A stretch of DNA of 64,000 bases from Alphaproteobacteria bacterium (GTDB lineage: Bacteria; Pseudomonadota; Alphaproteobacteria; RF32; CAG-239): positions 20,749 to 84,748 of the forward strand of contig JAZSBR010000024.1 in the NCBI GenBank assembly GCA_045602545.1, written 5' to 3'. How positions within the stretch are numbered: position 1 is the first letter of the stretch; the number at the start of each line of letters is the position of its first letter. This document shows positions 1-64,000 of this stretch, piece by piece. The notes under the pieces were generated by a model, which was not told the DNA's origin, ran no database searches, and was given only the letters and a program-made list of their open reading frames with translations. Both the position numbers and the translations under genes were made by a program.

Positions 1-1280
1 ATACCAACGCTTCAAAACTTGAAGAATTGGCAAAGGAATATGATATCCAGCCGGTTACCGGTTCAATCTCGCATCCTGATACTCAGGAAAGTGTCGGTAT
101 GAAAAATGCCGATATGCTGATTGCCGTGACCGAAAGTGATGAGGTTAATCTGATTGCCTGTCAGGTTGCCTATACGTTGTTTAATGTTCCGCAAAAAATT
201 GCGCGCGTTGATTCAAAATATTTCTTAAACCCGATGTGGAATACTCTTTATAATGAAAAAAGCCTGCCGGTTGATTTGCTTATTACGCCGGATATTGAAA
301 TCGGGGAATATATTTTAAGGCTTATTTCGCTGGCAGGAAGTTCTTCGGTTTATCCGTTTGAAAACAACAGTTTCAATATCTTTTCGTTTGTAAATAAAAT
401 TACCGATTCTCCGTTTGCCAAGTTTTCGGTTGAGCATATAAACAATAAATTGCACGACCTTAATGCCGAAATTGTGATGATTTTGCGCGGAAATAACCGT
501 ATTATCAACAATTTTAGCGATGCTTTTTTGCAAAAAAACGATATGATTTATGTTGCTTGCAAAACAGACAATAATGCCGATATTATGCATGTTTTCGGGG
601 TTGATCACAATATTTATGAAAATGTTGTGATATTCGGTGCCAATGCAATTTCTCGTTATGTGGCATCGCATTTGGAAAATGAAGACAATGCCATAAACTG
701 CAATATTATTGAGGATGATGTTCAAAAGGCTGAAAAACTGGCTGATGTTCTGAATAATTCCACCATTATTACCGGCGAGATGATGAGTGATGTTATCTTA
801 GACGAGTCCGGTTTTAATAATGCCGATGTCAGTATTGCCATAACCGACAGGGATAAGGATAATCTGCTTATTTCGCTTTTGGCATCAAAAAACAAGGACA
901 CACAGGCACTCTCGCTGGTTAATTCAAAGGATTATAATGTTTTGGCGCGCAATATCAGAAACAACACGATTATTGATCGCTCAAGCGTTACCATTTCCGC
1001 AATTTTAAGGCATTTGCGCAAGGCGCGCATTGATGAGGCTTATGCCTTGGGGCGTGAAATGGGAGAAATCTGGGAAGTAAGACTTGGTGATGACAGCCGA
1101 AACATCGGAAAAACGATAAAAGAACTCGGTTTTCCGACAAGCAGTTCCGTTTTTGCAATTTTGAATAACGATGAAGTTATATTTAAATTTGCGGAACATA
1201 AATTAAGAGCAGAAGATAAGCTGATAATTTATGTCGGAGTTTCCGATATCCGCCGTATTGAAGATATTTTTTATCGCTGA
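1..1280 (+). CDS. trkA: Trk potassium uptake protein TrkA (NAD-binding, RCK domains); 5' end cut by window
   Basis: ORF 27..1280 stays open in frame back to the window edge. ADMLIAVTESDEVNLIACQVAY matches the first TrkA RCK_N region at about residue 60 of full-length TrkA. A second RCK_N/RCK_C half follows (VVIFGANAISRYV...). Confidence 0.85.
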   Translation, partial: TNASKLEELAKEYDIQPVTGSISHPDTQESVGMKNADMLIAVTESDEVNLIACQVAYTLFNVPQKIARVDSKYFLNPMWNTLYNEKSLPVDLLITPDIEIGEYILRLISLAGSSSVYPFENNSFNIFSFVNKITDSPFAKFSVEHINNKLHDLNAEIVMILRGNNRIINNFSDAFLQKNDMIYVACKTDNNADIMHVFGVDHNIYENVVIFGANAISRYVASHLENEDNAINCNIIEDDVQKAEKLADVLNNSTIITGEMMSDVILDESGFNNADVSIAITDRDKDNLLISLLASKNKDTQALSLVNSKDYNVLARNIRNNTIIDRSSVTISAILRHLRKARIDEAYALGREMGEIWEVRLGDDSRNIGKTIKELGFPTSSSVFAILNNDEVIFKFAEHKLRAEDKLIIYVGVSDIRRIEDIFYR

Positions 1281-1288
1281 TATTTTAG

Positions 1289-2698
1289 TTATTGCATAAA
1301 CATTTTTTCATAAAGTTCACTTCTTTTTGCCAGTGTTTCACGCAAAAATTCGTCGGAATATTTTTCGGCTAATGTTTTTTGTTTGCTGAAAACAGAAGTA
1401 CCCATCCCTAAACGATGATTTTTAATGGTGCCGCCCATTGCTTCAACAACACTCGGAAATAAATCTATTTGCGAAAATGTTCTGTTTAAATTTTGCGGTT
1501 TTTCAGAATTGATAAATAAGTTATATATACTGCGTTTTGACGGCATAGGAAAGTCATCTCCCATTCGCAAGTGATCACCTGCAATAACAATAACATTATT
1601 TTCCCAAACGGTGTTTTGTTTAAGCCATTCCAAAAAATCGGCTATTGATAATTCCGTGTTATGAATAACATTATAGTAAACGTTATCAAAATTAGGATAT
1701 TGTCTTATTTTCGGTTCATAGCCGAAGTGTGTGTCTATGGTTTGAATATACAAGAAATAAGGCTTCTTTTGTTCCAATTGCTTTATTTTATCTTTAGCAA
1801 TTTGAAAAATGTCATCGTCACTATATCCCCAAGTTCCGTTTTGTTCATGCTGAGGATAATCTTTTTTAATCGTATCTAAATCGGTTATGTCAAGAAAATC
1901 ATTATCTCTCAAAAAATCTTCCAAGCCGCTGAAATTACCGTCTGTTCCCTGAATGGAAGCTAAGTGGTATCCATTGTCTTTTAAGATTTTGCCAAGGGAA
2001 TAGTATCCATGGAAAAAATGTTGTTCATTTCCGATTTTATTAACAAACCAAGAATATTTTGCCGGCATTCCGGTAAACAATGCTATAACACTTCCTTGTG
2101 TGAAATCGGTCGCAAATCCGTTTTGAAAGTTGCTGAATTGCACATTTTCAGCCTCCATACTTTCCAAGTCGGACAATAAATTTTGCCCGAAAAAGGTTTT
2201 GTTTTTGAAGGTTTCTTCCAGACTTTCCACATGCAAGATAATTAAGTTTTTTTTCTGATTAAAACTAATCTCAGCTTTTCCGGGATCAGCAAAATTTTCA
2301 TCATAAAAAGTTGTGGTTTCGTTAGAAAAAAACTGCTTAGCAGTTCTTATGTCCGTTTTATAAAATAAATATCCGACAGTCAAAAATAGCGATAACGATG
2401 AGATAAACATAGCATAACTTATTTTCTTAAATGGCGACTTTAGTTTTAAGAAATTAAGTTCGGGTAAATAACATACAATCAGAGTATATAATGTCGGCAA
2501 ATAGATACAACGCTCTAAAAACCAACGTATCAAACGTGTATCCGCGCCACGGATAGGTGTGTTAATCAAAAACAAAATTTGCCATAGATTTACATCCTTG
2601 AAAAATTTATTAACATAAGCAAACAGAGAAATTATGAATATAAATAGAAAAACTGCCGGAAAAGCACGAAGTCTGTATAAGTGTAGTTTTTTTAACAT
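1289..2698 (-). CDS. Sulfatase / alkaline-phosphatase superfamily membrane protein (LtaS/OpgB-like phosphoglycerol transferase family)
   Basis: The N-terminus has about 4 hydrophobic helices. The catalytic domain carries LIILHVESLE, IDTHFGYEP and VIAGDHLRMGD, which are typical of membrane-anchored sulfatase-fold transferases. Confidence 0.6.
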   Translation of the reverse strand: MLKKLHLYRLRAFPAVFLFIFIISLFAYVNKFFKDVNLWQILFLINTPIRGADTRLIRWFLERCIYLPTLYTLIVCYLPELNFLKLKSPFKKISYAMFISSLSLFLTVGYLFYKTDIRTAKQFFSNETTTFYDENFADPGKAEISFNQKKNLIILHVESLEETFKNKTFFGQNLLSDLESMEAENVQFSNFQNGFATDFTQGSVIALFTGMPAKYSWFVNKIGNEQHFFHGYYSLGKILKDNGYHLASIQGTDGNFSGLEDFLRDNDFLDITDLDTIKKDYPQHEQNGTWGYSDDDIFQIAKDKIKQLEQKKPYFLYIQTIDTHFGYEPKIRQYPNFDNVYYNVIHNTELSIADFLEWLKQNTVWENNVIVIAGDHLRMGDDFPMPSKRSIYNLFINSEKPQNLNRTFSQIDLFPSVVEAMGGTIKNHRLGMGTSVFSKQKTLAEKYSDEFLRETLAKRSELYEKMFMQ

Positions 2699-2910
2699 TG
2701 TTTGTAGTTCGTAAATATATCGGTTAAGTTCTTAAGACAAATAAAGGAGTTGTGTGTCCTCTGTATTTTCATTTTCATTGCTATAACAAAATAAATACTT
2801 AGTCAAACTTATTTTTACATAATTTTTAGTATAAGTATATTTGTAACTAAATAAAATCAATATATTGTCCTGATTTAAACAGTGTGTATAAATTTTTCGG
2901 GAAACAATAA

Positions 2911-2947
2911 AAAACGAACCCGCTGACCATGTCGGAGGGTTCGTTTT
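2911..2947 (-). terminator. Intrinsic terminator downstream of recA
   Basis: On the minus strand AAAACGAACCC pairs with GGGTTCGTTTT and is followed by a T-run. It lies about 30 nt after the recA stop. Confidence 0.6.
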
Positions 2948-2977
2948 CAATTTTGTAAAAACTCAAACGAGAAAAGT

Positions 2978-4006
2978 TTAATCCTCATCCATCGGAGTTT
3001 CTTCGTCACCGATCATTTCGGTTGTTAAGTGACCGGCATCGGCGCGGATTTTGTTTTCAATTTCATCGGCAATTGCCGGATTTTCTTTCAAAAACTTCTT
3101 GGCATTTTCACGTCCTTGACCGATTTTTTCACCATTATATGAGAACCAAGCACCAGCTTTTTCAACAATGCCGGACTTAACGCCCAAATCAATCAATTCA
3201 CCGGTTTTGGAAATGCCTTCGCCATACATAATGTCAAAATCAACCGTTTTGAACGGAGGAGCAACCTTGTTCTTAACAATTTTAACGCGAGTTTGCGAGC
3301 CGATTATATCGTCTTTATCCTTAATAGCGCCGATACGGCGAATATCAATACGTACCGAAGCATAAAACTTCAGGGCATTACCGCCGGTTGTGGTTTCCGG
3401 ATTGCCGAACATAACACCGATTTTCATTCTGATTTGGTTAATGAAAATAATCAAAGTGTTTGAGCGAGCAACGGTGGCAGTCAACTTGCGCAAAGCCTGA
3501 CTCATAAGGCGAGCTTGCAAACCCATGTGCGAATCGCCCATTTCACCTTCCAATTCAGCCTTTGGAACGAGTGCGGCAACCGAATCGATTACCAAAACAT
3601 CAATCGCGCCGGAACGCACCAATGTATCGGCAATTTCCAATGCCTGTTCGCCGGAATCCGGTTGAGATACCAACAAATCTTCAACATTTACGCCGATTTT
3701 TTTGGCATAAGACGGGTCAAGCGCATGCTCGGCATCAACAAAGGCGCAAGTGCCTCCTTTTTTCTGGCATTGAGCAATAACGCTCAAGGCGAGGGTGGTT
3801 TTTCCCGAACTTTCCGGACCGTAAATCTCAATGATACGGCCCTTCGGCATACCGCCGATTCCGAGCGCAATATCAATTCCGATAGAGCCGGTAGAAATTG
3901 CCTCAATATCAACATTAGGGTTTTGGCCTAAGCGCATAATCGAGCCTTTGCCGAAAGCGCGTTCAATTTGGCTCAACGCCGCGTCAAGTGCTTTATCTTT
4001 TTCCAT
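2978..4006 (-). CDS. recA: Recombinase RecA
   Basis: Full-length match to RecA: Walker [38 protein letters not shown]. Confidence 0.98.
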
Positions 4007-4106
4007 TTTTCAAAAGTCCTCATTTAAAAATTGTTCTGTTACATTTATTATGTATTTTTCTTTAAATTACAAACATAACCTTGATTTTATCCGCCGAAAT
4101 GATAGT

Positions 4107-4121
4107 GTTCTATTTTTGTTC
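4107..4121 (-). promoter_or_regulatory. Candidate alphaproteobacterial-type LexA (SOS) box GTTC-N7-GTTC upstream of recA
   Basis: The sequence GTTCTATTTTTGTTC sits about 100 nt upstream of the recA ATG. A GTTC-N7-GTTC / GAAC-N7-GAAC direct repeat is the described LexA operator in Rhodobacter and Rhizobium-type alphaproteobacteria. Confidence 0.45.
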
Positions 4122-4175
4122 TTAAGTCAAGGACTTTTTGAAAAATTGTGAATAAATCTAAAATACCATACATTT

Positions 4176-5327
4176 TTAGAAAAACACACTGAAACGCAAG
4201 GTTGAGGCAAAACCATAATCAGAGTTTTGATTAAGTGCCGGATTGATATACATCTGAATATCAGGCGTTATGGTTGCCCATTTGCCGACACCCCATGCCC
4301 AATATGCTTCAACAACCTGTTCGGCTTTGTGAAAAATTTTTGAGCCGACTGCTGATTCATCAATGTGATTATAGGCATAAGCAAGTCCGATTTGATCAAG
4401 CGTGTTTCTATCCAAAGGGTTGTTATAAACCGCACCGATTGTATATGATTGGTCAATCGTTGCCACGCTTCCTGAAACTCCGCTTAATGAGCCGAAAAGG
4501 GCAAATTTTTCATTTATGGCTTGTTGCAAATTAACCGACCAACCGTTTGTTGTTTCTTTTTGTTCGCTTACTGACGGCTGATTATAGACCATAACGGCAT
4601 ATTGTCCTTGTCCTAAGCCTTTGATGGTCGGATTATATGAAATTGAGCCGAATGTTGTGTAATGTCCGTCATTAAGCGAATTTACACGCACACTTGATGC
4701 ATCAATATTGCTGGCATCTTGCGCACCGAAAGAAAACACCCAATCTTGAGGCGCTATTTGGGCATAGGCACCGACACCTGCTGTGGTATAAGTTGCGGTG
4801 GCGTTTTGGGAAAGCGCATAGTTGATAAAGGTTGCCTGCTGATTTGAGTTATATGATCCGCCATTAAAATTATAAAGCGAATATTGACCCAAGCCGAAAG
4901 TCAACCAGTTATAGTTGTTTGGCAATTGATAAGTATAATAAAGTTCGGCAAATTCCTGACTTTTGTTCGGAAAATCATTTATGGAAGTAACAAAGCCGGA
5001 ATTGTTTGCCAAATCATCGGCATTATGATGTCCGTAATAAACGCTGTCATAGGCAAAATTGAGCGTTCCGGTACCATAATGATTGTTAAAAGTTGTCCAA
5101 GATATATCAGGATATAAGTATGATTGAACGGCGTTGTGCTTTCCGCTCGGAGCCGTGCGTTGAAACATAACCGAATAATCAAGCTGATAGCTGATATTAT
5201 ATTCATCTTGCAATTTTTGTTTGAAGGCCGAATAATCATCGCTTAATTTTTGATAAGCATCGGCAGAGGCAAAAGCATTTGTGCTTGCAAAAACGGCACA
5301 TACTGAGCATAAGAGGTATTTTTTCAT
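4176..5327 (-). CDS. Outer-membrane carbohydrate-selective porin, OprB-family-like
   Basis: I place the start at the internal ATG at 5327 (MKKYLLCSVCAVFASTNAFA signal peptide, GGAG 8 nt upstream). The sequence has a beta-strand-rich pattern. The C-terminus TPDIQMYINPALN...LRFSVFF resembles the OprB family and ends in Phe. Confidence 0.6.
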   Translation of the reverse strand: MKKYLLCSVCAVFASTNAFASADAYQKLSDDYSAFKQKLQDEYNISYQLDYSVMFQRTAPSGKHNAVQSYLYPDISWTTFNNHYGTGTLNFAYDSVYYGHHNADDLANNSGFVTSINDFPNKSQEFAELYYTYQLPNNYNWLTFGLGQYSLYNFNGGSYNSNQQATFINYALSQNATATYTTAGVGAYAQIAPQDWVFSFGAQDASNIDASSVRVNSLNDGHYTTFGSISYNPTIKGLGQGQYAVMVYNQPSVSEQKETTNGWSVNLQQAINEKFALFGSLSGVSGSVATIDQSYTIGAVYNNPLDRNTLDQIGLAYAYNHIDESAVGSKIFHKAEQVVEAYWAWGVGKWATITPDIQMYINPALNQNSDYGFASTLRFSVFF

Positions 5328-5716
5328 TTTTATTTTCTCCTTAAATTTTTTATCACGATAAAGCGGATATATGCATGATTGGAGAAAAATAAAGGGGGTA
5401 GGGCAAAAATATGAAACAATCGTCTTTTTTGCTTTACAAAATGGATTTTTTTTTGAGAGGGTAAAGGCAGAGCATAAAAGGCTCGGAGGTGTCGAAACCT
5501 CGTCTAATGGAGCTTGGTTGACAAGCAAAATTCCCGACTTTACGGTCGGAAGGCAATGATTATCGGTTCGCTTAACGCGCCCGATAATGACAGTTTTGAT
5601 GATTCTAAGCTACGCTCCTCATTATGACGCTGATAAGTTTCTCTTCTTTATTATTTTTTAACTTGCGGGGAAATATAATCAGCCTCAAAATTACAATATT
5701 TATCTGAGGTAAAAAT

Positions 5717-6805
5717 ATGACTGTTTTAACTCGTCCGGTTATGGAAATAAATCTGGAAAATCTGGTAAAAAATTATCAAAAATTGGCAAAAATTATTGCG
5801 CCAGCAACACCTTCTGCCGTTGTGAAAGACGATGCTTACGGGATAGGCGCTCAGATGATAGCTCAAACGCTTTATCAAAGAGCAGGTTGTCGCAATTTTT
5901 GGGTTGCTCACGCTGTTGAAGGAGCTTTGATTGCACCGCTTGTGCCTGACGCCAAAATTTATGTTTTGCAAGGAATCGGCGAAGATAGTTTTGATTTGTT
6001 TGAAAAACATCATCTGATACCTGTTATCAGCTCTCCTGAAATGCTTGAGTTTTGGAAAAAACGCAAAATTTCCGGTATTAAACCGGTGATTCATGTTGAA
6101 ACAGGACTTAATCGCTTGGGTTTTCGAGTTGAAGATTTGGAAAAGCTCTCTAAAGAACAAATAAATGAGTTTTCGCTTGTGATGAGCCATTTGGCTTGTG
6201 CAGACCAAAAAGACCACTTTATGAATGCTCATCAATCGGAAAATTTTAAGGCTGTAAGAGAAAGATTTTTTCCAAAACTTCCGGCAAGTTTATCTGCTTC
6301 CGACGGTGCATTTTTAGGCACGGATTTTTGTTGTGATATGGTGCGCTTAGGTGCGGCTATGTATGGCATAAATACTGCGCCTTATCGCTTAAATCAAATG
6401 CATAATATCATAACTTTTAAGGCTCCGGTTTTGCAAATTAAAGACCTTCCGAAAGGTGAGTTTGTGGGATATTCGGCAACATATCGCGCCGGCACGGATA
6501 AAAAAATCGCCATAGTTTCAGCCGGTTATGGTGACGGCTTGCCTCGCTCGCTTTCAAATGTCGGTAAAGTATTTTTCAATATTTGCGGTTGTATAAAAGA
6601 AGCTCGCATAATCGGGCGAGTTTCAATGGATAACATAATCTGTGATGTCAGTAATGTTGATAATTTGGCGGTCGGGGATTTCGGTTATTTTATCTGCGAT
6701 GAATATACTCTTGATGATATCGCCGTTGACGCCGGAACAATCAGCTATGAAATATTGTCACGAATCGGTAAAAATCCGCGTATAGATAAAAAATTTGTTG
6801 ACTGA
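5717..6805 (+). CDS. alr: Alanine racemase
   Basis: It carries the PLP-lysine motif AVVKDDAYGIGA. The C-terminal beta domain has VGYSATY and GRVSMDNI. Confidence 0.9.
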   Translation: MTVLTRPVMEINLENLVKNYQKLAKIIAPATPSAVVKDDAYGIGAQMIAQTLYQRAGCRNFWVAHAVEGALIAPLVPDAKIYVLQGIGEDSFDLFEKHHLIPVISSPEMLEFWKKRKISGIKPVIHVETGLNRLGFRVEDLEKLSKEQINEFSLVMSHLACADQKDHFMNAHQSENFKAVRERFFPKLPASLSASDGAFLGTDFCCDMVRLGAAMYGINTAPYRLNQMHNIITFKAPVLQIKDLPKGEFVGYSATYRAGTDKKIAIVSAGYGDGLPRSLSNVGKVFFNICGCIKEARIIGRVSMDNIICDVSNVDNLAVGDFGYFICDEYTLDDIAVDAGTISYEILSRIGKNPRIDKKFVD

Positions 6806-6857
6806 TTTATAAATTGCATTTACCATATAAAACAATGAAAATCCGGAGGGCTTGAAA

Positions 6858-7838
6858 ATGGGAAGAATCAACGAACACTACTATTCCGATTATTATATTA
6901 CACCTGATAAACAGTTGTTTGTGCCTGATCCGCAAACGGAAGCGGGTTTAATACCATATGACGCTGAAGATTTTGAAGAATTTTATCATCTTTTGGAAAA
7001 CACATACAGCGGGCGTTCAAGCTATTCGGTGATTTATGAAGGGTATTTTTTCCGTGTTGAACGCACCGTTTCAATGTATGGTGTGATGTATTGTATGCGT
7101 AAAATGCCGAAAAAAGTTCCGGAATTGACAGAGCTCGGATACAATAAAAATCTGGTTGAATATCTTGCCGGATTAGGCTCTTCGTCAGGTTTAATCCTTT
7201 GGGGCGGGGCAACCGGCTCGGGAAAAACCACATCAATTTCAAGCTTGCTCAGAGAATATTTAATTAGAAACGGCGGTTTTGCCTACACTATTGAAGACCC
7301 GTTTGAAATGCCTTTGGATGGTGAATATAAGGCGCAAAACGGTTCATGGGGAATGTGCAAACAAACACAGCCTGTTAATGATGATTGGGGGGCTTCTTTG
7401 CGCTCGGCTCTGCGTTCGCGTCCGCGCTATATTCTGGTGGGCGAGATCAGAACTCCGGAAGCGGCAAGCGAATGTTTGCGCGCAGCAACTTCGGGCCACT
7501 TGGTTTTATCAACTATTCACGCCAATAATGTTGCTGATGCCATTGATGCCATTGTTAAGCATGCTTCAGCTGCCGAAATGAGTGAAGATCTGGCATACGA
7601 CTTATTATCGCGCGGATTGCTTGGAATTATTCATCAAAATTTGGTGGGCGTGAATGCCTGCCGTCGTCCGGTTGTGCAGTATATGTTCGCCAATCCCGAT
7701 ACCACTCAGGGTGACCAAACACGTAGTATCATTAAAAGCGGTAAAATCAATGTTGCCACTACAATTGAAATGCAAATGCTTCGCTTAACGCAAGGTCGTC
7801 CGCTGTTTGAGAAAAAAATCAGCGATAAAGTTATTTAA
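6858..7838 (+). CDS. PilT/GspE-family (T2SS/T4P) secretion ATPase, orphan
   Basis: It carries Walker A GGATGSGKTT, Walker B/Asp box YILVGEIRTPEAA and His box SGHLVLSTIHANN. Its length is about that of PilT. I chose the ATG at 6858, which has GGAGG 8 nt upstream, over the TTG at 6852. Confidence 0.75.
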   Translation: MGRINEHYYSDYYITPDKQLFVPDPQTEAGLIPYDAEDFEEFYHLLENTYSGRSSYSVIYEGYFFRVERTVSMYGVMYCMRKMPKKVPELTELGYNKNLVEYLAGLGSSSGLILWGGATGSGKTTSISSLLREYLIRNGGFAYTIEDPFEMPLDGEYKAQNGSWGMCKQTQPVNDDWGASLRSALRSRPRYILVGEIRTPEAASECLRAATSGHLVLSTIHANNVADAIDAIVKHASAAEMSEDLAYDLLSRGLLGIIHQNLVGVNACRRPVVQYMFANPDTTQGDQTRSIIKSGKINVATTIEMQMLRLTQGRPLFEKKISDKVI

Positions 7839-7844
7839 AAGCCT

Positions 7845-9734
7845 TTATTTCTCAATCGACTTTTTCAAAGATTTACCACCTATACCATTATTGATATAAG
7901 GCGGAACTTTTATTATCGGCTTGGTTGAATTATCGGAAAAATAGAAACCGGATTTTCCATTTTCACCAAGTGAAAGCAAGTCTTTGTATTCACCGCTTTT
8001 TTCATCTTTTGTTTGCAAAACGGGGGCTTGAATTTCAAGCACTTCACCGCTGTTGAAGCGATTTCGCAAAACATTGAAGTTAGAGAGCGAATAACTGCCT
8101 TTATCGTCTTTGATTAAAAATTCTCCTGCCGTGTCAAACATATGAGTTGTTATATGCCCGTCATAGTTCCACGGATTTGCTTTTGCGGTTTTAACTAAAA
8201 GATTGTTATTATTGAGTTCCGGTTCAACAAAGGCATTATATTTTAAGGCAAGATAGTGATGAGTGCTTGCATCGGCAGGCTTATTGATGCCTTGTTCTCT
8301 CAAAAAAGAATTAAATTCTTTATCTTCTTTGATATATTGCGCACTATGCTTTAATTCTTCAAAATTCTGACGATCAATCTTGCTTTGTTCGGCAAAATCG
8401 GCGATTTCGGCTGAAGGAGCTTTCACAACCGGAAGAGATTTTAAATCAATATTGATATCCATCTCATTTAAAATGGTATTCATATTTTGGAATTTTTGCG
8501 CGCTTTGACTATAATTTACGGCTTCATTAAAGATACCTCTGGCGATGATTTCGGCGCATAATTCGTTATCCAAAGCAGGTTTGGCTGAATTTTTTATTTG
8601 GGAAAACAATTTTGTTACCAAATTGCGCACATCGGCTTTATTGTTCAAATCTTTTTGTAAAGCTTCGGTAAACAAATCTCTCTTTGACGCAATAAAGTTA
8701 TTTTCCATCATTTCATAGCGAGAAAAACGGCGCGATTTATCTTCCTTATCTTTTACAAAATCAACCCAAGTTTCTTTGCGCTGAATCAAAATAACAAATC
8801 TTCTTTGCACGGTATGAGTGAAATCATCAATTCCGCGGTCTTTCAGCATTTTCTGCAATTTTTCCGGATTGTGTAATATGGCGATTTTATCAGGTGTTTC
8901 ATTTATATAATCGGAAATTTCTTTATATTTTTTAAGTCGCACTGTATGCAACTTATAAGCATTTTTAAGGCTTTGTTGGTCTTCAAGTGTTAATGTGTTC
9001 AAAAATTCAAGCATATCTTTCTGACGTTTTGTCAGTTCTACATTCGGCTGAAGCCCTATAAATTTGCGATATTCGGAAGGAGTATATTTTTTCCCCAAGT
9101 TTTCAGGTTTGCTTGTTTCTTGAAAAACATAACCTGCATCCCCGCAATCTTCAAGAAGTTTAAGGCTTTTAGGCATAATACCGCTCTTTTTGCCGGTTTT
9201 TCGGCTGGTGTTGTACCAATTCAAAGGTGATAGCAATTTGCCTTTATAAGGCAAAAATTTTATGGTAAGCGGTTGCTTTTTACCTTTTATTTCAATAATA
9301 AGCTGATTATCAGCAAATTTAGCGGCAGTAATTTCGGCGTTTTCAAGTCCTTTAAAATCTTCTTTATTTCTATTATTTGCCAGAAAAGCTATTTCCTCGC
9401 TGATTTGTTTACAAAGAGCAGACATTTCGGAATTTTGAGTTTTGCTCTTGTTTGCACTGCTACGACGAACCCTGTCTTCTTTGTCGGAAGTTGTTTTGAA
9501 TTTATAAAAATTAAAATCATCTACGTCAAGCTTTTTTTCAATACACTCCTGAATAGCTTCGTTTATTTTTGTGCGCAATGACTCATCATTTAATAAAGCA
9601 TTATAGGTTTCCAAAACCTTATTGCAAGCATCTTGATTATCTTGATTTTGACAGAATAATTGCATATTTTTTCTCAAATCATGCAAAGCCGATAAGTTGT
9701 CAATTTCAGTGTTAATCAATCTTTTTGAACTCAT
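7845..9734 (-). CDS. Hypothetical 629-aa protein with no recognisable domain, K/E/N-rich
   Basis: It is a long uninterrupted ORF convergent with the PilT-like gene. I see no signal peptide, no TM segment and no motif I can assign. Confidence 0.7.
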   Translation of the reverse strand: MSSKRLINTEIDNLSALHDLRKNMQLFCQNQDNQDACNKVLETYNALLNDESLRTKINEAIQECIEKKLDVDDFNFYKFKTTSDKEDRVRRSSANKSKTQNSEMSALCKQISEEIAFLANNRNKEDFKGLENAEITAAKFADNQLIIEIKGKKQPLTIKFLPYKGKLLSPLNWYNTSRKTGKKSGIMPKSLKLLEDCGDAGYVFQETSKPENLGKKYTPSEYRKFIGLQPNVELTKRQKDMLEFLNTLTLEDQQSLKNAYKLHTVRLKKYKEISDYINETPDKIAILHNPEKLQKMLKDRGIDDFTHTVQRRFVILIQRKETWVDFVKDKEDKSRRFSRYEMMENNFIASKRDLFTEALQKDLNNKADVRNLVTKLFSQIKNSAKPALDNELCAEIIARGIFNEAVNYSQSAQKFQNMNTILNEMDINIDLKSLPVVKAPSAEIADFAEQSKIDRQNFEELKHSAQYIKEDKEFNSFLREQGINKPADASTHHYLALKYNAFVEPELNNNNLLVKTAKANPWNYDGHITTHMFDTAGEFLIKDDKGSYSLSNFNVLRNRFNSGEVLEIQAPVLQTKDEKSGEYKDLLSLGENGKSGFYFSDNSTKPIIKVPPYINNGIGGKSLKKSIEK

Positions 9735-9833
9735 TTTAAGCTATCCTTTAGAAGTTAATATATAGACATAATAACACATTTTTTGTAAAAGTGAAGTAAA
9801 AAATGCATTATTTGAAGAATTTTTTTTTAATAC

Positions 9834-10589
9834 TCAAACTTTGTGCGGAAGGCGGGCATAAATGAAGTCGCTTAAAAAATTAGGCAAAATAGAAAGCCCC
9901 CAAACAGCCAGTCGCATCGGCCAAGGGAAGGCAATCAACCCCACATTTTTTTCCACTCTTTGCGCTATAATTTCGGCGGCCTTATCCGCTTGCATGAAAA
10001 ACGGCATCGGGCAGGTGTTTTTGTCGGTTATGCGTGATTTTACAAAGCCGGGGCAGACCACACAAACGTTGATGCCATAATCTTTTAGGCTTCCGCGCAA
10101 AGCCTCTCCGTATGCTTTTATGCAGGCTTTGCTTGCGCTGTATGAAGGGCAGGCCGGAAGCCCGTGATATCCGGCGATTGATGCGGTTATTACAATTTTT
10201 CCTTTTCTGCGCTTTTTGAATATTTCCACAGCCGGAGTAACCGTGTTTATTGTTCCCATCACATTGATTTCAAAGGTGTTATAAATATTTTCGGGCGTTT
10301 CTTCGCCGGTGGAAACGCCGGCATTGGCATAAACAATATCCAAAGGAGCGATTTTTTCACAATTTTCAAGCCATTTTTGCACATTTTCACGTTCGCTGAC
10401 ATTTAAGATTTCAGCATAAACCGTCGCTCCGTGTTTTTCGCAAAGCTCTTTTACTTTTTGCAATCTTTCGGTATTTCGTCCGCACAAAAACAAATTTTCG
10501 GCACCGTTTTTTGCATAATAAAGCGCCAATGCTTCGCCGATGCCTGAAGAAGCGCCGGTAATTAAAATATTTTTATCTTTTGTAGTCAT
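9834..10589 (-). CDS. Short-chain dehydrogenase/reductase (SDR) family oxidoreductase
   Basis: It has the cofactor motif TGASSGIGEALA and the catalytic motif YSASKA. I chose the start at 10589 (MTTKDKNILITG, AAGGA upstream). Confidence 0.85.
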   Translation of the reverse strand: MTTKDKNILITGASSGIGEALALYYAKNGAENLFLCGRNTERLQKVKELCEKHGATVYAEILNVSERENVQKWLENCEKIAPLDIVYANAGVSTGEETPENIYNTFEINVMGTINTVTPAVEIFKKRRKGKIVITASIAGYHGLPACPSYSASKACIKAYGEALRGSLKDYGINVCVVCPGFVKSRITDKNTCPMPFFMQADKAAEIIAQRVEKNVGLIAFPWPMRLAVWGLSILPNFLSDFIYARLPHKV

Positions 10590-10682
10590 TTGTGAAAATC
10601 CTTGCGTAAAAAACAATTAAAGTCTTGTAATCTCATTAAACTCGTTTATAATGCAAGCAAAATAATTTTGCAAGAGGAAGAT

Positions 10683-11360
10683 ATGAGCGATAATGAGGGT
10701 ATTATAAATCATCTTCGGAATGTTCGTCGCGGTGCGATGTTTATTATTGAAGCGCCGTCAGGGACGGGTAAATCCACAGTCATAAAAGAATTAATGAAAA
10801 CAGATGCAAACTTGAAGTTTTCCGTTTCGGTGACCACACGCGCTCCGCGTGAGGGTGAAAAAAACGGCGTTGATTATTTTTATATTAGTGATGAACAATA
10901 TGATGAATATCTGCGCCAAGATGCTTTTTATGAATTTGTTGATTCGCAGTATGGTTCACGTTACGGAACGCTTAAATCCGAGGTTGACAGCTTTATCAAT
11001 GTCGGGCAGGATGTTATCTTTGATATGGATTGGGTCGGTCTGCGCCAGATGAAGCAAAAAGCGCCTGATGATGTTGTTTCAATATATATCTTACCGCCGT
11101 CAGTTAAGGAAGTTCGCCGTCGTTTGGAGACCAGAAATACCGACAGTATGGAAACAATCAATAAACGTATGCACCTTTTGCGTGATAAAATGTCGCACTG
11201 GAATGAATATGATTATGTTGTGATAAATGTTGATGTTGCGCAGACGGTTGAAACCATAAAAGAAATTATTTCGGCTGAGCGAATTAAGCGCGTTCGTCAA
11301 ACAGGCTTACCTGATTTTGTTAAAAAACTTGATGAGGAGGCCGCTCAAAATGAAGCATAA
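10683..11360 (+). CDS. gmk: Guanylate kinase
   Basis: It has the P-loop APSGTGKSTV plus TTRAPREGEKNGVDYFY. The start at 10683 is preceded by AGAGGAAG. Confidence 0.9.
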   Translation: MSDNEGIINHLRNVRRGAMFIIEAPSGTGKSTVIKELMKTDANLKFSVSVTTRAPREGEKNGVDYFYISDEQYDEYLRQDAFYEFVDSQYGSRYGTLKSEVDSFINVGQDVIFDMDWVGLRQMKQKAPDDVVSIYILPPSVKEVRRRLETRNTDSMETINKRMHLLRDKMSHWNEYDYVVINVDVAQTVETIKEIISAERIKRVRQTGLPDFVKKLDEEAAQNEA

Positions 11361-11754
11361 CCAGTTGTATTTTGATAAAAAAGGTTTTGCTTTTGAGCCA
11401 TCATCATCAAAAGTAAAAATCAATAATCGCGAGCAAACTTATGTGATTATCAGAAAAGGCGATGAATTGCTCTGTATTTATGATGAAGACGCCGGTGTTT
11501 ATACGCTCCCTAAGCTTGAGGATGTACAAAATCTGCAATTAAAACCAAGTTCAAGCTTTAAGACAATTTCCTACATAAAAGAAAAAAATCGTTATTTTAA
11601 AGAAACTCAGACTTTTAATATTTATGATTTGGAAAGCGGAAAAATTGAGGGCAGTATTCTGCAATGGTGTACAATCAATGATATTTTAATTCAAAAAATC
11701 GGTTTTGATGAAACTGTTTTTAAGGGCTTTAAGAATCTTTATGTCAGGGAATAA
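11350..11754 (+). CDS. Hypothetical protein (134 aa)
   Basis: The ORF overlaps the gmk stop, which suggests translational coupling. I recognise no motif in it. Confidence 0.5.
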   Translation: MKHNQLYFDKKGFAFEPSSSKVKINNREQTYVIIRKGDELLCIYDEDAGVYTLPKLEDVQNLQLKPSSSFKTISYIKEKNRYFKETQTFNIYDLESGKIEGSILQWCTINDILIQKIGFDETVFKGFKNLYVRE

Positions 11755-11756
11755 AA

Positions 11757-12701
11757 ATGCAAAAAATTTATGACTCAATTGAAGAGATTGTCGGGCATAC
11801 TCCTTTGTTGCGCCTGAATAAACTGAAAAAAAAGTTTGGCTTTAAGGCTGATATTCTTGCAAAGTGTGAATTTTATAATCCGATTTTTTCAATTAAAGAT
11901 CGCGTTGCCTTGAATATGATAAACAAAGCGCCTTTTTCAAAAATCAATAAGGACACGGTTTTTATTGAAGCAACATCAGGGAACACAGGTATCGGTTTGG
12001 CGGCATTTTGTGCGGCAAAAGGTTATAAACTGGTGATTGTTATGCCTGAAAATATGGCAAGAGAAAAAATTGCGCTTATCCGGCATTTTGGAGCTGAAGT
12101 GTTGTTGACTCCGGCTCAAGACGGCATGGCCGGAGCCATAAAAAAGGTTGAAATATTAAAATCGCGCTCCGATAATTTGATTGAATTTAAGCAGTTTGAA
12201 AATCCGGCAAATCCTGAGATACACAAGCTTACAACCGGTCTGGAAATTTTTGAAGATACGGGAGGCGAGGTTGACGCACTTGTTTGCGGAGTCGGAACTT
12301 CCGGAACATTGAGCGGAGTTGCCGAAACGCTTAAATCATGCAATCCGGACTTGTTTGTTATGGCGGTTGAGCCTAAAGAAAGTGCGGTTTTGAGCGGTGG
12401 CAAAAAAGGTGCGCACAAAATCGGCGGAATCGGCGCCGGATTTATTCCTCCGTTATATAAAAAAGAGTTGGTTGATGAGGTATTTTGCACTCCTTCACAA
12501 AAGGCTTTTGAAACGGCTGAATTGGTGGCCAGAACCGAAGGGTTGCCTATCGGAATTTCTGCCGGAGCCGCAGTTTTTGGAGCCATAAATTTAGCCGAGC
12601 GTCCGGAGATGGAAAACAAAAACATTGTCGTTATTTTGCCGGACAGTGTTGAGCGCTATTTATCTGATGATTATTTCAAAAAACAAGAGGTTGAACAATG
12701 A
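11757..12701 (+). CDS. cysK: Cysteine synthase A (O-acetylserine sulfhydrylase)
   Basis: It has the PLP-lysine motif FSIKDRVA, plus TSGNTGIGLA and GVGTSGTLSG. Confidence 0.9.
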   Translation: MQKIYDSIEEIVGHTPLLRLNKLKKKFGFKADILAKCEFYNPIFSIKDRVALNMINKAPFSKINKDTVFIEATSGNTGIGLAAFCAAKGYKLVIVMPENMAREKIALIRHFGAEVLLTPAQDGMAGAIKKVEILKSRSDNLIEFKQFENPANPEIHKLTTGLEIFEDTGGEVDALVCGVGTSGTLSGVAETLKSCNPDLFVMAVEPKESAVLSGGKKGAHKIGGIGAGFIPPLYKKELVDEVFCTPSQKAFETAELVARTEGLPIGISAGAAVFGAINLAERPEMENKNIVVILPDSVERYLSDDYFKKQEVEQ

Positions 12702-13804
12702 AGCCTTTCGCAATTTTAAGCCGATATATCACAAGGCAGCTCGTCGGTAATTTTTTTATGGTGTTTTTTGCCATTTTAAGCATTATTTTGCTTTTTGAGG
12801 GTATTGAAGCATTGCGTAAAATTGCCGGTCACGATGACATATCGCTATGGTTCGCTTTGCAACTGGCAATTACGCGCGCCAGCAAAACGGTTGAAGTTGT
12901 TATTCCGTTTGTGATGATGGTGGCTTCAATGATAACATTTTGGAACTTGAGCAAGAGCAATGAATTTGTAATTATTCGTTCCGCCGGCGTTTCAATGTTC
13001 GGGTTTTTATGGCCGTTGATTGTGGCAGTTTTTGTGATAGGTATTTTGAATGTGGCAATCTTAAATCCGGTGACTTCAAAGCTTTATGAACTGCACGAGG
13101 TTTTGGACTATCGCTTGGATGCGCATGATCCGAATGCCGTTTTGTTTTCCAGTAAGGGTTTATGGATAAGAGAAGGTCTTGATGACGGCAGAGTCTTTTT
13201 GCTTCAGGCAAAATCTTTGCGACAGGAAGATGATGCCATCTGGATGCGCGAAGTCAGCATTACCGAGCTTAATAATGAAGAGCGCACCACCAAAAATTAT
13301 GAGGCATATTTCGCGGTTTTGGAAGATGATGTGATTAACCTTAAAGATGTTAAGGTGATGGAGGGCGGTAAGCCGGTTGAGTTTTTAAATAGTTATGAAT
13401 ATAAGACAAACATCAATATTCAGCGCATAAAAGAAAATTTTGTTGAGCCGGGGGCGATTTCTTTTTGGCAGTTACCGGAAGCGATTTCTTTTTATGAGCA
13501 CGCCGGATTTTCAGCCTTGCGTTTGAGAATGCGCTTTTTCGGGCTTTTAATTTCGCCGTTTTTGTTAGTGGGTATGATGATGGTGGCGGCCATTTTTATG
13601 TTGCAGAACACCATGCGCGGTTCGCACCTTTTGTTTAAGGTGATACTCGGAGTTTCAATCGGATTTTTGGTATATTTTTCCTCGCAGGTTGTATATGCCT
13701 TCGGGGTGAACGGCTATATTCCGGTGTGGCTGGCGGTTTCAGCTCCGACGCTGATAATTTTATTGACCAGCACTTCCATGCTTGTCAGCGCCGATGAAGT
13801 GTAA
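12698..13804 (+). CDS. lptG: LPS export ABC transporter permease LptG
   Basis: It belongs to the YjgP/YjgQ family. The N-terminus ILSRYITRQL, 6 TM segments and a central periplasmic domain fit LptG. Confidence 0.8.
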   Translation: MKPFAILSRYITRQLVGNFFMVFFAILSIILLFEGIEALRKIAGHDDISLWFALQLAITRASKTVEVVIPFVMMVASMITFWNLSKSNEFVIIRSAGVSMFGFLWPLIVAVFVIGILNVAILNPVTSKLYELHEVLDYRLDAHDPNAVLFSSKGLWIREGLDDGRVFLLQAKSLRQEDDAIWMREVSITELNNEERTTKNYEAYFAVLEDDVINLKDVKVMEGGKPVEFLNSYEYKTNINIQRIKENFVEPGAISFWQLPEAISFYEHAGFSALRLRMRFFGLLISPFLLVGMMMVAAIFMLQNTMRGSHLLFKVILGVSIGFLVYFSSQVVYAFGVNGYIPVWLAVSAPTLIILLTSTSMLVSADEV

Positions 13805-13828
13805 TTTATAGGGGTTAAAAAAAAGAAA

Positions 13829-13866
13829 AACCTCACTGCCTTTATGGGACGGTGAGGTTCTTTTTT
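13829..13866. terminator. Bidirectional intrinsic terminator between lptG and the convergent membrane-protein gene
   Basis: AACCTCAC...GTGAGGTT is flanked by an A-run upstream and TTTTTT downstream. Confidence 0.6.
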
Positions 13867-13871
13867 GTTCA

Positions 13872-14306
13872 TCAAGCGGGTAAATTTTTTGACCGCTCGA
13901 TGTTTTCTTTTATGTGTTGTTCAAAAATAATCTGTAGTACTCCCCTAAATATAAGGAGTGCAAACAGCCAGTACCAACCATCTCCACTCTGGAATTCTGG
14001 GTTGTATCTATAGGTGTTTCCAACTGCCTCCTCAACATAATAGGTGTAGCCATCTATCATATCGAATGCAGCTGCAAGCATCAAGGTACAAACGTACCAG
14101 CTTGCGTGGCAGAGCAACATTTTTCTTGAACATTTGAGTCTTTTTTCATATGTCTTCACCGGCTCCAAAAGGCCACCGGCATCAAATTTTACCACTTCAA
14201 TAACAAACAAAGCGATAATACCGATGTAAATAATAAAAAGACCATTCACACTTGCAACAATGAAAGCTATCGCAAGCACTGCTGCCCATAAACAAATATT
14301 TTTCAT
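13872..14306 (-). CDS. Hypothetical integral membrane protein (144 aa, about 4 TM)
   Basis: The call rests on hydrophobic segments only. I recognise no family. Confidence 0.55.
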   Translation of the reverse strand: MKNICLWAAVLAIAFIVASVNGLFIIYIGIIALFVIEVVKFDAGGLLEPVKTYEKRLKCSRKMLLCHASWYVCTLMLAAAFDMIDGYTYYVEEAVGNTYRYNPEFQSGDGWYWLFALLIFRGVLQIIFEQHIKENIERSKNLPA

Positions 14307-14421
14307 AATTCTTAATTTAATTTGTACATTTTAGGCTTTTATAATTGCATAAAATGTTGATTTTGTCAAGCGTTTTTTTTTGTTTTTTGCTTTTGAAAGG
14401 TTGCAAAGGTGTAATTTTTGC

Positions 14422-14449
14422 TTGACAATCAAGAAAAATCACCTAATTT
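14422..14449 (+). promoter_or_regulatory. Candidate sigma-70 promoter for eno (TTGACA-N16-TAATTT)
   Basis: There is a perfect -35 hexamer and an AT-rich -10 about 40 nt upstream of the eno ATG. Confidence 0.35.
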
Positions 14450-14478
14450 ATAGCCAACACTTTTTAATAATATTTTAG

Positions 14479-15762
<1,284 letters not shown>

Positions 15763-15874
15763 TTTGTATAACGGGTGCTTACTTGTGATTTTTGCGCTCG
15801 TGTACTACTTTGTACACCACGCTTAAAAATCACTGCGTAATCACCTCGTTCTGGCAAATTATTTGTTACAAAAA

Positions 15875-15904
15875 AGAGTCTTCGGTTTGTTGAAGGCTCT
15901 TTTT
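15875..15904 (+). terminator. Intrinsic terminator downstream of eno
   Basis: AGAGTCTTC-GGTTTGTT-GAAGGCTCT is followed by TTTT. An A-run upstream makes it potentially bidirectional. Confidence 0.6.
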
Positions 15905-16001
15905 GTGTACTACTTTGTACACGGCGTCGAAATCTTCGCGGCGCAACTGACTCATTCTACCCATTTACATGAAGAAGGAGCTCGTTTTGAGCTCCTTTTT
16001 T
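15905..16001 (+). ncRNA. Candidate sRNA, copy A (5' palindromic hairpin ... intrinsic terminator)
   Basis: It starts at the GTGTACTACTTTGTACAC hairpin and ends with AAGGAGCTC-GTTTT-GAGCTCCTT plus T6. No conserved ORF is present. Confidence 0.3.
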
Positions 16002-16048
16002 GATTCGCTGTTTTGCTCTGTGCCGGTTGTTTTTTATTTTTTTCGTTT

Positions 16049-16143
16049 GTGTACTAATTTGTACACGGCACTCAAAAATCACTTCGCATTTGACTCATCC
16101 TACCCATTTACATGAAGAAGGAGCTCGTTTTGAGCTCCTTTTT
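16049..16143 (+). ncRNA. Candidate sRNA, copy B (paralog of copy A)
   Basis: It has the same architecture as copy A. The 3' 60 nt are nearly identical to copy A, including the terminator. A possible extended -10 (TGTACTAAT) overlaps the palindrome. Confidence 0.3.
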
Positions 16144-16342
16144 GATTCGCTGTTTTGAGCTGTGCCGGTTGTTTTTGTGATTTTTGCGCTCGTGTACTAC
16201 TTTGTACACCACGCTTAAAATTTTCATCGGTTTTGCTTTTGATTAAATTATGAATAAATCAACAATAAAAGAAGAACAACACATTGAAAAAGTGTTGAAG
16301 AGGGAAAAACTAAAGGCTTTGAATAAAAAAGGCAATAAAAAA

Positions 16343-16419
16343 TGGCGCGCCCCGGGCGATTCGAACGCCCGACCCACAGCTTAGAAGGCTGTTGCTCTAT
16401 CCTGCTGAGCTAGGGGCGC
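16343..16419 (-). tRNA. tRNA-Arg (anticodon UCU)
   Basis: The reverse complement folds as a cloverleaf. It has acceptor GCGCCCC/GGGGCGC, D arm GCTC..GAGC, anticodon stem ACAGC/GCTGT with loop CTTCTAA, T arm GGGCG-TTCGAAT-CGCCC, and an encoded CCA. Confidence 0.93.
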
Positions 16420-16639
16420 AACCTGATAAGATTACGAGCGGTAAAATGGCACATATTTTTCTTGTTGTCAAGAAGGAAAATAAAAAAATATTCCTTAAAA
16501 TATCAAAAAAATAAAATTTATCCGTATTTGGTGCAAATGAAAAAAAAATAAGCGCTTGCATAACTTCATAATTATGCTTGCAGATTGCAAAAAAAAATAA
16601 TACTCTGCGCGTAATTGTTGTTTATGTGAAGTAATCGTA

Positions 16640-17752
16640 ATGAACTATATTAAATACATCATTGCTTTGGTCTTGCTTTGCGGGCTTTTGTCTTCATGCT
16701 CGTCCGGAACTCCGGAATTGGCGGGACTTTCCCCGAAAGCGCAAGCTGAAATAATCAAAAAATACGGCGGTGTCTATAAAGTCGGAAACCCTTATAAAAT
16801 CGCCGGCAGGTGGTATTATCCGAAAGAAGATTATAATTATTCCGAAGTCGGAATGGCTTCATGGTACGGTGAAGATTTTCACGGAAAATCAACGGCAAAC
16901 GGCGAACGTTATGAAATGAATACATTGACTGCCGCGCACAGAACTTTGCCGTTGCCCTGCATTGTTAAGGTTACAAATTTGCAAAACGGACGTTCAATTG
17001 TTGTACGCGTTAATGATCGCGGTCCGTTTGTTAAAGACCGCATCATTGATTTATCAAAGCGCGGTGCAACCTTGCTCGGCTATATGGGGCAGGGAACGAC
17101 CAAAGTAAGAGTTGAAATTATGGCAAAAGAGAGTAAAGCCCTGAAAATGGCTATGCTCGGGCAATATGATCCGGCCGCTGAAGAGCGCGCTGAGGAAGCA
17201 AAACCGGCACATTCACTTTATGAATCATCTGCCGAACGTATTGAAGTATCCGAAAAAGAAGCTGAAAAGGCTATGGTTTATGCCAGCTCCGGCGGTAAGA
17301 GTGTTGCGGTAGGCGAATATAATGCCGAGAAAGACGGTTCACTTTATCAGGCGGCATTCGGAAGTGCGTCAACCGCAGACGGCAAAGTTGTTAAAAAATC
17401 TTTGCAGGAAGTTGGTTCGGAAACAAAATATACGCCTAAAGATACCGGTATTTATGGTGAGGCAGCCAAAAATCCGGCTAAAGATACACGTGCCGTTAAG
17501 ACAAATAAATATCAGTATGCCAGCGGATATTACTATATCCAAGCCGGCTCGTTCACCCAATATGACTTAGCTCATAAACTGTCCGTGCGCCTGAAAGAAT
17601 ATGGCAGCAGTCATATTGTTGAAGCTGATGTGAACGGAGTTAAATATTATCGCGTGGCAATGGGACCATACAGCCGTGAGGAAGAGGCTAAGGTTGCATT
17701 GGCTAAAATTAAATATTATGGCATTCAAGGTGCAAAAATTGAGAAAAAATAA
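16640..17752 (+). CDS. rlpA: Septal ring lytic transglycosylase RlpA (DPBB domain + C-terminal SPOR domain), lipoprotein
   Basis: It has the lipobox LLSSC, the DPBB motifs ASWYGEDFHGKSTANGERY and VRVNDRGPF, and the SPOR-like YYIQAGSF...YRVAMGPY. Confidence 0.85.
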   Translation: MNYIKYIIALVLLCGLLSSCSSGTPELAGLSPKAQAEIIKKYGGVYKVGNPYKIAGRWYYPKEDYNYSEVGMASWYGEDFHGKSTANGERYEMNTLTAAHRTLPLPCIVKVTNLQNGRSIVVRVNDRGPFVKDRIIDLSKRGATLLGYMGQGTTKVRVEIMAKESKALKMAMLGQYDPAAEERAEEAKPAHSLYESSAERIEVSEKEAEKAMVYASSGGKSVAVGEYNAEKDGSLYQAAFGSASTADGKVVKKSLQEVGSETKYTPKDTGIYGEAAKNPAKDTRAVKTNKYQYASGYYYIQAGSFTQYDLAHKLSVRLKEYGSSHIVEADVNGVKYYRVAMGPYSREEEAKVALAKIKYYGIQGAKIEKK

Positions 17753-17783
17753 ATAAAGTAAAAGTTTAATTAAGAGGTTTAAT

Positions 17784-18935
17784 ATGTTGAATAAAAAAAA
17801 TATTTTCGGTTTGTTTGTTTTGTTGATGGCAAGCACTGGATATGCTAATGCGTATGATTTTGAGACGGCTGCCCGCAATGCGATTTTGATGGATTTTGAT
17901 ACCGGAGAGTATTTGTATGAAAAAAATATTCAAGAGGCTGTTCCGCCGGCATCAATGAGCAAGTTGATGACTGTTTATATTTTGGCGAGCAAAATTAAAG
18001 ACGGCAGTGTCAAACTTTCGGATACATTTTCCGTTAGTGAAAATGCATGGCGCAAAGGCGGGGCGGCAACCGGTGGTTCAACAATGTTTCTTTCTATCGG
18101 TGACAATGTTACGGTTGAAGATTTAATCAAAGGAATTGTTATTCAATCAGGAAACGACGCGTGTATTGTTGTGGCTGAAAATATTGCCGGTTCGGAAGAA
18201 GATTTTGCAATTTTGATGAATAAAACCGCGCAAAAACTCGGGCTTAAAAACAGTTCGTTTGCCAATTCTACCGGATTACCGCATCCTGACCAAAAAATGT
18301 CGATGGAGGATTTGGCTATTCTTTCGCGCCATATAATTCAGGAATTTCCGGACTTATATCACTATTTCAGCGAAAAAGAGTTTACATATAACAAAATCAA
18401 ACAAGGCAACCGCAATCCGCTTTTGTATTCAATGGAAGGAGCTGACGGCTTGAAGACCGGACATACCGAAGAAGCAGGCTTTTGTTTGGCGGCATCGGCA
18501 ACCAAAAAAGGACGCCGTTTGATTGAAGTTATGAGCGGTATGAGTTCAAACAAAGAGCGTTCGGAAGAAAGTGAACGTTTGATGAGTTGGGGTTTCAGAG
18601 AGTTTGATAATTATACAATTTTGAAAGCCGGTCAAAATCTCGGAGAAGCCAAAGTTTGGTACGGACAGCAAAAAAGCGTTCCTTTAACGGTTGCTAAAGA
18701 TGTGGTAAAAACCGTTCATATGAGCAAAACCGGCGATGTTAAGGTTTCGGCAGAATATGATGAGCCGGTTAAGGCTCCGATTGCCAAAGGGCAGGAAATC
18801 GGACAGATTAAGGTCGAAATTGAAGGAATTGCGCCTTTAACAATTCCTCTTGTTGCGGCTGAAGAAGTTAAAGAAGTCGGTTTCTGGGGCAAATTCTGGG
18901 CAAATGTGAAGTATTTTGTGTTCAGCAGCAAATAG
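17784..18935 (+). CDS. D-alanyl-D-alanine carboxypeptidase (PBP5/6 class)
   Basis: It has a signal peptide and the motifs SxxK (ASMSKLMT), SxN (QSGNDA) and KTG (LKTGHT). A PBP5 C-terminal domain is also present. Confidence 0.88.
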   Translation: MLNKKNIFGLFVLLMASTGYANAYDFETAARNAILMDFDTGEYLYEKNIQEAVPPASMSKLMTVYILASKIKDGSVKLSDTFSVSENAWRKGGAATGGSTMFLSIGDNVTVEDLIKGIVIQSGNDACIVVAENIAGSEEDFAILMNKTAQKLGLKNSSFANSTGLPHPDQKMSMEDLAILSRHIIQEFPDLYHYFSEKEFTYNKIKQGNRNPLLYSMEGADGLKTGHTEEAGFCLAASATKKGRRLIEVMSGMSSNKERSEESERLMSWGFREFDNYTILKAGQNLGEAKVWYGQQKSVPLTVAKDVVKTVHMSKTGDVKVSAEYDEPVKAPIAKGQEIGQIKVEIEGIAPLTIPLVAAEEVKEVGFWGKFWANVKYFVFSSK

Positions 18936-18945
18936 GAGCGATAAA

Positions 18946-19587
18946 ATGGCCGGAAAATTCATTACGCTTGAGGGCGGCGAAGGGTGCGGAAAATCAACGC
19001 AATCCAAGCTTTTGGCAACGGCCTTGAATAAGCTCGGAATTGATGCTGTAACAACCAAAGAGCCGGGAGGTACTCCCGATGGCGCTGTTTTAAGAAATCT
19101 GCTTGTTACCGGCGATAAAGACCGCTTTGATGCCATGACGGAATGTATGCTTTATTTTGCCGACCGTCGTATTCATTTGACGCAGGTTATCTGGCCGGCA
19201 ATAAAGAAAAATCAATGGGTTATCAGTGATCGTTATGCCGATTCAACGGAAGCGTATCAATATTACGGCTATGATAAAAGAATTTCGCGCGAAGTGTTAA
19301 GTGAGCTTTATAAAATGGCAGCCGGAGATTTTAATCCGGACTTAACGATTATCTTAGATATGGATCCTAAGCGCGGTATGGAGCGCTCGTTTGCCAAGGC
19401 CGAAAATATGGCTGTTAAAGAGTTGCGTTTTGAAAGTAAGTCTTTGGAATTTCATAATAATCTCAGAAAAGGATTTCAAGAAATTGCTATGCGTGAGCCG
19501 GAGCGTTGCGTTGTTATTGATGCTGACAGAAGTATTGAAGAAGTTCATAATGATATTATGAAAGTTGTAAAGGAGCGCTGTTTTTAG
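18946..19587 (+). CDS. tmk: Thymidylate kinase
   Basis: It begins FITLEGGEGCGKST and contains the DRY motif (SDRYADS). The start at 18946 has GGAG upstream. Confidence 0.9.
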   Translation: MAGKFITLEGGEGCGKSTQSKLLATALNKLGIDAVTTKEPGGTPDGAVLRNLLVTGDKDRFDAMTECMLYFADRRIHLTQVIWPAIKKNQWVISDRYADSTEAYQYYGYDKRISREVLSELYKMAAGDFNPDLTIILDMDPKRGMERSFAKAENMAVKELRFESKSLEFHNNLRKGFQEIAMREPERCVVIDADRSIEEVHNDIMKVVKERCF

Positions 19588-19599
19588 CAGTGGTGAAAA

Positions 19600-20652
19600 A
19601 TGGCTGAAGGCTCAATTATAAATCCCAGAAATAACTCTTATTTGCTCGGGCAAAATGAAGCCGAAGGCATATTTTTGAGGGCGTGGAAGTCATCTCAAAT
19701 GCATCACTCTTGGATATTATCCGGACCGAAAGGCGTTGGAAAGGCAACGCTGGCATATCGGATTGCGCGCTTTTTATTGTGGGCTGATGAAAATAAACGC
19801 GCGGAATATTTATCGCTCAATGTGCCGGAAAATTCTCCGATTTTTAAGCAGGTTGCCGATGGATCGTTTCCTGATTTGAAGGTTTTGGAACGCGGGTATA
19901 CGGAAACCGATAAACGCAAAGTTGTTAAGGCTATTCAAAACGGAGAACCGCTTAACGATGATGATATGGCAAAATTGAAAAAATCCGCATTCATCAGGAT
20001 TGATGATGTCAGGGAAGTTGTTGATTTTTTGAGTAAAACTTCGTTTAATGACGGTTGGCGGATTGTGATTATAGACAGCGCCGATGAGATGAATCGCGCG
20101 GCGGAAAATGCCTTGCTTAAAATATTGGAAGAACCGCCGGCAAAGACGATTATTTTGCTTATTTGTAATAATTTAGGCAAAATGTTGCCGACAATTCTTT
20201 CGCGTTGCGTGCGCTTGAATTTGCGCTCGCTTGAAGCAAATGAAGTGGCGAGTTTGTTGCGTCGTTATCGTCCGGAAATAAATGAAAAAATGATTGCGAA
20301 AATTTGCGAAATAAGCGCCGGAAGTATCGGATCGGCAATTAAATATGCCGATAATGATGCCGTAAAGATTTATGATGATTTGCAAAAATGTGCCTTGTCA
20401 AAGGATAAAGGTAATTTTTCCGAAACATTGGAATTTTGCCATGATTTGGCTGCAGATGATGAAAAATTTGCGCTTTCTGAAGAGTTGTTTAACAAGTTTT
20501 TCCGCGATTTAATGGAGCAAAGCAATAATCCGGAAGCTGTTTATAAATGTTGGCAAAACGCCGGCAGAATGTTTGCCGATTGTGTTAATGTCAATATGGA
20601 TAAAAATTTGATGTTGCTTAATTTATTTAATGAAATTGCTAAGGTTTTGTGA
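19600..20652 (+). CDS. holB: DNA polymerase III subunit delta-prime
   Basis: It has GPKGVGKATLAYRIARFLL, NALLKILEEPP and ILSRC. Confidence 0.8.
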   Translation: MAEGSIINPRNNSYLLGQNEAEGIFLRAWKSSQMHHSWILSGPKGVGKATLAYRIARFLLWADENKRAEYLSLNVPENSPIFKQVADGSFPDLKVLERGYTETDKRKVVKAIQNGEPLNDDDMAKLKKSAFIRIDDVREVVDFLSKTSFNDGWRIVIIDSADEMNRAAENALLKILEEPPAKTIILLICNNLGKMLPTILSRCVRLNLRSLEANEVASLLRRYRPEINEKMIAKICEISAGSIGSAIKYADNDAVKIYDDLQKCALSKDKGNFSETLEFCHDLAADDEKFALSEELFNKFFRDLMEQSNNPEAVYKCWQNAGRMFADCVNVNMDKNLMLLNLFNEIAKVL

Positions 20653-21431
20653 TGTTTGTTGATAGTCATTGTCATATAATTTCCGAGGATTTTGCTTTAG
20701 ATCGTACGGATTGCATTAAACGTGCGTTTGATGCCGGAGTTGGTTGCATATTGGACGCCAGCGGTGGAGTTGATGAGCAGAAGTTGCAACAGATGGCTGA
20801 ACTTTGCAATAGTCACAGATGTATTTTTGCAACCATAGGTGTACATCCGGAAGACGCGGAATATTTTACTGATATAACGGCTGAAAAATTGGTTAAGCTA
20901 AGCGAGGCAAAACATATTATCGGTATTGGAGAGTGCGGGTTGGATTATCATTATAATTCAAATACTAAAGCTGAACAACTTAAAGTTTTTGTTGAGCATA
21001 TACACGCTGCGCAAATCACAAAATTGCCGTTGATAATTCATTCTCGTGAAGCTGATGATGATATGATAAAAATTTTGGCGCAAGAGTATGAAAAAGAAGC
21101 TTTTTGCGGAGAATTGCATTGTTTTTCATCATCGCGAAAGCTGGCGGAATTTGCTTTGAAAATAGGGTTTTATGTTTCGGCATCGGGAATCATTACCTTC
21201 AAAAAAAGTGTTGAACTCAGAGAAATTTTTGCCGATGTTCCATTGAACAAATTGTTGATTGAAACCGATGCACCTTATTTGGCTCCCGAGCCGTTCAGAG
21301 GTAAACGCAATGAGCCGGCATATGTTATTAAAACTGCGGAAAAGATGGCAGAAATCAAAAATACCAGCCTTGAAGAAATTGAAAAAATTACCACGGAAAA
21401 CTTTTATCATCTTTTCCCAAAAGCAAAATAA
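20649..21431 (+). CDS. TatD-family metal-dependent hydrolase/DNase
   Basis: It has the FVDSHCH N-terminal motif, GECGLDYHY, and LLIETDAPYLAP. Confidence 0.88.
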   Translation: MMFVDSHCHIISEDFALDRTDCIKRAFDAGVGCILDASGGVDEQKLQQMAELCNSHRCIFATIGVHPEDAEYFTDITAEKLVKLSEAKHIIGIGECGLDYHYNSNTKAEQLKVFVEHIHAAQITKLPLIIHSREADDDMIKILAQEYEKEAFCGELHCFSSSRKLAEFALKIGFYVSASGIITFKKSVELREIFADVPLNKLLIETDAPYLAPEPFRGKRNEPAYVIKTAEKMAEIKNTSLEEIEKITTENFYHLFPKAK

Positions 21432-21477
21432 TCTTAAAATAAAGAACAATAGTTATTTAACGAAATTAAAAAAAATG

Positions 21478-21505
21478 TTGACTGTTTATTTTAAATGGTT
21501 AATAT
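21478..21505 (+). promoter_or_regulatory. Candidate sigma-70 promoter (TTGACT-N16-TAATAT)
   Basis: The hexamers are near-consensus and lie about 30 nt upstream of the AAGGAGG RBS of the 753-aa gene. Confidence 0.4.
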
Positions 21506-21536
21506 TTGGTTAAAAATATTTTTAAGGAGGCTATTT

Positions 21537-23798
21537 ATGAATAAAGGCGTTATTTTTTCCGTTTCAGGTTTGGTATTGTTGCTTGGAGTAGGTGGTGCCG
21601 CTGCTTATTGGTATGGCAATCAGCCGATTAAGGAATATTATCCGAACGGCGCTATCAAAAGTATTGCCGAACGCAAATTGTATGAAAATACCGGAAAGTA
21701 TCAGTTGTTTGCTCAAGATGGTGCGAAAATTTTGGAATATAATCAGCAAAAGGGCGTTAAAAACGGCAAAGGAGAGTTGTTTTTTGCCGATGGTACCGTT
21801 GATGTAAGTTTTCAAAACGGAAAATTGAGCGGTCCGTTGAAAATCAACTCGGCAAAATATGCAGACTTTTTGAAGGAAGTTAATTTTAATATAGATAATT
21901 CCGAGTTAAAAATAACAGCCGGAGAAATGGCTCAAAGCTCGGCTGAAATTGCCTGCGAAGAAGCTGATTTTCTGCTCAATATGCGTGAGATTTTAAATGT
22001 TCAAAATTATGAAAACTTCAAAAATTTCTTCGGTTGCTTGAATTTTAATAAAGCAACATTTACGATAGACGGCGGAAAATGTGTTTATGAGGGTGCATAT
22101 CAGTTTCCTAAGTATCTGGCGGATTCTAAAACATCTTGCGATATCTCAAATGCGGAGTTTTTGGAAAACTATACTCAAAGCTTTAATCTGATGAACGATA
22201 TCAGTGCAGGTATAGCTCAAAGAAACGGCACGGTCGGCTTGACTGCCGGACATATTGAAGATGTTCAAAACTTCAAATTTGAAACGAATTATAAGATTGC
22301 CGATAACAAATTTACGATTTCAGCCACAACCGTTTCAAAAAATGCCACTATTGAGCAGAAAGGTTCATTCGGTGGTTTGGAAGATGTGGTTGATAATGCT
22401 GTGGAATTTGCTTTTTCAGCTAAAGGCGATGAAGATGTCAAAAAGATTGTATCAAGTGTTTTGAAAAATTTGTCTTGGGCAGATTGGGAAGCAACAATTA
22501 ACGGCAAAAAGCGCTTTACCGTTAACGGAGATTTCAACTTTATGAACGGATTTTCCGATCCGTATGTGATGTCGTATTACAGCAATGATGAAGTTACTAC
22601 CCAGTGGAAGTTTGATGCAAAAGGAACGCAATTGACTTCAAAATATCCAAACACAAATAAGCCTTTGTTTTCTTTCGGAATAAGCATCAATGACGGATTT
22701 AAAAAGGCATATAAAGCCTTGGCACAAGATGGCTTAAGCATGGCTTTAAACGGCACACCGTCGTTTAATCCGGCATTGATGGCAAGATTGCAAAATGAGG
22801 CGGTTGCATTGCTTAAGGGCATAAATTCCGTCAGTGCGGTTTTGATGAATAAAGATGGCGAAAAAACAATATCAGCGGCTATGGCTTTGCAAAAAAATTT
22901 CAATATAGAACAATTTATGCTTTCGCCTTTGCAATTTTTGAATTTTAAGGTTGTTACATATCAAAATAATCAACCGTTTAAGGTGTACGGAGGTAATTTT
23001 ATTCAGGGCTTTAAGCTTAATGATAAACCGCTTCCGGCAGAACAATTCGGGGCTGAAACAGAATACCTTACAAATGTTCTTAAAGACAGTTTTGATGGTA
23101 TTATGGCAGAACTTGAAAAAGCCTATGGTGATTTGGATGAAAATAACATATCTTGGATTGATTCGGATATTGATCCATTCCTGTTTGGCATATATAAAGG
23201 CTATACAGTAGCAAAGGACCAAATGGGACTTGAAGAAGATGTTATTAAACCAGAAGCTGAAGATTCTGATTATTCTGAATCTGTTGTCGGTGATGAAATA
23301 AATATGATTGTTTCAAACACAAAAATCGCTTTCAGCGGTAATCAATACAACTATAAAGAGTTGAATAATGAAACGGCAGTGCAACTCGGATTAGTTGATA
23401 TTGATGAAAATATGAAACCTATTAACAGTTTTAACGGCAAAGTTGTTGTTCGTCCGACACCTAAAACAGCCGGAAGTCTGGCAAATGATGCGTTTATTGT
23501 AGCATTAAGCGGTATTCCTGATGAATATTGTGAAAACTTTTTGGTTGCTGAATTAGATGAGTTGCCACAAGACGGGTTTATCGGAATTGCCGTCGGTAAT
23601 ATGAATGTTGCACCGTTGGGATTTGCCGAACTTAATAAGTTGACGCAAGATAAAGAAGCTTCCGATAGTATTGACGGCTCAAAAGGTTATTTTGCCGTTA
23701 AGGCGCAGAACATTGATAATCTGCTGAGTGAAGATGTTGTGCAAAATGTTTGCGCCGGCGGGGAAAAGGGAAATTTCGTGGCTGTGAAATATTATTGA
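21537..23798 (+). CDS. Large membrane-anchored/exported protein with N-terminal MORN/YwqK-like repeats and a C-terminal pilin-head-like domain
   Basis: The start at 21537 has AAGGAGG upstream. An N-terminal TM/signal segment (VIFSVSGLVLLLGVGGAAAYWY) is followed by YYPNGAIKS...GKGELFFADG repeats. The C-terminal 124 aa align by eye with the pilin-like protein at 29219. Confidence 0.6.
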   Translation: MNKGVIFSVSGLVLLLGVGGAAAYWYGNQPIKEYYPNGAIKSIAERKLYENTGKYQLFAQDGAKILEYNQQKGVKNGKGELFFADGTVDVSFQNGKLSGPLKINSAKYADFLKEVNFNIDNSELKITAGEMAQSSAEIACEEADFLLNMREILNVQNYENFKNFFGCLNFNKATFTIDGGKCVYEGAYQFPKYLADSKTSCDISNAEFLENYTQSFNLMNDISAGIAQRNGTVGLTAGHIEDVQNFKFETNYKIADNKFTISATTVSKNATIEQKGSFGGLEDVVDNAVEFAFSAKGDEDVKKIVSSVLKNLSWADWEATINGKKRFTVNGDFNFMNGFSDPYVMSYYSNDEVTTQWKFDAKGTQLTSKYPNTNKPLFSFGISINDGFKKAYKALAQDGLSMALNGTPSFNPALMARLQNEAVALLKGINSVSAVLMNKDGEKTISAAMALQKNFNIEQFMLSPLQFLNFKVVTYQNNQPFKVYGGNFIQGFKLNDKPLPAEQFGAETEYLTNVLKDSFDGIMAELEKAYGDLDENNISWIDSDIDPFLFGIYKGYTVAKDQMGLEEDVIKPEAEDSDYSESVVGDEINMIVSNTKIAFSGNQYNYKELNNETAVQLGLVDIDENMKPINSFNGKVVVRPTPKTAGSLANDAFIVALSGIPDEYCENFLVAELDELPQDGFIGIAVGNMNVAPLGFAELNKLTQDKEASDSIDGSKGYFAVKAQNIDNLLSEDVVQNVCAGGEKGNFVAVKYY

Positions 23799-23909
23799 TT
23801 TATAAAGCGCAAAATGAGAAAATTGTGCAAAAAATAAACCTTTTGATATACAGCTGAACAAAAGTATAATAGCTTTTATGGTGTTAATGGACTTTTAAGG
23901 AGAAAATTT

Positions 23910-24365
23910 ATGAAAAAATTATTCGGAGCGTTAATTGTTTGCTCATCTTTGGCTTTAACAAGCACTGCCGGTGCAGTTGATTCTACCGGTGGTTGCGGTT
24001 TGGGCTCTATGGCTTGGCGCGGTCAATCCGGAATTATTCCGCAGTCGCTGGCTATGACCACAAACCATTGGTTTTCAAACACCATCGGTGTTACCTTGGG
24101 TACATCCGGTTGTGATCCGAACGGTCGTATTACCGGCGGAACAGGCAGAATGACTTTGGCATTTTTGCAAGACAATATGGAACAATTTGCAATGGATGCT
24201 GCTGCCGGCAAAGGTGAAACCATTGATACTTTGGCAGGTATTTTGGATGTTGACAGTGAAAAATTGGGTAAAGATATTCAACAGAATTTTGCCTATATTT
24301 TCCCGAATGACAACGTTGAAGTGGCTGAAGTAACCATTAAAGTTATGGATATTGCCAACGTATAA
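23910..24365 (+). CDS. Secreted DUF3015-like protein
   Basis: It has a signal peptide plus GGCGLGSMAW...AMTTNHWFSNTIGVTLGTSGC. That matches the DUF3015 pattern as I recall it, and I cannot confirm it without an HMM. Confidence 0.55.
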   Translation: MKKLFGALIVCSSLALTSTAGAVDSTGGCGLGSMAWRGQSGIIPQSLAMTTNHWFSNTIGVTLGTSGCDPNGRITGGTGRMTLAFLQDNMEQFAMDAAAGKGETIDTLAGILDVDSEKLGKDIQQNFAYIFPNDNVEVAEVTIKVMDIANV

Positions 24366-24377
24366 AAAATACTGACT

Positions 24378-24516
24378 TGTCATTGCGAGGAGAACTTTTG
24401 TTCGACGTGGCAATCTCTTTAAATAAGCGACTGATGAGAAAATGGAACTTTATTATAAAAATCACCGGTTGATTGAGATTACCACGTCGCGATTTTTATC
24501 GCTCCTCGTAATGACA
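24378..24516. mobile_element. MITE-like palindromic element (40-bp imperfect terminal inverted repeats)
   Basis: The left arm is TGTCATTGCGAGGAGAACTTTTGTTCGACGTGGCAATCTC (24378-24417). The reverse complement of the right arm is TGTCATTACGAGGAGCGATAAAAATCGCGACGTGGTAATCTC (24475-24516). It has no coding capacity of its own. Confidence 0.5.
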
Positions 24517-26304
24517 TTTTTCTTTTTAAATTCAACAATCTGCTTTGCAAACGAAGTTGAAACATTGGCCACTTCTCCCGAGTGGCTGAAATTGTTGCAT
24601 TATCATCAAAAAACTTTCGGCGGATATGAAGGTTTGGTGGAAAATGATGATTTTTATGTTGCTGAAAACGGACGAAAAAATCCGCTTGCGGAGCTGAAAG
24701 CCGAAATAGAAGATTTTGCCGAAGAAAAGGGGAAAAAGTGCGAATTTCCGGCACGTTTTGAGTTTTTGAAAAAACATAAACTTATAAAAGGTAATCTTGA
24801 TAATTGTGAGGATTATCAACAATTTATGGGTGATGTTAAGCCGAACGGAATCACGGTCTTATTTACGAACGCATATATGAATAATCCGGCGTCATTATTC
24901 GGGCATACGCTCATCCGCATTGATACAAAGCGCAAAGGTACGCAAATGCTGGCGCACGGTTCAAATTTCGGGGCGGATTCCGGCACTGAATTCGGTTTTA
25001 TGTTTGCTTTTAAGGGGCTTATGGGAGGTTATCAGGGAGTTTACAGTATCAGTCCTTATTGGGAAATAATCAACACTTATAACAATATTGAAAACCGCGA
25101 TATTTGGGAATATCACTTAAATTTGAGTGATGAAGAGCAGATAAAGTTTGTTAATCATCTTTATGAAATGCGCAAAGCCCGCATTCGCTATTATTTTTTG
25201 AGTAAAAATTGCTCATATATGGTTTTGGAATTGATTGAGGCGGTGCGTCCGGAAATTGACCTTACTTCTGGCTATAAAAATATGTGGGTTATTCCGCTTG
25301 ATACCTTAAAAACCATAAAAAATGAGCCGAATCTGGTGAGTGAAATAAATTATCGTCCGGCGCGTTTGACCAAAATTAAAAACAGTTTGCAAAATATGAG
25401 CGATGAGCAATATAAGGCGTTTGTGAACGGTGTGAAAAATTATGATTATGAAATGCCGGAACTTGCGCAAAAAGAACAGGCTGAGGTTTTGGAAACGACA
25501 TATCAGTATTTTCAATATCGTTATGTGGAAAAAGATATGGAGCTGGCTGAATATCGCAAAAACAGTTTTGCGGTTTTGAGAAAAAGAAGTGCTATGCCGA
25601 AAATAGAATTGCAAAATAATTTTGCGGGAAAAAATCCCGAAAACTCACATGATTCAATGCGTGTTTCTTTTAGAACGGGTGTTTATAACAAAAAAAGCTA
25701 TGAAGAGCTGGAAATAAGACCGGCTTATACGGCATTAACTGATTCGTCATATGGATTGGTTAAGGGCGCGGAAGTCAGTGTTTTTAAGAGCGTTTGGCGC
25801 TATTATAATCAAAAGCATAGGGCTGTTTTACAAAGCTTTCAACCGCTTAATATTTTATCAATAGTGCCGGCGGACAGGGTGTTTTCGCCGATTTCATATT
25901 CCACAAATGTTGAGCTGAAACGAGAATTTAATCCCAAAAATGAAAAAGAAGGTTATGTCGGGGATTTGGGGCTTGGAATTGGCAAAACGGCGGAGTTTTT
26001 CCTTAAAATCAGAATTTACGGCCTTGTTGAGGCGAGGGGACAATATGGCGGTTTAATGGCGCACAATTATTGGCTCGGTCTTGCTCCGCGCGGTGGCGTT
26101 TACGGCGATTTCGGAAGATTCCGCTTGCACTTTTGGACGCGTCAAACGTTTGCAACGCGCAAATTCGGCGAAAGGCTTGAATATTCGGCTCAAGCGGCAT
26201 ACGGCTTGAGTGAAAATCTGTCACTTGCCTTAAAATATTTTTCTTCGCACAACAAAGGCAAAAATCAGGAAGATTATGCCCTTGATTTAAGCTGGAGCTA
26301 TTAA
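24442..26304 (+). CDS. DUF4105 (Lnb N-terminal domain) family protein with beta-strand-rich C-terminal half
   Basis: WLKLLHYHQ...ENDDFYV and PASLFGHTLIRID are typical of DUF4105. The C-terminus has an alternating hydrophobic pattern and ends in ...LDLSWSY. The start codon lies inside the palindromic element. Confidence 0.7.
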   Translation: MELYYKNHRLIEITTSRFLSLLVMTFFFLNSTICFANEVETLATSPEWLKLLHYHQKTFGGYEGLVENDDFYVAENGRKNPLAELKAEIEDFAEEKGKKCEFPARFEFLKKHKLIKGNLDNCEDYQQFMGDVKPNGITVLFTNAYMNNPASLFGHTLIRIDTKRKGTQMLAHGSNFGADSGTEFGFMFAFKGLMGGYQGVYSISPYWEIINTYNNIENRDIWEYHLNLSDEEQIKFVNHLYEMRKARIRYYFLSKNCSYMVLELIEAVRPEIDLTSGYKNMWVIPLDTLKTIKNEPNLVSEINYRPARLTKIKNSLQNMSDEQYKAFVNGVKNYDYEMPELAQKEQAEVLETTYQYFQYRYVEKDMELAEYRKNSFAVLRKRSAMPKIELQNNFAGKNPENSHDSMRVSFRTGVYNKKSYEELEIRPAYTALTDSSYGLVKGAEVSVFKSVWRYYNQKHRAVLQSFQPLNILSIVPADRVFSPISYSTNVELKREFNPKNEKEGYVGDLGLGIGKTAEFFLKIRIYGLVEARGQYGGLMAHNYWLGLAPRGGVYGDFGRFRLHFWTRQTFATRKFGERLEYSAQAAYGLSENLSLALKYFSSHNKGKNQEDYALDLSWSY

Positions 26305-26311
26305 AAAGCGG

Positions 26312-28054
26312 TTATACGTTTGCGGTGAAGATTGCACCGCTAACTTCGGTTTCATCTTCTTGACGCAAGATAATGTTTTGGATTAAAATGTTTGAATAAC
26401 CAGATGATTTTAGTAGATTTTCTATATATTTAGGATTATGTTGCCAACGTCCGTTCGGCTGAAGTATAAAGGTTTCAACCAAAGGATTTATCTCAACCGA
26501 AAACACCAGTTTCATCGGCAGGCAAAGCTTGAAAATTTCCTCCAAATTATCAAAATAGCAGAAAACATCGGAGGCTGTAATGAGGTCAAAATGTTCGGTA
26601 TTTTTCTTCAAAAAATCAACTATTTCTGCGCATTCAAGTTTTTTATAAACCTTTTTTTGACTGGCGAGAGCCAGCATTTTTTCGGATATGTCAACGCCGA
26701 TGATTTCATTTTTATCATTTTTCAGGGCCTCGCCCAAAAGTCCGGAACCGCACCCTAAATCAAGAATTTTTCCGCTCGGTTGCCCGCAAATTTCAGCTAT
26801 TTTTTGCACTGTCTGATAATTTATTTTTTGCAAAGTGTCTTCATAAGTGGGGGCGAAAGTATCAAAAAGCAAGCGATTATACTCGGTTTCAACTTCGCTT
26901 TTTTGCCCGTTGATAACCGCCCACAGGTGCTTGGCTACAATATTTTCCGGCATTTTTTCATACCAGTTTGAAGCGATTTTTTTGGCTTTTTCCGGCGCCG
27001 TTTTATTAAATAAAATCAGAGTTTCAGCCAAATTTATACTCCAGTCTTGATGCTCGGGCGCCTTATAATAAGCATTAAACATCAATGACAGAGCCTGCTC
27101 ATATTCCTGCAATTCTTTCAAAATAAGTGCCAGATTATAACTTATTTCCGGTGTTTCAGGCGCAATTAAAACGGCTTTGCGGTATTCTTCCAAAGCCTCC
27201 AAAGTGCGTTTGTTTTTACACAAAAGGTTGGCATAATTTGTGTGAGCGGAAAGATTATTTTCATCTGTTTTAATCGCTTTTTTATAATATTTTTCCGCTT
27301 CTTTGAAATTTGAGTTTTCCGCCTCCAAATCGGCAATTTTTAATAATGCCTGAGGGTTATGCGGGTTAATGTCAATCGCCTGATAAAAAAGCTTTAAGGC
27401 TTCATTTTTATCATCATTGCTTTCAAGCAAAACCTCTCCCAACATAACTTTAATCTCATCAGAGACAAGAAGGTTGTCGGCTTGTTTTAAATATTGTTTT
27501 GCTTTCGTGTAGTCTTTGTCGGATATTTTTCGACGCGCTAAATAATAGAAAATTGTGGCGCAATTCGGATATTTAAGGCTCAAATTTTCCAAAGTTTTTT
27601 CATCGTTTCTCAAATCGGCGAGGTTGGCGGCGGCTTCGGCATAATCATTATCAAGCGCCAGAGCCTGCTCAAATTCGGATTCGGCCTTTTCGTTTTGTTT
27701 TAAGAGCCAAAAAATATTACCGCGCCCATAGTGCGCCTCTTTTACATCCGGTTTAAGGAACAAAACTTTGGCATAAGCCTCCAAAGCCTCCAAATGCCGG
27801 CCGATTGCCTCTAATGATATCGCCAGATTGAAAAAAATCGGAAAATGCTTGGGCGCACTTTCTGCCGCGCGATAAAAATAAGAACATGCTTCTTGATGAA
27901 ATCCGCGTTGTTGGGCGATAAGTCCGAGCAAATTTAAGACATCGGCATTATTCGGTGCCGTTTCCAAAATCTGGCGATAAATCTGCTCTGCATCGCTCAA
28001 GGCTCCGTCTTGTTGCAGTTTCAGAGCCTTTTGAAACATCAATTCATAAGACAT
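26312..28054 (-). CDS. TPR-repeat protein fused to a class I SAM-dependent methyltransferase
   Basis: About 10 TPR-like repeats are followed by the SAM motif ILDLGCGSGLLGEAL and a post-I motif (IIGVDISEKM). Confidence 0.8.
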   Translation of the reverse strand: MSYELMFQKALKLQQDGALSDAEQIYRQILETAPNNADVLNLLGLIAQQRGFHQEACSYFYRAAESAPKHFPIFFNLAISLEAIGRHLEALEAYAKVLFLKPDVKEAHYGRGNIFWLLKQNEKAESEFEQALALDNDYAEAAANLADLRNDEKTLENLSLKYPNCATIFYYLARRKISDKDYTKAKQYLKQADNLLVSDEIKVMLGEVLLESNDDKNEALKLFYQAIDINPHNPQALLKIADLEAENSNFKEAEKYYKKAIKTDENNLSAHTNYANLLCKNKRTLEALEEYRKAVLIAPETPEISYNLALILKELQEYEQALSLMFNAYYKAPEHQDWSINLAETLILFNKTAPEKAKKIASNWYEKMPENIVAKHLWAVINGQKSEVETEYNRLLFDTFAPTYEDTLQKINYQTVQKIAEICGQPSGKILDLGCGSGLLGEALKNDKNEIIGVDISEKMLALASQKKVYKKLECAEIVDFLKKNTEHFDLITASDVFCYFDNLEEIFKLCLPMKLVFSVEINPLVETFILQPNGRWQHNPKYIENLLKSSGYSNILIQNIILRQEDETEVSGAIFTANV

Positions 28055-28055
28055 T

Positions 28056-28547
28056 TTATTGCTCTATGGCATAAATATCCTTAACGGCCCAACCTTCTCC
28101 GGCAGGACTTAATACATAAATTACGCGACCGTGGCAAAGTCCGAACCATGTGCCGTTGCAAGTGCTGTCGGTATAATATTCAACAGTTTGATTATTGAGA
28201 GATTTTTTCTCCACAAATTTATAGCTGATTTCGCTAGGTCTGTCGGTGCCGGAATCCGTAATGAAAATAAATTGCGGAATTTTTGCTTCCTTACAACCTT
28301 CAAAAGTCGGATCAATCGTGCATTTAACAGCCTGTTCAACGGCACAAAGTTGAGCGTTGTCAGCTTGGCATTCGCTTGAAAGTTCGTCTTTTTTGAATGA
28401 AAACAGTGTTTCCGGTAATTTAGGCTCGGCAACAACAATTGCTTCTTCGTTTTCTACCACAATGGTTTCTTTCGGAGTTTTTTTCAATAAATACCCGCAA
28501 AAAGCAACCAAGGCAACCAAACATACAACAATGATGAATTTTTTCAT
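28056..28547 (-). CDS. Hypothetical exported/anchored Cys-containing protein (163 aa)
   Basis: It has an N-terminal hydrophobic anchor and 6 Cys residues. It is packed tightly between the OMP gene and the TPR-MTase gene, with a 1-nt gap. Confidence 0.55.
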   Translation of the reverse strand: MKKFIIVVCLVALVAFCGYLLKKTPKETIVVENEEAIVVAEPKLPETLFSFKKDELSSECQADNAQLCAVEQAVKCTIDPTFEGCKEAKIPQFIFITDSGTDRPSEISYKFVEKKSLNNQTVEYYTDSTCNGTWFGLCHGRVIYVLSPAGEGWAVKDIYAIEQ

Positions 28548-28565
28548 TTTATTTATCCCTTTATG

Positions 28566-29117
28566 TTAGAAATGATATTCAATACCGGCAGAATATTCAA
28601 TTTGATGATCGAAATCCGAAATACGATCAAAATTAACATATCTGACCAAAGCTCTTGCTTGCCAGTTTTGTGTAAGATTATATTTTAAGCCACCGCCGAA
28701 ACGATAGCCCCAGCCGGAGTCGTTATGATGTTTTTCACCTTTTGCTTTTTTTGAAAAAACGTATTCGCCGGCGCCGATAGTGGCAATCAAATCAAAGCGA
28801 TTATTGCAATCAAGCGGTAAATAACCCAATAAATCCAAACCGTATGAACGATATGAAGTTTTGGTTTTTATACCGTTAAAACGGTTGTTATCATGAGTAC
28901 TTTGATTATAAAAAAGTTCGGTTGAAAAATATTTGCCATATTCCGAACCGACATAAATTCCGCCGATATTATATTTAGGTTTAGCGGTTTTGGCGTGAGC
29001 GGTTGCATAAGAATATGAAAGTCCCGCATAAGGTTTATAGTTATAGCTGTCGGCATTTGCTAAAGCCATTTCAGACATCGCAAAAGCCAATCCGAGAAAA
29101 AATATTGTTTTTTTCAT
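28566..29117 (-). CDS. Small outer-membrane beta-barrel protein (OmpA-like / OMP_b-brl family)
   Basis: It has a signal peptide ending ALA-NA, an alternating beta-strand pattern, and the C-terminus GIEYHF. Confidence 0.75.
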   Translation of the reverse strand: MKKTIFFLGLAFAMSEMALANADSYNYKPYAGLSYSYATAHAKTAKPKYNIGGIYVGSEYGKYFSTELFYNQSTHDNNRFNGIKTKTSYRSYGLDLLGYLPLDCNNRFDLIATIGAGEYVFSKKAKGEKHHNDSGWGYRFGGGLKYNLTQNWQARALVRYVNFDRISDFDHQIEYSAGIEYHF

Positions 29118-29218
29118 GACGTTTATCCTTTATTTAATAAATTTATTGTATTATAATCATAAGAGTTAAAAAATAAAGCAATTTATATTAAATTGTGCAA
29201 AAAAAAGGAGCATTTATT

Positions 29219-29890
29219 ATGAAATATTGCATTAAAAACACACAAGCCGGCCGATCTATGGTTGAAATTATGGGCTATATGGTGGTCAGTATGTTTTTGA
29301 TTGCCGGTATTGCAAAAGTTATTTCGGGCGCATACAGCGAATATAAAATAAGCCAAGGTTCGCTTCAAATTGCCGATTTTGCCGGAACGATTGTTAAAGC
29401 TTCGGCGGCTGATTCAAACTATTTAGAAATCGTCAACATTATAAACGGTACTTTTTCTTCAGACACCGAAACCGCAAAATTGCAAAAAGCCGAAAGATTG
29501 CGCATTATTCCGAAATCTTATCGTTTGGTTGATAATACTATTTATAATACATTCGGTGGAGAGGTTAGAGTTTCCGTGCCTTCAAGCAGTGATTTGACTT
29601 CAGATCACCCCGGTGATCAATTTGCCATACAATTTTTAGGGCTGGATCGTGATCAATGTATTGCCTTGATTACGAAAGAGTGGATAAATAACCGCGTAGT
29701 TGATTTATATGCAATCGTCTTATCTTCCGGCGGAACAAACACTTATTGGTATTGGCCTATTTATCAGCCGAATACAACGGGTGATAAACCTTTGCCGGTT
29801 AAAATGGCTGATGTTGCAGGTACCGGTTCAGGCACAAATTCCAATGGTCTTTGCGGTGATGATAACAACATAATGTGGGTGTTTAACTGA
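29219..29890 (+). CDS. Type IV pilin-like protein (class III signal peptide)
   Basis: The N-terminus MKYCIKNTQAG|RSMVEIMGYMVVSMFLIAGI has Gly at -1, Glu at +5 and a hydrophobic helix. A C-terminal Cys pair (DQC...GLC) resembles a pilin D-region. AAGGAG RBS present. Confidence 0.6.
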   Translation: MKYCIKNTQAGRSMVEIMGYMVVSMFLIAGIAKVISGAYSEYKISQGSLQIADFAGTIVKASAADSNYLEIVNIINGTFSSDTETAKLQKAERLRIIPKSYRLVDNTIYNTFGGEVRVSVPSSSDLTSDHPGDQFAIQFLGLDRDQCIALITKEWINNRVVDLYAIVLSSGGTNTYWYWPIYQPNTTGDKPLPVKMADVAGTGSGTNSNGLCGDDNNIMWVFN

Positions 29891-29981
29891 AGTTTGTTAT
29901 TATGTTGTTAATAATGCTTGCAATATAATAAATAATAATGTTACTTTTATGAAAATGTTTTTTTAATTAAGGAGAACGAAA

Positions 29982-30407
29982 ATGACTGCTTCTATTGTAT
30001 TACCACCGGATTATAAACCTTCGGCTGATGAAGAATATATGAATGAAATGCAACTTGAATATTTCAGAAAAAAGTTGGAAGATTGGAAAAAATCGATTGT
30101 TTCGCAATCGGTAGATACTTTGGATGATCTTCGCCAAGGCGGAATGCAACAACCGGACGATATTGATCGCGCGTCAATGGAAACAGATAAAGCTTTGGAT
30201 TTGCGTACAAAAGATCGCATCAGAAAACTTATTAACAAAATTGATGATGCTTTGGAACGTATTGAAGACGGCACATACGGTTATTGTGAAGAAACAGGCG
30301 AGCCTATCGGTATTGAAAGATTGGAAGCACGTCCTGTTGCCACGCTTTCTATTGAAGCGCAGGAACGTCATGAAAGAATGGAAAAAACTTTTGATGATGA
30401 AAACTGA
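29982..30407 (+). CDS. dksA: RNA polymerase-binding transcription factor DksA (Cys-poor variant)
   Basis: It has a coiled-coil region with the DxxDxA tip (DDIDRAS) and C-terminal YGYCEETGEPIGIERLEARPVATLSIEAQE. Only 1 of the 4 canonical Zn-finger Cys residues is retained. Confidence 0.88.
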   Translation: MTASIVLPPDYKPSADEEYMNEMQLEYFRKKLEDWKKSIVSQSVDTLDDLRQGGMQQPDDIDRASMETDKALDLRTKDRIRKLINKIDDALERIEDGTYGYCEETGEPIGIERLEARPVATLSIEAQERHERMEKTFDDEN

Positions 30408-30410
30408 AAA

Positions 30411-30995
30411 ATGCCGATGGAATTAGAAAAAAAAGATTTTATACTGGCATCTGGCTCTCCTCAAAGAATCGCACTGTTGAGGCAGATAGGGTTTGAGCCT
30501 AAAGAAATTTTTCCCGCCGATATTGATGAAAGCAATTTTAAAACTGAAAAACCTTTGTTATATGTGCGCAGAATGGCTTTGGAAAAGGCAGAATATGTTG
30601 CAAAAATAAAGTCAGAGCAAAATATTCTTGCTTGTGATACGATTGTTTGCGTGGGAAACAGAATTATCCATAAATCAAAGACGGCTGAAGAACAAAGAAA
30701 AGTTATGCAACTGCTTGCCGGCAGAACACACAAGGTTATCAGCTCGGTTTGCCTTATTGATAAAGGAGGCAAAGTTCATCAGCGCACGGTATCAACAAGA
30801 ATTACCATGCGTTGTCTTGATAAAGGAGAACTTGAAAGCTATATCAAAAGCGGTGAGTGGAAAGGCGTTTGCGGTTATAAAATTGAGGGCAAAATGGCAG
30901 CATATGTAACAAGACTTGTCGGAGATTATTCTTCTGTTGTCGGTCTGCCTTTGAGTGAAACAATGAATTTATTGAACGGAGTAGGAATAAGATGA
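30411..30995 (+). CDS. maf: Maf-like nucleoside triphosphate pyrophosphatase
   Basis: It has ILASGSPQR at the N-terminus and GKMAAYVTRLVGDYSSVVGLP near the C-terminus. Confidence 0.88.
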   Translation: MPMELEKKDFILASGSPQRIALLRQIGFEPKEIFPADIDESNFKTEKPLLYVRRMALEKAEYVAKIKSEQNILACDTIVCVGNRIIHKSKTAEEQRKVMQLLAGRTHKVISSVCLIDKGGKVHQRTVSTRITMRCLDKGELESYIKSGEWKGVCGYKIEGKMAAYVTRLVGDYSSVVGLPLSETMNLLNGVGIR

Positions 30996-32155
30996 AAGCT
31001 CTTAAAATTGTATATGATAAAAACGAAGATGCAACCGGATTGGCCATTTATGACGAAAGCGGTCTGATGGAAATTGATATTTTTGATGCAAAACGTGCAT
31101 TGGAAGGCAGTGTCTTTTTAGCCAAGATTGATAAAAAAATTAAGTTAGCTAATGAAAGATTCGGATTTTTGGTTAATATAGGCGAGGGCTGTGAAGCTTT
31201 TTTGAATTCATATGAACCTGTATTAAAAGAAGCAAATATGAGTGAGGGACAAAGCGTTGTTGTTCAGGTTGCTCAGGAAAAGCATGCGGAAAAGGGTGCT
31301 AAGGTTGTCAGAAATATCCAACTTGCCGGCGCATATATGGTTTTCTGTCCGTTCAAATATGATGTTGAAGTTTCAAACAAAATTCATGATGAAGAAAAAG
31401 CACAACACTTGAAGAATCTTGTCAGAGAAAATTCGCTTCTTAATGAAGGGTGGGTTTTGCGCACAATGGCGGTTGAAGCCGAAGATCAGCAAATTATTGA
31501 TGAAATGCTTAAACTGCGTGAAATTTATGAAAATATCAGAAAAAAGGCTCGCACGCTTAATGCTCCGGCCTTGTTGTATTCTAAAGAGAATCCTTTGTTT
31601 GAATATATCCGCCGATATCGTGATAGCTTGGAAGAAGTTGTTGTTGATACGCCTAATTTGGCTAAAGAGGTTGAAGAAATCTTTTCAGGCAAGGTTACCA
31701 TTCAAAAAGAAGGTTTTGAGTTTTTCGGGGTTGATGATGCCATTGTTGAAGCCTTAAATAAAACGGTTAAGCTCAAAAACGGCGGGTCATTAAGTATTGA
31801 AGAAACTCATGCTTGCGTTGCAATAGATGTTGACAGTTCCGGTATAAGTAACGGCGGATCTATTGATAATTTGAATATTGAGGCGGCAAAGGAAATTGCC
31901 CGCCAAATAAGGTTGCGTAATTTATCGGGTAAGATCGTAATTGATTTTGCCGGTTCTTCCGAATATCGTTTTATGAAAAGGGTTATAGAGGTATTGGAAG
32001 AAGAGCTTGCCGATGATGCATGCCATAGTCGCACGCTTGGGTTGAGTCGTGCCGGAAATGTTGAAATTTTGCGCCAACGTCGTCGTCCTACTTTGCGCGA
32101 TTTATATACTGTTGAATGCAAAACTTGTCAGGGAAGCGGAAGGGTTGAACCGTGA
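30992..32155 (+). CDS. rng: Ribonuclease E/G family protein (compact RNase G-like)
   Basis: It has an S1-like N-terminus (GSVFLAKIDK...GFLVNIG), the catalytic CVAIDVDSS, and C-terminal CKTCQGSGRV. At 387 aa it is shorter than E. coli RNase G. Confidence 0.75.
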   Translation: MKALKIVYDKNEDATGLAIYDESGLMEIDIFDAKRALEGSVFLAKIDKKIKLANERFGFLVNIGEGCEAFLNSYEPVLKEANMSEGQSVVVQVAQEKHAEKGAKVVRNIQLAGAYMVFCPFKYDVEVSNKIHDEEKAQHLKNLVRENSLLNEGWVLRTMAVEAEDQQIIDEMLKLREIYENIRKKARTLNAPALLYSKENPLFEYIRRYRDSLEEVVVDTPNLAKEVEEIFSGKVTIQKEGFEFFGVDDAIVEALNKTVKLKNGGSLSIEETHACVAIDVDSSGISNGGSIDNLNIEAAKEIARQIRLRNLSGKIVIDFAGSSEYRFMKRVIEVLEEELADDACHSRTLGLSRAGNVEILRQRRRPTLRDLYTVECKTCQGSGRVEP

Positions 32156-32379
32156 GTGAAAATGTAGTCAAAGTGCACAAATGCCCAATTTGCAAAAAGG
32201 TTTTTTCAGATGAAAAATATGCTCCTTTTTGTTCAAAACGTTGTGCTGATGTGGACTTGGGACGTTGGTTTAACGGTAGTTATGCCGTGCCGGCTGAGGA
32301 CTTGGATGAAATTGAAACAATAGAGCTGTATGAGGCTTTGGAAGATGAGCAAAACAAACACGAACAAAATAACAGCTGA
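32152..32379 (+). CDS. yacG: DNA gyrase inhibitor YacG (zinc-ribbon)
   Basis: It carries CPICKK...PFCSKRCADVDLGRWFNGSYAVP. Confidence 0.8.
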   Translation: MSENVVKVHKCPICKKVFSDEKYAPFCSKRCADVDLGRWFNGSYAVPAEDLDEIETIELYEALEDEQNKHEQNNS

Positions 32380-33490
32380 TAATGCGCGAATAGATATGAA
32401 GCGCGAGGGCGCAAATTTGAATATTTGCTTGAAAGGCGATTTTGTTTGCTATGATTATGATACTTCTAAAATTCTCAGTAGTATAAATTCGGAAAAAATA
32501 TCGGGAATAAAGTTTTCGGATGAGGGGATAAAAAACTGGGATTCCTCGTTGTTATTGCCGGTTTTTGAAATTATGAAAACCGCAAAACTGCAAAATATTG
32601 CGTGTAATATCAACGATTTACCTCATAATTTGCAAGAACTTTTGAATTTAGCGTTTGCTGTTGACAGAAAACCTTCGCATGGTACTGGTGAAAATGCTGA
32701 TTTTTTGGAAAGTATCGGAAAGAAGACCATAACCGTGTTGAAAAAGATAACTGATGTTAATGGGTTTATTGCCGATATTTGCAAGTCTTTCGGGCGATTT
32801 ATTGCCGGACGCTCCGTTATGAGAGGTGTAGATTTTTTTGCCGCTGTCGAAGATTGCGGGCCGAAAGCTATGGGGATTGTTATGCTTATAAGCTTTTTGG
32901 TCGGTTTGATTTTAGCCTTTGTCGGAGCCGTGCAATTAAAAGAATTCGGCGCACAAATTTATGTTGCAAGCCTTGTGGCAATCGGAATGTGCAGAATCAT
33001 GGGCGCAATTATGGTCGGGATTATTATGGCCGGTCGCACCGGCTCGGCTTATGCTGCAACAATCGGCACAATGCAGGTTAACGAGGAGCTGGACGCATTG
33101 CAGACCATGGGCTTTTCAAATATTGATTTTTTGGTTCTGCCTCGCATATTCGCTCTTGTTTTGGCTATGCCGATTTTGACGATGGTGGCTGATTTTATGG
33201 GGATGCTCGGTGGTGCTACCGTTGGTGTTTTTATGCTTGATATACCATATCAAGAGTATTGGAATTATTCGCTCAAAGCCTTTAAGCTGACCAATTTTTT
33301 GGTTGGAATTTTCCATGGACTTTGTTTTGGTTTTATTATTGCAATTTGCGGTTGCTATCAGGGAGTTAAATGCGGACGCAATGCCGACAGTGTGGGTGTT
33401 GCCACCACCAGAAGCGTTGTCAGCGCCGTTGTTACGATGATTGTGGCAACAGGCATAATAACGGTTATTTGTCAGGAGCTTGGAATATGA
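32345..33490 (+). CDS. MlaE-family ABC transporter permease with N-terminal STAS-like extension
   Basis: The C-terminal 250 aa match the MlaE/YrbE permease (GPKAMGIV..., EELDALQTMG). The N-terminal ~125 aa look like a STAS/MlaB-type domain. The start at 32345 overlaps the yacG 3' end. Confidence 0.8.
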   Translation: MSKTNTNKITADNARIDMKREGANLNICLKGDFVCYDYDTSKILSSINSEKISGIKFSDEGIKNWDSSLLLPVFEIMKTAKLQNIACNINDLPHNLQELLNLAFAVDRKPSHGTGENADFLESIGKKTITVLKKITDVNGFIADICKSFGRFIAGRSVMRGVDFFAAVEDCGPKAMGIVMLISFLVGLILAFVGAVQLKEFGAQIYVASLVAIGMCRIMGAIMVGIIMAGRTGSAYAATIGTMQVNEELDALQTMGFSNIDFLVLPRIFALVLAMPILTMVADFMGMLGGATVGVFMLDIPYQEYWNYSLKAFKLTNFLVGIFHGLCFGFIIAICGCYQGVKCGRNADSVGVATTRSVVSAVVTMIVATGIITVICQELGI

Positions 33491-34239
33491 TTGAGAATGC
33501 TCCGATAAAAGTTAAAAATATGACCATCGGTTATGATGATTTTGTGTTGCTTAAGGATGCAAATTATCAGGTTAATAAGGGCGATATATTTATTATAATG
33601 GGAGGTAGCGGCTGCGGAAAAAGCAGTATGCTTCGAGTATTGACCGGACTTTTGAAGCCACAGAAAGGAAACGTTATAATAAACGGCATCGATATAACAA
33701 AAGATTCTGAAGAATTGCAAAAAATCAGGGAAAAATCAGGCATATTATATCAAAGCGGAGCGCTGTTTTCTTCAATGACTTTGGCAGAAAATATCGCATT
33801 GCCTTTGCAACAATATTCAAATTATTCGCCGGTTACAATCAGGGAAATGGCTTCATTAAAGCTTTCTCTTGTTGGGTTGGCAGGGTTTGATGATTTTTAT
33901 CCTTCGGAAATCAGCGGTGGTATGAAAAAACGTGCCGGATTGGCGCGTGCGTTGGCTTTGGATCCGGATATTGTGTATTTTGATGAGCCATCAGCCGGAC
34001 TTGATCCGATAAGCTCAAAAAATCTTGATGATTTGATTATTGAGCTTAATCGCAGTCTTGGTACAACAATTGTGGTGGTTACGCACGAATTGAGTTCTAT
34101 TTTTGCAATCGGCAACAATTCAATATTTTTGGATGCCTCAACCAAAAGCATAACGGCTCAGGGCGATCCGAAAGAGTTGTTGAAAAATCCGCCGAATAAG
34201 GAAGTATATGAGTTTTTAACCAGAGGAAAAGGAAAATAA
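33487..34239 (+). CDS. MlaF-like ABC transporter ATP-binding protein
   Basis: It has Walker A GGSGCGKSS, the signature ISGGMKKR and Walker B IVYFDEPSAGLD. Its ATG overlaps the upstream stop (ATGA). Confidence 0.88.
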   Translation: MIENAPIKVKNMTIGYDDFVLLKDANYQVNKGDIFIIMGGSGCGKSSMLRVLTGLLKPQKGNVIINGIDITKDSEELQKIREKSGILYQSGALFSSMTLAENIALPLQQYSNYSPVTIREMASLKLSLVGLAGFDDFYPSEISGGMKKRAGLARALALDPDIVYFDEPSAGLDPISSKNLDDLIIELNRSLGTTIVVVTHELSSIFAIGNNSIFLDASTKSITAQGDPKELLKNPPNKEVYEFLTRGKGK

Positions 34240-34240
34240 A

Positions 34241-35056
34241 ATGGCCAAAAAGAAGACCTATAAAATGGTGGGATTGTTTGTGGTTTTGGGTTTTGCCTGC
34301 TTGGGCGGTATAATTTTTAATTATGCAAGCAAACAATTTCTTTCTGAAGATAAAGAATATGTTGTGATGTATTTTGAAGAGACGATTCAGGGACTAAGTG
34401 TCGGCTCATCGGTGGTATTTAAGGGGGTTGAAGTAGGGCAGGTTGCCAAGATAAACCTGTTAATGGACGTGCAGACAGGCAAGTTTAAGACTCCGGTATT
34501 CATTAAGTTTCAGGAAAATAAATCTTTCAGATTGATTGATAAACAACACATGGATCCTGAAGAAACGATGAAAGTTTTGGTTGAAAAAGGTTTGAGAGCA
34601 AGGCTTGTCAACGCCAGTTTGCTGACCGGACAATTGATGATTGAGCTGAATATGGATCCTTCATCTCCGGCAAAGTTTGAGGGTGACGGTTCTCATATTG
34701 AAATTCCGACTGAAATGTCACCTTTTGAGATGATTTCAAAAGATTTACAGGAAATTCCGCTCAAAGAAACAATGTTGCGCTTAAGTGATATTGTGCAAAA
34801 AATTGATATGCAGTTGCCGGATATTTTACAAAATTTCAACGAGCGTATGCCTAAGATTTTGGAAAATATTCAACAGGTTACACAAAAAGCCAGTTCAACT
34901 ATTGATAAAAAATCTTATGAAACAAGCAAAGCTATGACCAACTTTAATTCAGCCATGGAAGATATGGGCAAAGCCAGTATTTCAATTAAAAATTTGGCTG
35001 ATTATCTGGAACGTCATCCGGAAGCACTTTTAAGAGGAAAGGAAGAAAATCAATGA
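34241..35056 (+). CDS. MCE/MlaD-family substrate-binding protein
   Basis: An N-terminal TM segment is followed by the MCE domain (GLSVGSSVVFKGVEVGQV) and a helical C-terminal region. Confidence 0.8.
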   Translation: MAKKKTYKMVGLFVVLGFACLGGIIFNYASKQFLSEDKEYVVMYFEETIQGLSVGSSVVFKGVEVGQVAKINLLMDVQTGKFKTPVFIKFQENKSFRLIDKQHMDPEETMKVLVEKGLRARLVNASLLTGQLMIELNMDPSSPAKFEGDGSHIEIPTEMSPFEMISKDLQEIPLKETMLRLSDIVQKIDMQLPDILQNFNERMPKILENIQQVTQKASSTIDKKSYETSKAMTNFNSAMEDMGKASISIKNLADYLERHPEALLRGKEENQ

Positions 35057-35622
35057 AAAAATTAAGTATATTTTTTGCCCTTTTATTAGGGGCTTGCAGT
35101 TTGGGGGGATATTCAAAAGATTCAACATTTTATATGATGAATTCAAAAGGTTTATCACCTGTTTCCTCTCGCAAAATTAATGTTGGTGTCAGCAAAGTTA
35201 AGGTTCCTGATTTATTAAATCGTTCGCAAATTGTGGTTTATGATAAGGATTCGCAAGAAGTTAATATCATGGAATTTGAGCGCTGGGGCGAGAATCTTCC
35301 ATATGTTTTGCAAAATACGGTTACCAACGATTTGCAAAGATACCTTCCGCAATCTTTTGTGAAGAGTGTTGAATATTCTTCGGAAACTTTGGATTATACC
35401 CTTAAAATAAAAGTAAATAAAATGGCGGCTTATGAAGAAGACAAGGTTGTTCTTGCGGCTTGGTGGCATATTGAAGATACGAATGGAAAGATTTTGCATC
35501 GCGATCAAGCAGAATATGAGGCAAAAATTGAAGGCGAAGAAGTGGCAGATATTGTTAAAGCCCAAAATCAGGCTGTTCATTATTTAAGCAAGGATATTGC
35601 TTTGGTTTTGAGTAAAATATAA
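35053..35622 (+). CDS. ABC-type transport auxiliary lipoprotein (PqiC/DUF330-like)
   Basis: It has the lipobox LLGAC. Its size and its position as the last gene of an Mce operon fit the PqiC/YmbA family. Confidence 0.65.
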   Translation: MKKLSIFFALLLGACSLGGYSKDSTFYMMNSKGLSPVSSRKINVGVSKVKVPDLLNRSQIVVYDKDSQEVNIMEFERWGENLPYVLQNTVTNDLQRYLPQSFVKSVEYSSETLDYTLKIKVNKMAAYEEDKVVLAAWWHIEDTNGKILHRDQAEYEAKIEGEEVADIVKAQNQAVHYLSKDIALVLSKI

Positions 35623-35641
35623 CCGCTTTTCGGATTTAATT

Positions 35642-35675
35642 AAAACCGCCCCTGTTTGATAGCAGAGGCGGTTTT
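35642..35675. terminator. Bidirectional intrinsic terminator between the Mce operon and the LRR gene
   Basis: AAAACCGCCCCTG...CAGAGGCGGTTTT has flanking A and T runs. Confidence 0.65.
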
Positions 35676-35692
35676 GTGATGTAGATAAGAAT

Positions 35693-36904
35693 TTATTTTT
35701 TGAACGTAATAATCACCGAGTTATTGTTATCATTAGTCAAAACCGCGGTGGCTTCGGCAGGTGTATAACGTTGACGGTCACACCAACCGTCGTTGAGCTT
35801 AAAACTTGCCCCGCAAGAAGACACACACTTCCCCTCTTGCCAATATTTCCCGCTTGCAACACAATCCGCGGCAGAAGTTGCCTGTTCGGAAACTTGAGAG
35901 CCCTGTTGCCCTTGCGGCTCTGATTCAGGAGCGTTTTTTGTGCACTTATTACTTACCCAATAGAATTCTGCACCTTCACAAGATGATTGTGTACTCGGCA
36001 ATTTTACACAGCCATTACTGTAATAATAATTTACTGAATTATTACACTGCGCTTCGGTTGCCTGTTGAACTTTGTTCGCTATAGAACTTCCGTATTTTTC
36101 ACTCAATTTGTTTCTGCAAGTATTAACATCGCCTAAACAAGTAATAATTGAATTTGCATTATTAGTAAAAGCGATACCAAAAGGATCATCACTCCAATTG
36201 TTAACATTTACATCATCGGTTATAATGATATTTGTTAATAAAGGTGAATTATAAAACGCACCATATCCGATTGTTTCCACATTCGGCATATCTACGCTCT
36301 GTAATGAACTTGCAAAATAAAACGCAGTCTGTCCGATTGAAGTAACATTCGGCATATCTACGCTCTGTAATTTACTTGCATCAGAAAACGCATAACTTCC
36401 GATTGAAGTAACATTTGGCATATCTACGCTCTGTAATGAACTTGCAAGTTGAAACGCATAATCTGCGATTGAAGTTACATTTTCCATACCCGTGACACCG
36501 GTTATTTTAGTATCTCCTCTAAAGGCAAATTGTCCGATATTAGTGATACCATCATTAATAACGACAGAGGTTGCTCCTTGTCTTGCCCACGGTGCATCAG
36601 AAGAATATTCTTTTGTATAACCATTTGCGGTATCTGTACCTGGTTCTGTTGCATTAAAATCCTTCATCACCACATTTGTATAGGGCTTGTTATTTGAGTC
36701 AAGCGCCGGCGTAATAGTTAAAACTTTTTCGGTTTTATCGTTATTAGTGACTGTTGTAATTACCCAACAACAATTTACTCCGCAATAATCACTATTGCTT
36801 GCATCATCTGAACCTCGTGTACCGTTCTGACAGGTCGCCCACGATTCGCTTGCTGCACCAAAAGACATTATTGCCACACTTGCCATTAAAATAAATTTAT
36901 TCAT
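35693..36904 (-). CDS. BspA-type leucine-rich repeat (LRR_5) surface protein with Cys-rich N- and C-terminal regions
   Basis: It has a signal peptide and repeats of the form SLQSVDMPNVTSIGxxAFxxAS. Its C-terminus is Cys-rich. Confidence 0.8.
   Translation of the reverse strand: MNKFILMASVAIMSFGAASESWATCQNGTRGSDDASNSDYCGVNCCWVITTVTNNDKTEKVLTITPALDSNNKPYTNVVMKDFNATEPGTDTANGYTKEYSSDAPWARQGATSVVINDGITNIGQFAFRGDTKITGVTGMENVTSIADYAFQLASSLQSVDMPNVTSIGSYAFSDASKLQSVDMPNVTSIGQTAFYFASSLQSVDMPNVETIGYGAFYNSPLLTNIIITDDVNVNNWSDDPFGIAFTNNANSIITCLGDVNTCRNKLSEKYGSSIANKVQQATEAQCNNSVNYYYSNGCVKLPSTQSSCEGAEFYWVSNKCTKNAPESEPQGQQGSQVSEQATSAADCVASGKYWQEGKCVSSCGASFKLNDGWCDRQRYTPAEATAVLTNDNNNSVIITFKK
36281..36478. repeat. 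Three near-identical 66-bp (22-codon) tandem repeats inside the LRR gene
   Basis: Units start at 36281, 36347 and 36413, each beginning ATT(C/T)GGCATATCTACGCTCTGTAAT. Flanking units are more diverged. Confidence 0.85.
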
Positions 36905-37228
36905 TATATTTTCCTTTCTTTAAAATTAAATTTTCAATACGAAAAAGCCCTCTGTTTTTTACAGCGGGCGGGGAGTTCAGAAATCATGTTTAGCGAAATG
37001 ACTATTATAGCCTTTAGCTTAAAATAAAGCTTGTACATACGCTATAATCTCCCCAACCAATGCGGGGAATTAGATACAAAAAAACAGCATCCAAAGGATA
37101 CCGTTATTTCAGGTATCGCTAAACAAAGAGCCTCTGACAGCCCCGAACCCGAAGGTCCTGAAATGGTGTTTCACCATTCTATCTATAAGTTAGCAGAAAA
37201 AATCAAATTTGTAAAGCAAAAAGTAAAA
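36905..37228 (-). promoter_or_regulatory. Structured ~290-nt leader (riboswitch/attenuator-like) between rsmA and the LRR gene
   Basis: It contains multiple hairpins, a discontinuous closing helix whose 3' strand abuts the terminator, and alternative pairings. A possible promoter TTTACA-N17-TAACTT lies near 37190-37215 on the minus strand. Details are in the findings. Confidence 0.45.
36941..36969 (-). terminator. Intrinsic terminator 37 nt upstream of the LRR gene start codon
   Basis: On the minus strand GCCCGCTGT-AAAAA-ACAGAGGGC is followed by TTTTTC. Confidence 0.7.
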
Positions 37229-38065
37229 TTACAAACGCATCGCCTCGGCAAGCAACAGATATTGCTTAGGAGTAAGATTCTCGGCACGCAGGGTTGTTTT
37301 TATGTTTAATTCGTCGCAAATTTTTTCAAAATTTGGTATGCTCTTTAAGCTTTGGCGTATCATCTTTCGGCGCTGTCCGAATGCCATTTCGGTTATTTTT
37401 TCAACCTTTTTTAATGTTTCGGGCGCAATAATTTCCGACTTCGGGCGAAAAAGCAACACGCTTGACCAAATCTTGGGCGCCGGCACAAAACAATTCGGAT
37501 TCAAATCAAAAAGCTTGTCAATATGGTAAACCAATTGCGCTAAAACCGAAATTCTGCCATAACTTTTTGTGTTTGGCTCAGCCATGATTCTCTCGGCAAC
37601 TTCCTTTTGAAACATTAAGGTTAAACTGCTGTAATGCACGATATTTTTCAACCAGCCGATAAGTAACGGCACGGAAATATTATAGGGAAGGTTGCTGACA
37701 ATATGTTTTGGAAAATCAGTATGTTCCGTAAAGTCAAACTTCAAGGCGTCGCCCTCTATAATTTCAAGTTGTTTGCCGACTGTTGATTTTATTTCATTCA
37801 TAATCTCAATGCAACGCGAGTCCATTTCAATCACGGTCAAAAGATGAGGATTCGCCTTCAAAATTGCTCTGGTTAAGCCTCCGGGACCGGGGCCTATTTC
37901 ATAAACATTGGCTTTTGAAAAATCTTTTAAGCCTTGTAAAGCCAATGATGAGCGAATAATTTTGTCGGTAATGTTCATATCGAGCAAAAAATTCTGCCCC
38001 AGTGACTTTTTTGCCAAAAGTCCGTGAGCTTCAACCGTTTCTTTCAAACTCGGCAGTTCCGGCAT
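37229..38065 (-). CDS. rsmA: 16S rRNA (adenine1518/1519-N6)-dimethyltransferase RsmA/KsgA
   Basis: It has KSLGQNFL, the SAM motif EIGPGPGGLT, and NLPYNIS. Confidence 0.93.
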   Translation of the reverse strand: MPELPSLKETVEAHGLLAKKSLGQNFLLDMNITDKIIRSSLALQGLKDFSKANVYEIGPGPGGLTRAILKANPHLLTVIEMDSRCIEIMNEIKSTVGKQLEIIEGDALKFDFTEHTDFPKHIVSNLPYNISVPLLIGWLKNIVHYSSLTLMFQKEVAERIMAEPNTKSYGRISVLAQLVYHIDKLFDLNPNCFVPAPKIWSSVLLFRPKSEIIAPETLKKVEKITEMAFGQRRKMIRQSLKSIPNFEKICDELNIKTTLRAENLTPKQYLLLAEAMRL

Positions 38066-38068
38066 TTA

Positions 38069-39259
38069 TCAAACTTTCTTTTCAATCAAGGCGTGAGAAC
38101 GCAAATTTTGCAAATACTTGTTGGAATATTCTTCCAAACGCTTGTTCATCAGCATTTCTCTGATTTCATTGCGTGATGGCAAAGATTTTGCATCTCTTGC
38201 CGGATTAAAAATCTTTTCCAACTTTAAGATGTAATAATCATTCCCATAGGCAATCGGATTTGAAACCCCGCCTTCTTTAAGCTTCAAAACGGCATTTTCC
38301 AAAGTTTGCGGAAGCTGACCCTTAGTAACCCAACCGAGTCTTCCGCCGTTTTTGGCACTCGGGCTTTGTGAAAACTGCATCGCATAAAGCTCAAAACGCG
38401 GGTCCTGACGAAGATTCTGCGCCAATTCATTAAGACCTTTGGCATCTTTTTTGCTGACCACCAACTCAAGAAGCATAAATTTTTCTTTTTTCATGTCGTC
38501 TTTTATGCTTCCCAAGGCTTTTGTGATGTCATTCTCACCGACATTAGCCACACTATGAGCCTTTGAAGAAATCAATTTATTCCAAGCAATATCGGCAATG
38601 ATTTGGGCGCTCCAAACTTTTGCACTGACCTTTGCACTGTCAAGCATTGATTTTAATTGTCCGGGTTGCAAATTATTTCCTTGTTCAAAACGGCGCACGG
38701 CATCATTGACTTCTTTTTGCGAAACGGAAATGCCGTTTTTCTTAGCCTCTTGAATTTTCAACTTGTCATCAATGGCATTTTGCAAAACTTTTGAGGTAAT
38801 CATTTGTTTTGTTTGGGAATTGTATGGGATTCCGGTGGTCATGATGAAGGCATTGATATGGCTTTGCATATCGGCGCTTGTAATCGGATCGCCGTTGACA
38901 AGCGCATAAATTTTCAGCTGATTTCCGTATAGTGTTATCGGTCTTAATGCTTCAGCCGCACGTCTTTGAGCTTCTTGTTCGGCGCGTATGCGAGCCTCTT
39001 CTTCCGCTTGGCGACGCATCATTTCTTCTTGTTGTTTGCGCATTTTTATGGCATTTTCGCGGCGAACTTCAATTTCTTTCTTTTCCGCATCTGATAATTG
39101 GCGATATTCTTCGGCATTGCGACGAAACAATAAAGAGCCTGATGCTTGAGATTGTTCTCTGGCTTCGGCATCCATTTCCTGCAGATTAACTTCTTCTGCT
39201 TTTGCAAAATCAAGATTAAAGAAAATTGCCAAGACGATAATCAGCCAAATTTTTTTCAT
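38069..39259 (-). CDS. surA: SurA-like periplasmic chaperone / parvulin PPIase
   Basis: It has a signal peptide, a SurA_N-like region and a C-terminal parvulin motif (NGGRLGWVTKGQLPQTLENAV...GVSNPI). An unusual E/R/Q-rich coiled-coil insert lies near the N-terminus. Confidence 0.7.
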   Translation of the reverse strand: MKKIWLIIVLAIFFNLDFAKAEEVNLQEMDAEAREQSQASGSLLFRRNAEEYRQLSDAEKKEIEVRRENAIKMRKQQEEMMRRQAEEEARIRAEQEAQRRAAEALRPITLYGNQLKIYALVNGDPITSADMQSHINAFIMTTGIPYNSQTKQMITSKVLQNAIDDKLKIQEAKKNGISVSQKEVNDAVRRFEQGNNLQPGQLKSMLDSAKVSAKVWSAQIIADIAWNKLISSKAHSVANVGENDITKALGSIKDDMKKEKFMLLELVVSKKDAKGLNELAQNLRQDPRFELYAMQFSQSPSAKNGGRLGWVTKGQLPQTLENAVLKLKEGGVSNPIAYGNDYYILKLEKIFNPARDAKSLPSRNEIREMLMNKRLEEYSNKYLQNLRSHALIEKKV

Positions 39260-39275
39260 TTTTCATTCCTTTCGT

Positions 39276-41558
39276 TTAAGAGCCGAAACTGCCGATTGTT
39301 TTTAAGTAAAAGGTCATTGTAAACTCATAACCGTTGCTCAAATCCGGGTCACTGCTGTTGTATTTTTTAACAGAACTGATCCATTTTGTGCATTCATCTT
39401 CATAAATCACACTTCCGCCATGCTCCAATGACTTTTTGTCTTGCGAAGACAAATCCTGTAAATTATACACGGAAACGGTCCAATACTGGGATATTGCCGA
39501 GCTTAATGATAAATATAGTTCTTGTCGTTCGGAATACAAATCTTTATAATAAGAATTTCCTTTTAACAAGATATATGAAGAATAAAGCCTCATAAACTCA
39601 GGACCTACGGAAGCCCCGAGTTCGCTGTATTTTGTATCAAAATTGTCTTTATCAATACGAAAACGATAGTTCAAGTTCAGATATTCATTAGGTTCTGCGT
39701 TGATACGACCGACCAAATCGCTGAAATGAGAACCGTTTTCTTTATTAAGATTTTTCACAAAAGATGAATCCTTGTCTTCTTCATATGATTGCGCAATGAA
39801 TGCCGATGTGCGGCCCATAAAGTTATCATACGCACTCCAGCGCATTCCATAGCTGACACGGCTTCCGGTATCATTGCGGTCATAACCGGCATAACGGTCA
39901 AGGTCTAAAACGTTTGTATCATCAAAATAAACATCGGCACTGTCTTCATTAGGAATTTTATCAGGCTTATTTCCTCCTGATGGCGCAACCACGCCGACAA
40001 CAACCGGCTCAATAATGTGTCTTGAAGTTTCATTGGCTCTGACAAACGGCAGACGCCACTCTATGCCGGCTTGCGGGAAGAAACGTGTTGTAGTTCCCGT
40101 ATATGAATCATGATAATTGTTCGGCAAGTAGTGATACTTGTTGATATAATAAGCGTCCGATTTCATCGATGCCACAATGCGATATTTTTCACCGAAACGC
40201 GTTGTGAACGGCAATTCCCAAGCATTGATGGCTGTCATGCGCTGAGATTGTGAGCCGTCTTTACGATATACCGAAGCGGTGCCGAGATTGGTTTTGAAAT
40301 ATGAGCCGATGGAACTCGGGTCGGAATACATCTCAACATCAATAAGCGGAGCAACATAAGGTTTTTTGCGGTTGATTTCACTATAACGCTTGCCGTTTTC
40401 TCGGCGCAAATTATAACTCAATGTTTTGTAATAAAAGGCCTCAACTGAAGCATAATCACGCCCGCTGAAACGTTCAAACTGAATATTTGATTGCAACCAA
40501 GCATCATCTTTTTTCGCCTTATCAAGCTCTTTTAAGTATATGTAATCGGAAACATAATTCAAATCATATTTAAAGCGCCATTGTTCATTGATATCATACA
40601 AGCCCTGAGCCGTCAAATTACCGCGGTTGCGATTATTGTGTTTTTTGGAATCATTCATATAACTGCCGGAAATGCTTGTATAATTATTCACGAAATATTG
40701 TTGATATGAACCGTCATAAATTATGCCTTTGTCCGAAGAAAAATAAGGCGATAAAATAACATTTGTCTGGTCGTTCACCGCCCAAAAGTAACGCGGTTGA
40801 AAAAATACGCCGATATAGTTTGAATTACCGAATGACGGAGCCAATAAGCCTGAGCGCCTTTTAACCGTAGGGTCCGGATGAGTAAAAAACGGCGTATATA
40901 AAACCGGAACTCCGAAAACATTTAAGAATGCATCATTATAATGAACATTCTGTTCTTCTTCTTTGTGCTGAACTTTGCGCGCGCTCAATGACCAAACAGG
41001 TGATTTTCCCTCGCACATATCACAAGGAGTATAAACAACATCGTCCAATACTTTTGTCTGATTGCCTTTTTTTCTGAATGCTTTGGCAAATATATGAGAT
41101 TCGTCTTTAAGCACGACTTTTATATTTTCAATCGCGCCGGTGGAAAAATGATCTGCCAATATAATATCATCGCCATAAAGCACTGAGCCGTCCGCCGAAT
41201 AAAAGCGCACATTGCCTTTTGCTCTGATTGTGTCGGTGTTTTGATTATATTCAACGCGGTCTGTTAAAAGGCGCATGCCGTTATATTTTATTTCAACATT
41301 TCCTTTTGCCGTAATGATTTTGGAAGCAGAATCAGCCTCAACTTCATCGGCAACAAAATCAATCGGGGCATCTTCATCATCGGTTTCATTAAAATCGGCA
41401 ATATCGGTGATATTATGTTCAACAAACATTTCCGCATGAGGCTGATGAGCTTCTTTTCTGCTAACTTCTCCGGCTTCGCGCACGGCAAACGATGCCTTAT
41501 TCAGACAAAGCATATATACTGATAAAACACAAACCAGCTTCAATAAATTATGCTGCAT
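39276..41558 (-). CDS. lptD: LPS-assembly outer-membrane protein LptD
   Basis: An OstA-like N-terminal domain (ITAKGNVEIKYNGMRLLTDRVEYN) is followed by a large beta-barrel. It sits in the lptD-surA-rsmA synteny. Confidence 0.88.
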   Translation of the reverse strand: MQHNLLKLVCVLSVYMLCLNKASFAVREAGEVSRKEAHQPHAEMFVEHNITDIADFNETDDEDAPIDFVADEVEADSASKIITAKGNVEIKYNGMRLLTDRVEYNQNTDTIRAKGNVRFYSADGSVLYGDDIILADHFSTGAIENIKVVLKDESHIFAKAFRKKGNQTKVLDDVVYTPCDMCEGKSPVWSLSARKVQHKEEEQNVHYNDAFLNVFGVPVLYTPFFTHPDPTVKRRSGLLAPSFGNSNYIGVFFQPRYFWAVNDQTNVILSPYFSSDKGIIYDGSYQQYFVNNYTSISGSYMNDSKKHNNRNRGNLTAQGLYDINEQWRFKYDLNYVSDYIYLKELDKAKKDDAWLQSNIQFERFSGRDYASVEAFYYKTLSYNLRRENGKRYSEINRKKPYVAPLIDVEMYSDPSSIGSYFKTNLGTASVYRKDGSQSQRMTAINAWELPFTTRFGEKYRIVASMKSDAYYINKYHYLPNNYHDSYTGTTTRFFPQAGIEWRLPFVRANETSRHIIEPVVVGVVAPSGGNKPDKIPNEDSADVYFDDTNVLDLDRYAGYDRNDTGSRVSYGMRWSAYDNFMGRTSAFIAQSYEEDKDSSFVKNLNKENGSHFSDLVGRINAEPNEYLNLNYRFRIDKDNFDTKYSELGASVGPEFMRLYSSYILLKGNSYYKDLYSERQELYLSLSSAISQYWTVSVYNLQDLSSQDKKSLEHGGSVIYEDECTKWISSVKKYNSSDPDLSNGYEFTMTFYLKTIGSFGS

Positions 41559-42675
41559 TAAATTGCTCCTTTACGGATTTGTGGCGGAAAAATGCCGGAT
41601 TGTAAAACACTAACAGATATAAACAAGCGCATAACGGAACAAGGCAGTTTAAATAGAGCAAGCTTATGAAGTATAGCGAACGTCCTGCCAAATTTGTTAC
41701 GGCTAAATCTCCGCCCATAACCAAAATCATGCACAATACTTCCAAAGCTATAATTTTTGCCTGTCCGCGACGATTAAAGCTACTGATTAAAAGTCCGACG
41801 CAAGCCAATAAAGCGGAAATTAAATTATAAAAAGGATAAATCAGGCGCCTGTGACCTTCAACAATATTTTTGCGTTGTTGCTGTTCGCTGAAATCAGGAT
41901 TATTGCGAGAATTGAGTAGTTCTTTAAGGCTCAATTCACGGGCAGTTTGATTGCGTTTTCCGTGATTTTGTTCTATGTTAAAATCGGCTGAATAACGTGA
42001 AAAAGCCAGTGAATTAAATTGATATGTTTTTTTATTTAATTCCTGTCGAACTCCGTTAATAAACAAAATGCGCGAGCCGTTTTCACTTTTGATTATGCGT
42101 CCTTTTTCGGCGGTTAAGGTAACTTTTATATCGGGCTTTGATTCATCACTGACGAAAATTCCGCTAATGGAATCATCGGCTTCGTGCTTATCAATAAAGA
42201 TAGTCACTCCGCCTTTAATTTGCGTAAATTCTCCTTCTCGGAACGCCATTTGCGTCAGATTGTTCTTGATTTTCCACTCAAGCTCTTTGAAGTTTCGCTC
42301 TGCCGAAGGAATACCAAAGTTCATCACATAAATGTTGAAAACAGTGAGCAAAATGCCGAAATAAATTGCCGGCAAGGCATTTTTTGCCGGACTTATGCCG
42401 ACAGATTGCATAACCACCAATTCTCGGTCGGCAGTCAAGCGGTTATAGGTGAACAAAACCGCCACAAATGCCGCAATCGGCGATAAAATATTGAAAATTC
42501 TCGGCATTAAATAAGAAGTCATCTCGGCAAACAAATAAACCGGCAGGCCTTTTCTGGTCACTATTTCCACAAAGCGCAATGATTGAGTGAGCCAAAGCAT
42601 TGCCAATAAAGACATTGCCACGACCAAAAAGCCGATAAAAATCTGCTTAAAAATATATCTCGTCAATATTTTCAT
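41548..42675 (-). CDS. lptF: LPS export ABC transporter permease LptF
   Basis: It belongs to the YjgP/YjgQ family. The N-terminus MKILTRYIFKQI is the preferred start; the ORF could instead start at 42693. It overlaps the lptD start by 11 nt. Confidence 0.78.
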   Translation of the reverse strand: MKILTRYIFKQIFIGFLVVAMSLLAMLWLTQSLRFVEIVTRKGLPVYLFAEMTSYLMPRIFNILSPIAAFVAVLFTYNRLTADRELVVMQSVGISPAKNALPAIYFGILLTVFNIYVMNFGIPSAERNFKELEWKIKNNLTQMAFREGEFTQIKGGVTIFIDKHEADDSISGIFVSDESKPDIKVTLTAEKGRIIKSENGSRILFINGVRQELNKKTYQFNSLAFSRYSADFNIEQNHGKRNQTARELSLKELLNSRNNPDFSEQQQRKNIVEGHRRLIYPFYNLISALLACVGLLISSFNRRGQAKIIALEVLCMILVMGGDLAVTNLAGRSLYFISLLYLNCLVPLCACLYLLVFYNPAFFRHKSVKEQFNAA

Positions 42676-42796
42676 GAGGAGGATTATATACATAAATTCA
42701 GATAAGGAAACAGATTTTTACAAGATATACCACAAAATTTATAGTTGTTTTTTTCTGTTTCCGTAAAAAAATAAGCAAAAAAAATTTTTATTCCCC

Positions 42797-42825
42797 CTTG
42801 CGCAGGGAAAATGTTCTTCCTATAT
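42797..42825 (+). promoter_or_regulatory. Candidate sigma-32 (RpoH) heat-shock promoter of dnaK
   Basis: CTTGCGC-N14-TCCTATAT compares with the E. coli consensus CTTGAAA-N13-15-CCCCATNT and the alphaproteobacterial CTTG-N17/18-CYTATNT. It lies 40 nt upstream of the dnaK ATG. Confidence 0.5.
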
Positions 42826-42863
42826 CAACCCTTAGAAAGAATTTTTTGTTAAAGGAAAATAAA

Positions 42864-44774
42864 ATGAGTAAAGTTATTGGTATTGATTTAGGTACAACAA
42901 ACTCCTGCTTCGCCGTTATGGACGGCAAAGAAGCCAAAGTATTGGAAAATTCCGAAGGTGCAAGAACAACGCCTTCAATGGTGGCATTCACTGAAAATGA
43001 GCGCTTGGTCGGATATCCGGCAAAAAGACAAGCCGTTACAAATCCGGAAAATACACTTTTTGCCATTAAGCGCTTAATCGGTCGTCGCTATGATTCGCCG
43101 GAAGTTGCTAAGTTTAAGGAGCATTCTCCGTTCAAAATCATATCGGGCGAAAACGGTGATGCTTGGGTTGAAGCAAAAGGCGAAAAATTTGCTCCGTCAC
43201 AAATTTCGGCTATCGTATTGCAAAAAATCAAAGAATATGCCGAAAGTTATTTGGGTGAAAAGGTTGATAAAGCCGTTATTACCGTGCCGGCATATTTTAA
43301 CGATTCGCAACGTCAGGCCACTAAAGATGCCGGAAAAATCGCCGGTTTGGAAGTTTTGCGTATTATCAACGAGCCGACTGCCGCCGCACTTGCTTACGGT
43401 ATGGATAAAAATGCCAGCGGAACGATTGTTGTTTATGACTTGGGCGGTGGTACATTCGATGTTTCCATTTTGGAAATCGGTGACGGTGTGTTTGAAGTTA
43501 AGGCCACAAACGGTGATACGTTCTTGGGCGGTGAAGACTTTGACCAACGCGTTGTTAATTTCTTGGCTGATGAATTCCAAAAAGAAAACGGAATTGATTT
43601 AAGAGCCGACAGACTTGCTTTGCAACGTTTGAAAGAAGCTGCCGAAAAAGCCAAAATCGAGCTTTCATCAACCACTCAGACAGAAGTTAATTTGCCGTTT
43701 ATTACCGCTGATGCAACCGGCCCTAAACACTTAAACATCAAATTAACTCGTGCAAAACTTGAATCATTGGTTGAGGATTTGATTGCCAAAACTGAAATTC
43801 CGTGCCGTAAGGCTTTGGAAGATGCCGGCTTAAAACCGAGCGATATCAGCGAAGTTATTTTGGTCGGCGGTATGACACGTATGCCGAAAGTTCAGGAAAA
43901 AGTTAAAGAAATCTTCGGCAAAGAACCGCACAAGGGCGTTAACCCTGATGAGGTTGTGGCTGTTGGTGCCGCAATTCAGGGCGGTGTTTTGATGGGTGAT
44001 GTTAAAGATGTTCTTTTGCTTGATGTTACTCCGCTTTCACTCGGTATTGAAACTTTGGGCGGTGTGTTCACTCGTCTTATTGACCGCAACACAACCATTC
44101 CGACCAGAAAAAGCCAAGTTTTCTCAACTGCCGAAGACGGACAAACCGCGGTTACGATTCGTGTGTTCCAAGGCGAGCGTGAAATTGCCGCTCATAACAA
44201 GCTTTTGGGACAATTTGATTTGGTAGGTATTCCGCCGGCACCGCGTGGTATGCCTCAAATTGAAGTAACCTTTGATATTGATGCCAACGGTATTGTTAAT
44301 GTTTCGGCAAAAGATAAAGCCACCAACAAAGAGCAAGCTATTCGCATTCAGGCTTCCGGCGGTTTGAGTGATGATGAAATCAATAAGATGGTTAAAGATG
44401 CCGAAGCAAATGCTGAAGCCGATAAAAAGAAAAAAGAATTGGTTGAAGCCAAAAACCATGCCGAAGGTTTGATTCACGAAGTTGAAAAGAACTTAAAAGA
44501 ATTCGGCGATAAGGTTGCCGAGGCTGATAAGAGCGCCATCACATCTGCTGTTGAAGCTACTAAATCTGCTTTGGAAAAAGACGATTTGGAAGATATTAAA
44601 GCCAAAACCGACGCTTTAATGCAAGCTTCAATGAAGTTGGGTGAGGCGATGTATAAGTCGCAACAGGCTCAAGGCGCACAAGGTCAGGCTCAAGGTGCTG
44701 ATATGGGTGCTTCCGCTTCCGAAAACAAGGCTGACGAAAAAGTTGTTGATGCCGACTTTGAAGAAGTAAAATAA
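42864..44774 (+). CDS. dnaK: Molecular chaperone DnaK (Hsp70)
   Basis: It matches DnaK throughout: [20 protein letters not shown], and the C-terminal EEVK-type tail. The start is at 42864. Confidence 0.98.
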
Positions 44775-44797
44775 GTAAAAATTTATTTTCATATAAA

Positions 44798-44831
44798 GAA
44801 AACCCTTTTACTCTCAGGTAAAAGGGTTTTC
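44798..44831. terminator. Bidirectional intrinsic terminator after dnaK
   Basis: GAAAACCCTTTTAC-TCTCAG-GTAAAAGGGTTTTC has flanking A and T runs. Confidence 0.75.
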
Positions 44832-44838
44832 TTTCTTG

Positions 44839-45162
44839 TTACTGCTTAGGAAACAATTTCGGCTCTTGGCGCTTTATAGCATCCCAGCAGTCTTCTATAA
44901 ACTGCCACAGGTCGGCGCTTAAGGGGTTAAAGCACTTAAGCAGGTACATCCCTTGATTGTAGCCCCAAACCATTTCGGCATGAGCCAAAAGCTCCTCTTT
45001 CTGTTCTTCAGAGACATCAATGTTGAGATCTCTATAGAAACAGTAACTCGGGATGTCTCTTCTTGTCAAAGAATAACAGACTACATTACGATCTTCGTTG
45101 TAAATCAGTGTGACAACGGAATCCTTTGCAGCATAAACGCTGTTAATAATCACTTCCTTCAT
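44839..45162 (-). CDS. Hypothetical cytoplasmic protein (107 aa)
   Basis: The call rests on the ORF only. I recognise no motif. Confidence 0.45.
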   Translation of the reverse strand: MKEVIINSVYAAKDSVVTLIYNEDRNVVCYSLTRRDIPSYCFYRDLNIDVSEEQKEELLAHAEMVWGYNQGMYLLKCFNPLSADLWQFIEDCWDAIKRQEPKLFPKQ

Positions 45163-45305
45163 AATTCTTGGGTTTTAGTTAATAATAATGATTACTTAAA
45201 CATCTTTATACAAAAATAAAATTTATTTGTCAAGAAAAATATTTTAGTGTTCACTGCATTAAAACTTTCGGTGGTGGATTTTTTTATATAAGTACTTAAA
45301 TTTAA

Positions 45306-45333
45306 TTGACAATTTTTTTAACTCACATATAAT
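45306..45333 (+). promoter_or_regulatory. Consensus sigma-70 promoter (TTGACA-N16-TATAAT) for the XRE regulator/trmB unit
   Basis: Both hexamers are perfect. The promoter lies 36 nt upstream of the ATG at 45370, which has an AAGGTGA RBS. Confidence 0.6.
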
Positions 45334-45369
45334 TCAGACAATAAGAAGACTTACTATAAAGGTGATAAA

Positions 45370-45864
45370 ATGACCGGGACTGATGTCACACAAGAAAAAA
45401 ATTTGAAGGATGGGCTTAATCCGATTGATGTTCATATCGGCTCAAGAATTAAATTGCGCAGAAATATCTTACACTTGACGCAACAAAATTTGGCTGATTT
45501 GTTGGGACTGACTTTTCAACAGGTGCAAAAGTATGAAAAAGGGCTTAATCGTGTCGGCGCCGGACGGCTTTGGGATATCAGCCGTGTTTTGGATGTTTCA
45601 ATGGATTTCTTTTTTGAAGATATGAATGACGGATTGGCTGACTTCAATAATGGTGATTTGGTGATATCAAATAATATCAAAAAACGTTATTTGTCTGAGA
45701 ATCGTCGTTCACCTGGCGATGATCCGATGAACAAAAAAGAAACTTTGGAATTGGTCCGTGCCTATTATAAAATTTCAAACAGAAAAGTCGCAAAAGAATT
45801 GTTTAATCTTATGATTATGCTCTCAAAAAGCAATTCTGCCGAATCTGATACGGATGATAAATAA
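45370..45864 (+). CDS. XRE-family helix-turn-helix transcriptional regulator
   Basis: It contains the HTH_3 region IGSRIKLRRNILHLTQQNLADLLGLTFQQVQKYEKGLNRV. Confidence 0.85.
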   Translation: MTGTDVTQEKNLKDGLNPIDVHIGSRIKLRRNILHLTQQNLADLLGLTFQQVQKYEKGLNRVGAGRLWDISRVLDVSMDFFFEDMNDGLADFNNGDLVISNNIKKRYLSENRRSPGDDPMNKKETLELVRAYYKISNRKVAKELFNLMIMLSKSNSAESDTDDK

Positions 45865-46595
45865 TGATTGAAAATGAAAAGCCTAAGTTTTACGGGCGCA
45901 GAAAGGGCAGAACAATCCATAAAGCCAAGAGTTTTCTTCTTGAAAAATTTTTGCCGGATATTTTGATTTCTGCCGAACAGGGAAAAAATATAGAACAATA
46001 TTTTAAGGATAAAAAACAAAAATATTGCTTGGAAATAGGCTTTGGGGACGGAGCGCATTTGGCAGCAATCGCAAAAGCCCAACCTGATACCGGTTTTATC
46101 GGTGTTGAAGTTTTCAAAAACGGTGTGGCAAATCTGCTTTCGCTTATTACCGGTTTAACGGATTTGGCTGAAGGTGAACAAATAGAAAAGATTGAATTGT
46201 TGCCGGACAGAGTTGATAATATCAGAGTTTTTGATGATGATGTAAGGTTGCTTTTTTCTTCGCTTCCCGATGCTTGTTTTGATAAGGTGTTTTTACTTTT
46301 TCCTGACCCGTGGCCGAAGAAAAAACATGCTCAAAGGAGATTTGTTAATCAGCAAAACTTGAAAGAATTAGCCCGCTTGATTAAAAAGGGCGGAATATTG
46401 CAGATTGCCACCGACCATCAAATATATAAGCGTTGGACGATGGAACAGTTAAGGGATTGTCCTTATTTTGAATGGACGGCGAAAACCTCTGATGATTGGC
46501 GCAATCCTCCTGCTGATTGGTTTGAAACAAAATATCAACGCAAAGCCGTAAGGGAAGGGCGTAAACCTGTATTTTTTGAGTTTGTGCGCATATAG
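45864..46595 (+). CDS. trmB: tRNA (guanine46-N7)-methyltransferase TrmB
   Basis: It has LEIGFGDGAHL and LLFPDPWPKKKHAQRR. Confidence 0.9.
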   Translation: MIENEKPKFYGRRKGRTIHKAKSFLLEKFLPDILISAEQGKNIEQYFKDKKQKYCLEIGFGDGAHLAAIAKAQPDTGFIGVEVFKNGVANLLSLITGLTDLAEGEQIEKIELLPDRVDNIRVFDDDVRLLFSSLPDACFDKVFLLFPDPWPKKKHAQRRFVNQQNLKELARLIKKGGILQIATDHQIYKRWTMEQLRDCPYFEWTAKTSDDWRNPPADWFETKYQRKAVREGRKPVFFEFVRI

Positions 46596-46600
46596 CATGC

Positions 46601-46885
46601 TTATTTTATACCATTAAGAAGACAAGAAAGAGTTGTTTCGGAATTTAGCGGTAATGATAAAAAATGCGGCGAAAGTGAGTGCAAATAGTTTAGCATAAAC
46701 AGCCTAATAGCCGGTGTTAAGCCAAGACCTTTTGCCTTATGTTCGGCAATAAGGTTAAGCAAAGCATTCCGACGCATGTTTTCTCGCCGACAGATATTCT
46801 CAAGTGTCTGCCATTCGGCTTCACATAAGCGGATGCTGGTTCTTTTTCCGCATAAGATGATTACTCGTTTTGTAAATATTATCAT
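46601..46885 (-). CDS. Ribbon-helix-helix domain protein (RHH_4-like)
   Basis: RTSIRLCEAEWQTLENICRRENMRRNALLNLI resembles the alphaproteobacterial RHH_4 family. Confidence 0.55.
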   Translation of the reverse strand: MIIFTKRVIILCGKRTSIRLCEAEWQTLENICRRENMRRNALLNLIAEHKAKGLGLTPAIRLFMLNYLHSLSPHFLSLPLNSETTLSCLLNGIK

Positions 46886-47022
46886 ATAAATACTCTCTGT
46901 ATTGTGTTATAATTTTTTCGGTTATAACTGATTTTTTTATTGTTGCAATTAAATAATTTGAAAATCTTGACAATTGTGTCGAACCTGCTTTACAATAAAG
47001 CTAAATTTGAAAGGAAATAAAA

Positions 47023-47550
47023 ATGATTGTAACAAATACCAAAGCAGATGAGCAAAAACTTCAAAAAGCTGAAAAAATTATTTCAAATCTTCAAAAAGAG
47101 TTGAGGGATTATATCAAAAAAGGACACGGTCCGTTTTTGGCAGCCATTTATGATGAAAACGATAATTTGATAGCCAAGGAGGCAAACAGCGTTGTTTCTC
47201 AAAATTGCAGTCATAATCATGCAGAGATGAACACGATTAAATCGGCTGAAGAAAAGCTTAAAACCTATGATTTGTCGGCGCATAATCTTAAACTTTATGT
47301 AACGGCAGAGCCTTGCATTATGTGTTTGGGCGGAATTATGTGGTCAGGCATAAAAGAAGTTTATTATAGCGTCCCGTCAAAAAGAGTTGAAGAAATAACC
47401 GGATTTGATGAAGGATTTAAGCCTGATTGGCTTAATGAATTTGCCAAGCGCGGTATTATTGTTTATGGTAATATTGCCGTAGAAGAGGGCGAAAAAGTTC
47501 TGCACGAATATGTTGATTTGGGGCATAAAATATATAAACCTGAACGCTGA
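47023..47550 (+). CDS. Nucleoside/nucleotide deaminase (CDA zinc-binding fold)
   Basis: It has the HAEMNTI and PCIMCLGGI (H-A-E ... PCxxC) motifs. Confidence 0.8.
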   Translation: MIVTNTKADEQKLQKAEKIISNLQKELRDYIKKGHGPFLAAIYDENDNLIAKEANSVVSQNCSHNHAEMNTIKSAEEKLKTYDLSAHNLKLYVTAEPCIMCLGGIMWSGIKEVYYSVPSKRVEEITGFDEGFKPDWLNEFAKRGIIVYGNIAVEEGEKVLHEYVDLGHKIYKPER

Positions 47551-47565
47551 TTGATAAAAAAAACA

Positions 47566-47586
47566 CGCCGGATTTATTATCCGGCG
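47566..47586. terminator. Intrinsic terminator hairpin between the deaminase and convergent OMP genes
   Basis: CGCCGGAT-TTATT-ATCCGGCG is flanked by A8 upstream and TTTTTT downstream. Confidence 0.65.
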
Positions 47587-47613
47587 CAATTTTTTAAATA
47601 ATTTATGTTCAAC

Positions 47614-48159
47614 CTAGAAACCGCCATCATTGAAATAATATCTGGCACCCATTGAAAACTCTTTGGCGTGGTTGAAGTTGTCACCTTTGGCAAAAGAATA
47701 TTTAAATGTTGAGCGCAAGCTCCAATCGTTTGAAATTTTCCATTCTCCGCCGATACCCAAACGCAAGGTGTTTGCCGTATCTTTTTTGGTGCCTTTATAC
47801 TTAAGTTTTGAATGAATTCTGCCATAGCCGATTGAGCCTAAAATTGCACCTTCAGACAAATTATAGGCGTTGACATACAAGTCTGCACCATAACCATATG
47901 TTTTTCCATGCGAATTTGTGCCGTTAACTCTCTCTTTTTCTTTTAATGAATGTTGCAAAAACAATTCCAAAGAGGCAACATCAACGAAGTTTATTCCGCC
48001 GACAAAATTTGCGATGTTGTAGTTATCAGGATAGACTCCTTTAACATCGTATGTTGAATTAACATAATCGGCGCCGGTATAGAATTTGTATTCTCCGGCA
48101 TTTGCCTGTGCCGCAAACAATAAAACGGCAGAAACGGCTAAAAATCCTGATTTTTTCAT
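47614..48159 (-). CDS. Small outer-membrane beta-barrel protein (OMP_b-brl family)
   Basis: The start at 48159 gives MKKSGFLAVSAVLLFAAQANA, with GGAG upstream. It has a beta-strand pattern and a C-terminal Phe. Confidence 0.72.
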   Translation of the reverse strand: MKKSGFLAVSAVLLFAAQANAGEYKFYTGADYVNSTYDVKGVYPDNYNIANFVGGINFVDVASLELFLQHSLKEKERVNGTNSHGKTYGYGADLYVNAYNLSEGAILGSIGYGRIHSKLKYKGTKKDTANTLRLGIGGEWKISNDWSLRSTFKYSFAKGDNFNHAKEFSMGARYYFNDGGF

Positions 48160-48238
48160 TTTATGCTCCATAAAAAGTTCATTTTGAGGATATAATAACT
48201 AAAAATAATGACTTAAAAGTTAATTTCTTACACTTTTT

Positions 48239-48862
48239 TTATTTTACGATAACCGAGCGGGGAGTAATTCGGTCGGAAACAGTCTTTTTAAGTGGTTTGT
48301 AGCTCTCAATCATTGCCGTTATATCTGCGCTTTGAGTATAGTCACCTTGCCTTATGCGCATTAAATCAGCTTTGTGACGATTTAAGATTTGCGCAAATGT
48401 TTCCTGATAATTATCAGAAGTATTTGTAGTTGTTTTTTCTTCTTTATTCTTAACGAGAACTTTCGGTTTTTCTGCCTGAATTACTGTTTTTTCGGCAACT
48501 TTTGCCGGTTCAGGTTTGAGTTGTGCTTGAGTTTTAACAGGTGCCGGAGTTTTTGCTTCAACTTTTTCTATAATTTTTTCTTCGGTTTTTATCGGCGCTT
48601 GAGGTTTTATTTGAGCGCTGGTGTCAACAACAGGCTTTGTTTCCGTCGGCTTAACTTGCGCTTTTTCCTGATAATGCATGCTTGTCGGACGTTGTCCTTG
48701 ATAATTCATATTTTCAATTGCCGGCAAACGCTCTTGCTGTCTGGTTGAAAGTGCCGATTGCGGCATAAAAAAAGCCGGTTGTCGGGTTTTGCGTTGAAAT
48801 GTTTGTGCTTTCACGGCAACAAACGGCAAAATCAAACATAAAAAAACTACAATTTTTCTCAT
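48239..48862 (-). CDS. Hypothetical secreted protein with a low-complexity P/K/E/T/Q-rich middle region
   Basis: The start at 48862 gives a signal peptide (MRKIVVFLCLILPFVAVKA), with AGAGGA upstream. Confidence 0.55.
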   Translation of the reverse strand: MRKIVVFLCLILPFVAVKAQTFQRKTRQPAFFMPQSALSTRQQERLPAIENMNYQGQRPTSMHYQEKAQVKPTETKPVVDTSAQIKPQAPIKTEEKIIEKVEAKTPAPVKTQAQLKPEPAKVAEKTVIQAEKPKVLVKNKEEKTTTNTSDNYQETFAQILNRHKADLMRIRQGDYTQSADITAMIESYKPLKKTVSDRITPRSVIVK

Positions 48863-48950
48863 TTTATTTCCTCTTTGAAAGGCAAAATAACAGAAAAAAC
48901 TTTTTTTTGTGTTAACGAGCATTTAATAAATCTTGTTTATTTTCATAGTT

Positions 48951-49646
48951 ATGATGAAAAAAATTATAAATATATCGGCAGTTGCGCTTAGTTTGTTTCC
49001 GCTGTGTTCTGAAGCGGAAGTTACGCCGTTTATGCAAAGACGTTGTGATGAAATGTTTTTAAGTTCACCGGTGGATATTGAAATTAATTACGATTTAGGT
49101 AGCTTAAATTATGATACCTCAAAATCAAATGATGAATTGGCGGGATTATATCGTCAGCATAATAACGGCAGACCGGCAGATAATGTTGTTAACGGACTTA
49201 CGCTTCAAAACAATTATTTTCGCCTTACTTTAGATATTCAAAATCGGACAATCAGAAGCGGATATAAGTGTTATTATCCTTCAAAAATAACGATTGATAC
49301 CGGGTTTAGCGATAGTGTTATCTATCTCGCAAAATCGCTGAAGTCGGGGACTTGTCGCTTTGAATTGACCAAGCGCCATGAACACACTCATCTTGCTTTG
49401 GGAAAAGCCGGACTTTTGGGGCAGGTTGAACTTTTGCGCAAAATGTTGCCGAGCATTATCAAAAAACAAGGCGCGGTTGTCTCGGAAGAAAGCAAAGATT
49501 TGACTGAACAGGAAATTTTTGATTCTTATAATAAGGCAATAAGTGAAGTGCGCCAAATGATGGCAGATATCACTTCAGCCGAGCAACAAAAGCTTGATAC
49601 TAAAGAAAATTATATTTTGGAAACCGGTTATTGTCCTAAAGATTAA
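48951..49646 (+). CDS. Hypothetical secreted protein with an HExxH motif (possible DUF922-like Zn-protease)
   Basis: It has a signal peptide and the motif RHEHTHLALG. The family assignment is tentative. Confidence 0.45.
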   Translation: MMKKIINISAVALSLFPLCSEAEVTPFMQRRCDEMFLSSPVDIEINYDLGSLNYDTSKSNDELAGLYRQHNNGRPADNVVNGLTLQNNYFRLTLDIQNRTIRSGYKCYYPSKITIDTGFSDSVIYLAKSLKSGTCRFELTKRHEHTHLALGKAGLLGQVELLRKMLPSIIKKQGAVVSEESKDLTEQEIFDSYNKAISEVRQMMADITSAEQQKLDTKENYILETGYCPKD

Positions 49647-50298
49647 ATTGCTTTTTTAATAGCTTAATGCAATCGTGAATATTGTCTGTGGCATAGTCAA
49701 TATATTCAATAGACATATTATTCGGTTTGCCATGGCAAAGGCGGATGGTGTTCATGCCGGCTTTTTTTGCAAACTCAAGATTTGAATAACTGTCATCAAT
49801 AAACAGGCAATCTTGCGGTTTTACACCGATTCTGTCGCAGAATTTTAAGTATACATCAGGGCTTTCATTTTTCTTATAGCAATCAAAATCTTCAACGGAA
49901 TAAAATTTATCGGCAAAAAATTCAGCCAAGCCTAGATGTTGCAAAATGGCTTCACAGGCACCGCGAGAGCTGGTTGACAAGATATATTGCTCAGTTTTCA
50001 GCTCTTTTAATTCTTCCGATAAATTTTCATATGGGTTAATTATACCGACATTATTTTCTTTGCGCTTGTGATAAGCATCAAAAATCTCTTTGGGAGAAAC
50101 ACCGTATTCACGAATAAAAATTTCGCCTCCGTCACGATATTTGCGGTAAGATTCTTTTACTATTTCTTGTGCGGTTTTCAAATCAAGCGGAAGATTCAGG
50201 TCTTCAATTGCCGCCTCGGCAGTAATGCGATCAAGATATTCATGAAGCTCAGGAGTTTCACGATAAAGAGTGTTGTCTAAATCCCATACAATAATCAT
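49636..50298 (-). CDS. HAD-superfamily hydrolase (pyrimidine 5'-nucleotidase-like)
   Basis: The start at 50298 gives MIIVWDLDNTLY (DxDxT motif I). It also has ILSTSS (motif II) and FIDDS (motif IV). Confidence 0.8.
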   Translation of the reverse strand: MIIVWDLDNTLYRETPELHEYLDRITAEAAIEDLNLPLDLKTAQEIVKESYRKYRDGGEIFIREYGVSPKEIFDAYHKRKENNVGIINPYENLSEELKELKTEQYILSTSSRGACEAILQHLGLAEFFADKFYSVEDFDCYKKNESPDVYLKFCDRIGVKPQDCLFIDDSYSNLEFAKKAGMNTIRLCHGKPNNMSIEYIDYATDNIHDCIKLLKKQFNL

Positions 50299-50499
50299 TT
50301 TTTCTTGCCTTTTGTTATAAACAAACCTCAAAGATGATAGCAAAAATAAATCATTCGTCAAGCAAAAAAGACAAACAATATAGATAAATTGTTTGTTACA
50401 TTCGGTAAGATTTTTTGATTTGACAATAAGGATAACTTGAAGTTTAATGATGCCGAAAGGTTTAACTTTCATAGTTTTAACAATTAAAGGACTATAGTC

Positions 50500-51108
50500 A
50501 TGAAAAAGATTTTATTGTTGGCCGGTGTGGCTTGTGTTTTGAGCGCTAATGCTTTTGCTATTGATTTGAACCCGTATGTTGCCGCAAAGGCAAAATATGC
50601 TTTTGCTCGCAACACAATAAAAGTGACCGGTGTAAATGAAGGCAAGGCAAAATTTAATGATAATGTTTGGGGAGGTTCTATTGCCATCGGTAATACAAAC
50701 CCTCTTATTGACGGCGCATTGCGTTTTGAGCTTGAATATACCAAAAATGCCGATGCCGAGAAAAGAAATGTAAAAGTTAAAACTCAGGCTGTTTTGTTGA
50801 ACTTCTACTATGATATTGATTTGAAAAACAACATGCCTTTGACCCCATACATTGGTGCAGGTTTCGGTTGGGGACAATCCGAATTCAAATTTAAGCACGG
50901 TCATACCAAAGAAGATGGTGTTTCTATGCAAATCGGTGCCGGTGTTAACTACAAAATCTGCAACAATACCAGCATTGATTTCGGTTATCGTTATATGACC
51001 TATGGTGATTTTGATAAAGAATATCGTATTCCGGGAACTTATTATGAAAAGCGTGATTACAAACCACGCGCTCATGAACTCTTGCTCGGTGTAAAATACG
51101 ATTTCTAA
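50500..51108 (+). CDS. Small outer-membrane beta-barrel protein (OMP_b-brl family)
   Basis: It has a signal peptide ending NAFA, a beta-strand pattern, and the C-terminus GVKYDF. A terminator follows at about 51134-51160. Confidence 0.75.
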   Translation: MKKILLLAGVACVLSANAFAIDLNPYVAAKAKYAFARNTIKVTGVNEGKAKFNDNVWGGSIAIGNTNPLIDGALRFELEYTKNADAEKRNVKVKTQAVLLNFYYDIDLKNNMPLTPYIGAGFGWGQSEFKFKHGHTKEDGVSMQIGAGVNYKICNNTSIDFGYRYMTYGDFDKEYRIPGTYYEKRDYKPRAHELLLGVKYDF

Positions 51109-51243
51109 TACGATAACGTAAAATACGAAAGAAAAAACCGGACGCTTTGTTCGGTTTTTTTTGGTATTATTTTCAAATGAATTGTTGATTTTTTTTAATA
51201 TGCAAGCTACCTTATGGGAGTTAAAAGAAAGGAAAATTTACTG

Positions 51244-52368
51244 ATGACAATGTGGATTATGATAATGTGGGCAATAATTTTCTTTGTTATTGCGGCATTA
51301 TTTTATTTAAGTGACAGGGTGACAAGCCTTATTGATATTCAAACTTTTGCCGAGTGGGGAAAATTTAAGCAATTTTCGCTCGGATTGCTGATTACGCTTG
51401 GTTTTTCGGCTGTATTGGCTTTTTGCATAGATTTTGTTAATGCCATTGTTTGCATTATATATCTGGCGATGATTTGGGCATTGAGTGATTTCGCATTTTG
51501 GCTGTTGGCAAAATTTACCAATATAACTTTTGCTCATTATTACGCAGGGCTTACGGCTATTGTTATTACAGCCGTTGCGCTTATAGCCGGTTGGTATTTT
51601 GATCACCACGTATGGGAAACAAAATATGATTTGCAAACCAAGAAAAATATGACAGATTTGCGCGTTGCGATGTTTGCAGATTCGCATATCGGCACAACAT
51701 TTGACGGCAAGGAATTTAAAAAACATCTTGATGCTATTCAGGCGCAAAATCCGGATATTGTGCTTATTTCCGGTGATTATGTTGATGACGGCACAACAAG
51801 GCAGGAAATGATTGAAGCAACCGAAAATTTGGGCAAATTAAAAACAAAATACGGCACATATTTTGTTTTCGGCAATCACGATAAAGGATATTACGGCTCG
51901 GCTCATCGCGGTTTCAGCGCCGATGATTTGATTAAGGAACTAAACAATAACGGGATAAAAGTTTTGCTGGATGAAAGTGTTTTGATAAATGATTTTTATT
52001 TAATCGGCAGACGCGATTATTCCGTTGAGCAAGAGGCGAGGGGGCATCGTAAATCAATGGATGAGCTGATTGAAGGCTTGGATAAAAACAAGTATATGAT
52101 TGTTTTGGATCATCAGCCGACAGATTATGAAAATCAAGCAAAATCCGGCGTTGATTTAGTCTTGAACGGACATACGCACGGCGGACAGCTTTTCCCGTTT
52201 AATAATGTGGGAAAATGGATTGGCGCCAATGACCGTGTTTATGGTCATGAAAAGCGCGACAATACGGATTTTATTGTCACCTCGGGTATTTCCGACTGGG
52301 CAATAAAGTTCAAAACAGGTACAAAATCAGAATTTGTGATAATTGATATTAAAAGTGAAAGGAAATAA
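51244..52368 (+). CDS. Membrane-anchored metallophosphoesterase (YaeI-like)
   Basis: N-terminal TM helices are followed by DSHIG, SGDYVDDG, GNHD and GHTHGGQ. The start at 51244 has an AAAGGAAAA RBS; the ORF could start at 51214. Confidence 0.85.
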   Translation: MTMWIMIMWAIIFFVIAALFYLSDRVTSLIDIQTFAEWGKFKQFSLGLLITLGFSAVLAFCIDFVNAIVCIIYLAMIWALSDFAFWLLAKFTNITFAHYYAGLTAIVITAVALIAGWYFDHHVWETKYDLQTKKNMTDLRVAMFADSHIGTTFDGKEFKKHLDAIQAQNPDIVLISGDYVDDGTTRQEMIEATENLGKLKTKYGTYFVFGNHDKGYYGSAHRGFSADDLIKELNNNGIKVLLDESVLINDFYLIGRRDYSVEQEARGHRKSMDELIEGLDKNKYMIVLDHQPTDYENQAKSGVDLVLNGHTHGGQLFPFNNVGKWIGANDRVYGHEKRDNTDFIVTSGISDWAIKFKTGTKSEFVIIDIKSERK

Positions 52369-52371
52369 AAT

Positions 52372-52908
52372 ATGAGAAAACTTTTTATGACAACTTTAAT
52401 GGCAACAAGTTTAACTGCGGCCGCCGTTGAGGCAAAAACATTGGTGGCATATTTTACTTTAACCGGCAACACTCAAAAGGCTGCTAAAATCGTGGCTGAA
52501 GAAACCGGTGCCGATTTATATCAAATTGAGCTGGTTACGCCATATCCGGCAGAATATAAAGACCAGACCGAATTGGCAAAAAAAGAGCTTGCTGACGGAA
52601 CTTTGCCTCCGATTAAACCTTGGCCGGAAAATATCGGAGAATATGATGTTGTGTTTGTAGGTTCACCTGTCTGGTGGGGAACAATGTCTACTCCGGTGCG
52701 CACATTTTTAGCTTCCGGCGTATTAAAAGGAAAAACAGTTATTCCGTTTGTTACGCATGGTGGCGGCGGAGCCGACGATTCATTTACCGATACGGCAAAA
52801 CTTTGTGAAGGATGTAATGTTATCACTGATGGTTGGTCAGGTCACGGAAGCATAACTTTCGGACTTGCAAGATGGGCGAAAAACAGCTTGGAAGAAGCTG
52901 ATAAATGA
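52372..52908 (+). CDS. Flavodoxin-like protein with N-terminal signal peptide (Flavodoxin_4-like)
   Basis: The signal-like sequence MRKLFMTTLMATSLTAAAVEA is followed by LVAYFTLTGNTQKAAKIVAEETGADLYQIE. Confidence 0.7.
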   Translation: MRKLFMTTLMATSLTAAAVEAKTLVAYFTLTGNTQKAAKIVAEETGADLYQIELVTPYPAEYKDQTELAKKELADGTLPPIKPWPENIGEYDVVFVGSPVWWGTMSTPVRTFLASGVLKGKTVIPFVTHGGGGADDSFTDTAKLCEGCNVITDGWSGHGSITFGLARWAKNSLEEADK

Positions 52909-53615
52909 GTTTTGAAAAAACAATTCAAAAACTTAAGGTTTTTGTTCAGACTCTATTTTTGGTAAGCTTGGTTGTTCCATGGTTGCCACATCCGGAAACA
53001 GCGGGAAAATTGCTGTTTTGGACAGCGCCGATTTTGGGTGTTTTCTTTTGCGGTTGGGTGTGTCCGTTCGGAATGGCTCAAGATGCTCTTTCATGGATTG
53101 CGAACAAATTAAAAATACCGCAAATAACTCTTTCTTGGCGAGTCCAAAAATATTTGCAATTTTCGCGTTATATTTGGGCAGGATTGATTTTTTTTGCCGG
53201 TGTTAATTATGCTTTTTTGAATGCCAGATTTTATTTTCAGGATAATCTGTTTCATAATATGCTGACTTATACGAGCGGAGCGGTATTGGCATTTTTTATG
53301 TTTGCCGGTTTGTTTATTAAAAGACCGTTTTGTAATTATTTTTGCATGAAAGGTGCAATAGACGGCATGATGAGTGTTGTGCGCCCCATCAGCATTAAGA
53401 GAGATGAAACAACCTGCATTCATTGTCGTTTGTGCGATAAAGCGTGTCCGATGAACGTGCGCGTTGAAAAAACAAAATTTGTGCGCCACCCTAATTGCAT
53501 TAACTGCATGCAATGTATCAGCGCCTGCCCGAAAAAATGCCTTAAATATAAGTTGATGAGTTTCAAATTCAATCAGAAAAAATCAACAGATAACAGAAAG
53601 GATAGAATATTATGA
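52905..53615 (+). CDS. Membrane 4Fe-4S ferredoxin-type protein (NapH/MauN-like)
   Basis: It has TM helices, a CPFG motif, CIHCRLCDKACP and CINCMQCISACP clusters. Confidence 0.75.
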   Translation: MSFEKTIQKLKVFVQTLFLVSLVVPWLPHPETAGKLLFWTAPILGVFFCGWVCPFGMAQDALSWIANKLKIPQITLSWRVQKYLQFSRYIWAGLIFFAGVNYAFLNARFYFQDNLFHNMLTYTSGAVLAFFMFAGLFIKRPFCNYFCMKGAIDGMMSVVRPISIKRDETTCIHCRLCDKACPMNVRVEKTKFVRHPNCINCMQCISACPKKCLKYKLMSFKFNQKKSTDNRKDRIL

Positions 53616-53986
53616 AATCTGAGTATAAGGGGATTAAAAGAATAATCAAAGCATTTTCTTATTCTTTTGACGGATTTAGAGCCGTATTCAAATCAGAGGC
53701 GGCTTTCAGACAAGACTTATTGTTTTGTTTTTTGTGCGGAATAGGACTTTGTTTTGTTAAAATAAACCCTTTAATGTTGGCAATAATCTGTTTTTTACTG
53801 TTTTTCATTTTGTTTGCGGAATTGATAAATACGGCAATTGAAGTAATTATAGACCGCATCGGTGAGGAATATCATCCGCTTTCCAAAAAAGCAAAAGACA
53901 TCGGCAGTCTTTTGGTGCTTTTGTCTTTTGTTTGTTTCTTCATAGTTGTGATAATAGCTTTGATTTTCGGTTTGATAGAGTTTTAA
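53612..53986 (+). CDS. dgkA: Diacylglycerol kinase (DgkA)
   Basis: It is 124 aa with 3 TM segments. RIIKAFSYSFDGFRAVFKSEAAFRQD and ELINTAIEVIIDRIG are typical of DgkA. Confidence 0.85.
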   Translation: MKSEYKGIKRIIKAFSYSFDGFRAVFKSEAAFRQDLLFCFLCGIGLCFVKINPLMLAIICFLLFFILFAELINTAIEVIIDRIGEEYHPLSKKAKDIGSLLVLLSFVCFFIVVIIALIFGLIEF

Positions 53987-54112
53987 GCGCCAAAGAAGAT
54001 ATTTATACTATATAAAAAGCCTTCTTAGATTTATCCGAAGGCTTTTTGAGTACAAAAAAGGGACTTTGTGATTGCAAAGCCCCTTTAACAATCTAATCTT
54101 GCAAAAAATTAT

Positions 54113-54772
54113 TTAATTTGCAGTGGAAGTTTCCTGTGCATCTGTTTCATTTTCGCTATCTTCTTCAGCGGAATTCTCTTCAACTGAATCTTCGTCCATA
54201 TCAAATTCCATCATCATTTCATCATTGCCGTCACTTGATTTTTGCGAATTTTCTCCATTTTCATCTTGGTACAGCATTTCATTGATTGCATTTGCTACCG
54301 GCTTATTTTTGCTTGCTTTTTCATTAACAGGAATGTTGTTTATTTCATCCAATTCTGCCTTTGAAAGCAATAAAGATTTGTTGACTTTTGTATCTAAACA
54401 TTGCAACAACCAAGCATCATAAATCGGATGTTCTATGGCGTTTGTTGCCGGCGATGAAGAAATCATCCAACCTCTGAATACGTTTGTTTTGTTACCTGAA
54501 GGATCGGTATCCGTAACGTCAACAAAGGCAAAATTATCCGGAACTTCTTCGGCAGAACGCGTTTGACAAGAGCGCACAACAATTGAAAAAGAGCCGAAAT
54601 CAACTTTCCCGTTCACCGGAACATCAATAACGCTAACTCTGCCGGTGATTTTATCCATCGCCTGCATGCGGGCAGTATTTTTTTCCAAGTTTTCGGCATG
54701 AATGGGAAAACTTGCAAATAACACGGCTGAAAGCAATGCGTATGATAAAACGTTATTCTTCATTCTTGTCAC
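54113..54772 (-). CDS. DUF2155 domain protein with acidic C-terminal tail
   Basis: It has a signal peptide and RMQAMDKITGRVSVIDVPVNGKVDFGSFSIVVRSCQTR. The C-terminal 50 aa are D/E-rich. Confidence 0.7.
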   Translation of the reverse strand: MTRMKNNVLSYALLSAVLFASFPIHAENLEKNTARMQAMDKITGRVSVIDVPVNGKVDFGSFSIVVRSCQTRSAEEVPDNFAFVDVTDTDPSGNKTNVFRGWMISSSPATNAIEHPIYDAWLLQCLDTKVNKSLLLSKAELDEINNIPVNEKASKNKPVANAINEMLYQDENGENSQKSSDGNDEMMMEFDMDEDSVEENSAEEDSENETDAQETSTAN

Positions 54773-55217
54773 CGCCGTCAGTAACCATAAATATCACTTC
54801 GCCAACCAAATCCTCAATTGTTTTGAAGTCTTTTGTGTTGCTGAAAAAGGCATCCGGAGCTAAAATGTCGTGAGATTTTCCCGGATCAATTTTAACGAAT
54901 TTATCGCCGATAAGACCATCACTTTCAATGGATACGGTGCTGTCTGTCGGCAATTTGATATCATGTGCAATGCTGAAATCAACATTAACCAAATAATCTT
55001 CATTATCAAGCTTTTGCGCGGTGACAGTGCCGACTTTCACCCCGTTAATTCTGACATCTGAACCGATGCTTAATCCTCCGACTTTCATAAATTTTGCGTG
55101 CAAAGGATATCCTTTAACCACATTCAAATCGGAAACTCTTAAAGCAAAAAATAAAAACAATACGGCAACAGATAATACCACTAAGCCCATAATTGTTTCA
55201 ATCGGTTTTTTCTTCAT
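54753..55217 (-). CDS. MlaD-like (MCE domain) protein, copy 2
   Basis: An N-terminal TM segment is followed by the MCE domain (GGLSIGSDVRINGVKVGTV). Confidence 0.8.
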   Translation of the reverse strand: MKKKPIETIMGLVVLSVAVLFLFFALRVSDLNVVKGYPLHAKFMKVGGLSIGSDVRINGVKVGTVTAQKLDNEDYLVNVDFSIAHDIKLPTDSTVSIESDGLIGDKFVKIDPGKSHDILAPDAFFSNTKDFKTIEDLVGEVIFMVTDGGDKNEE

Positions 55218-55822
55218 TATTTATTCTCCTCTTCTGCTTCATTTTCATTGTTTTCTTCATTATTTTCGGTTTTTAAAGGCTCGCAATTTTTCTTGCGCTT
55301 TGCTTTACCCATTGATATCACACGATCAATCAACTCTTCCAAAATCATGGCATCTTGTGTGTAGATAAATTCACCGTTCGGAGCCAACATATCTTCAGAT
55401 CCGCCCGGATCAATCTCAACATATTTATTGCCGGTTATGCCGGAACTGACAATGGATATACTGCTGTCGTCCGGAATTTGTATGCCGGAGTCTATATTGA
55501 GTGTTAAAGTTGCTCTGTAATCAGAATCGAGATGGGAACCGATTACGCGCCCGATATCAATGCCCGCCATGCGTACCTGATCGCCGATAACAAGACCATC
55601 GGTACGATTAAAGGTGGCAAAAAGCTTATAATCTGTGGCATCTTGACCTTTCCATACATTGTTCTGAAGTTTATACACAGTCGCCAAAAAAAGGCAAACC
55701 GCTATAACTGCCAAGCCTATGATAAAGTTTTTCAATTCTTCTTTAGTAAAATTTTCCAAATTTAATACTCCGAATTTAGTACTTTTTTCATTATTACTAT
55801 TTAAAATACGATTTGTCATCAA
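55217..55822 (-). CDS. MlaD-like (MCE domain) protein, copy 1, with acidic tail
   Basis: It has a TM segment, the MCE domain (DGLVIGDQVRMAGIDIGRV), and a C-terminal ENNEENNENEAEEENK tail. Confidence 0.78.
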   Translation of the reverse strand: MMTNRILNSNNEKSTKFGVLNLENFTKEELKNFIIGLAVIAVCLFLATVYKLQNNVWKGQDATDYKLFATFNRTDGLVIGDQVRMAGIDIGRVIGSHLDSDYRATLTLNIDSGIQIPDDSSISIVSSGITGNKYVEIDPGGSEDMLAPNGEFIYTQDAMILEELIDRVISMGKAKRKKNCEPLKTENNEENNENEAEEENK

Positions 55823-55901
55823 TGATTTTTGTTTAATATACCGAAAATGTTAAAAAAGTTTTGATGATTAAACATAAACTCACAAAATGAGGGAAAAATC
55901 T

Positions 55902-56612
55902 ATGCTTGTTGTGCAAGATGTTGTTAAAAAATTCGGTAGTTTAGTTGCCTTAAAAGGTGTGTCATTTAAGGTTAAAAACGGAGAAATTGTGGCACTGCTC
56001 GGCAAAAACGGTGCCGGAAAATCTACACTTTTGAAAATTATCAGCGGATATGCGGAGCCGGATTCGGGTTTTGTTGCATTTGATAATATCAATCTTAAAT
56101 CAAACAGGCTTGAATTTTTAAATAAATCTGCTTATGTGCCGGAAAATATTGCCATATATCAGGATATGACAGTTTTTGAATTTTTGAAATTTAATGCTGA
56201 AATGCGAAGTGATTATTTTGGTGAAATTGATAGAAAAATTATTGAAATCAGTGGCTTGCTTGATTTGAATAATGTGTTGCTTCAAAAGTGCAAAACCTTA
56301 TCTAAGGGATATAAAAAGAGAGTGGCAATTGCGGCGGCATTGATGATAAATTCATCATTGTTGCTTCTTGATGAGCCGACGGAAGGTCTTGATCCGGTGC
56401 AAAAACGTGAATTTTATAAAATATTGAAAAAGCTTTCCAAAAATCATCATATAATAATTTCAACTCATCTGATGGAAGATGTTGAAGCAATTGCCGATAG
56501 GGTTGTTATGATTGATAAAGGATCGTTGCTCCATGATTTGAGTTTGGAAAAATTTAAGGCAATATCAAAAACAAATTTAATGGATTCGTTTAATCTGGCG
56601 GTGAAGGAATAG
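55902..56612 (+). CDS. ABC transporter ATP-binding protein (GldA-like)
   Basis: It has Walker A GKNGAGKST, the signature LSKGYKKR and Walker B LLLLDEPTEGLD. The start at 55902 has GAGGG upstream; the ORF could start at 55887. Confidence 0.88.
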   Translation: MLVVQDVVKKFGSLVALKGVSFKVKNGEIVALLGKNGAGKSTLLKIISGYAEPDSGFVAFDNINLKSNRLEFLNKSAYVPENIAIYQDMTVFEFLKFNAEMRSDYFGEIDRKIIEISGLLDLNNVLLQKCKTLSKGYKKRVAIAAALMINSSLLLLDEPTEGLDPVQKREFYKILKKLSKNHHIIISTHLMEDVEAIADRVVMIDKGSLLHDLSLEKFKAISKTNLMDSFNLAVKE

Positions 56613-56618
56613 TAAATT

Positions 56619-58928
56619 ATGCAACAATTTAAGATTTTATTGAAAAAAGAATTATTGTCTTATATGCGGACAAGCCTATTTTACGGACTGCTGTTTATTT
56701 ATCTTTTTGCTTCATTTGCGTCAGCTTTTTATTTTAAGGATATTTTGACGGCGAAGGATACGGCATTGTTTTCGCTTTTTTCCATGCAACCTTATATTTT
56801 GGCGGTTATAATTCCGGCAATCACCATGAAATTGTGGACTGATGAATATAAAAACAACAGTGCCGAATTTCTTTTGACTTTGCCGGTAAGTTTGCAAAAA
56901 GTTGTAGCGGCAAAGTTTTGTTCTGCCGTGATTTTGTGTTCTTTATTGATTTTGAGCTTGTTGCCTTTTATCATATATGTTTCATTTTTGCTTAAACTCG
57001 ATTATATGAATATTTTATGCGCATATTTAGGCTTGGAAATGCTGATATGTTTTCTTTGCGCAATCGGGGTTTTTATTTCTTCATTAACCGAAAACCTGAT
57101 TGTTTCTTATGTTTTGAGTATATCCGTATTTTTGATGTTGCTTATGGTTCCTCAGTCAATGCTGATTATTACTTATCATGACTTTTTGTTTGCCGAAATC
57201 GGATTATTTGATGTTTTTTATTTTATTTCTTTTTCGGTTTTGTTCTTATTTTTCAATAAGCTAGTAATTGAATATCGTCGCAACGGCTTCAAAAATAAGC
57301 CGTTTCTGATGTTTTTGCTGATTGTTTCATCTATGGTTGCCAATTTGCTGGTTTGTTGGATGTTGAGTGTTTTTGATTATAAGGCTGATTTAACGCAAAA
57401 CAGGCTTTATTCGCTTAAAAAATCTTCTGTTGAAATTGTGGAAAAAATAAGAACACCTTTGGAAATAAATCTTTATATTTCAAAGGATTATCGTCGTAAT
57501 GACTATGCAATCGCTTATTATTTTGAGCAAATTTCACGTTTTTTAAAAAAATATCAACGAAAGTCCAAAGGTCTGATAAAGGTCAATATCAGCGAAATAA
57601 GCGCTTTTTCCGATGAGGAAAATTCAATCATAAAAAATGGTATTTTTGCCGTTAAAAATGATGCGGGAAGTAAGAATTACTTAGGTGCTGTTATTAAGGA
57701 TAATAACGGCAATCAGGAAGTTATTACCATGTTTTTGCCGGAACGTCACTCGTATTTGGAAGAAGATGTTGACCGAGCTTTGTTGAAAGTCGCATTTCCG
57801 GAATTGAAAAAACGGGTAGGGGTTTATTTTGATGGCGAGCAAAATCTTGATGATTTTGAAGGCGCGGGTCTTATTTTTGAAAATGAATATAATGTCGGGT
57901 TATTGAATAACAGTTCGTATCAGCTTACTAAAGATGCCGATGCTGTTATTTTGGTTAATCCGAAGGGATTATCGCCTGTTTTTATGTATGCGCTTGATCA
58001 ATATGTTATAAACGGCGGTAATCTGTTGATTTTTGCCGATAAACAAACGGAAAATCAATTTGATGATATCAATTCGCAAACGCTTTCTATTACAAGATTA
58101 TTGAAAAATTGGGGAATTGAGTTGTCAGATGTTTTGGTTGATGAGGGAAAAGTTGTCGGAAAGTTTGCCAAGTCACAATATCCGCTTAAATTAAAGTCAG
58201 CCTGTGCGCTTGATATTACCGGTGAAGATGCAAAAATTACGCCTTTGATTGAAAATGACGATAAGCTAATCGGAGCCATCGTGCAGAAAGAATTTAAGTC
58301 GTTTTATAGTGCAAACCCATATAAACAAACGCTTATCGGACCGATGATGCGCCCGTATAGGTCCAGAGGCGGTGAGGGTAAAGTGGCTGTTGTCTGCGAT
58401 GCCGATATTTTGCTTGAAGGAAATTGGATTGCCAAATCATCTCCGGACAGAAATATTTTCGGGACAATAGAAATTGCCGGAAACGGCAGATTTATACAAC
58501 TTCTGACGGACTATATGACAAACAATAATCTTTATGATATATTACCGCAAAATGATTATGCCGTTAATATCAGCGGAATCGGTGAAAAAATTGCTGAAAA
58601 AATTAAAAAATCAACCGAAAATGAGGAGATTGAGCTTAATGCCGAGATTTCTGATTTATCGTCTCAAGTTTGGAAAATTGCCGATTATGATGAAGAAAAT
58701 TTATCGATGGTTCTTGATTTTACCGATGCCGGTCGCGAATTGCAGAGTGTGACCGAACAGCTCAATAATATAAAATATGAACAGGCAAAAGCCTATAATG
58801 ACACTATCAATAAGCTGAAAATGATTTTGATTATTATTCTTCCGCTTGTTGAAACTTTAGCCTTATTTTTAGTATATTTTGCTTATCAAAGAAGAAAAAA
58901 CAAAAAAATTAAGGAATTGCTGAAATGA
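56619..58928 (+). CDS. Fused ABC-2 permease (GldF-like) + GldG-like auxiliary domain protein
   Basis: The N-terminal ~240 aa have 6 TM segments of ABC-2 type. A large extracytoplasmic domain and a C-terminal TM anchor follow, as in GldG / ABC_transp_aux. Confidence 0.65.
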   Translation: MQQFKILLKKELLSYMRTSLFYGLLFIYLFASFASAFYFKDILTAKDTALFSLFSMQPYILAVIIPAITMKLWTDEYKNNSAEFLLTLPVSLQKVVAAKFCSAVILCSLLILSLLPFIIYVSFLLKLDYMNILCAYLGLEMLICFLCAIGVFISSLTENLIVSYVLSISVFLMLLMVPQSMLIITYHDFLFAEIGLFDVFYFISFSVLFLFFNKLVIEYRRNGFKNKPFLMFLLIVSSMVANLLVCWMLSVFDYKADLTQNRLYSLKKSSVEIVEKIRTPLEINLYISKDYRRNDYAIAYYFEQISRFLKKYQRKSKGLIKVNISEISAFSDEENSIIKNGIFAVKNDAGSKNYLGAVIKDNNGNQEVITMFLPERHSYLEEDVDRALLKVAFPELKKRVGVYFDGEQNLDDFEGAGLIFENEYNVGLLNNSSYQLTKDADAVILVNPKGLSPVFMYALDQYVINGGNLLIFADKQTENQFDDINSQTLSITRLLKNWGIELSDVLVDEGKVVGKFAKSQYPLKLKSACALDITGEDAKITPLIENDDKLIGAIVQKEFKSFYSANPYKQTLIGPMMRPYRSRGGEGKVAVVCDADILLEGNWIAKSSPDRNIFGTIEIAGNGRFIQLLTDYMTNNNLYDILPQNDYAVNISGIGEKIAEKIKKSTENEEIELNAEISDLSSQVWKIADYDEENLSMVLDFTDAGRELQSVTEQLNNIKYEQAKAYNDTINKLKMILIIILPLVETLALFLVYFAYQRRKNKKIKELLK

Positions 58929-59833
58929 ATAAAAAATATTTGTTTGTTATATGTTCAATGATTGTTATTTCCGTGGGCAGTCTTTTGCTGGGGCTCAAGC
59001 ATTTGGAAGAAAAAACAGTCAGTGAAATGCTGGGGGCTAATACTTTTATCAACACCAAGAACAATTTGTTCAAGTTAGGGCGGATTGTTATAACAAATTC
59101 CAATCAAGAACAAATAAATCTTTATTATGACGGAAACTGGTATTTTGAGGAGGCGGCCGATTATTTTGTTGATGAAAATGCCATGCGTAATTTGTTTAAT
59201 GCCGTCAATGATTCCGTTTTGGTTGAAAATGTTGAGCCGATAAGAGAAGAAGACACTTTCAATATCAAGACTTTTGATAATGAAGGCAATTTGTTGGATG
59301 ATATAAATTTTGCCAATAATGATATGTCGTATGTTAAATATGCCGGAAAAAAGAATTGGTATAAAGCAAGTAACTTGGATGATATTTCATTTAATCCGAC
59401 AGATTTATTGCCATATCCGTTGCTATCGGTGCCGGAAGAATTTATTTCAGCCGTTAATATCAACAATCATTATGCTACGAAATCCGCTTTAGATGAAATT
59501 AAGCCGTTTAATGAGAGCATCAGTAGTTTTTTTGATGCGTTGAAAAGTATTGATTATGTCGGAATTATCTCGGAAGAGTTATTTGCTGAAGACTATGCAA
59601 GCGCACCGTCAAAAGAGATTAAACTGTATCTTATGGGAGGGCTTAATTATCGCTTGCAGGTTTATAAGGCAGACGAAGTATATTATCTTAAAATTATGCC
59701 TGAACGCGAGCTTATAGCAAGAACGGAAGTTAATGCAATCATCAAGACCAAGAAAATGTATTATGACGGCTGGCTGTTTCAACTTTCGGATGAGCAGGGA
59801 AAACTGCTTTATGAAATTTCACTTAAATATTAA
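58925..59833 (+). CDS. DUF4340-like membrane-anchored protein
   Basis: It has an N-terminal TM segment. Its position immediately after the GldG-like gene is typical of DUF4340. The assignment rests on context and architecture. Confidence 0.5.
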   Translation: MNKKYLFVICSMIVISVGSLLLGLKHLEEKTVSEMLGANTFINTKNNLFKLGRIVITNSNQEQINLYYDGNWYFEEAADYFVDENAMRNLFNAVNDSVLVENVEPIREEDTFNIKTFDNEGNLLDDINFANNDMSYVKYAGKKNWYKASNLDDISFNPTDLLPYPLLSVPEEFISAVNINNHYATKSALDEIKPFNESISSFFDALKSIDYVGIISEELFAEDYASAPSKEIKLYLMGGLNYRLQVYKADEVYYLKIMPERELIARTEVNAIIKTKKMYYDGWLFQLSDEQGKLLYEISLKY

Positions 59834-59869
59834 CCATATGCGCTTGACAAGGATATGATTTATCTGTGT

Positions 59870-61108
59870 TTATCTTCTTCTTTTTTTGCTTGAAGATGAA
59901 GCAACCAGAGCCAACACAAAATTGATGATTTTTCCCTGATTGCGCTTGCCTAAGCGATTCCAAAAATCAATCATTTTGAGCCAAAAACTAACCTTCGGTT
60001 TTTCGGGTTTGACTGCGACGGCTTTGCTTTCTTCTTGAGTCTGTTCAACATAAGGAGCCGGCTCTTTAATCTCGCAATGATATGGTTTTAAGGTTTCAAT
60101 GATATAATCGTCGGGAGTATAAACGCCTAAAATGCGCGTTAAAGTTCCGTTTTCTTCCAAAAGTAGCGAGTCGCCCTTGCCGAGCAGGTCTTCGGCGCCG
60201 GTAGTGTTGAGAATCGTCATGGAATCGGCAGGAGATGCAACTTTATAAGCAAGTCTTGTCGGCAAGTTTGCCTTTATACTTCCGGTAATCACATCAACTG
60301 ACGGGCGCTGAGTTGCAATAACCATATGAATGCCGGCGGCTCTGGCTTTTTGCGCCAGAATTTGCACCTGTTTTTCAACTGTTTTATCAAACATAATCAA
60401 GTCGGCAAATTCATCAATAATGCAGACAATATAAGGCATTTCAAGCCCTTTTTCGTGATATTCCGAGATGTTTCGCACCATTTCGCGTTCAAACAAAGAA
60501 TAGCGCTTGTTCATTTCCTCAGCCAGCTGTTTCAAGCAAGAGCTTGCCGCCTGCATATCGGTAATCACCGGACGAAGCATATAGCGCTGATTGTTATACA
60601 TACTGAACTCAATGCGCTTCGGGTCAATCAAAACAAATTGCAATTCGGATGGCTGTTTTTTTGCAATCAACGACATGATAAAGGAGTTTAAGCCTACCGA
60701 TTTTCCGGAGCCGGTTGTGCCTGAAACCAAGAGATGAGGCATTTTTGCCAAATCACGCAAAACCATTTTTCCGCGCATATCAACACCGACACAAATCGGC
60801 AAGGCGTATGAGGTTTTTAAAAAAACTTCGGTTTGAGTTAATGGTGCAAAATCAACGCTTTTGCGGTTTTCACTCGGCAACTCGAAAGCAATAAGCTGAG
60901 AATTGGCAATCGGGCTTACGCGCACACCGCTGATACCGATTTCACGGCTGATATCTTTAATAACCTTTTCAATCGCGCTTAACTTTGAGCCTTTGGAGAG
61001 CATAACTTCCGCTATTGTTACCAGCGGACCCTCAAACACATTTTCTACACTACCGGAAAATCCGAAATTTTCCAAAACTACGGGAAGTTCTTCTTTTATG
61101 TTTTGCAT
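59870..61108 (-). CDS. FtsK/SpoIIIE-family DNA translocase motor domain only (no N-terminal TM region, no gamma domain)
   Basis: It has an alpha domain (GPLVTIAEV..., FELPSENRKSV), Walker A GTTGSGKSVGLN, Walker B CIIDEFADL, and ATQRPSVDVITG. It is 412 aa and ends with a short hydrophobic/basic tail. Confidence 0.8.
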   Translation of the reverse strand: MQNIKEELPVVLENFGFSGSVENVFEGPLVTIAEVMLSKGSKLSAIEKVIKDISREIGISGVRVSPIANSQLIAFELPSENRKSVDFAPLTQTEVFLKTSYALPICVGVDMRGKMVLRDLAKMPHLLVSGTTGSGKSVGLNSFIMSLIAKKQPSELQFVLIDPKRIEFSMYNNQRYMLRPVITDMQAASSCLKQLAEEMNKRYSLFEREMVRNISEYHEKGLEMPYIVCIIDEFADLIMFDKTVEKQVQILAQKARAAGIHMVIATQRPSVDVITGSIKANLPTRLAYKVASPADSMTILNTTGAEDLLGKGDSLLLEENGTLTRILGVYTPDDYIIETLKPYHCEIKEPAPYVEQTQEESKAVAVKPEKPKVSFWLKMIDFWNRLGKRNQGKIINFVLALVASSSSKKRRR

Positions 61109-61111
61109 TGA

Positions 61112-61564
61112 TTACAGTCCTTTTTCGTCACCTTTTCCAAACATTTGATATTGTCCGACACCGCCGAAATATTTTCTGAAGAATCCGACATTTTCTTCCA
61201 CCTGTTTGGTTTCATCTTTGTCAACAGCAATATCATTGGCGTCGCTTAAATCAAATTTTTCAATTTTTGAAAGTGTATCGTCCTTAAAGGTTAAAGCCAA
61301 AATATCACGTTCAATTTCTTTGCCGTTTAAAAAGGCTACTTTTTTTGTTGTTGAAGACATATATATCCAATTATCATCATTTAAGCCGGTTTTTAAGCTC
61401 GGGGAACCTAAAATATAAGCAACTTCTTCTTTGCTTTGACCGGTTTTTATTTGATTAATACGCTCTTGCGACGGCATATTGCCGTTATGAACTAAAAACA
61501 AATCGCTTGAACAAGCGCCCAAAACAAGGCATAAACCGATGAAAAATATTTTACGTATTGACAT
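61112..61564 (-). CDS. bamE: Outer membrane protein assembly factor BamE (SmpA/OmlA)
   Basis: It has the lipobox LGAC and IKTGQSKEEVAYILGSPS. Its C-terminal region is extended. Confidence 0.72.
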   Translation of the reverse strand: MSIRKIFFIGLCLVLGACSSDLFLVHNGNMPSQERINQIKTGQSKEEVAYILGSPSLKTGLNDDNWIYMSSTTKKVAFLNGKEIERDILALTFKDDTLSKIEKFDLSDANDIAVDKDETKQVEENVGFFRKYFGGVGQYQMFGKGDEKGL

Positions 61565-61621
61565 ATCTTATCCTTATCATTATAACAAACATACCTTTAT
61601 ATATAACACAAGGATTTTATA

Positions 61622-62140
61622 ATGCAAAAAAAATTTTCATACCCGTTGAAAATTGAGGATTTAAATCAGAATGAGTATAAATTCGACATCAATGCCGATG
61701 CTCAGGAACTTAATGATATCAAGGAAATTCTCAAAGTTGAGAGTGTGAAATATTTTAATGCTGAAATTTATCTTAAACGGCAAAACAAGCAAAATTTATT
61801 GTTTGTCTGGGGAATTGTCAGAACTGAAATTGAGCTGAAAAGCGTTATCAGCCTGAATAATTTTTTGAAATATTACGAAGTTCCGTTTGAAATGAGGTTT
61901 GACACCAAGGCAAGCTATAAAGATATAGCAGAGCTGGGTGCCGATATTGAAGCCGATGTTCCGGATATTATTGAAAACGGGCAGATGGATTTGGCAGATA
62001 TTGCCCTTGAACAGGTTGCGCTTAACCTAGATGATTATCCGCGCGCCGAAGGTGAGTTTTTTGATTATACAAAATATGCCGATTTTACCGAAGATGAAAA
62101 AGAAAACCCGTTTGCCGTTTTAGCAAAACTCAAGAAATAA
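61622..62140 (+). CDS. yceD: YceD/DUF177 family protein
   Basis: Its size, acidic composition and the DLADIALEQVALNLDDYPR motif fit DUF177. Confidence 0.7.
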   Translation: MQKKFSYPLKIEDLNQNEYKFDINADAQELNDIKEILKVESVKYFNAEIYLKRQNKQNLLFVWGIVRTEIELKSVISLNNFLKYYEVPFEMRFDTKASYKDIAELGADIEADVPDIIENGQMDLADIALEQVALNLDDYPRAEGEFFDYTKYADFTEDEKENPFAVLAKLKK

Positions 62141-62190
62141 ATATAAAAAAAAGGCAGGGAAAACCTGCCTTATAACTTTTTTTAACGACA

Positions 62191-62643
62191 TCAGTAAGGA
62201 ATAATGCGTGACGGATTGCCGTTTATGAGCATACATCTTTGACCGGCACCGAGTAAAACGTCTGTTCCTTGAGTAACGCTGACGGTCTGACCGTTGTCTG
62301 TGCGCACAATATATTCATAACCGCCCTGTTTCATCATAGAATCTTGAATCATATTTCCGGCAAGCATACCGGCAGCTGCACCGCCGATTGCACCTAAGGT
62401 ATTAGCGCTTCTGCCGTGACCGATGGTTGAACCGGCAACACCGCCGGCAACACCGCCGAGCAAAGTTCCGGCTGTGTTGTCATCGCTTGCCACATTTACC
62501 TGACGAACGGATAAAACCGTGCAAGGAAAGGCTGAACTTGCCTGACGAACAGATGAATAGCTGTAATCATTACTTCCGATACGCGGAGCGCAAGCTGCAG
62601 CAGCCAAAATAACCGGAATAACATAGTACAATTTTGATTTCAT
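62191..62643 (-). CDS. Glycine-zipper 2TM lipoprotein (17-kDa surface antigen / SlyB-like)
   Basis: The start at 62643 has AGGAG upstream. It has the lipobox AAAAC and the Gly-zipper GTLLGGVAGGVAGSTIG...GAIGGAAAGMLAG. Confidence 0.78.
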   Translation of the reverse strand: MKSKLYYVIPVILAAAACAPRIGSNDYSYSSVRQASSAFPCTVLSVRQVNVASDDNTAGTLLGGVAGGVAGSTIGHGRSANTLGAIGGAAAGMLAGNMIQDSMMKQGGYEYIVRTDNGQTVSVTQGTDVLLGAGQRCMLINGNPSRIIPY

Positions 62644-62776
62644 ATCAAATCTCCTGAAAAAAATTACTCCCGATAAAATATCACAATAAAATTTATTGTC
62701 AAGACTGGACAATTAAAGATTGTTGTTATATAATGCGCCCGAATTTTTTAAAATTAAACATATTTATGAGGGAAAA

Positions 62777-64000
62777 ATGTTGAAAAGAACAAAAATAAAA
62801 GCCCTGTTAAGCGCTGAAAATACTATTGATTCGGTTTTGCTTAAAGGCTGGGTTAAAACAAAACGCGATTCGAAAGATTTTTCGTTTTTGGAAATAAATG
62901 ACGGATCTTGTCTGAAAAATATTCAGGTTATTGCCAATAATTCCCTCAATAATTATGACGAAATCAAAAAGTTAACCACAGGTTCGTCGGTTTGCGTTAA
63001 AGGTGCGCTTGTAGAATCCAAAGGCGGAAAACAAAAGTTTGAAGTTGTGGCTGAAACAATAGAAATATACGGCTTTTCGCCTGATGATTATCCTTTGCAG
63101 AAAAAAGGTATGACTGATGAGTTTTTGCGCGGTGTTGCGCATTTGCGTGCGCGTACCAACAAATATGGTGCCGCTTTCAGAGTTCGTTCGCGCTTGTCAT
63201 ACGCCGTGCATAATTTCTTTCAAAACCGCGGGTTTTATTATGTTCACACTCCGCTGATTACCGCTTCCGATTGTGAAGGAGCCGGCGAAATGTTTCAGGT
63301 TACGACGCTTGATTTGAAAAATCCTCCGCGCTTGCCGAACGGCGAGATTGACTATTCCAAAGACTTTTTCGGCAAAGAATCGCGCTTGACTGTTTCCGGC
63401 CAGCTTAACGGCGAAATGTATGCTTGCGCTTTGGGCGATATCTATACTTTCGGCCCTACCTTCAGAGCCGAAAATTCCAACACTCAACGTCACGCTGCCG
63501 AATTTTGGATGATTGAGCCGGAAATGGCGTTTGCCGATATTCATGATGATATGGATTTGGCTGAAGATTTTGTACGCTATCTCGTGAAAGACATCATGGA
63601 AAATTGCGCCGAAGATTTGGAGTTGTTTGAAAAGTTTGTTGATCCGACCTTGAAAGATACGCTTAAAAACATTGTTGAAAATGATTTTGCCCGTATTACA
63701 TATAGCGAAGCCATTGAACTGATGAAAAAATCCGGCCATAAGTTTGAATATGAGCCGGAATACGGAATTGACCTGCAAACGGAGCATGAGCGCTTTTTGG
63801 CAGAAACATATTTTAAGCGTCCGGTAATTGTGCGCGATTATCCGAAGGAAATCAAAGCATTTTATATGCGCTTGAATGATGACGGAAAAACCGTTGCCGC
63901 TATGGATGTTTTGGTTCCGAGAATTGGCGAACTTATCGGCGGTTCTCAAAGAGAGGATCGTTATGACTTGTTGGTTGAACGTATTAAGGAACTCGGAATG
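62777..64000 (+). CDS. asnS: Asparagine--tRNA ligase (3' end cut by window)
   Basis: This gene is absent from the ORF track because no stop codon falls within the window. I translated it by hand from the ATG at 62777: [11 protein letters not shown]...[22 protein letters not shown]. It contains the class II motif [29 protein letters not shown]17-TATAAT promoter lies at 62706-62734. Confidence 0.88.

Follow-up and report, generated by a model that had tools for sequence, protein, structure and literature searches.

In uncultured Alphaproteobacteria of gut and rumen, hypervariable BspA-type LRR genes are preceded by a structured, covarying RNA leader, most likely of a previously undescribed family

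Genomic context of the leader

In the window (the whole stretch of 64,000 nt of DNA that was analysed) the minus strand carries lptD and surA upstream of rsmA (37229-38065(-); PF00398, E 5e-49), which is followed, after a gap of 324 nt, by an LRR_5/BspA gene (35693-36904(-), 403 aa; PF13306, E 3.8e-25) whose product has a signal peptide at its N terminus (...SESWA). The rsmA gene lies outside the element described below and is considered only as its context, and the LRR_5 gene is presumed to be the target of its control. The initial annotation, which had proposed a riboswitch- or attenuator-like leader in this gap, was confirmed in its gene calls and boundaries; the intrinsic terminator that it had placed 37 nt upstream of the LRR gene is present at 36969-36942(-).

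Homologous leaders and their linkage to LRR genes

Related leaders before other LRR/BspA genes had been suggested as a check of the proposal, and such leaders were found on six further contigs: four more distinct sequences at 71-87% identity, and a more diverged element (L146; covariance model (CM) match of 33.4 bits, E about 1e-8). All copies (7/7) are located directly upstream of BspA/LRR_5 genes on the same strand. Their upstream neighbors, on the other hand, are rsmA in the window, L081, L082/L083 and L145, mutL in L147, apaG/DUF525 in L146 and an unassigned region in L148. Since the upstream genes differ while the LRR gene stays, the leader travels with the LRR genes and not with rsmA. 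Starting from the LRR homologs, the leader was found upstream, behind varied genes, in all four whose contigs were inspected (a count that leaves out P0124, P0126, P0128 and others). Two of the contigs (L145 and L147) come from a single metagenome assembly and represent two diverged copies at separate loci, each before an LRR gene.

By sequence comparison, the leader is better conserved than the LRR genes behind it. The leaders are 71-87% identical as compared to 28-47% identity of the LRR proteins over their full length, and L082 and L145, whose leaders are 100% identical, have only ~41% identity in the comparable N-terminal regions of their LRR products. Relatives of rsmA at 63-79% identity have different, shorter downstream regions without the leader. 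For example, no leader was detected by BLASTN, nhmmer or CM search downstream of 80 rsmA loci from GTDB species representatives (best 71% identity), and the downstream regions in L084-L089, L143 and L144 (76-79% identity in rsmA) are short, unrelated and devoid of it.

Self-similarity analysis revealed no second copy of the leader in the window. A CM match at 51122-51231 is an ordinary terminator rather than a leader copy; a bona fide terminator outside the leader matches the Ha part of the model (see below). Short-seed searches of metagenomic and viral collections yielded chance matches: 24 with the exact 18-mer ACCTTCGGGTTCGGGGCT in JGI metagenome contigs, all unrelated and mostly G+C-rich, and 29 with a 16-mer in IMG/VR, in all of which the similarity ends at the seed. 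Four IMG/VR matches of a gapped motif pattern are phage coding sequence unrecognized by the CM. No relative of the LRR protein was found in IMG/VR, and BLASTN of the leader against plasmid and phage collections gave no match.

Predicted promoter and fold

The features of the element are listed below in the order of transcription, with helices named by their place in the predicted fold.

37210-37216, minus strand: putative -35 box, CTTTAC / TTTACA, with CTTTAC invariant at 7/7 loci
37187-37195, minus strand: putative extended -10 box, TGc TAACTT, 17 nt after the -35 box
37180, minus strand: predicted transcription start, the A of AGAAUGG, 7 nt past the -10 box
37161-37179, minus strand: H1, 5'-terminal hairpin GAAUGGUG-AAA-CACCAUUU of the MFE structure
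37145-37158, minus strand: H2, hairpin GGACC-UUCG-GGUUC of the MFE structure, abutting P1a with no linker
37118-37144, minus strand: 5' strand of P1 (P1a GGGG, P1b UCAGAGG-C-UC, P1c UGUUUAGC), supported by covariation
37073-37117, minus strand: Ha, outer helix GAUAC/GUAUC with a terminator-like inner hairpin (37086-37105) and U7 (37078-37084)
37050-37068, minus strand: Hb, UCCCC-GCAUUGGUU-GGGGA, without variation of the CCCC/GGGG stem or the UGG loop across the five close sequences
37004-37048, minus strand: Hc, AUUAUAGC/GCUAUAAU helix with the internal loop GUAUGUACA (37032-37040) / AAAG (37012-37015) and a variable inner hairpin
36995-37003, minus strand: J5, single-stranded junction AGUCAUU(UC), with AGUCAUU invariant in the five close sequences
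36970-36994, minus strand: 3' strand of P1, GCUAAACA-U-GA-UUUCUGA-ACU-CCCC, pairing with 37118-37144
36942-36969, minus strand: intrinsic terminator T, GCCCGCUGU-AAAAA-ACAGAGGGC and U5, with its stem at 36947-36969, abutting P1a
36905-36941, minus strand: A/U-rich spacer of 37 nt with a Shine-Dalgarno-like AAGGAA at 36911-36916

The putative promoter has the consensus CTTTAC-N17-TGnTAAnnT across the loci, with a spacing that is constant at 7/7 of them (17 nt between the boxes and 6 nt from the -10 box to AGAAUG). The CTTTAC box is kept also in L146-L148, whose sequence farther upstream is unrelated. The TG-n-TA...T pattern is conserved in the window, L081, L082/L083, L145, L147 and L148, and L146 has TAATCT without the TG. 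This arrangement resembles the alphaproteobacterial sigma-70 consensus (CTTGAC-N17-CTATAT), and it was missed by a generic promoter scan because its -10 box matches at just 3/6 positions. Both the strong conservation and the CM match (model position 1) begin at 37180.

The earlier view that the 37-nt gap holds no room for a promoter can be upheld in part. The Shine-Dalgarno motif and ATG are so near the terminator at each locus (37-41 nt past it at 6/7 loci and 98 nt in L148) that little space is left for a separate promoter, and none is conserved there. On the other hand, the scan did return one promoter-like match in the spacer of the window, TTGAAA-18-GAAAAT (9/12). Its predicted start coincides with the ATG, bypassing the Shine-Dalgarno motif, and the match is missing in L081 and L147; a weak promoter may nevertheless be located within this A/U-rich spacer.

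The leader (37180-36942(-), ~235-240 nt) is predicted by MFE folding to form two 5' hairpins, a four-way junction that is closed by a long, interrupted helix, and an intrinsic terminator. This structure recovered both 5' hairpins that had been drawn by eye, the discontinuous closing helix (GGGG/CCCC, UCAGAGG/UUUCUGA and UGUUUAGC/GCUAAACA), the UCCCC/GGGGA hairpin and the UUAUAGC/GCUAUAA hairpin with its nested AGCUU/AAGCU. A further hairpin of that drawing, GAUACC/GGUAUC, proved to be drawable but weak (-0.7 to -5.3 kcal/mol) and is superseded by a distal closure enclosing an inner hairpin. The outer helix of Ha is thus formed by GAUAC (37113-37117) and the distal GUAUC (37073-37077); it is predicted in every homolog and has one compensatory change (GGUAC/GUACC in L148). 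The inner hairpin (GGUAUCC-UUU-GGAUGCU) is followed by an invariant U7 tract, the two forming a second, weaker terminator-like element at 37105-37078; the terminator scan lists 37105-37083, within Ha. The predicted folding energy of Ha is -14.3 to -19.0 kcal/mol in 5/5 sequences (-9.4 to -12.8 kcal/mol up to the U-run).

In P1b/P1c both sides were changed at 11/17 pairs, and the sequence of P1c differs almost wholly between homologs with complementarity kept over 8-11 bp. The same applies to 4/8 outer and 4/6 inner pairs of Hc, whose internal loop is invariant at G186-T191, C193, A194 and A211-G214, and to 3/7 pairs of the terminator stem, behind which a run of 3-6 U is present in 6/6 distinct sequences (with a single G interposed in L081). 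In H1, L081 and L147 have A-U in place of one G-C pair, and a U-G wobble occurs in L146. The UUCG loop of H2 is invariant across the five close sequences and its stem alternates between G-U, A-U and G-C.

The diverged L146 element keeps H1 (its best-conserved part), P1, J5 (AGCCAUU by CM alignment) and the terminator; it has no H2, and its interior differs, which is not expected if the four-way junction formed a conserved pocket for a ligand. The conservation of the junction could in part reflect the limited divergence of the set, which comprises five close sequences and one distant sequence from a single narrow lineage.

Significance of the fold and covariation

The MFE of the leader (-89.9 kcal/mol) is far below that of 200 dinucleotide shuffles (-59.6 +/- 4.5 kcal/mol; z = -6.7, 0/200), the opposite strand folds ~20 kcal/mol worse, and folding each homolog separately gave the same architecture. 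In the alignment of the five close sequences 21/78 pairs were changed on both sides. With the distant L146 added (CM alignment, six distinct sequences, all of one narrow lineage), this was the case for 31/76 pairs, and 95.0% of cells were paired as compared to 41-46% in slid-partner controls. None of 500 shuffles attained any of the five covariation measures. The significance of the fold combined with compensatory change in six distinct sequences confirmed that 37180-36942(-) is a real structured RNA, as the initial annotation had proposed.

Comparison with known RNA families and regulatory motifs

A search of the whole window with Rfam 15 (4227 covariance models) at gathering threshold gave a tRNA at 16346-16419 as the sole match. 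When a 701-nt region around the leader was searched at E <= 10, six weak matches appeared, all far below gathering scores: five were partial (rli60, SNORA63, SraG, DdR1 and HOXB13-AS1_2), and the sixth, to CRISPR-DR50, was full-length yet very weak. Nor was there any match at threshold inside the element in L081, L082, L146, L147 or L148 (best sRNA-Xcc1, 30 bits vs 53). The leader and its homologs thus correspond to no known Rfam family, and no description of such an RNA was found by full-text search of the literature on LRR/BspA with riboswitch or RNA motif, or in two Breaker-lab discovery papers. ARAGORN reported a tRNA-Arg alone (16343-16419) and no tmRNA.

Several specific candidates were considered and rejected. 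A housekeeping RNA (6S, tmRNA, SRP or RNase P) is disfavored by the lack of any such Rfam match at E <= 10 and of a tmRNA call by ARAGORN, as well as by the lack of pairing between the 5' and 3' ends of the leader, its different fold and the occurrence of two diverged copies in one metagenome assembly. A T-box is not indicated, as the GGGUGGNACC-type motif is absent from all six leaders and no T-box match was obtained with Rfam. The leaders also lack the RfaH/ops element GGCGGTAG, ANTAR-like dual hexaloop hairpins and the Nus/boxA sequence GCTCTT(T/A)A (the invariant GGCUCU is a half-boxA lookalike that is base-paired in P1b), and CsrA-like GGA loops are unsupported in them.

Terminator and alternative pairings

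The terminator by itself is predicted to form with -12.5 kcal/mol, and in the predicted fold it meets H2 and P1a in a linker-free three-way junction. The initial annotation had proposed mutually exclusive folds in which CUCCCC of the closing helix pairs alternatively with GGGGAG. This pairing does exist and has one compensatory change (GGGGUG/CACCCC in L082), but it competes with Hb and P1a and leaves the terminator untouched. As P1 adjoins the terminator without overlapping it, no classic expression platform is evident.

Another alternative pairing is an extended P1, in which the H2 3' strand CGGGUUC pairs with GCCCG of the terminator 5' arm. With the terminator 3' arm removed, the MFE structure of 4/5 close sequences and of L146 draws the 5' arm into a P1 that is extended or slipped, and this structure is better than the H2-intact fold by 1.3-6.7 kcal/mol. 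At full length, on the other hand, the terminator state is favored (difference of 8-9 kcal/mol for the five close sequences, 4 kcal/mol for L146), and H2 forms earlier in transcription and carries a stable UUCG loop, which counts against the extended P1. Compared with shuffled terminator arms, the extended pairing was equaled or exceeded in a fraction of 0.24-0.35 of the shuffles for the window group, and it was marginal in L148 (0.04) and L146 (0.056). On structural grounds an antiterminator of this kind is possible, but the statistics for the window group are not convincing.

Interpretation of the leader

The recurrence of this RNA before LRR genes at unrelated loci together with the lack of an Rfam match makes it most likely a new gene-control leader, and sequence comparisons place it in a previously undescribed family linked to hypervariable BspA-type LRR genes of uncultured gut and rumen Alphaproteobacteria. 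The interpretation that we favor, and consider somewhat probable, is that of a new cis-acting, riboswitch-like transcription attenuator with its own promoter, a ~239-nt RNA, a terminator, and read-through on a predicted signal. The stretch 37216-36905(-) would then represent a single transcription unit made of the promoter, the leader (37180-36942), the terminator, and the Shine-Dalgarno motif and ATG of the LRR_5 gene. In the default state, most transcripts would end after about 235 nt at the terminator, which is stacked on P1a and H2. LRR mRNA would be made only when read-through is permitted by a signal to the leader, be it a small molecule, a protein or some other factor. We infer both this conditional termination and the dependence of the LRR gene on read-through, as well as the start site. 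A candidate route of escape is the extended P1, which may capture the terminator 5' arm with the H2 3' strand before the 3' arm exists. The Ha hairpin with its U7 tract may serve as a pause site or as a first weak terminator inside the leader. Overall, the riboswitch/attenuator layout suggested originally is borne out with respect to the covarying leader, the terminator and the LRR_5 linkage, but not with respect to a fold overlapping the terminator or a convincing antiterminator.

The closest known systems include terminating riboswitches of the lysine, cobalamin and SAM-I types, with which the leader shares several features. These features include a same-strand 5' leader with a long P1 around a multi-way junction, covarying helices with conserved junction and loop nucleotides, a terminator just before the Shine-Dalgarno motif and ATG, and diverged copies before related genes, including two loci in one assembly. 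As generally expected of a riboswitch, the structure that precedes the presumed target gene is conserved and covarying (31/76 pairs, 7/7 copies). In contrast to these riboswitches, the leader has no Rfam match, no conserved antiterminator was found in it, its P1 adjoins rather than overlaps the terminator, its junction core is not kept in the distant L146, and its genes encode surface LRR proteins rather than metabolic or transport functions. The LRR surface-protein context offers no pointer to a metabolite.

The original remark on how unusual a switch would be in front of an adhesin-like gene is overstated, given that c-di-GMP riboswitches control adhesins in Clostridioides. The c-di-GMP-I/II riboswitches resemble the leader in providing structured, terminator-based control of surface and adhesion genes. 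Unlike them, the leader forms a ~175-nt four-way junction, and it is unmatched by GEMM-I or GEMM-II in the 700-nt search at E <= 10. The protein-controlled RAT/LicT, ANTAR and PyrR leaders and the processive antitermination RNAs put and EAR, which act in cis, have in common with it an RNA structure beside a terminator, but are much smaller (about 30-120 nt). By this likeness, the alternative helix formed with the terminator 5' arm, near-isoenergetic before the 3' arm is made, could be stabilized by a bound factor. No candidate binding protein was found in the gene neighborhood, and EAR, presumably an Rfam family, had no Rfam match in the leader.

A more far-reaching version, in which the leader is the founding example of a new ligand- or factor-sensing class (riboswitch or other) for LRR genes, perhaps with Ha plus U7 and T acting in series, is possible but doubtful.

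A tentative alternative is that the element is a stand-alone gene for a ~235-nt small RNA, trans-acting or protein-binding, which was duplicated along with the LRR genes, the latter being transcribed either by incidental leakage or from a weak spacer promoter. Stable small RNAs typically have a 5'-terminal hairpin and a 3' hairpin with a U-tail, and the ends of the leader fit this form. Its own conserved promoter, the strong terminator built into the fold through the H2-P1a-T junction, the lack of a significant antiterminator and the preferential conservation of the 5' hairpin and outer scaffold over the junction core in L146 also agree with a small RNA. Yet such a gene would hardly be expected directly before LRR_5 genes on the same strand in 7/7 cases despite differing upstream neighbors, the two diverged copies in one assembly, each before an LRR gene, follow the pattern of a cis-regulator rather than of a trans-acting RNA, and the Shine-Dalgarno motif and ATG lie ~40 nt past the terminator at 6/7 loci with no conserved promoter between. 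As for Listeria SreA/SreB, which are small RNAs derived from riboswitches or attenuators, the prematurely terminated form of the leader would be a discrete, stable RNA of ~235 nt that may also act in trans; this is a functional analogy only.

It appears improbable that the element is a constitutive, non-sensing 5'-UTR module that stabilizes or insulates the mRNA, its terminators damping a strong promoter. The retention of H1 even in L146, the lack of an evident switch and the thermodynamic dominance of the terminator state are consistent with such a module, but a ~175-nt four-way junction with invariant junction and loop nucleotides and heavy compensation exceeds the needs of stabilization or damping.

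Ribosome-mediated attenuation by a leader peptide is very unlikely. The SD-like GGGGAG (37049-37054) and the invariant AUG in GUAUGUACA (37036-37038) would start a short ORF that enters or crosses the terminator, so that a translating ribosome would prevent the terminator from folding. This ORF does reach the terminator 5' arm, or ends within a ribosome footprint of it, in the window, L081, L082 and L148, and in L147 it reaches the arm via a UAAUG stop-start overlap. On the other hand, its length varies from 5 to >50 codons with a frame shift midway in L082, the changes are compensatory in helices rather than synonymous, the SD-like motif is weakened to GGGGUG in L082, and Hb and Hc sequester both this motif and the AUG. 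Such open frames are, by our own estimate, fairly frequent by chance in A/U-rich sequence. Overall, the conserved short ORF of the trp/his/pyrBI type of attenuator was not found, and this type was rejected.

Finally, the position downstream of rsmA in the window, L081, L082/L083 and L145 would suit an element that merely ends the lptD-surA-rsmA operon, as its 3' UTR and terminator, and is unrelated to the LRR gene, but this reading is scarcely tenable, being already contradicted by the non-syntenic copies behind mutL (L147), apaG (L146) and another region (L148), by the lack of the leader in rsmA relatives at 63-79% identity and by the conserved promoter of the leader itself.

Implications

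Large structured RNAs supported by covariation outside of known families are uncommon, and each validated one gave a new ligand, protein partner or control logic. The leader described here fronts the genes for the most variable surface proteins in a gut lineage that is uncultured and experimentally almost unexplored. If it is a sensor, it would point to the signal that decides the display of LRR proteins, which probably bind host or partner cells, and would provide a compact, testable RNA (about 175-240 nt) for ligand screening; should the sensing class be true, the display of these host- or partner-binding proteins would be coupled to a gut-derived or second-messenger signal. If it is a stable small RNA instead, it would represent a new abundant RNA species of the lineage. 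In both cases a covariance model now allows further members of the family to be searched for.

Locus, fold and search for known families

The sequence comes from an uncultured gut or rumen alphaproteobacterium, in which rsmA and a BspA-type LRR_5 gene are separated by 324 non-coding bases on the minus strand, with surA and lptD upstream of rsmA and, downstream, a convergent Mla/ABC operon. The features of the locus, with helices as predicted by folding, are as follows.

37229-38065 (-), rsmA (PF00398)
37161-37179 (-), hairpin H1
37145-37158 (-), hairpin H2 with a UUCG loop
37118-37144 paired with 36970-36994 (-), closing helix in three parts (P1a, P1b and P1c)
37073-37117 (-), Ha, arm of a four-way junction
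37078-37105, terminator-like hairpin AACGGUAUCC-UUU-GGAUGCUGUU with an invariant U-run, in Ha; kept in 5/5 close homologues
37050-37068 (-), Hb, arm of the same junction
37004-37048 (-), Hc, arm of the same junction
J5 (-), conserved single-stranded junction AGUCAUU
37036-36936 (-), 36-codon ORF MYKLYFKLKAIIVISLNMISELPARCKKQRAFFVL from the invariant AUG in the internal loop of Hc
36969-36942 (-), canonical intrinsic terminator GCCCGCUGU-AAAAA-ACAGAGGGC-U5, 37 nt before the ATG
35693-36904 (-), BspA-type LRR_5 gene, 403 aa (PF13306)

In this lineage surA leads directly into rsmA (38065-38069 in the window; likewise on the relatives' contigs L084-L089 and L143-L145), whereas the E. coli order lptD-surA-pdxA-rsmA-apaG-apaH has pdxA between them.

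The minimum free energy of 37180-36942 (-89.9 kcal/mol, versus -59.6 ± 4.5 in 200 dinucleotide shuffles; z = -6.7) confirmed that the structured leader proposed in the initial annotation is real. Folding of the complementary strand is less favourable by about 20 kcal/mol, in line with the many conserved G-U pairs, and we therefore assign the RNA to the strand of the LRR gene. All elements drawn previously are present, except that the GAUACC/GGUAUC hairpin is superseded by a better-supported GAUAC/GUAUC helix. The terminator adjoins P1a and H2 with zero linker nucleotides.

The element belongs to no known family: Rfam 15 returned nothing in the whole window except one tRNA, only weak matches for a 701-nt region at E <= 10, and no match at threshold for five homologous loci. 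ARAGORN found no tmRNA, the leader has no ops, boxA or T-box sequence, and we found no description in the literature of an RNA upstream of BspA/LRR genes. The sole Rfam or ARAGORN match in the 64-kb window is a tRNA-Arg (anticodon TCT, 16343-16419, minus strand).

Homologues and linkage to LRR_5 genes

Among 185,579 species representatives, the closest rsmA reaches 71% identity, and the element is missing from all 80 rsmA loci examined in such representatives. Searching a 5.8-billion-protein collection with RsmA led to contigs of close relatives: two RsmA proteins are 96% and 94% identical, and the intergenic RNA is present on L081 (87% identity) and L082/L083 (78%), while RsmA relatives at 76-79% identity lack it. 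With the LRR protein as query, further homologues were retrieved, and in all four with contigs examined the RNA lies upstream on the same strand.

L145, rsmA upstream, in synteny with the window; same RNA sequence as in L082
L147, mutL upstream, from one metagenome assembly with L145; nhmmer E 8e-83
L148, other sequence upstream; nhmmer E 6e-52
L146, apaG/DUF525 upstream; diverged, covariance model 33.4 bits, E about 1e-8 over the full model length

Homologous leaders, which the initial annotation had proposed to look for, thus stand before LRR/BspA genes and occupy more than one locus within a single metagenome assembly (L145, L147). Because copies follow mutL, apaG/DUF525 and other sequence, the leader is tied to LRR_5 genes rather than to rsmA; for the same reason, a plain rsmA terminator or 3' UTR is most improbable. 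On L146, apaG alone precedes the diverged copy. A weak partial match to the covariance model at 51122-51231 (+) (17.9 bits) was rejected as a second copy, being an ordinary intrinsic terminator (AAAAACCGGACGCUUUGUUCGGUUUUUUUU) after ORF 50500-51108.

Covariation and invariant positions

For the distinct close sequences, five in number (window, L081, L082, L147 and L148), RNAalifold gave 78 pairs, 21 with compensatory changes. A covariance model (R1) was built from this alignment, and six sequences including L146 were realigned to it; in this model-fitted alignment of six sequences from a single lineage, standard pairs fill 95.0% of 421 cells (41-46% after sliding partners by 1-3 columns), both sides have changed in 31 of 76 pairs, and 0 of 500 column shuffles matched any of five measures. 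The covariation proposed earlier as a check on the fold is therefore present. P1c (8-11 bp) differs almost wholly in sequence between homologues with complementarity always kept. Invariant in the five close sequences are the paired P1b segment GGCUC/GAUU, the U7 tract, the Hb loop UGG, the Hc internal loop GUAUGU.CA / AAAG, and J5.

Putative promoter and terminators

CTTTAC stands 17 nt before a TA...T hexamer at 7/7 loci, with a TG extension ahead of the hexamer at the six close ones, and this spacing is kept even where farther-upstream sequence is unrelated. The hexamer lies 6 nt before an invariant AGAAUG, and we infer a transcription start at about 37180.

The terminator was found where the initial annotation had placed it. 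Its stem covaries and is followed by a U-tract in 6/6 distinct sequences, which a purely structural helix would not need; the distance to the Shine-Dalgarno sequence and ATG is 37-41 nt (98 nt in L148). The window's spacer has a single promoter-like match, which is not conserved and from which transcription would start at the ATG, bypassing the Shine-Dalgarno sequence. Transcription of the LRR gene therefore most probably begins at the leader promoter and must pass the terminator, the latter as previously proposed.

Ha contains a second terminator-like element, a 7-10-bp hairpin with the invariant U7 (-9.4 to -12.8 kcal/mol), which may serve for pausing or as a weak first terminator/attenuator. 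Its closing helix GAUAC/GUAUC shows covariation, reading GGUAC/GUACC in L148, and the diverged L146 element lacks the hairpin and U-run. The Ha part of the model also matches a genuine terminator at another position of the window.

Beyond the terminator, an ORF opens with a Lys/Asn/Glu-rich peptide (MKKNENKE, MFEIKNNEKRK, MKNLKNEKNK, MYNRNEIKNK) in L148 (539-740), L081 (1184-1370), L147 (2501-2690) and L146 (2176-2510). In L148 and L081 it crosses an inverted-repeat insert of ~120-180 nt (GTCATTGCGAGGA...TCCTCGCAATGAC in L148); the real signal peptide's ATG lies within the insert's 3' arm in L148 and ~40 nt beyond it in L081. A comparable stretch lies upstream in L147 and L146, and the window locus has no such insert.

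Alternative folds and mode of action

The mutually exclusive fold suggested in the initial annotation held in part. GGGGAG (37049-37054) can pair with CUCCCC (36970-36975), and L082, L083 and L145 carry GGGGUG and CACCCC, a compensatory double change that keeps this pairing at the cost of the U-A pair closing Hb. Both Hb and P1a compete with the helix, which also needs loss of P1b/c, but the terminator is not involved. We sought an antiterminator by folding transcripts without the terminator's 3' arm: an extended or slipped P1, with the terminator's 5' arm paired to the 3' strand of H2 or the 5' strand of P1a, is the optimum in four of five close sequences and in L146, favoured by 1.3-6.7 kcal/mol over the H2-intact fold. 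Shuffling weakens this idea, the complementarity being no better than chance in the window group (0.24-0.35) and marginal in L148 (0.04) and L146 (0.056). At full length, the predicted optimum favours termination, with a margin of 8-9 kcal/mol for the five close sequences and of 4 for L146. A classic ligand-driven rearrangement and a factor stabilising the extended P1 or acting on RNA polymerase are equally likely.

On balance, the leader is probably a new cis-acting attenuation leader; a small-molecule riboswitch takes up a minor, tentative share of the total probability. A stand-alone small RNA duplicated together with the LRR genes is a possible though doubtful alternative, and a constitutive UTR module is unlikely. 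Leader-peptide attenuation is very unlikely, because neither length nor frame is conserved among the ORFs that begin at the invariant AUG; we judge the 36-codon ORF a by-product of nucleotide conservation. This ORF has an SD-like GGGGAG 10 nt before its AUG and crosses the terminator, with similar ORFs of varying length in homologues.

Our confidence is limited by the narrow known distribution (five distinct close sequences and one distant relative) and by a reading that rests on sequence and predicted fold. Overall, the core proposal, a structured leader with a terminator at its end that transcription of the LRR gene has to pass, survives and is strengthened by independent loci; the leader is a new RNA family, of a kind already known.

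The leader is much better conserved (71-87% identity) than the LRR proteins (28-47%). Similar signal peptides in L082 (1117-1839) and L145 (2228-3421) are followed immediately by diverged LRR coding sequence. The leaders of these two loci are identical (100%, 236 nt) and their comparable LRR N-terminal regions are ~41% identical at the amino acid level, which suggests that LRR bodies may have been recombined or diversifyingly replaced behind a fixed expression site.
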